This document shows positions 1-16,537 of a stretch of DNA of 16,537 nucleotides, piece after piece. The DNA is taken from contig JAYZAY010000019.1 of NCBI GenBank assembly GCA_036339465.1, positions 1-16,537 of the forward strand. Reading direction: 5' to 3'. This DNA comes from Myxococcota bacterium. Lineage in GTDB: Bacteria; Myxococcota; XYA12-FULL-58-9; JABJBS01. The notes below the pieces were generated by a model. The model made no database searches. It had not been told where the DNA came from and saw nothing but the letters and a program-made list of their open reading frames with translations. Made by a program: the position numbers and the translations under genes. Position 1 is the first letter of the stretch; every line of letters begins with the position of its first letter.

Positions 1-438
1 ATAAAATGGCCCGAATCGTTCCAGTGCTCTCTATAGCGAATGTTGTGTTTCGAATCAAAATTGAAAACCGGGAGTGGGGGCTCTGGGGGGGGGCATTTTT
101 GCATCGTTCCAGGGGCGCTCACATCAATGGCGTGGCAAACAAAACCACAGTTTAAGAGCCTAGTAATGCTTTGGTGGCAAAATCTCCAAGAAATCTTGTG
201 GTGAATATGGATGTGTGTTGGCCAGTACCCAATGGACACATGGTTGCAATTTCGAGTGACAACTTTTGCGCATCGGTAAACAATTGTTAACAAGCTCCAA
301 TGATCCGAAATCGACAAACACGGGGAAAACTCTTACAATTGCCTCGTTTTTATTTCGGTTTAGTTCTTGCGTAATAGGCTGTCGATTACACGCGTTGTGC
401 GATATGCGAGGGGAAATTTACAGGACGAGAAAATAGAT

Positions 439-2706
439 ATGTTGTTTTATCGCCATTGGCAATTAGGCGGTGCGACCGCGGAGCCTCGCTTGCCCCTTAC
501 CAAGCTTACTCTCTTTGTGTGGGCAAGCATTATTGGTTTTGGTGGATGCCAAAAGGCGGTCGAAGTCAAAGTGGATGCGGAGAAAGAAGAGGCTGTTGTC
601 AACCTTCATTATAAAGCGGCGCTTCCTGCCAATCCTAAAATCCATGGGCCTTCTTTTGCGCGTTTGATGGCAGGGGAGAAGTATCGTCCTGAAATTCATC
701 AAGATGTCCAGACTTGTGTGCGTTGTCATCCAGACCATGTTGGACAATGGCGAGAGAGCATGCATGCATTCTCATCGTTTAATAACCCGCTCTATCGAAT
801 GGCGTTTGATGATTACGTCGGCAAAGTAGGACCTGAAAAGGCGGCTTTTTGTGGAGGTTGTCATGATACTTCCATGATCTTTGATGGGTCCATCGCCAAG
901 AAAATCGAACCCAACGACCCGCGTGCCCACACGGGCATTACGTGTAATGGTTGTCATGGGATTGTGAAGGCAACGACTACCGGGGTCGCGAGTTATGTTG
1001 TGACCACGACGCCAATCCCGATTCCCGAAGAAGGAAACCCCGAGAGTCTTGTGGCACACCGAGCTAGGGTGGGAATGAAGGGACTTCGTTCGGAGGCTAT
1101 GTGTATATCGTGTCATCGGGGATTTCTGTCAGAAGCATCCGGCCACGAGGTTTTTGTGCCCGCCTTGGATGAGTTTGGACCTTGGCGCCATTCGGCTTAT
1201 GCCAATAGCCACGCGGGTATTTTCGGAAAAACAGTGCAGCAGGCCACATGTGTGGATTGTCATATGAAGGAATACACGGAGCTTAAGCCCGATGGAAAAA
1301 TTGCCACACGGCATTCCCACCGTTTTGCAGGAGGGCATACAGCGTTTGCTGCAGCCATTGGCTCTAAACTTCAGTTGGCCAATCATCGTTCATTGGTGGA
1401 GAACGTGGCTTATTTGGATATTCCCTTACTGGGACAAGGGCGTGAGCCTGGTTATCCCTCTGAAGATCCATGGCAACCAAGCCCTGCCCATAAGGATATT
1501 TGGTTCGATGTAGTACTGGCGAATACGGGGGTGGCCCATCACTTTCCCGGGGGAGCGCGTGACCTACGTGATACTTGGTTGGAGGTTACTCTAGAAGACA
1601 AAGATGGTAAAATCATTGCAGAATCTGGTGCGGGTCACATTGAAGACCCAATAAAGGCGGACGCCCATATCCTGCATGCGGGTGTGGTCGATGAAAAGGG
1701 CCGATTGGTGAAATCCCATTCGGTCAGTCATTTTCGAACTGCGGCCTATGACCACACCATTGCACCCTTGGATGCACAGGTCATCCGTTATCGGTGGGCA
1801 CTGCCAAAAGGAGAGCAACTACCATCGGCATTTCGGATGAAGGCGAAGCTACACCAAAGGCGATTGAGCGAAGCTTTTCAGAATGCTGCCTGTGAGGCAT
1901 CCAAAACAAAACGAGGCGCTCTTTTCAATCAGGCGGCTCAGAAATACACCGGGTTGAAAGTGGATATTTGCACCGCCCAACCGGTGGTTCTTTTGGCCGA
2001 ACACGAAATTTTGGTTGATGGGGGTCAACATGTTCCTCAAAATTCCGAGGTGATGTGGGCGCGGTGGTATTGGCATGGTTTGGCGTCGTCTCATCTCTTG
2101 CAAGAAAAGTTGGATCAGGCGGTGAATAGTTTTAGGCGCGCTCAAAAGTTCACGGGTCAGGGCCCAGGTTCCACCCATAAGGATGCCATGCTTCGAGCGG
2201 GTTTGGCCGATGTTTTGGTACGTCAGGGACGGGTGGAGGAAGCTCTTGAAGAGATCGCCAAAGTTTCATCGATTTACAAAGACCATCCCGCTTTGGCTAG
2301 AATCCGTGGGGACGCCATGGTAAAATTGTGGCGATATAAGGATGCCATTGAACCCTATAAATTGGCGGCCAAAAATGCCCCAAGAGACATGCGTTGTTGG
2401 AAGTCTTTGGCCACATCATACGGAAGTTTGAAACAATACCCAGAAGCATTGGATGCGGCGCAGAGGGGCCTTCAAATCGAACCTCGGAATGTGGATTTGT
2501 TGCGGGTTCAGATGTTGGCCTTGAATAAGCTCCGCCCCCAGAGTGAGCAGGCATTGGTGGCCCGAAAAACGTTTTTGGAATTCAAGCGAGATGAAGCGGC
2601 TCCTGAGATCAGAAGTCGATGTAGTGATGAGTCGAGTGTTTGTTTGAGGGAGCGTTTGCCTGGTCACGTTCATGAAATGCGTCGGGCTGAGGCAAAAGGA
2701 AATTGA
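439..2706 (+). CDS. Multiheme (5x CxxCH) c-type cytochrome with C-terminal TPR region, probable lipoprotein
   Basis: Five heme-binding motifs: CVRCH, CGGCH, CNGCH, CISCH, CVDCH. A QWRESMHA segment follows heme 1, typical of c554-like multiheme domains. A hydrophobic stretch ends in a lipobox-like IGFGG-C. TPR-like helices lie in the last ~200 aa. The ORF opens at TTG 367; ATG 439 is the preferred but uncertain start. Confidence 0.85.
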   Translation: MLFYRHWQLGGATAEPRLPLTKLTLFVWASIIGFGGCQKAVEVKVDAEKEEAVVNLHYKAALPANPKIHGPSFARLMAGEKYRPEIHQDVQTCVRCHPDHVGQWRESMHAFSSFNNPLYRMAFDDYVGKVGPEKAAFCGGCHDTSMIFDGSIAKKIEPNDPRAHTGITCNGCHGIVKATTTGVASYVVTTTPIPIPEEGNPESLVAHRARVGMKGLRSEAMCISCHRGFLSEASGHEVFVPALDEFGPWRHSAYANSHAGIFGKTVQQATCVDCHMKEYTELKPDGKIATRHSHRFAGGHTAFAAAIGSKLQLANHRSLVENVAYLDIPLLGQGREPGYPSEDPWQPSPAHKDIWFDVVLANTGVAHHFPGGARDLRDTWLEVTLEDKDGKIIAESGAGHIEDPIKADAHILHAGVVDEKGRLVKSHSVSHFRTAAYDHTIAPLDAQVIRYRWALPKGEQLPSAFRMKAKLHQRRLSEAFQNAACEASKTKRGALFNQAAQKYTGLKVDICTAQPVVLLAEHEILVDGGQHVPQNSEVMWARWYWHGLASSHLLQEKLDQAVNSFRRAQKFTGQGPGSTHKDAMLRAGLADVLVRQGRVEEALEEIAKVSSIYKDHPALARIRGDAMVKLWRYKDAIEPYKLAAKNAPRDMRCWKSLATSYGSLKQYPEALDAAQRGLQIEPRNVDLLRVQMLALNKLRPQSEQALVARKTFLEFKRDEAAPEIRSRCSDESSVCLRERLPGHVHEMRRAEAKGN

Positions 2707-2756
2707 TGATGGATTTAGAAGGTCGAAAAATCTCACAACCCATGAGGAGAAATAAA

Positions 2757-4460
2757 ATGCAGCGTTTTTTGAGAAAAAAAGCTCGGTGGTTAACAGTGAT
2801 GATTTCTGGTGCTGCCTGCTTATTGGCAGGAGGGAATGCTCAAGCTTTCTGCGGCTTTTATGTTGCGGGTGGTGAGAGCAGCCTCTTTAACGATGCCACC
2901 CAGGTGGTGTTGATGCGGGACGGAACCAAAACTGTGCTCTCTATGCAAAACAACTACAAAGGCCCCCCTGAAAATTTTGCCATGGTGACCCCGGTCCCCC
3001 AGGTGTTGCAACAAGAGAACGTGAAAACGCTATCGCCTGATGTATTCAAGAAAATCGATACCCTGACGGCACCTCGACTCGTTGAGTATTGGGAGAAGGA
3101 CCCCTGTGAACCGGAATATATGGAGCGAGATGGGGTGATGATGGCTACTGCCGACAGTGCAGGAGGTGTGCCAGAAAGCGCCGTTCAGATAGAGGCCCAA
3201 TTTGAAGTGGGCGAATATGAGATTGTTGTTTTGAGTACGGGCGATTCCACGGCTCTGGAAACATGGTTGGTGGACAACCAGTACAATATTCCAAGCGGTG
3301 CAGACACTTATTTTGAACCCTACGTTGAAAGTGGGATGTATTTCTTTGTGGCCAAGGTGAAAACGGAAAAGGTAACCATGGAAGATGGCCGAGCTGTTTT
3401 ATCCCCACTGCGATTCCATTATGATTCCACGGAATTTAGCCTTCCCATTCGTCTGGGATTGATCAACTCCAGTGGCAGCCAGGATCTCATTGTTTATACC
3501 CTAGGCAAAAATCAGCGCTATGACGTTGCAAACCGCGAAAACTTAACTATCCCCACCAATATCGAAGTCATCAACGACGTTCGAAACAGCTTTGGAGAGT
3601 TTTACCGAACCCTCTTTGCTGAAACCATCGCTCAGAACCCCGGCGCAGCGGTGACTGAGTACTCTTGGGACGCAGGCAGTTGTGACCCTTGTCCGGGTCC
3701 CACTTTGAATCAAGAAGACTATATGACCTTTGGGGCAGATGTGTTGAATTCCGACGATAGCATGTGGGCTTCTTGGGTGGTAACCCGACTTCATGTTCGT
3801 TATGATTCCAACACCATTGGTGACGATTTGGTTTTTCGGGCAGCGCCGCCCATTGCTGGGGGTAGAGAACGTTACACGAGTCCCAATCTTCTTGAGACGG
3901 GTTCGATTTCTTCTAATGTCAACAATTTCCAGGGGCGCTATATCATTCGTCATCCATGGGAAGGGCCTGTGGAATGCGATGACCCCGGCACCGATAGACG
4001 CTGGGGTGGCCAAGGTGGCAGCGATTCGGTGAGTGCTCAAGCCGCCGTCAGCCCGAATTCAGGTGGCGTGGCCCCGCCCGCGGCAAATCAAAGCGACACC
4101 AGCAATACCGAGAGCAGTAACACCAATACAGGCACCGACACCAGTGAAGGCACCGACACCAGTAATACTGAGAGCAGTAACACCAATACAGGCACCGACA
4201 CCAGCAATACGGGTAACGGCGCACAAACGCAGAGTCCAAGTAAATTACCTTCCAACGATTTGAAAGATTTGGTCTACGATGAAATCCCCGAGCTAAATGT
4301 GATTCCCACCGCGACGAGTCCAGCTTTGATTGCTCCGGAGGCTACAGGCTGTGCCTGTTCTTCCAGTGATACGGCGGCGGGTTCTGGGATTCTTCTTTTG
4401 ACTTTTGGCATGACTTATTATTGGGTCTATCGCCGGCGTAGAATATTTGAACGGGTCTAA
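2757..4460 (+). CDS. DUF2330 domain protein with S/T/N-rich linker and MYXO-CTERM-like sorting signal
   Basis: RBS GAGGAG lies just upstream of ATG 2757. A signal peptide ending AQA is followed by FCGFYVAG...LFNDATQVVL, with GEYEIVVLS, LPIRLG and SCDPC motifs typical of DUF2330. The C-terminus is GCAC + TM helix + RRRR. Confidence 0.88.
   Translation: MQRFLRKKARWLTVMISGAACLLAGGNAQAFCGFYVAGGESSLFNDATQVVLMRDGTKTVLSMQNNYKGPPENFAMVTPVPQVLQQENVKTLSPDVFKKIDTLTAPRLVEYWEKDPCEPEYMERDGVMMATADSAGGVPESAVQIEAQFEVGEYEIVVLSTGDSTALETWLVDNQYNIPSGADTYFEPYVESGMYFFVAKVKTEKVTMEDGRAVLSPLRFHYDSTEFSLPIRLGLINSSGSQDLIVYTLGKNQRYDVANRENLTIPTNIEVINDVRNSFGEFYRTLFAETIAQNPGAAVTEYSWDAGSCDPCPGPTLNQEDYMTFGADVLNSDDSMWASWVVTRLHVRYDSNTIGDDLVFRAAPPIAGGRERYTSPNLLETGSISSNVNNFQGRYIIRHPWEGPVECDDPGTDRRWGGQGGSDSVSAQAAVSPNSGGVAPPAANQSDTSNTESSNTNTGTDTSEGTDTSNTESSNTNTGTDTSNTGNGAQTQSPSKLPSNDLKDLVYDEIPELNVIPTATSPALIAPEATGCACSSSDTAAGSGILLLTFGMTYYWVYRRRRIFERV
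4094..4210 (+). repeat. Intragenic tandem duplication, 60-bp period, encoding DTSNTESSNTNTGTDTS twice
   Basis: 4094-4144 and 4154-4204 are identical except for two synonymous substitutions (agc/agt, acc/act). The GACACCAG subunit occurs four times. Confidence 0.9.
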
Positions 4461-4582
4461 AGGTCGCTTAAGAACGCCCCCCAGCGAGGACGATACGCTT
4501 AGCCCCATGATTTTGTGGTTTTTATGCTTTGCCGCCAATTGAGGTCTTGCATTTCTTTACTTGCTTCATTAGCTCTTTCTCG

Positions 4583-5119
4583 ATGATCCGACATCCCCTC
4601 CACACACCCGTGCCTGACCATTGGTCTGTTAAAGATGCCCTAAGTTCTTATTTAAATGAAAATGGATTTACGGTAGAGGAATACGACGCGGATGTGGTGA
4701 GGGTGACCTTTTGGGGCATCACATTTCCGGTGCCGAATCCCCCACAACGTAAAATCGCGGTGCGTTTCCATGATCTACATCATATCATGACCGGCTTTGG
4801 CACAGATCCCACCGGGGAAGGTGAGATTTCCGCTTGGGAGCTCCGACGGGGTGTGGGCGTTTTTGGCTTTTACGTGCGGTGTATCGTTTTTTTTGGCGCC
4901 GTCATGGGTTGTCTTCATAGCCCTCGGCGGACTCTCAAAGCTTGGCGAGCAGCCCGCAGTTCTTTGGGGCTGCGTCCAGCCACCATGGCGGGTTATCTCG
5001 AACTTCTCGAACTCACCGTCGGTGATTTACGTGCTATGTATGATGTTTCCAGTCATGGCATTGCGGGTGCTCACAAGTTGCATTACGACGTGCCATCAGT
5101 GGAAAACCAGTCCACTTAA
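4583..5119 (+). CDS. Coq4-like metal-binding protein (HDxxH-x11-E)
   Basis: HDLHHIMTGFGTDPTGE matches the HDxxH-x11-E motif of the Coq4 family. The ATG 4583 start is uncertain because there is no clear RBS. Confidence 0.65.
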   Translation: MIRHPLHTPVPDHWSVKDALSSYLNENGFTVEEYDADVVRVTFWGITFPVPNPPQRKIAVRFHDLHHIMTGFGTDPTGEGEISAWELRRGVGVFGFYVRCIVFFGAVMGCLHSPRRTLKAWRAARSSLGLRPATMAGYLELLELTVGDLRAMYDVSSHGIAGAHKLHYDVPSVENQST

Positions 5120-5201
5120 CCTTGACTGGCTAGATTTTGAATTCGATGGTGTGACGCGGCTAGGGCCCAAATTTTGGGGTATGCAAGAAGGGATACTTGG
5201 A

Positions 5202-5495
5202 ATGACGAAAGCTTGGCTTGGACGACTTCGGTTCATCGCCCTATTGGAGGGTGTTTTGTATGGGATTTTGCTCGCTGTGGCGATGCCCCTAAAATATTTT
5301 TATGGCATACCCATAGCGGTACGATTTTTCGGTATCCTACACGGATTGTTCTTTATCGTCTTGGTGTTCACCCTCTTGCAGGCCCATGTGGCCTATGGAT
5401 GGAGACTCAAATTTAGCGCCCAAGTATTTGTGGCTTCTCTGATCCCCCTCGGAGCGTTTTGGATGGATCGGCGCCTGAAAACTTTGGAGGCGTAA
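5202..5495 (+). CDS. DUF3817 family small integral membrane protein
   Basis: RFIALLEG...AMPLKY...GILHG...ASLIPLG motifs and three hydrophobic segments. An alternative ATG lies at 5181. Confidence 0.85.
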   Translation: MTKAWLGRLRFIALLEGVLYGILLAVAMPLKYFYGIPIAVRFFGILHGLFFIVLVFTLLQAHVAYGWRLKFSAQVFVASLIPLGAFWMDRRLKTLEA

Positions 5496-5906
5496 GCATT
5501 GGGATAGTATTGGGGGCTCTGGTACTTCTTCAGAAGGGTTTCCTCAATCGCGAGTTTCCACGTTACCAGTATCGTCACCTAATGTGGGAACAAGCCGGGC
5601 TGAAAGACACCACCTTTAAGATACAGGTGGAGATTTTACTCCAATGCGTGACGAATATTTCGTTTTTTGCTTTGCCTGCCTTTGTGATGGGCTTTAATCC
5701 TGAGCCAAATCTCTCGATTTGGGAGTTCATTGGCCTCGGGGTGTGGATTACTTTATCTTTCCCGGGAGATGTCTCGGTTTTTGGTGTACCGCACGGGGGC
5801 GGAGCCAACGGAATATTTTTCGGTGCAAAAACGGCTCGATTATAAACGAGATAAAGAGACAACGAATCGATTTTTCCCCGGCCCCACCCGTTCTAAGGGC
5901 GTCTAG
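5496..5906 (+). pseudogene. Remnant of a DUF1295 (steroid 5-alpha-reductase-like) membrane protein gene with 5' truncation and internal deletion/frameshift
   Basis: One frame gives EFPRYQY...QCVTNISFFALPAF...LSIWEFIGLGVW. From about 5745 a different frame gives GLLYLSREMSRFLVYRTGAEPTEYFSVQKRLDYKRDKETTNRFFPG up to stop 5904-5906, which resembles a DUF1295 C-terminus. The central GLW..SRHPNYF motif is absent and there is no plausible start. Confidence 0.65.
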
Positions 5907-6014
5907 GTCGAAAATCCGGATGCACTTCCACCCTCTACTCTACCACGCTGCATTGCCATCGCGAAACTCGCCTGCTAAGGGCGCCTCAGGCTTCACACAA
6001 CCGAGGAAGATGCC

Positions 6015-7622
6015 ATGATTTCGACCGATAGGCTAACACTCTCTTTTGGGGGGCGCATCCTCTTTGAGAACGTCAATATAAAATTCACGCCAGGCAATGC
6101 CTATGGGCTGATTGGGGCCAATGGTGCGGGTAAATCCACCTTTCTAAAATGCCTTGCGGGTGAGCAGGAGTTAACCTCGGGTTCAGTGACCATTCCCGGG
6201 GGTCTTCGCCTCAGCATGCTTCGCCAAAATCACTTTGAATTTAACGAGGTGAAGGTGATCGATACCGTGATTCAAGGACATTCCCGACTCTGGCAAATCA
6301 TGCAGGAGAAAGATGCGATTTATGCCAAGCCCGACTTCAATGACGACGATGGCATGCGTGCGGCCGAATTAGAGGTGGAATTCGCAGATATGGAGGGCTG
6401 GGAAGCCGAGGCCAAGGCCGGGCAGCTACTGGCGGCTTTGGATATTTCTACTGAACATCAAGAGATGCTCATGAAAGACGTTTCCGATAACGAGAAAGTC
6501 AGGGTTCTTTTGGCCCAAGCTCTCTTTGGAAATCCGGATGTTTTGCTTCTTGATGAGCCCACCAACCACTTGGATGTCGATTCCATTTTATGGCTGGAAA
6601 ACTTTCTCCTAAACTTCAAGAATACGGTGATCGTGGTTTCCCACGACCGACACTTTCTCGACAAGGTGTGTACGCATATCGCAGATGTGGATTTCCAGGC
6701 TGTGAATCTTTTCAGTGGCAACTATACTTTTTGGTACGAAACCAGCCAACTGGCTCTCCAACAACGTCAGTCGTCCAACAAGAAAAAAGAAGATAAGATG
6801 AAGGAATTGAAATCCTTTATTCAACGTTTTAGTGCCAATGCCTCTAAGTCTAAGCAAGCCACGTCCCGCAAGGTTCTTCTCGATAAAATTACCCTCGATG
6901 ACATCAAGCCTTCTTCCCGCAAATATCCCTACATTGTTTTCCGGCCGGAAAGGGATTTGGGAAAGGAGGTCCTCTTCCTTGAACAGGCCACGAAGTCTGC
7001 GGCTGGGCAAGTTCTATTTAAAAACCTTCAACTCAATGTTGGAAAAGGAGAGAGGGTGGCGCTGGTGGGACCAGACCACGCAGTTACCACACTCATGGAA
7101 GTATTAGCGGGTGAAAGCGAACTGGATAGCGGTGGGGTTCGGTGGGGGCATTCAACGATTCGCGGTTATCTTCCAAAGGACAATGAGCCTTATTTTGATA
7201 CCGACCTAAGCCTCATCAACTGGCTCCGTCAATACACTGACGAAGTAGAAGAGAATTTTGTCAGGGGATTCTTGGGGCGAATGCTCTTTAGTGGTGATGA
7301 AGCCATGAAAAGCGCGAATGTCCTCTCCGGAGGAGAAAAGATGCGCTGCATGATGGCGCGAATCATGTTGAACAATCCAAATGTTGTGCTTCTAGACAGT
7401 CCCACAAATCACCTCGATCTCGAATCAATCACCGCACTTAATAAAGCCTTGGAGCTATTTAAGGGGACCATGATCTTTGTGTCCGATGATGTGGAATTCG
7501 CCAGCACGTTGGCCACGCGAATTATCGAGCTCGATGGTGAAAACCACTACGACCTTCACATGTCTTATTCCGAGTATCTCACAGACGAAGATCGTTTGGC
7601 CCGACATGGGCACAGGATTTAG
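6015..7622 (+). CDS. ABC-F family ATP-binding protein (YbiT/YkpA-like)
   Basis: Two ABC domains and no TM segments. NBD1 has GANGAGKST, LLLDEPTNHLD and VSHDRHFL. The linker has FIQRFSANASKSKQATSR. NBD2 has LSGGEK. RBS GAGGA precedes the start. Confidence 0.93.
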   Translation: MISTDRLTLSFGGRILFENVNIKFTPGNAYGLIGANGAGKSTFLKCLAGEQELTSGSVTIPGGLRLSMLRQNHFEFNEVKVIDTVIQGHSRLWQIMQEKDAIYAKPDFNDDDGMRAAELEVEFADMEGWEAEAKAGQLLAALDISTEHQEMLMKDVSDNEKVRVLLAQALFGNPDVLLLDEPTNHLDVDSILWLENFLLNFKNTVIVVSHDRHFLDKVCTHIADVDFQAVNLFSGNYTFWYETSQLALQQRQSSNKKKEDKMKELKSFIQRFSANASKSKQATSRKVLLDKITLDDIKPSSRKYPYIVFRPERDLGKEVLFLEQATKSAAGQVLFKNLQLNVGKGERVALVGPDHAVTTLMEVLAGESELDSGGVRWGHSTIRGYLPKDNEPYFDTDLSLINWLRQYTDEVEENFVRGFLGRMLFSGDEAMKSANVLSGGEKMRCMMARIMLNNPNVVLLDSPTNHLDLESITALNKALELFKGTMIFVSDDVEFASTLATRIIELDGENHYDLHMSYSEYLTDEDRLARHGHRI

Positions 7623-7700
7623 TGTCGGGGGCATGAATCTTCCCAAGAATTATTCTGGGCTTGGTTGATATATATTGACTCGGCTCAATATTATCCGGGA

Positions 7701-8846
7701 ATGGGAAGACTTATATTTGCGATTTTGTGGGCGATGATTCTCGGTGCTTGTAGGGCCCCCACGGACAATCAAGACATGAAATCACCTGATGTTCTTGGGC
7801 AACACGGCGTCGGTTATTTCTCTTTCACCGCCATTGATTCTCAGCGAGGTGGCCGGAGTTTACCGGTGGACCTTTGGTATCCGGTGGACTTAAAACAATC
7901 TCACACTGCGACAATAATTAAATACCCCCTCGCACCCGGTATAGGAATGGAATCAAAGGTGGCAGTGGAGGGTCTACCTGTCTATCCCGATTCGCAGCAT
8001 ACCTTATTGATATTTTCCCACGGTTATGGGGGAATAAGCCGTCAATCGGTGGATCTTATGGAAACCTTGGCGAGTCACGGTTTCATTGTGATATCGCCGG
8101 AACATACGGGTAATTCACAGATAACCAACACCGATACCTTCGACGATGCGGCTCGGAATCGGGTACCGGATATTTCATTTCTAATCGATACCATGATAAA
8201 GCGAAATCGAGACACCCGTGACTTGCTTTATCAGCGCATCGCCGAAGAAAAAGTCGGGGTCTTGGGACACTCTTTTGGTGGAATGACCGCCATCGGGACT
8301 GCTGCGGGATGGGCAGAAGCAAAGGCGGACTCGAGGGTGGCGGCGATCGCTTCCATCTCAGCGGTGATCGATTCAAAAAAACCGGAAGATGAACGCACCA
8401 GTCCCTATGGGGGATTCAGCGGTGAACAACTGGCCACCATCAAAGTGCCGGTTCTTTTGGTGGGAGGCACCAAAGATAAAGACGTTCCCATCGAGAACAA
8501 TGCCCTGGCCTTCGCACAAATGGTCCAAGCACCAAGATTATACAATGTGGCCATTCGAGGAGCGAACCACACGCATTTTACGAATGTTTGCTCTATTGGG
8601 GAATATCTGATCGATTTGGGAATTGGTCAGGAGCTGTGGCCGACCATCGGCGCGAATGACTTGATAAACCCGTATCTATCAACCTGTGGTGAAGATGCTT
8701 TGCCCATGCCCATGCTAAACAGACTCTTAAATCGTTACGTGGTTTCTTTCTTTAGGCACCATCTCTTGGGTGAGGCGGGTTATGGCGACTATTTGACAAA
8801 GGAAGCTGCTGATAGGGAATCGACCATAGAATTTTCGCGTCAATAA
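7701..8846 (+). CDS. Alpha/beta hydrolase lipoprotein (PAF-acetylhydrolase/dienelactone-hydrolase-like)
   Basis: Signal peptide with lipobox LGAC. Motifs RSLPVDLWYP, FSHGYGG and LASHGF. Nucleophile GHSFGG, Asp in GGTKD and His in GANHTHF. Confidence 0.88.
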   Translation: MGRLIFAILWAMILGACRAPTDNQDMKSPDVLGQHGVGYFSFTAIDSQRGGRSLPVDLWYPVDLKQSHTATIIKYPLAPGIGMESKVAVEGLPVYPDSQHTLLIFSHGYGGISRQSVDLMETLASHGFIVISPEHTGNSQITNTDTFDDAARNRVPDISFLIDTMIKRNRDTRDLLYQRIAEEKVGVLGHSFGGMTAIGTAAGWAEAKADSRVAAIASISAVIDSKKPEDERTSPYGGFSGEQLATIKVPVLLVGGTKDKDVPIENNALAFAQMVQAPRLYNVAIRGANHTHFTNVCSIGEYLIDLGIGQELWPTIGANDLINPYLSTCGEDALPMPMLNRLLNRYVVSFFRHHLLGEAGYGDYLTKEAADRESTIEFSRQ

Positions 8847-8884
8847 AATTCTGATGAGATCAAACTCAAGGTGTTTGTGGGGCG

Positions 8885-10144
8885 CTATTTTTGTTCTTGC
8901 AGGGTTGGGTTGTCGGCCAAAATCACCCCAATAAGATCTTCAAGCTTTTTTCTCTTGGCGGGCTCGTGGGCATAGGTCCCCCACATTGACTGGAGGCCAT
9001 TGAAAGCCTGTTGAAGTTCTGAATTATCGAAATAGGAAACCGATTGATTAAATAAATTAAACACGGGACGGAAGAAATTTTGACGACTTCTGACACTTTC
9101 ACTGGTGGCAAAGGTTCTCGGTATGGATTGAGAAAAGACCCCCTTCTTTTGTAATATAAAGCAACCATCGTTTTCAACCCGTAATTTTGCTCCCTTGTAT
9201 CTTGGAAGCATAGCCAGGGTTTTTAGTTGCTGAAAATAGAGGTCAGCTTCGGGTGGGAAGGCTCTATTGACGGCCTCTGATACGCTAGGGCTGACATGTT
9301 CAAGAGACTCAGGTCGAAAGCTAAAGCTTTCCGGATTTGCGACAGCAAAATCAAGGATCTTACTTTGCATCTCGCGAAGTTCGGTTTCTGCCGTTACGAG
9401 CGCCTTTCTACGGGCATCTAACTCTCTTGCAACGGTTTTTAGTTCGATACTCCGCGCTTCTAGGGTCTCCAGTCGCTCTTGCGCACGAATTTCGTGAGAG
9501 TCTGCTTCCGCGATTTCGTGATTGAGCTGAGCTAGTTTTGCTCTTTTTTCCCTTCCAAAGGCATCTCGGTCTTTACTGAGTTGCTCGAAGGCTTTCGCGA
9601 CTCTCCCTTCCAACTTCTGCGTTTGGAATCGAAGTTCGGCAGCTTGGACCTCCAAGGCTGATTTGGTGAGTTGGAGTTCTTGGTTGGTGTTTTCGAGACC
9701 TTTACCTGTGGCTTTGAGAATATTGATTTCCGTGTTCAAGCTATCGACTTCATTTCGAAGTTTTAGAAGCGCACCACTCAGCGCCTTATGGGCGTAGGAG
9801 TCTCGGTAGTTATTATGTTTCGCGAATGCTCCAGCGGCGATACAGGACAAAGCAATGCTGCCTCCGAGGATTTTAGTTGCGATGGGTTCAGGTGCAAAAA
9901 TGAGGACGCCTGCGGCAATGGCACCACCACTGATCAATGCATCGGTGCCATATTGTTTGGTGGCGTATTCCATATCGTCGATGGGTTGGGGAACTTCAAG
10001 ATTGCATTCACGGCCAGACACAAAGACGGCGGCATTGGATTCACAGGCGACAGGTGACGAATTAGAGCTTGGGGCGATAGAGTCTACGGGTGTCAACTCG
10101 GACGGGCTCGTGGTTAATGAAGGGATTGTATTTGTTAAGGGCAT
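8885..10144 (-). CDS. Hypothetical effector-like protein: S/T/P-rich N-terminus, hydrophobic hairpin, coiled coil, C-terminal helical domain
   Basis: Strong RBS AAGGAG precedes ATG 10144 (the ORF track's GTG at 10261 is less likely). Bilobed hydrophobic segment at 9821-9940 and a long heptad-rich region at about 9350-9790. Confidence 0.8.
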   Translation of the reverse strand: MPLTNTIPSLTTSPSELTPVDSIAPSSNSSPVACESNAAVFVSGRECNLEVPQPIDDMEYATKQYGTDALISGGAIAAGVLIFAPEPIATKILGGSIALSCIAAGAFAKHNNYRDSYAHKALSGALLKLRNEVDSLNTEINILKATGKGLENTNQELQLTKSALEVQAAELRFQTQKLEGRVAKAFEQLSKDRDAFGREKRAKLAQLNHEIAEADSHEIRAQERLETLEARSIELKTVARELDARRKALVTAETELREMQSKILDFAVANPESFSFRPESLEHVSPSVSEAVNRAFPPEADLYFQQLKTLAMLPRYKGAKLRVENDGCFILQKKGVFSQSIPRTFATSESVRSRQNFFRPVFNLFNQSVSYFDNSELQQAFNGLQSMWGTYAHEPAKRKKLEDLIGVILADNPTLQEQK

Positions 10145-10190
10145 TGTTTTCTCCTTAATTTGATTCGGTATTGATAAAGAATCTGTGGCC

Positions 10191-10418
10191 TCATGGGTGC
10201 CTGGTTTCTCGGATTGGGTTTCGAGGCTGTGTGCTGGTGACGGAGTGTAAAAATGCGCCACTCCCTAATTTAGCGACTGCCAGACCCACCTCAATCGCCA
10301 AATCGCGGGGGCAGAGGAGCTTAGACGCAATACATCCCAAAAGCCTACTGCCTGTGGGCGGCACTGAGGAGGAGCGCGTCGAGGCGATGGTGGGTTGAGT
10401 GTTACGGATAAGGGTCAC
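10191..10418 (-). CDS. Possible small protein (75 aa) upstream of the effector-like gene
   Basis: GTG start preceded by GGAG. It ends 46 bp before ATG 10144 on the same strand and has an S/T/P-rich N-terminus. No family recognised. Confidence 0.35.
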   Translation of the reverse strand: MTLIRNTQPTIASTRSSSVPPTGSRLLGCIASKLLCPRDLAIEVGLAVAKLGSGAFLHSVTSTQPRNPIRETRHP

Positions 10419-10549
10419 TGGGTGCTCCGAGAAGTGATCGTGGTGCCTTGGGGAAGGCTATGAAATCTTCGTCGGAAAGAAGCGGGAGTTGCTAATAGTT
10501 TTGGCCCACTTGCTTTGGATTCGGAAAAGCGATTATTAAACCAACACTT

Positions 10550-10574
10550 AGAAGGAGTTTTCGCTCCTTCTTTT
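10550..10574. terminator. Stem-loop, probable intrinsic terminator downstream of the 10610-11848 gene
   Basis: AGAAGGAG-ttttcg-CTCCTTCT is a perfect 8-bp stem about 40 bp after the stop at 10610. The T-run is on the + strand side and the U-tail on the minus strand is weak. Confidence 0.55.
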
Positions 10575-10609
10575 GCGGGTTTTTGGCGATGGTTCGCTGT
10601 TTATTCAGA

Positions 10610-11848
10610 CTATCTAAACAAGACCTCAAGCCCGCTCGGTTCCGTATAAACCCGGGTGCTGTGATTCACGCCGGGTACTTCCACCAAATCATGATTGTGG
10701 GGAGCGTAGAACCTATCTAGATAGGCTAGGTAGTTTGTGGCTCGCTCTAGACGTTGGCTGCCCTGCACGTTGGCCTCGCAATTGGTGGCCATGCTGCCAT
10801 GGTCGTAATTATCATCCTGTCCCATAAGATAGGTCACATCGCGGTTTCGATAACGGCTACGGATACTGTTGCGTGAGCTGGCGGCCATATAACTATTTCG
10901 GAACTCGAAGCCATATTTATACGCATTGAAAGCGAGGGGGCAAAATAAGTTATCATCATCGTCGGTCGCGGGTGGGAAATCGGGATGAGGAAAGAGAAAC
11001 GGGGGAATGGGGCCCCAGACCCAAGGGACGACAAAAGAACTTCCGTCACTGCCAGGAACGGGGCGCCGGTCGGACAAATACATATAACTCGATGGATTTG
11101 AAGGGACATATTTCACGGCGACATCAAGGTGGGATGCCGGCACCCAACGAGATCCGGCCGCGAACGGTTGGGTGAATTGTCCCCCGGCGGAGTGACCAGT
11201 GACGACGATCTCATCTAAATTTGGGAACTTATTCAGATCGGTTAAACGACTCAGGATTTGGTCAACGATGGCAAAAGAACTAAGGGTAGAACCACTGTTG
11301 ATGGAATTGTTGCCCTTTGACCAATCCGCGCCTCTCCAAAATAGTTCAAAGCTGTCTGGGTTATCGCTTTGATTTCGAAACCAGGGCACGATGACGATGG
11401 TATTGGTGCTGGCACAGGGGTCGTGTGCTTTCTCGGCGAGTTCTGTGGCGCGGCGTATTTGATTAAACATACTGGAGGCATTACGGCCCAAACCATGGAC
11501 GGCCACGATGGCTCTGCGAATTTTAGTGTTTCTGGTGCCAAGGGCATGGTTTCGGTAGTAGTGAAGTTTTTTAGCACCAAAGGAGAGTCGGCCGCGGCAA
11601 TTGCTTCCCTGGCAGGACCGTGGCGATTTTGGGCAAAGATGAGGGTGGAGTCTGGGGTGGGCATTGCTCAAACTTAATTCGTTTTCCTCTGTGGAAATCG
11701 CTAGGGCTTCCCCAATATCATCCGAGATATTTTCCAGGTCTAAGGGATATTCATCGCCGCATGCCGCGAAAAAAACGGAGACTAAAAGGGTAACCCCAAT
11801 CTTCCAAATGGATGGCTTCGCAATGAAACCCAAAGTACATAGACGCAT
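10610..11848 (-). CDS. Alpha/beta hydrolase fold lipoprotein
   Basis: RBS AGGAG and lipobox FAAC. Motifs AIVAVHGLGRNA, nucleophile GHSAGGQF, NPSSYMY, YLMGQDD (Asp), QGSQRLERA and VPGVNH (His). Confidence 0.85.
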   Translation of the reverse strand: MRLCTLGFIAKPSIWKIGVTLLVSVFFAACGDEYPLDLENISDDIGEALAISTEENELSLSNAHPRLHPHLCPKSPRSCQGSNCRGRLSFGAKKLHYYRNHALGTRNTKIRRAIVAVHGLGRNASSMFNQIRRATELAEKAHDPCASTNTIVIVPWFRNQSDNPDSFELFWRGADWSKGNNSINSGSTLSSFAIVDQILSRLTDLNKFPNLDEIVVTGHSAGGQFTQPFAAGSRWVPASHLDVAVKYVPSNPSSYMYLSDRRPVPGSDGSSFVVPWVWGPIPPFLFPHPDFPPATDDDDNLFCPLAFNAYKYGFEFRNSYMAASSRNSIRSRYRNRDVTYLMGQDDNYDHGSMATNCEANVQGSQRLERATNYLAYLDRFYAPHNHDLVEVPGVNHSTRVYTEPSGLEVLFR

Positions 11849-11880
11849 GAATGTTCTCCTGTGCGTTTGATTTTGTGATG

Positions 11881-11953
11881 GCTTAACGTTTTTGCTCCCT
11901 CAAAGATTGCTGATTTGTTGATAGGCTTTCTCAACCGTTGAACTTTTGTTCAT
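11881..11953 (-). promoter_or_regulatory. Putative activator-dependent promoter: two AACAAA-N4-CAA direct repeats plus TAAGC element
   Basis: On the + strand: GCTTA at 11881, ATTGctgaTTTGTT at 11906 and GTTGAACTTTTGTTCA at 11937. The same elements recur with the same spacing at 15832-15904. Confidence 0.6.
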
Positions 11954-11972
11954 ACGTTTCTATGACCGACCT

Positions 11973-14696
11973 ATGAATCTAAACAACGATGTTTTCGTAG
12001 GCAGGGCAGAGCTTCTAGACGACCTTCTGGAGGCATTTACCCATCAAGCAGTTCGTTGGCTGGTGGGGCCACCAGGCATCGGCAAAAGCAGGCTCATGGA
12101 AGAAGCGGTGCAAACCAGTCAGAAAAGGCGAGTCCTCATCCAGGGGTCGTGGCTCCAGACAAGGGAAGAAGCCATCGACGGTTTCACCCATTACCTCGGT
12201 GGTGCCCCCGAAGGGGACAGTCGTTTTGCTCTGAATCGATGGATCTATTCAAAATTGGGGCATCTACGGGATGGGCAGCATCCTCCTCAGGTGGTGGTGA
12301 TTAAAGACTTCCACCTAGTCGAAAGAGAATTTGCAGGCATTCTCGTACAGGCTGCGCGTAAATCAAGACTGCCCTTCGCCCTCTGCTTCTTAAGCCGTGA
12401 ATACTTCCATGAAGGCGACTTTCTAAGCTATGGATTCCAACGTTTGACCTTAGGTTCTCTTAAGGTGGATGAATCTCGTCTTTTGGCCAATTCTTTGGGA
12501 TTCCCACTGGAGAAAATCCCCGAGCATGTTCACGGCAATCCGGGCCTGATGATTCTTTATGCCCGGCACGGCCATGTAGACGTGGCATCGTGGATAGAGG
12601 ATGAATTACGAAAGGCACCCGAGGCGGTAAGAAAACTGCTTTGGCGCCTCTCTTTGGTGGATACCAAAGAGCAGCTTTGGTGGGCCTGTCACGGATCTGG
12701 AACGTGCTTGGAACTCGATTATATCCAGCAACGAAGTCTTCTTCAGGAGAATGGCCAAATTCTAAGAACCATTCGTCCTTATTTACGTCATGGATTGCGA
12801 GAGAGTGGTCACTTCGAAAGCACAGAGAGGCAACTTTTTGAATACCTGCTAAGCAAATCCGATCTCGAAATGCGAGATTTGCGTCGACTTACCTCGCTTT
12901 CTTCTAGATACGCCACCGGTGCACAACTAAGACTGTTTTTGAGCCTCTATGCGACCACTGAAGATGTTTCGAAATCCAATTTGGGACTCTTGCAGATTCA
13001 AATCAACGAACTCCTTTTGTCTGATGATCTGCCTCCCACTTCCAAGCTTCAGGGGTACCGGGCTCTTTATGAGAATGCGGATGTGCCACGCCTTATGGAG
13101 GCCCACGACCTTTTCGAAGGTTCAGAAATCGAGGATGAATCTCTTTTGGGGAGATTGTGTTTGCTGCGAGCTTGGGGGTTGACCCGGACGCGAAACCTAA
13201 ACGGCGCCGGAGCGGAATATTGGAAAGGATTTTTGGACAACCGTGCCGAGCATAGAGAAGGGTATGAAGTGGTTTTGGAGCAAGTGGCCCACATTTATAG
13301 CTACGTGGGATTTCATCTTTCCCCCGATAGCCAAGTGGCTGAAATAGCATCCCAACTTCGCGATGAAATTGTTCTTCCAACCAATGTTCAACACGCCTAC
13401 CAACGAATGCAGGATACCGCAAAAGCGGCGTGGAATTTGGATTTCACCAAGGCCACCGAGGTGTGTAGGGAGGCCATTGCGCTCTTTTCTGGAGCGAAGT
13501 TAGAACAATTTGCAGAATATTGCCGTTATACCTTGCTCATGCTCTATTTTGCCACCTGCGATGAGGATGGGATGGTGGGTCTTTTGGAAGACTTAACTAA
13601 ATCACCCGGAAACAACGATTATAAAGACGAGTATGTCACATTCATAGAAACCATTGTCCAATGGCAGAGAGGTGATATTTCCAAGTTGAATGCCTATGCC
13701 CAGCTGTCAACTTCGGCGACATCCCCCGCACACGATTTGCTTGGGGGCCCCTATTTTCAAGTTTCCTTCCCCCTATGTTTTGAAGTTATTGGTGACCGCC
13801 ATTTTGGTGTGAAGCCAAGGCTGTCTCAGATTGAGCTCATGGCTTCGGCTTTATCCAATCAAAGATTTAGTATCTCCCATCTTTTGGCAGCCATTGCTTT
13901 AGCTCAGAATTGTGTGTTGCATGGTCAATACAACGAAGTGAAGGGACTCTTGGCGTCGATGAGCGGTTATCATCCCATGGGTGGACTTCATGCCATGGCT
14001 CTACATCAATTGATGATGCCCCAAGATCCCATGATGGCCACTCAAATGTTGGGCGTGTTGATTGAGCAATTGGGGATTTATCCTGAACGCCTAACCACCC
14101 CCTATTATATCGTTTTATTAACCCAAGCTGTGCTTCGCGACGGGATTGCGCCGGAGATTTTGCTGACTGCCGTGGACTCGACTCCTGGTTTTAATAAGCT
14201 GCATGGGCAAAGTCGTTGGATTATCGATATTTGTCTCGATATTTTAAGGGGAACTGAGCCCGAGGTGGGGGGGGCTCAACTGATCCCCTTGGATTTAATC
14301 CAATTGATTCGGCGCCAAGTTATGTCTGCGGTGGTCCCCGTGATTGACAAGACCGTCAAAAATTCTCCTGAGGCAGAAAAGCTCCGTGGTTATATCGATG
14401 AGAATTGGTTTGAAAAGCTGGAGCTTGGAAAATACGCTGAAGATGAAGGTATATCTAGAACATCCATGTGGCAAGCTTTTCGGGGTGCCTATGGCCTTTC
14501 GCCAAAGCAATACCACAATAGGAAGAGGATCGAGGAGGCCAAGGTGATTTTAATGCAAACCAATTGGTCGGTGACAGATATTGCCTATGAATGTGGTTTC
14601 TCTGATACGGCACAATTTTGTCGGGTCTTCAAAATCACCACTGACCATACCCCATCCCAATTCCGAAGCCAGGCTTCTAGGGCAGTGGTGAATTGA
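11973..14696 (+). CDS. Large transcriptional regulator: N-terminal STAND/AAA-type ATPase, helical middle, C-terminal AraC-family HTH
   Basis: FVGR start motif, Walker A GPPGIGKS, Walker B-like VVVIKDFH and GNP motif. The C-terminus RIEEAKVILMQTNWSVTDIAYECGFSDTAQFCRVFK...TPSQFR is an AraC signature. Confidence 0.88.
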   Translation: MNLNNDVFVGRAELLDDLLEAFTHQAVRWLVGPPGIGKSRLMEEAVQTSQKRRVLIQGSWLQTREEAIDGFTHYLGGAPEGDSRFALNRWIYSKLGHLRDGQHPPQVVVIKDFHLVEREFAGILVQAARKSRLPFALCFLSREYFHEGDFLSYGFQRLTLGSLKVDESRLLANSLGFPLEKIPEHVHGNPGLMILYARHGHVDVASWIEDELRKAPEAVRKLLWRLSLVDTKEQLWWACHGSGTCLELDYIQQRSLLQENGQILRTIRPYLRHGLRESGHFESTERQLFEYLLSKSDLEMRDLRRLTSLSSRYATGAQLRLFLSLYATTEDVSKSNLGLLQIQINELLLSDDLPPTSKLQGYRALYENADVPRLMEAHDLFEGSEIEDESLLGRLCLLRAWGLTRTRNLNGAGAEYWKGFLDNRAEHREGYEVVLEQVAHIYSYVGFHLSPDSQVAEIASQLRDEIVLPTNVQHAYQRMQDTAKAAWNLDFTKATEVCREAIALFSGAKLEQFAEYCRYTLLMLYFATCDEDGMVGLLEDLTKSPGNNDYKDEYVTFIETIVQWQRGDISKLNAYAQLSTSATSPAHDLLGGPYFQVSFPLCFEVIGDRHFGVKPRLSQIELMASALSNQRFSISHLLAAIALAQNCVLHGQYNEVKGLLASMSGYHPMGGLHAMALHQLMMPQDPMMATQMLGVLIEQLGIYPERLTTPYYIVLLTQAVLRDGIAPEILLTAVDSTPGFNKLHGQSRWIIDICLDILRGTEPEVGGAQLIPLDLIQLIRRQVMSAVVPVIDKTVKNSPEAEKLRGYIDENWFEKLELGKYAEDEGISRTSMWQAFRGAYGLSPKQYHNRKRIEEAKVILMQTNWSVTDIAYECGFSDTAQFCRVFKITTDHTPSQFRSQASRAVVN

Positions 14697-14714
14697 TCTC
14701 TGCTTAACTCCCCT

Positions 14715-15767
14715 TTATCTGCGCTTTCTTCTAACTTTCTTTTTAAGTCTAGTAGAACGCTTGGTGAACGAAATTTCCCGGCATGGTAGTGGGGTTTTAG
14801 GATGATCCGTGATGATCACCAATTCACTATTCTGAACTTCTATATCACAGATGATATGTCCCAGAGGGATGTTACTTTCTAGCGCATCTTCTAGTTGGGT
14901 GAGTTCCAGGTCAGAGATATTTTCCGATAGCATATCGGTTATTGAATTTCCTATATTGGTGGTGTTGGCTTGCATGAAGTCTAAAATAGGGGCGGCATTG
15001 GTGATTGGAAGAGAGGTCGTAATCCCACTGGGAGTATCTATCACCACCTCTAGGCTCGCAATAATATCGGTTTGATTGTGGCTCAATTTAACAAAGAGAT
15101 CGATATCTAAATCGGCAACAAAAATTGAGTGGTTCCCATTGGGAAGGATACCTTGCAGGGCCAGGTTATACCATGGAAGTAGAGGAAATGCGGGTGAAAT
15201 CGGTGGACACATGACGCCTGTCTGGGTTTCAAACGAAATCAAAGCCGAGTCTTCGGAACCATCCAATTGGACCCGGAGGCTGGGAATGGAACCACGATTG
15301 TGCCAATCGGCGCGGAGATTTTCGAGGGAGAGTTCATTCAATGATGCGTCTGCTTGATAGGTGATAAAGCAATACGCCGGAAGTGGAGGAAGAGGACCTG
15401 GGATGGGCACTAAAGTAGGAAGAGTTCCATGCACCGAATAACCGGTTTCAAATGCCTCGACCGCTTCTTGGGGAAGGTTTAGGGGGCCAAGTATGTTCAG
15501 ACCGGCCATAATCACAGCAGGTCCCGCTCCGATGGGGCCGGGGGGGCAGTTAGCAAGCAGATCGACAGAAGTGGTGTTGCTATTAAAGACGAGGGGTTGC
15601 GTACATGCTTCAAAGACCTCTTCCAGAGCATTGGGAAGCCTTTGATCGTAGGTGGTGCGGGTGACCGAGCCGTATTGGGCGTCGCTGAAGACACCACAGC
15701 CACTCCATAGGGTCGTGAGCAGAAATAATGTGCCCTGAGAAAGTATTTTGTGGGTGAATAATTGCAT
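14715..15767 (-). CDS. Hypothetical lipoprotein with strongly basic C-terminal tail
   Basis: RBS AGGAG before ATG and a signal peptide with lipobox-like WSGC. It is a 350-aa open frame ending KRSTRLKKKVRRKRR. Confidence 0.8.
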   Translation of the reverse strand: MQLFTHKILSQGTLFLLTTLWSGCGVFSDAQYGSVTRTTYDQRLPNALEEVFEACTQPLVFNSNTTSVDLLANCPPGPIGAGPAVIMAGLNILGPLNLPQEAVEAFETGYSVHGTLPTLVPIPGPLPPLPAYCFITYQADASLNELSLENLRADWHNRGSIPSLRVQLDGSEDSALISFETQTGVMCPPISPAFPLLPWYNLALQGILPNGNHSIFVADLDIDLFVKLSHNQTDIIASLEVVIDTPSGITTSLPITNAAPILDFMQANTTNIGNSITDMLSENISDLELTQLEDALESNIPLGHIICDIEVQNSELVIITDHPKTPLPCREISFTKRSTRLKKKVRRKRR

Positions 15768-15831
15768 TTTATGGCTCCTATGAGAGCGATGTCTAAGTGG
15801 ACGTCGCTGCGGTGTTCTTCATTGTGGCTAC

Positions 15832-15904
15832 GCTTAGCAGGAGACTCAGAAAGAGAATTGAGCTTTTGTTTGCGGTGTGTTGGACCGAGTTGAATTTTTG
15901 TTCA
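15832..15904 (-). promoter_or_regulatory. Second copy of the direct-repeat promoter architecture
   Basis: On the + strand: GCTTA at 15832, ATTGagctTTTGTT at 15857 and GTTGAATTTTTGTTCA at 15889. Confidence 0.6.
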
Positions 15905-15947
15905 ATGAAGCAAACCCGGTGATTGTTTGCAGGGATCACTTTTTATT

Positions 15948-16537
15948 TTATGGCGCATTGACGTACGCTTCATCCAGAATGGAGAAGCCCTCAGGACTGG
16001 GGTTAGGCGATGGACTGCCTGATATATCTGGCACGGTACCCGTCCAGTTTTTATAGCCATAGCCTCGGTCGGAATCGAGGTTCCAATCTGCGAAGACAGC
16101 GTTGCGGTCATTGACATCGGCGGACGTGAGGGCTGTTTGAATCATCCAGGCCGTGTAGTCACGGGCGTTGCCGATGCTGTATCGCTTTAGATGGAGGGCT
16201 CTCGTTTGTTTTGGTGATGTGCAAGAGGCGTAGAGGCGAACCACCTGGGAACTGAAGGCTTCGTCGGTCATGAATTGAGCAGGAGGCGCGGAGCTTTCAT
16301 AAAATGAACCTACGGTGAGGGGATGCTCTACCAAGCTGGAGGGACACGTTAGATGGTCCACAATGGCGGGAGGTAAGCGAGGATAAAGTGCTTGCTCAAA
16401 GCCACAGGGGATACCACTGATAAACAGAGAGCCTAACGGAGAGCCCAAGTCTTCGGGCTCGGGGGCCACGAGACCATGAATCGATAAAAATTGCATGGCG
16501 TTCTTATAGACCTGAAACGCCAAGAGATGGATGCCAT
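15948..16537 (-). CDS. 3' part of a larger gene running in from beyond the window; possibly the C-terminus of a Zn-dependent phospholipase C-like protein
   Basis: The frame is open to the window edge. The terminal motif WNLDSDRGYGYKNW is recalled from long bacterial proteins annotated in this family. The catalytic region is not visible. Confidence 0.55.
   Translation of the reverse strand, partial: GIHLLAFQVYKNAMQFLSIHGLVAPEPEDLGSPLGSLFISGIPCGFEQALYPRLPPAIVDHLTCPSSLVEHPLTVGSFYESSAPPAQFMTDEAFSSQVVRLYASCTSPKQTRALHLKRYSIGNARDYTAWMIQTALTSADVNDRNAVFADWNLDSDRGYGYKNWTGTVPDISGSPSPNPSPEGFSILDEAYVNAP

Follow-up and report, generated by a model that had tools for sequence, protein, structure and literature searches.

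A domain shared with giant-virus proteins at the C-terminus of an Inc-like coiled-coil protein, a candidate secreted effector of a Myxococcota bacterium

The stretch of DNA analysed here, hereafter called the window, is the 16,537-nt contig JAYZAY010000019.1 from a Myxococcota bacterium (assembly GCA_036339465.1). It carries a minus-strand ORF (8885-10261) whose last 119 codons were suspected in a first-pass annotation to encode a domain resembling hypothetical proteins of nucleocytoplasmic large DNA viruses (NCLDV), the giant viruses. The locus therefore raises the question of whether this resemblance reflects true homology and, if so, what such a domain may be doing at the end of a bacterial protein with a hydrophobic hairpin and a long coiled coil.

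The gene and the architecture of its product

The features of the gene are listed in Table 1. The ATG at 10144, preceded by a Shine-Dalgarno-like sequence, is the likely start, while the alternative in-frame GTG at 10261 would yield a protein of 458 aa. The full-length homologs of the product, P0003, show 42-44% identity to it, and neither Pfam nor NCBIfam contains a model matching it above the cutoff, all the matches to its coiled coil being below.

Table 1 Features of the gene for P0003 in the window (positions are those of the whole window)
Feature	Position	Strand	Basis or remark
Gene for the 419-aa protein P0003 (database length)	8885..10144	-	ATG at 10144 is the likely start
Shine-Dalgarno-like AAGGAGA ahead of the ATG at 10144	10150..10156	-	Sequence
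Ser/Thr/Pro-rich N-terminus, aa 1-40, poorly conserved, without a hydrophobic segment	10025..10144	-	Ser+Thr+Pro fraction 0.50
Hydrophobic hairpin of two lobes, aa ~65-110, turning at a PEP sequence (aa 85)	9815..9952	-	Hydropathy peaks
Coiled coil, aa ~120-266 (~150 aa)	9347..9787	-	a/d hydrophobicity 0.42 (best of 7 registers) versus 0.26 overall
Variable Pro/Ser-rich linker	9245..9346	-	Aligns poorly among homologs
NCLDV-shared domain, aa 301-419 (119 aa)	8888..9244	-	Profile, fold and conserved residues

The Ser/Thr/Pro content of the N-terminal 40 residues places them in the top 0.15% of 2,013 ORFs of the genome, and they could conceivably act as a type III secretion signal; the putative type III substrates of the same genome have N-terminal values of just 0.075-0.30, and the measure does not discriminate substrates. 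The two lobes of the hairpin reach 1.97 and 1.92 when hydropathy is averaged over 17 residues, the peaks being 1.7-2.4 across all eight proteins tested, and are only marginal with a 19-residue window, as the hairpin is Gly/Ala-rich and moderately hydrophobic. Judging by hydropathy, P0003 probably has two hydrophobic segments separated by a loop of fewer than 30 aa, the arrangement by which Inc-type proteins are recognized.

All the residues quoted in the first-pass annotation are present in the minus-strand translation of 8888-9244, namely DLYFQQLKTLAML...KGAKLRV...FSQSIPRTF...ESVRSRQNFF...LQQAFNGLQSMWGTY...KLEDLI. AlphaFold2, supplied with a 45-row alignment, folds this stretch into a helix, a beta-hairpin, a flexible amphipathic loop and three helices with a pLDDT of 90.7 and a pTM of 0.85, all five models lying between 88.6 and 90.7 in pLDDT, and according to this prediction the stretch is a real domain. 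The hydrophobic moment of the loop is up to 0.54, and the conserved residues flank it. The junction between the coil and the domain is spanned without joints by contigs from three of the four sequencing runs examined (X1, X2 and X3, belonging to three studies, one of which may be the source sample). Among the 22 listed runs sharing the words, 14 contain at least one fifth of them, with 13 of these 14 labelled marine or seawater, and there is no RNA dataset among the 22.

As for the other genes of the window, the plus strand encodes a multiheme cytochrome c-TPR protein (367-2706) overlapping a DUF2330 protein (2703-4460), which has a near-cutoff MYXO-CTERM tail and two copies of the short tandem repeat DTSNTESSNTNTGT. 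The same-strand ORFs 4529-5119 and 4797-5495 (+) overlap by ~320 nt, and the true start of the latter is probably located later, since its DUF3817 match covers only aa 142-228. The gene at 11946-14696 (+) encodes a protein of 916 aa that begins with a STAND/AAA-like region and ends with an AraC helix-turn-helix. Its neighbours are 10610-11848, to which it is divergent, and 14715-15767, to which it is convergent; each codes for an exported protein that no Pfam model matches over its cutoff.

Close relatives and modularity of the domain

The same genome (G000) possesses a paralog on contig C16 which is cut at the contig end and has a 39% identical domain preceded by a divergent linker. About 10 kb from this paralog, the locus L001:3-2859 (G000:C16) contains a ParA-like gene followed by a gene for a long Pro/Ser-rich protein with a helix-turn-helix-like C-terminal end. 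Further close relatives include one in the family member G004, two metagenome loci, and the proteins P0004, P0005, P0007 and P0008. In all three loci other than the window's own, a gene for a hairpin-plus-coil paralog without the domain (278 aa, one of the copies being cut) lies directly upstream, suggesting that the domain is a detachable addition, and the remaining gene neighbours vary from locus to locus. A broad profile finds the domain in only two of the 401 genomes of the phylum, and the gene is present in only one of five family genomes; each of the four family genomes searched apart from G000 has LcrH- and SseC-like genes. The low count together with the differing neighbours is what would be expected of an accessory gene.

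Word-indexed protein searches gave no match to the domain alone among proteins of 65-209 aa, no match to the 45-row alignment among proteins of 62-254 aa, and nothing beyond P0003 itself and P0004 for the full-length protein. No Pfam family matches more than one of the 45 domain members, TBLASTN against plasmids and phages found no match, and the ESM Atlas returned nothing usable for either the domain or a viral member.

Homology to the giant-virus family

The viral set was obtained by scanning IMG/VR with the motif proposed in the first-pass annotation, which resulted in 96 loci, 36 of which were aligned; of the 80 loci listed, 35 are giant-virus MAGs. The motif is located ~90-130 residues into a short ORF in nearly all of these loci, and most of the sampled viral members are 126-200 aa long with little outside the domain. 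In three loci (L051, L098 and L100) the domain is C-terminal in proteins of 259-407 aa and is thus modular in viruses too.

Comparison of the bacterial-side (45 rows) and viral (36 rows) alignments with HHalign gave a probability of 98.4% and an E-value of 4.5e-15 over 114 columns, and the six closest sequences alone still gave 96.3%. Because the search motif biased the viral sample, a control was performed in which only the part upstream of the motif was scored, using 54 non-redundant viral proteins selected from 78 unique ones with at least 80 aa ahead of the motif. In this control 38 of the 54 proteins score above every one of 5,454 shuffled or reversed sequences, and the upstream half alone was aligned by HHalign with a probability of 97.7% and an E-value of 1.8e-12. 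Conservation in both sets extends to L7, K20, L21 and R43, four residues not forced by the motif, and the unselected R43 occurs in every bacterial-side row (100%) and in 98% of the viral ones.

The structural comparison points in the same direction. When the domain model was searched against BFVD with Foldseek, giant-virus proteins ranked first: among the first 31 rows, all 29 named entries are giant-virus proteins and the other two are unnamed, with a best E-value of 6.9e-4 (the only one at or below 0.001), probabilities of at least 0.9 for 28 rows, identities of 9-23% and TMq values up to 0.64-0.66. A first model of the domain led to the same result. Members such as A0A5J6VJQ4, A0A3G5A3W9 (Gaeavirus), A0A8F8KM35 (Clandestinovirus), E3T4J6 (CroV) and W5S5H5 (Pithovirus) have the same predicted fold (probability 1.0) and share with the window domain a common L-K-L-R-AxxGLxxLxxTY pattern. 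The window copy differs in having a shorter middle section, in lacking the N and D of the viral motif and in being placed on a hairpin plus coil, whereas most of the sampled viral members are nearly domain only. Since HHalign, the motif-free control and Foldseek agree, the suspected resemblance is borne out, and the homology between the domain and the NCLDV family is almost certainly real, though remote.

How remote it is can be seen from the individual searches. With the viral profile, the window ORF comes out on top among 25,528 six-frame segments, yet with an E-value of 0.032, and its single domain sequence scores only 18.8 bits; the same profile found no match in the window's genome at E ≤ 0.01, direct searches from the bacterial side returned no recognisable viral protein, and a close-motif scan of viral contigs with the queries A1, P0048 and P0017 gave no match. 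The missed genome, the low Foldseek identities and modest best E-value, and the silence of the 45-row alignment in the word-indexed search are what a chance or convergent similarity between small helical bundles would produce, but we consider such a coincidence highly improbable given the result for the motif-independent half, the near-invariant R43 and the lack of a comparable match in the PDB. There, nothing but generic helical proteins was matched by the sequence search, Foldseek and VIA, the best Z values from VIA being 6.7 and 6.2, the latter with an rmsd of 3.3 over 78 aligned residues; the DOCK10 DHR-2 rows have Z 5.9-6.5.

None of 23 viral members matches Pfam over the cutoff. The neighbours of the viral genes vary, the largest shared family being present in 16 of the 96 loci, and these neighbourhoods offer no clue to function. 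No title or abstract found by our literature search describes the domain, nor do the available parts of PMC11696984 and PMC3482391, although the viral family may appear in supplements with an NCVOG or GVOG number.

N-terminal fusions to effector-like enzymes

A profile hmmsearch of 1.84 billion representative sequences resulted in 56 matches, six of which belong to the close family and 48 of which have the domain near the N-terminus; the remaining two (P0053 and P0057) were repeat-driven false matches and were discarded. The N-terminal fusions are known here from protein sequences alone. In 22 of the 48 the domain is fused to Peptidase_C58 of the YopT/AvrPphB type (18 over the cutoff), and Cys/His/Asp motifs are present in 20 of the 23 C58-type proteins checked, while eight are fused to HopA1 (six over the cutoff), which has a phosphothreonine-lyase-like fold. 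The other 18 match neither family and comprise nine short or fragmentary sequences, four resembling either group by eye, and five (P0032, P0033, P0043, P0048 and P0050) in which the module is followed at the C-terminus by a domain of a third, unclassified kind, which has no match in Pfam or NCBIfam and, in the case of P0043, no PDB match by sequence. Several of these third-domain proteins are the closest of all to the viral profile. No housekeeping domain over the cutoff was found in any of the 48, and a search of six family genomes detected neither Peptidase_C58 nor CesT, the controls there being equally silent. YopT is described as cleaving host Rho GTPases (PMC3482391).

The NCLDV-shared domain is therefore, as far as the protein sequences indicate, an N-terminal module of effector-like enzymes, which is a new observation. 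Placed before unrelated enzymes and, in the window, behind a membrane anchor, this small module appears to behave like an effector localisation domain of the kind described in PMC3417404.

Taking together its architecture, the modularity and viral homology of its domain and the type III secretion genes present in the genome, we suggest, with roughly even confidence, that P0003 is an effector which is secreted, inserts into a membrane and bears an exchangeable targeting module. This reading is suggested by the 30 of 48 N-terminal relatives fused to YopT-like or HopA1-like domains, by the domain-less hairpin-coil paralogs upstream in the three other loci and by the accessory pattern of occurrence, as well as by the homology to NCLDV proteins, which act inside eukaryotic cells. 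P0003 might instead be a resident coiled-coil protein of the inner membrane, such as a scaffold or a sensor, in which the domain serves for binding in general and does nothing in other cells. A two-helix anchor followed by a coiled coil is common bacterial anatomy, the tandem paralogs could build a coiled-coil complex within the cell, and no type III secretion genes were found near the domain gene in the four loci read (the window, L008, L009 and L010). We nevertheless regard this as unlikely, because the Pfam families fused to the N-terminal relatives are of effector type and not of housekeeping type, the distribution is patchy, and the domain has relatives in NCLDV.

Evolutionary history and base composition

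A maximum-likelihood tree was built from 90 rows and 117 columns, both sets of sequences coming from biased searches and the bootstrap being not fully settled; the viral row L094 (6.5 bits) was excluded from the group counts. In this tree 44 viral rows sit together on one side of a branch (96/90). The clade of nine rows that includes the window's (100/95) is on the other side, among the enzyme-fusion rows, its exact place being weakly supported. The closest relatives of the window domain are N-terminal modules of effector-like enzymes. Some of the fusions are also far nearer to the viral profile than the window domain with its 18.8 bits: P0048 scores 45.3, P0025 42.0 and P0043 41.7 bits.

In base composition the domain is more AT-rich than its surroundings, as had been noticed at first pass, although the effect is small: its GC content is 0.426 versus 0.499 in the rest of the gene, and its GC3 0.437 versus 0.47. 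The 357-nt windows of the genome have a GC content of 0.489 ± 0.036, with 3.6% of 11,624 such windows being as low as the domain, and in all five copies measured the domain lies 1-8 GC points under the rest of the gene or locus. The AT-richness is real yet mild and gives no pointer to recent transfer.

These data bear on the proposal that the domain passed straight from a giant virus into this lineage when both were in the same protist. It draws on the NCLDV homology, on the first rank of the window ORF for the viral profile, on the lower GC content of all the copies and on the constrained tree with the window clade beside the viruses, which was not rejected (p-AU 0.345). The separate viral rows, however, and the fusions nearer to the viral profile do not indicate a direct graft from a virus, within the limits of 117 columns and biased sampling, and the GC content of the domain is well above the 0.268 median of the viral loci, so that we hold this route to be distinctly improbable. 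Of the graft onto a membrane-anchored coiled coil claimed initially, the modular addition to the hairpin and coil stands, as the tandem paralogs without the domain testify, while its viral origin is not supported: the window clade is not nested in the viral rows, even if a sister position to them is compatible with the data.

Type III secretion genes in the genome

The genome looks Myxococcota-like, with the MXAN_2562 family over the cutoff and MYXO-CTERM just under it. It encodes an SctV (835.6 bits versus a cutoff of 692, and below the FlhA cutoff), which is alone on contig C59, and a cluster on C64 (L029:11212-L030:6332, ~36,200-51,300 of the contig) with genes for SctJ, L, N, Q, R, S, T and U. 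In this cluster only SctR and SctS exceed their cutoffs, the other six being best matched by type III models at sub-cutoff scores, and there are also an SctI-like gene, LcrH-like chaperones and a FliA/WhiG-like sigma factor. A 159-aa gene product of the same cluster ends with MKTKHDTAKGMIQNVR and is presumably filament-like.

A translocon-like operon of four genes is located on the minus strand of C33 (L158:8139-12675, ~93,100-97,700 of the contig), in the order of a 347-aa gene, a double LcrH-like chaperone, an SseC/YopB-like hairpin protein (E 2.8e-4) and a 281-aa protein with one hydrophobic segment. From the gene order, we tentatively take the 347-aa product to be the tip protein and the 281-aa one to be the second translocator. 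SseC is over the cutoff in all four of the other family genomes searched. On C30 (L159:4449-7983, ~56,400-60,000 of the contig), an LcrH chaperone gene over the cutoff faces two unclassified genes of 227 and 767 aa, whose products may be type III substrates. The only secretin-like match in the genome, within a 1,721-aa frame, has 118 bits versus the SctC cutoff of 238, and no promoter motif common to the domain gene and the type III genes was seen by eye.

The type III genes and the translocon-like operon are consistent with secretion of P0003. Export would most likely proceed through this system, after which the hairpin would lodge in a membrane of that cell's target, much like the hairpins of chlamydial Incs (PMC3048545), the long coiled coil would hold out the ~115-aa module toward the targeted cell, and the module would dock on a membrane or a conserved protein of a eukaryotic target cell. 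Against the effector reading, the gene is unlinked to the type III loci, no SctC is over the cutoff, the Ser/Thr/Pro content is non-discriminating, the hairpin is moderately hydrophobic, the domain is C-terminal here, unlike in the enzyme fusions, and LcrH/SseC-like genes occur in all four other family genomes searched, the gene itself in only one of five.

According to the available portions of PMC12075869, PMC10433427 and PMC3459982, moreover, the T3SS* of M. xanthus has no secretin, needle or translocon and serves the lysis of bacterial prey. As the T3SS* is needed for prey lysis, its effectors are described as unknown (PMC10433427, PMC12075869) and our genome looks myxobacterial, P0003 could also be a predation factor delivered into bacterial prey by a T3SS*- or Kil-type machine, with the hairpin and coil damaging the prey membrane. 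This seems rather unlikely, since the domain occurs in so few genomes of the phylum, a phage search with a viral member gave no match, there is no obvious immunity gene alongside, and the homologs belong to eukaryotic viruses. For the secreted effector that we favour, a eukaryotic target is supported by the YopT-like and HopA1-like partners and the translocon-like operon and disfavoured by the use that myxobacteria make of their T3SS* on bacterial prey; the eukaryote-targeting function and protist association put forward in the first-pass annotation we only infer.

Comparison with known systems

Members of the viral family occur in many lineages of giant viruses, and we found neither a Pfam model nor a solved structure nor a function for them. 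A first testable hint comes from the bacterial fusions: a module placed before effector-type enzymes should be their aiming or docking part. P0003 is in turn a concrete candidate substrate for a Myxococcota type III system and hints that uncultured marine Myxococcota attack or inhabit eukaryotes. More tentatively, and with less confidence than we place in the effector reading itself, the fold, not described so far, may serve everywhere for docking on the same conserved lipid or protein of eukaryotes, many giant viruses employing it by itself and bacterial effectors bearing it as an exchangeable part for aiming, with marine Myxococcota injecting an Inc-like version into protists through a translocon-bearing type III system, although myxobacterial type III systems have been described as unable to deliver into eukaryotes.

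In its architecture P0003 resembles the chlamydial Inc proteins of the IncA type as presented in the available part of PMC3048545, with which it would share an unstructured N-terminus, a bilobed hairpin with a short loop, a long coiled coil and a producer possessing type III secretion. Its producer is Myxococcota-like and not a chlamydia and is not known to occupy a vacuole, and P0003 has an extra C-terminal domain, so it is better called Inc-like than an Inc. The Legionella proteins LegC2/C7 have the same hairpin-coil anatomy, and their model matches the P0003 coil with 15.8 bits versus a cutoff of 350.

The domain itself may be likened to the 4-helix-bundle membrane localisation domain (MLD; PMC3417404, available part), likewise a small module of helices that is found fused, at either terminus, to catalytic domains of unrelated kinds, the likeness possibly extending to conserved basic residues (K20 and R43 in the window domain) next to exposed aromatic ones. 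It differs from the MLD in having a beta-hairpin and a long amphipathic loop and in being found in viruses as well, and no MLD structure is among the top PDB rows for it. A precedent for effector domains common to bacteria and NCLDV is given by MCF1-SHE, Ntox19 and Tox-JAB-2, which in the accessible text of PMC3482391 are predicted to be catalytic and are present in few viral lineages, whereas the window domain looks non-catalytic and its matches, being of the mimivirus, pithovirus and algal-virus types, are spread more widely. Both NCLDV-shared effector domains and swappable targeting domains are already known kinds.

Follow-up and report, generated by a model that had tools for sequence, protein, structure and literature searches.

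Paired direct-repeat boxes on either side of a STAND-AraC regulator gene in a Myxococcota genome: a predicted local regulon of two lipoprotein genes

Two intergenic regions in a 16,537-nucleotide stretch of DNA (the window) from Myxococcota bacterium GCA_036339465.1, contig JAYZAY010000019.1, carry matching pairs of direct-repeat boxes. Judging from sequence comparison, we consider it probable that these two cassettes are activator-dependent promoters, that the STAND-AraC protein whose gene they flank binds them, and that it feeds back on its own promoter. The predicted regulon likely has two targets, and the predicted feedback is probably autorepression. The genome amounts to 4,169,038 bp and is 92.8% complete. 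The features of the window, in order, are:

10610..11848, minus strand: target 1, a 412-aa predicted lipoprotein of alpha/beta-hydrolase type (ORF; lipobox-like FAA-C31 by eye; GHSAGG nucleophile motif)
11856..11860, minus strand: Shine-Dalgarno AGGAG of target 1 (sequence)
11880..11885, minus strand: likely -10 of target 1, TAAGCC (putative +1 near 11873)
11907..11918, minus strand: proximal box 1, ACAAATCAGCAA, predicted to lie against or across the -35 region (sequence and PWM)
11938..11949, minus strand: distal box 1, ACAAAAGTTCAA, within the 16-mer 11937-11952 (sequence and PWM)
11938..11966, plus strand: probable leaderless promoter of the regulator gene, with TTGAAC (11938-11943), 17 nt, TATGAC (11961-11966), ATG at 11973
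11973..14696, plus strand: 907-aa STAND-AraC regulator (Pfam, profile, alignment and predicted structure)
14715..15767, minus strand: target 2, a predicted lipoprotein of 350 aa that falls in no known family (ORF; WSG-C24)
15775..15779, minus strand: Shine-Dalgarno AGGAG of target 2 (sequence)
15831..15836, minus strand: likely -10 of target 2, TAAGCG, with TGn before it (putative +1 near 15824)
15858..15869, minus strand: proximal box 2, ACAAAAGCTCAA (sequence and PWM)
15890..15901, minus strand: distal box 2, ACAAAAATTCAA, with a natural variant at 15895 in its N4 spacer

A preliminary description of this DNA had placed GCTTA at 11881 and 15832, followed in both cassettes by ATTG at +25 and TTTGTT at +33, and these anchors were recovered, as was the shared 16-mer at 11937-11952 and 15889-15904 (sites 1 and 2; 15/16 identical). 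As previously described, the boxes are direct repeats on the minus strand with periods of 31 and 32 bp, and 20 nt separate site 1 from the ATG of the regulator. TAAGC lies exactly 21 nt past the proximal box in both cassettes. The statement that the two regions align almost exactly was too strong, since the spacers match at 3/21 and at no more than 7/19 positions and only the anchors agree. The variant at 15895, seen in three runs from three studies, is the sole one listed across both intergenic regions.

The same description had made its proposal depend on the motif not being common at random positions. Genome-wide, the full pattern TTG-N4-TTTGTT-N17..20-TTG-N4-TTTGTT has two matches on both strands, both at the window cassettes, and a PWM scan of the kind it suggested gave the window pairs 34-38 bits and the next independent pair 27, with no further regulon member (no third target) found in the genome. 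Core pairs (ACAAA-N4-CAA, 12-45 bp apart) number three, the two cassettes and one simple microrepeat. The 16-mer is found at up to one mismatch in the same two places only, and in nine places at two mismatches. Upstream regions of other genes also share 16-mers at up to one mismatch (808 of 1,861,485 pairs; 7 of the 4,326 pairs within 6 kb), so the 16-mer alone is not unique evidence; what is rare is the whole arrangement.

This sharing between nearby upstream regions is what one would cite in favor of the cassette likeness being due to chance, to a terminator-like hairpin, or to an old duplication within the region. Also on that side, 10266-10751 has a decayed copy elsewhere in the genome, and a stop codon lies 44 nt before site 2, itself a near-palindrome. 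We nevertheless regard such an origin as extremely improbable: the spacers are near random identity, yet the anchors and their distances are kept; 30-nt pieces fold into weak hairpins only (-6.8 and -2.2 kcal/mol), and the corresponding pair at a homologous locus (L092) is unpaired in the predicted fold; and the core pair recurs beside a regulator only 29% identical to that of the window.

That recurrence was observed when conservation in other genomes was checked, as had been proposed. The outside loci were L092, from a Kofleriaceae MAG, and L171, from a metagenome contig (family proteins P0001 and P0003-P0014 were left out). Each encodes a homologue 29-34% identical to the window regulator, and in each the core occurs twice, 10-16 nt past the regulator stop, before a co-oriented lipoprotein gene unlike either window target. 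A PWM made from the four window boxes alone puts the homologue boxes at ranks 1 and 2 in each locus, two boxes arose in 0/20,000 shuffles of each homologue spacer, and 157 AraC loci unrelated to the family (1.46 Mb) contained no core pair. The 9.3-Mb genome that carries the homologue box pair has no other. The boxes stand out as conserved when L092 is compared with L171; these loci are 75% identical, so the outside support amounts to one lineage. In the opposite direction, a 12-nt PWM of the homologue boxes, with core limits taken from the window, gives pair 2 the top rank in the window genome and pair 1 rank 43, and with a 17-nt version the window pairs come just 60th and 416th. A stricter pattern, partly built from the regulator's own locus, matches 1 of 401 genomes, the regulator's own. 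The pair is absent from 4/4 family genomes that have no full-length regulator match, and homologues of the targets likewise stand without it wherever no regulator was found in the genome; pattern matches in 3/5 family relatives without the regulator have letters that look like simple repeats.

The earlier idea that the adjacent ATPase-AraC protein reads the boxes is thus supported by the tandem core beside a distant homologue, and the description of the boxes themselves held in part. The ACAAA-N4-CAA core is kept, the first A of AACAAA is C in the homologue, and the period is 14-15 bp at the homologue loci versus 31-32 bp here, so that the longer period is not a feature of the family. The two regulators do not share their first recognition helix (SRTSMWQA versus SRFAISRR) despite the common core. 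One might suppose instead that the boxes serve an unlinked factor, whether a different regulator or an alternative sigma factor, and that the STAND-AraC gene is a mere neighbor, a reading that could draw on the abundance of the single core (248 copies in the genome) and on the incompleteness of the assembly. A housekeeping factor should, however, have paired sites elsewhere and in relatives, whereas in both genomes the pairs are confined to the neighborhood of this gene family, and we consider this reading very unlikely.

On its predicted structure, the regulator has a MalT/PH0952-like STAND fold joined to an AraC DNA-binding domain. Its NOD carries Walker A (GPPGIGKS), Walker B (VVVIKDFH) and GxP motifs that are conserved in the family alignment, and comprises AAA+ NBD-HD and a winged helix, the latter assigned by fold match rather than residue by residue. 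A long helical arm/sensor region follows (all-helical from about 280 to 785 in a model of pLDDT 84), and then the AraC HTH pair, at about residues 795-907. Structure matches in the Atlas include TPR-bearing clusters, and no TPR Pfam match was found in the regulator. The top Foldseek matches were PH0952, Avs3, 8bob, Avs4 and Apaf-1. The C-terminal double HTH of about 100 residues, as expected of AraC/XylS proteins, scores 73 bits with PF12833 against a cut-off of 33.6, resembles the DNA-binding domain of AdpA (Foldseek TM 0.83 by target, rmsd 1.5), and is the only HTH_18 match in the 92.8% complete genome. GerE (LuxR HTH) was detected neither in the regulator nor in seven homologues, HTH_18 standing in its place, and no NCBIfam equivalog reached its cut-off for the regulator.

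The regulator belongs to a rare family. A word-index search gave no relatives at E <= 0.001, and 60 relatives searched for the regulator had AraC-domain or P-loop pieces only. No further member was found in a full-profile sweep of 400 genomes (two candidates scored per genome), in an N-terminal-profile sweep of 400 save one NOD-only match, or in two other sweeps of 137 and 400, all of which may miss members. Scans of sequence collections were dominated by generic AraC matches, with true family loci making up 1/79 and 1/80. The count of 137 and a 29-locus box control include an unpublished genome (G439), on which no other claim depends. AraC proteins of about 910 aa in a relative genome (G055) were judged by eye to be of a beta-propeller-sensor type and were rejected as family members.

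A working model follows from these features. An inducer would bind the helical sensor region, and the NOD would exchange ADP for ATP and the regulator multimerise, in analogy with MalT, which multimerises for cooperative binding of its boxes (PMC4381067). The AraC domains would then take both direct-repeat boxes, and the proximal box, at about -45 to -34 and against a poor -35, would recruit RNA polymerase to the TAAGC(C/G) -10 element, switching on the secreted esterase-like lipoprotein and the second lipoprotein. AraC-family proteins often bind beside or over -35, as described for Btr on a direct repeat (PMC3333878), and the geometry here fits if TAAGC(C/G) is the -10. TAAGC fits the -10 elements of this genome, where TAAGCC and similar hexamers occupy the -10 position of apparently leaderless promoters.

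The same regulator might instead repress the lipoprotein genes, or the boxes might be placed otherwise relative to the real promoter, so that TAAGC is not a -10. Such an arrangement would agree with the absence of overall TAAGC enrichment upstream of genes (339 versus 336 shuffled) and with the homologue loci, where TAAGC is not found at +21 and CATTCC stands at +20 and CAAGCG at +28; positions 15795-15766 hold a sigma-70-like TAGACA-18-TAAAAT, which is however so near the start codon that no leader would be left. A generic promoter scan performed at chance level (7 found, 7.1 expected). The fixed 21-nt distance from box to TAAGC at both sites, without a TTGACA-like -35, is the usual geometry of activated promoters, and bacterial STAND members are described as mainly activators (PMC6468293). 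We judge repression or another promoter unlikely.

For the regulator's own gene, the suggestion that it may also autoregulate gains a concrete mechanism, because distal box 1 contains the likely -35 of its leaderless promoter; regulator bound there would cover this element on the opposite strand and give negative feedback. TTG stands at -35/-36 before ATG in 181 of 1,896 upstream regions (83 expected), and TAnnnT peaks at -12. The L092 regulator has no upstream box, so autoregulation is not conserved. GAACTT at 11940 was also considered as an RpoE/AlgU-type element and dismissed, as no -10 is present at 16-17 nt (by eye, against the consensus).

The preliminary description had overlooked that the distal 16-mers, which contain TGAAY-N4-GTTCA, resemble the LexA box of this genome; this reading, when tested, ranked low. 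That box, CTGAAC-N4-GTTCAG, precedes lexA, recA and two genes of mutagenesis type (named by eye) and is similar to the box of M. xanthus (PMC9705874). If the 16-mers were SOS boxes, LexA, with or without the STAND-AraC protein, would hold down the regulator and perhaps also the lipoprotein genes as long as DNA is undamaged. Site 1 (TTGAAC-TTTT-GTTCAT) agrees at 10/12 LexA positions, equal to lexA's own box, and is placed over the likely -35, with 20 nt between it and the start codon. A LexA PWM was built from 37 boxes of relatives (53 upstream regions, 16 unmatched ones dropped), chosen by likeness to the consensus and hence biased in its favor. With this PWM the four SOS sites take ranks 1, 2, 3 and 8, whereas site 1 comes 369th (8.5 bits) and site 2 below 1,361 (5.3 bits), both under all 37 training boxes (9.5-20 bits). 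None of the 37 lacks both outer C/G bases, as both window sites do; the variant at 15895 strikes half-site position 6, which is C in 69/74 half-sites; and the proximal and homologue boxes are not palindromic. The neighboring genes encode a hydrolase-type lipoprotein, another lipoprotein and the regulator rather than DNA-repair proteins. SOS control is accordingly, in our assessment, highly unlikely.

MalT and other LAL regulators combine a STAND NOD, a TPR-like sensor and a LuxR HTH. The present protein shares their layout of NOD, arm and helical sensor with a C-terminal DNA-binding domain, and also asymmetric boxes near the promoter; its predicted structure matches LuxR-type ATPase regulators over the whole length (TM 0.59-0.70) and the maltose-system regulator entry 8bob. 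It differs in having an AraC double HTH and predicted lipoprotein targets in place of LuxR/GerE output and sugar-transport targets. PH0952, an archaeal STAND protein with a TPR sensor (PDB 6MFV), is the best Foldseek match (E 1.4e-7) and, AraC proteins aside, also matches the family profile best (E 1.6e-7), but has an N-terminal ArsR-like domain (PMC6468293). SARP-LAL/AfsR proteins such as PimR are likewise ATPase-containing activators, cooperative on direct repeats and with few targets (PMC5930380), and differ by an N-terminal SARP domain and 11-bp heptamer units. AraC/XylS proteins (Btr, AraC, RhaR/RhaS) share HTH_18 above the cut-off and two direct repeats with the proximal one at the presumed -35; their input is a small ligand/dimerization domain, in contrast to a STAND switch of about 790 aa and a box period that varies between loci.

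The DNA-binding domains of the bacterial STAND transcription factors known to us are of LuxR, SARP or ArsR type. No description of a STAND-AraC regulator was found in open-access full texts, and surveys in supplements or subscription journals could list the fusion; the type is apparently undescribed. The logic itself is ordinary, a local activator on direct repeats adjoining its targets. Such a protein, for which an operator, two targets and a feedback site can be predicted, is directly testable; the cassettes form a ready reporter for ligand screening of a new STAND sensor, and the differing box spacing in two lineages provides a way to study how the operator geometry is set by a STAND multimer. 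A bolder picture, doubtful though conceivable, is that of a portable STAND-AraC and operator module, an NLR-like ATP switch with AraC output whose multimer heads are stepped by about 15-16 bp (one step of 14-15 bp in Kofleriaceae, two of 31-32 bp here) and which captured unrelated secreted lipoproteins across lineages. In the present genome its signal would be a lipid or a molecule derived from prey, its output an esterase together with a lipid-carrier lipoprotein, and the distal box would serve a second role as a weak LexA site.

Regarding the targets, target 2 has one homologue among 60 relatives (28% identity) and a predicted model of pLDDT 31; its likeness to the TULIP (LBP/BPI-like) lipid-binding fold is a weak lead (Atlas TM 0.41-0.51, under the bar for naming). 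Target 1 gave no direct Pfam match, and no solved-structure relative of this hydrolase was found by sequence; it has 511 homologues, many of them with PF12697 or a carboxylesterase name.

The cassettes lie upstream of two of the genes listed below. GC3 of the locus genes is close to the mean of the source genome, G000 (4.17 Mb, 102 contigs, 92.8% complete), in which the window makes up the entire contig C19.

Genes of the locus
10610–11848, minus strand, ORF of the 412-aa predicted lipoprotein (cassette 1)
11973–14696, plus strand, ORF of the 907-aa STAND-AraC regulator
14715–15767, minus strand, ORF of the 350-aa predicted lipoprotein (cassette 2)
15948–16535, minus strand, 5'-truncated ORF upstream of cassette 2

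Marine and seawater metagenome runs contain DNA near-identical to the window, and a contig of one run, X3, reaches about 490 nt past the contig end. The truncated gene has no Pfam or NCBIfam match.

All coordinates in the preliminary description proved correct on rechecking against the sequence. On the minus strand, both cassettes consist of a box, a spacer of 19 or 20 nt, a second box, a further 21 nt, TAAGC and a leader in which AGGAG precedes the ATG. The near-exact alignment first described holds for the anchors and their distances and not for the spacers, which are 3/21 and at most 7/19 identical; spacers so unrelated speak for anchors and distances kept by selection and against a copied segment. 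The motif is not common at random positions: the two-box pattern has two matches in G000, both of them the cassettes, and the distal 16-mer (site 1, 11937–11952; site 2, 15889–15904) occurs with at most one mismatch at the same two places and no others. The core, ACAAA-N4-CAA, has 248 copies in G000, but only three pairs lie 12–45 bp apart, the third being a microrepeat. Sharing of a 16-mer is by itself not rare (808 of 1,861,485 upstream-region pairs; 7 of 4,326 pairs within 6 kb). When the window spacers, on which the motif was defined, were shuffled, two boxes arose in 27 and 21 out of 20,000 trials. The genome scan proposed for finding further regulon members, done with a PWM on G000, gave no third target.

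The distal 16-mer includes TGAAY-N4-GTTCA, which raises the question of whether LexA reads it. The SOS box of G000, CTGAAC-N4-GTTCAG, is similar to the published Myxococcus xanthus box (PMC9705874), a likeness by which the organism is probably related to Myxococcus, and was located at four places, the last two genes being assigned by eye.

SOS boxes of G000 (contig:position)
C85:67237, upstream of lexA
C85:57329, upstream of recA
C89:21702, upstream of a dnaE2-like gene
C89:3377, upstream of an imuA-like gene

Among relatives (loci L038–L061 and L063–L077) the box is present in 22/24 lexA and 15/29 recA loci, a second recA group being without it. A LexA PWM was built from 37 boxes in 53 upstream regions of relatives (16 without a match were dropped, a selection that favours the consensus). 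In G000 it gives the four SOS sites ranks 1, 2, 3 and 8, puts site 1 in 369th place and leaves site 2 below rank 1,361. Both outer bases are wrong in 0/37 of the training boxes. The two intergenic regions have a single listed variant, at position 15895 (3/8 runs from three studies, in single low-depth contigs under patchy run cover). It sits within the N4 spacer of the direct-repeat box, yet on a conserved LexA position. LexA is unlikely to be the main reader of the 16-mers; it may bind site 1 weakly. Just past lexA in G000 (L027, about 790–1040) lies an array of imperfect, approximately 27-nt repeats built on GAGTCAGTCCTGAA.

The case for reading of the boxes by the AraC-type regulator draws on related genomes, where, as the preliminary description had suggested checking, the tandem core recurs beside distant homologues with a different target gene. 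The homologue in L092, a Kofleriaceae MAG locus, is 29% identical to the window regulator, and that in L171, a metagenome locus, 34% over the part present; being 75% identical to each other, the two count as one lineage. Tandem boxes, GCACAAACGTTCAA and GCACAAAGATCCAA in L092 and GCACAAAGGTTCAA and GCACAAACATTCAA in L171, stand 10–16 nt past the regulator stop, followed by a co-oriented gene with a lipobox-like start, unlike both window targets. Counting against this reading, the 31–32 bp period seen in both window cassettes does not extend to these loci, where it is 14–15 bp, and the regulator gene of L092 lacks an upstream box.

Scored with a PWM derived solely from the four window boxes, the L092 and L171 boxes come first and second in their own loci, and two cores appeared in 0/20,000 shuffles of each spacer. 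The core pair was absent from 157 unrelated AraC loci (1.46 Mb, 68 single cores), from 29 other STAND loci of L092's family, from four genomes of that family without a full-length regulator match, and from target homologues in genomes that yielded no regulator; in the 9.3-Mb genome of L092, the pair beside the regulator is the sole one. A stricter pair pattern, partly built from L092, matches 1/401 genomes. In the reverse test on G000, window pair 2 takes first place and pair 1 the 43rd under a 12-nt homologue PWM, and a 17-nt version ranks the pairs 60th and 416th. Also counting against the reading, a loose pair pattern has matches in three of the five family relatives of G000, within seemingly simple repeats. 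Sequence support for the putative operator comes from two lineages, the window's and that of L092/L171. A lone strong box without partner, ACAAACATTCAA, occurs at L313:478 (genome G401, contig C670), the sole other match to the 12-mer pattern in that genome.

TTG stands at −35/−36 before the ATG in 181 of 1,896 G000 upstream regions (83 expected) and TAnnnT peaks at −12, so that leaderless promoters of the sigma-70 type appear to be in use in G000; its −10 elements often lack the last T. TAAGC is not enriched overall upstream of G000 genes. At the −10 position of 88 regions anchored on TTGA, many of which arise by chance, we found TAAGGG (twice), TAAGGC, TAAGAC, TAGGCC and TAAGCC, and because of these similar hexamers TAAGCC and TAAGCG are plausible −10 elements. 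The proximal box would then cover a non-consensus −35 at about −45 to −34, comparable to box positions of AraC-family activators (PMC3333878). The regulator ATG has no Shine-Dalgarno sequence, with TTGAAC at −35 and TATGAC at −12. Read on the opposite strand, this TTGAAC forms the GTTCAA end of distal box 1, which overlaps the −35, and an occupied box would block the regulator's own promoter. In L092 and L171, CGCACATTCCATCAAGCG is conserved downstream of the boxes; CATTCC lies 20 nt past the second box (21 to TAAGC in the window), although it could also be a third weak box.

The regulator is the sole HTH_18 match in G000, as far as 92.8% completeness allows. Its N-terminus matches AAA_16, AAA_22 and nSTAND1, all weakly, and the family profile matches the STAND protein PH0952. 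Its structure model (pLDDT 84, pTM 0.65) matches PH0952, Avs3, the maltose-system regulator entry 8bob and Apaf-1, and the Atlas model resembles LuxR-type ATPase regulators along almost its entire length (TM 0.59–0.70). By these fold and profile matches the regulator is a MalT/LAL-like protein. MalT has a LuxR-type DNA-binding domain, whereas here an AraC domain sits at the place usual for LuxR. An exhaustive protein search gave 12 matches at E <= 1e-30, including one fragment of the regulator itself; 14 aligned homologues, 24–36% identical, keep the Walker A, Walker B, GxP and AraC motifs. The family is rare: sweeps of 60, 137, 400 and 400 genomes, with 2–14 candidates scored per genome, found no further members. 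The STAND transcription factors that we found in the literature carry LuxR, SARP or ArsR-type domains (PMC6468293, PMC5930380). Full-text searches of the open-access literature listed no STAND-AraC regulator, and the pairing is apparently undescribed so far. Genome G055 (L021–L023) encodes three AraC proteins, each about 910 aa long and with, by eye, a two-component-type beta-propeller sensor; each adjoins predicted secreted or lipoprotein genes.

By analogy, the mechanism is most likely that an inducer opens the NOD, the ATP-switch core, and that the ATP-bound multimer would bind both boxes of a cassette, as MalT does with its boxes (PMC4381067). The bound regulator would switch on both lipoprotein genes and turn down the promoter of its own gene. 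We hold binding of the boxes by the regulator to be likely, activation as drawn somewhat less so, and autorepression an even call. The regulatory logic is ordinary; the apparent novelty is the domain pairing.

Of the two predicted targets, the 412-aa protein, with a GHSAGG motif and 511 homologues, is a lipoprotein of the alpha/beta-hydrolase type. For the 350-aa lipoprotein, 60 relatives yielded one homologue and a word search nothing but the protein itself; its Atlas model is closest to LBP/BPI/JHBP-like folds, at scores below the naming bar. A role of the targets in lipid scavenging is a guess. A second copy of window positions 10266–10751 (79% identical) lies at C53:8169–8660 in G000; it takes in the 3' end of the hydrolase gene, interrupted by an internal stop, and seems to be a decayed duplicate located at the end of a contig. 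A short ORF (10191–10418), present also in the C53 copy, overlaps the gene of a coiled-coil-like protein of no clear family (8885–10261; C16 paralogue, 32%). The DUF2330 gene at 2835–4081 has a paralogue at C54:22934–24189 (75% identical), and a Ser/Thr/Asn-rich 51-nt stretch of the window copy is duplicated (4094–4204). Elsewhere in G000 (C11:177779–181384), a Ser/Thr kinase ORF is followed by a stop and an in-frame STAND-TPR ORF; the two may be a single split gene or a case of stop read-through.
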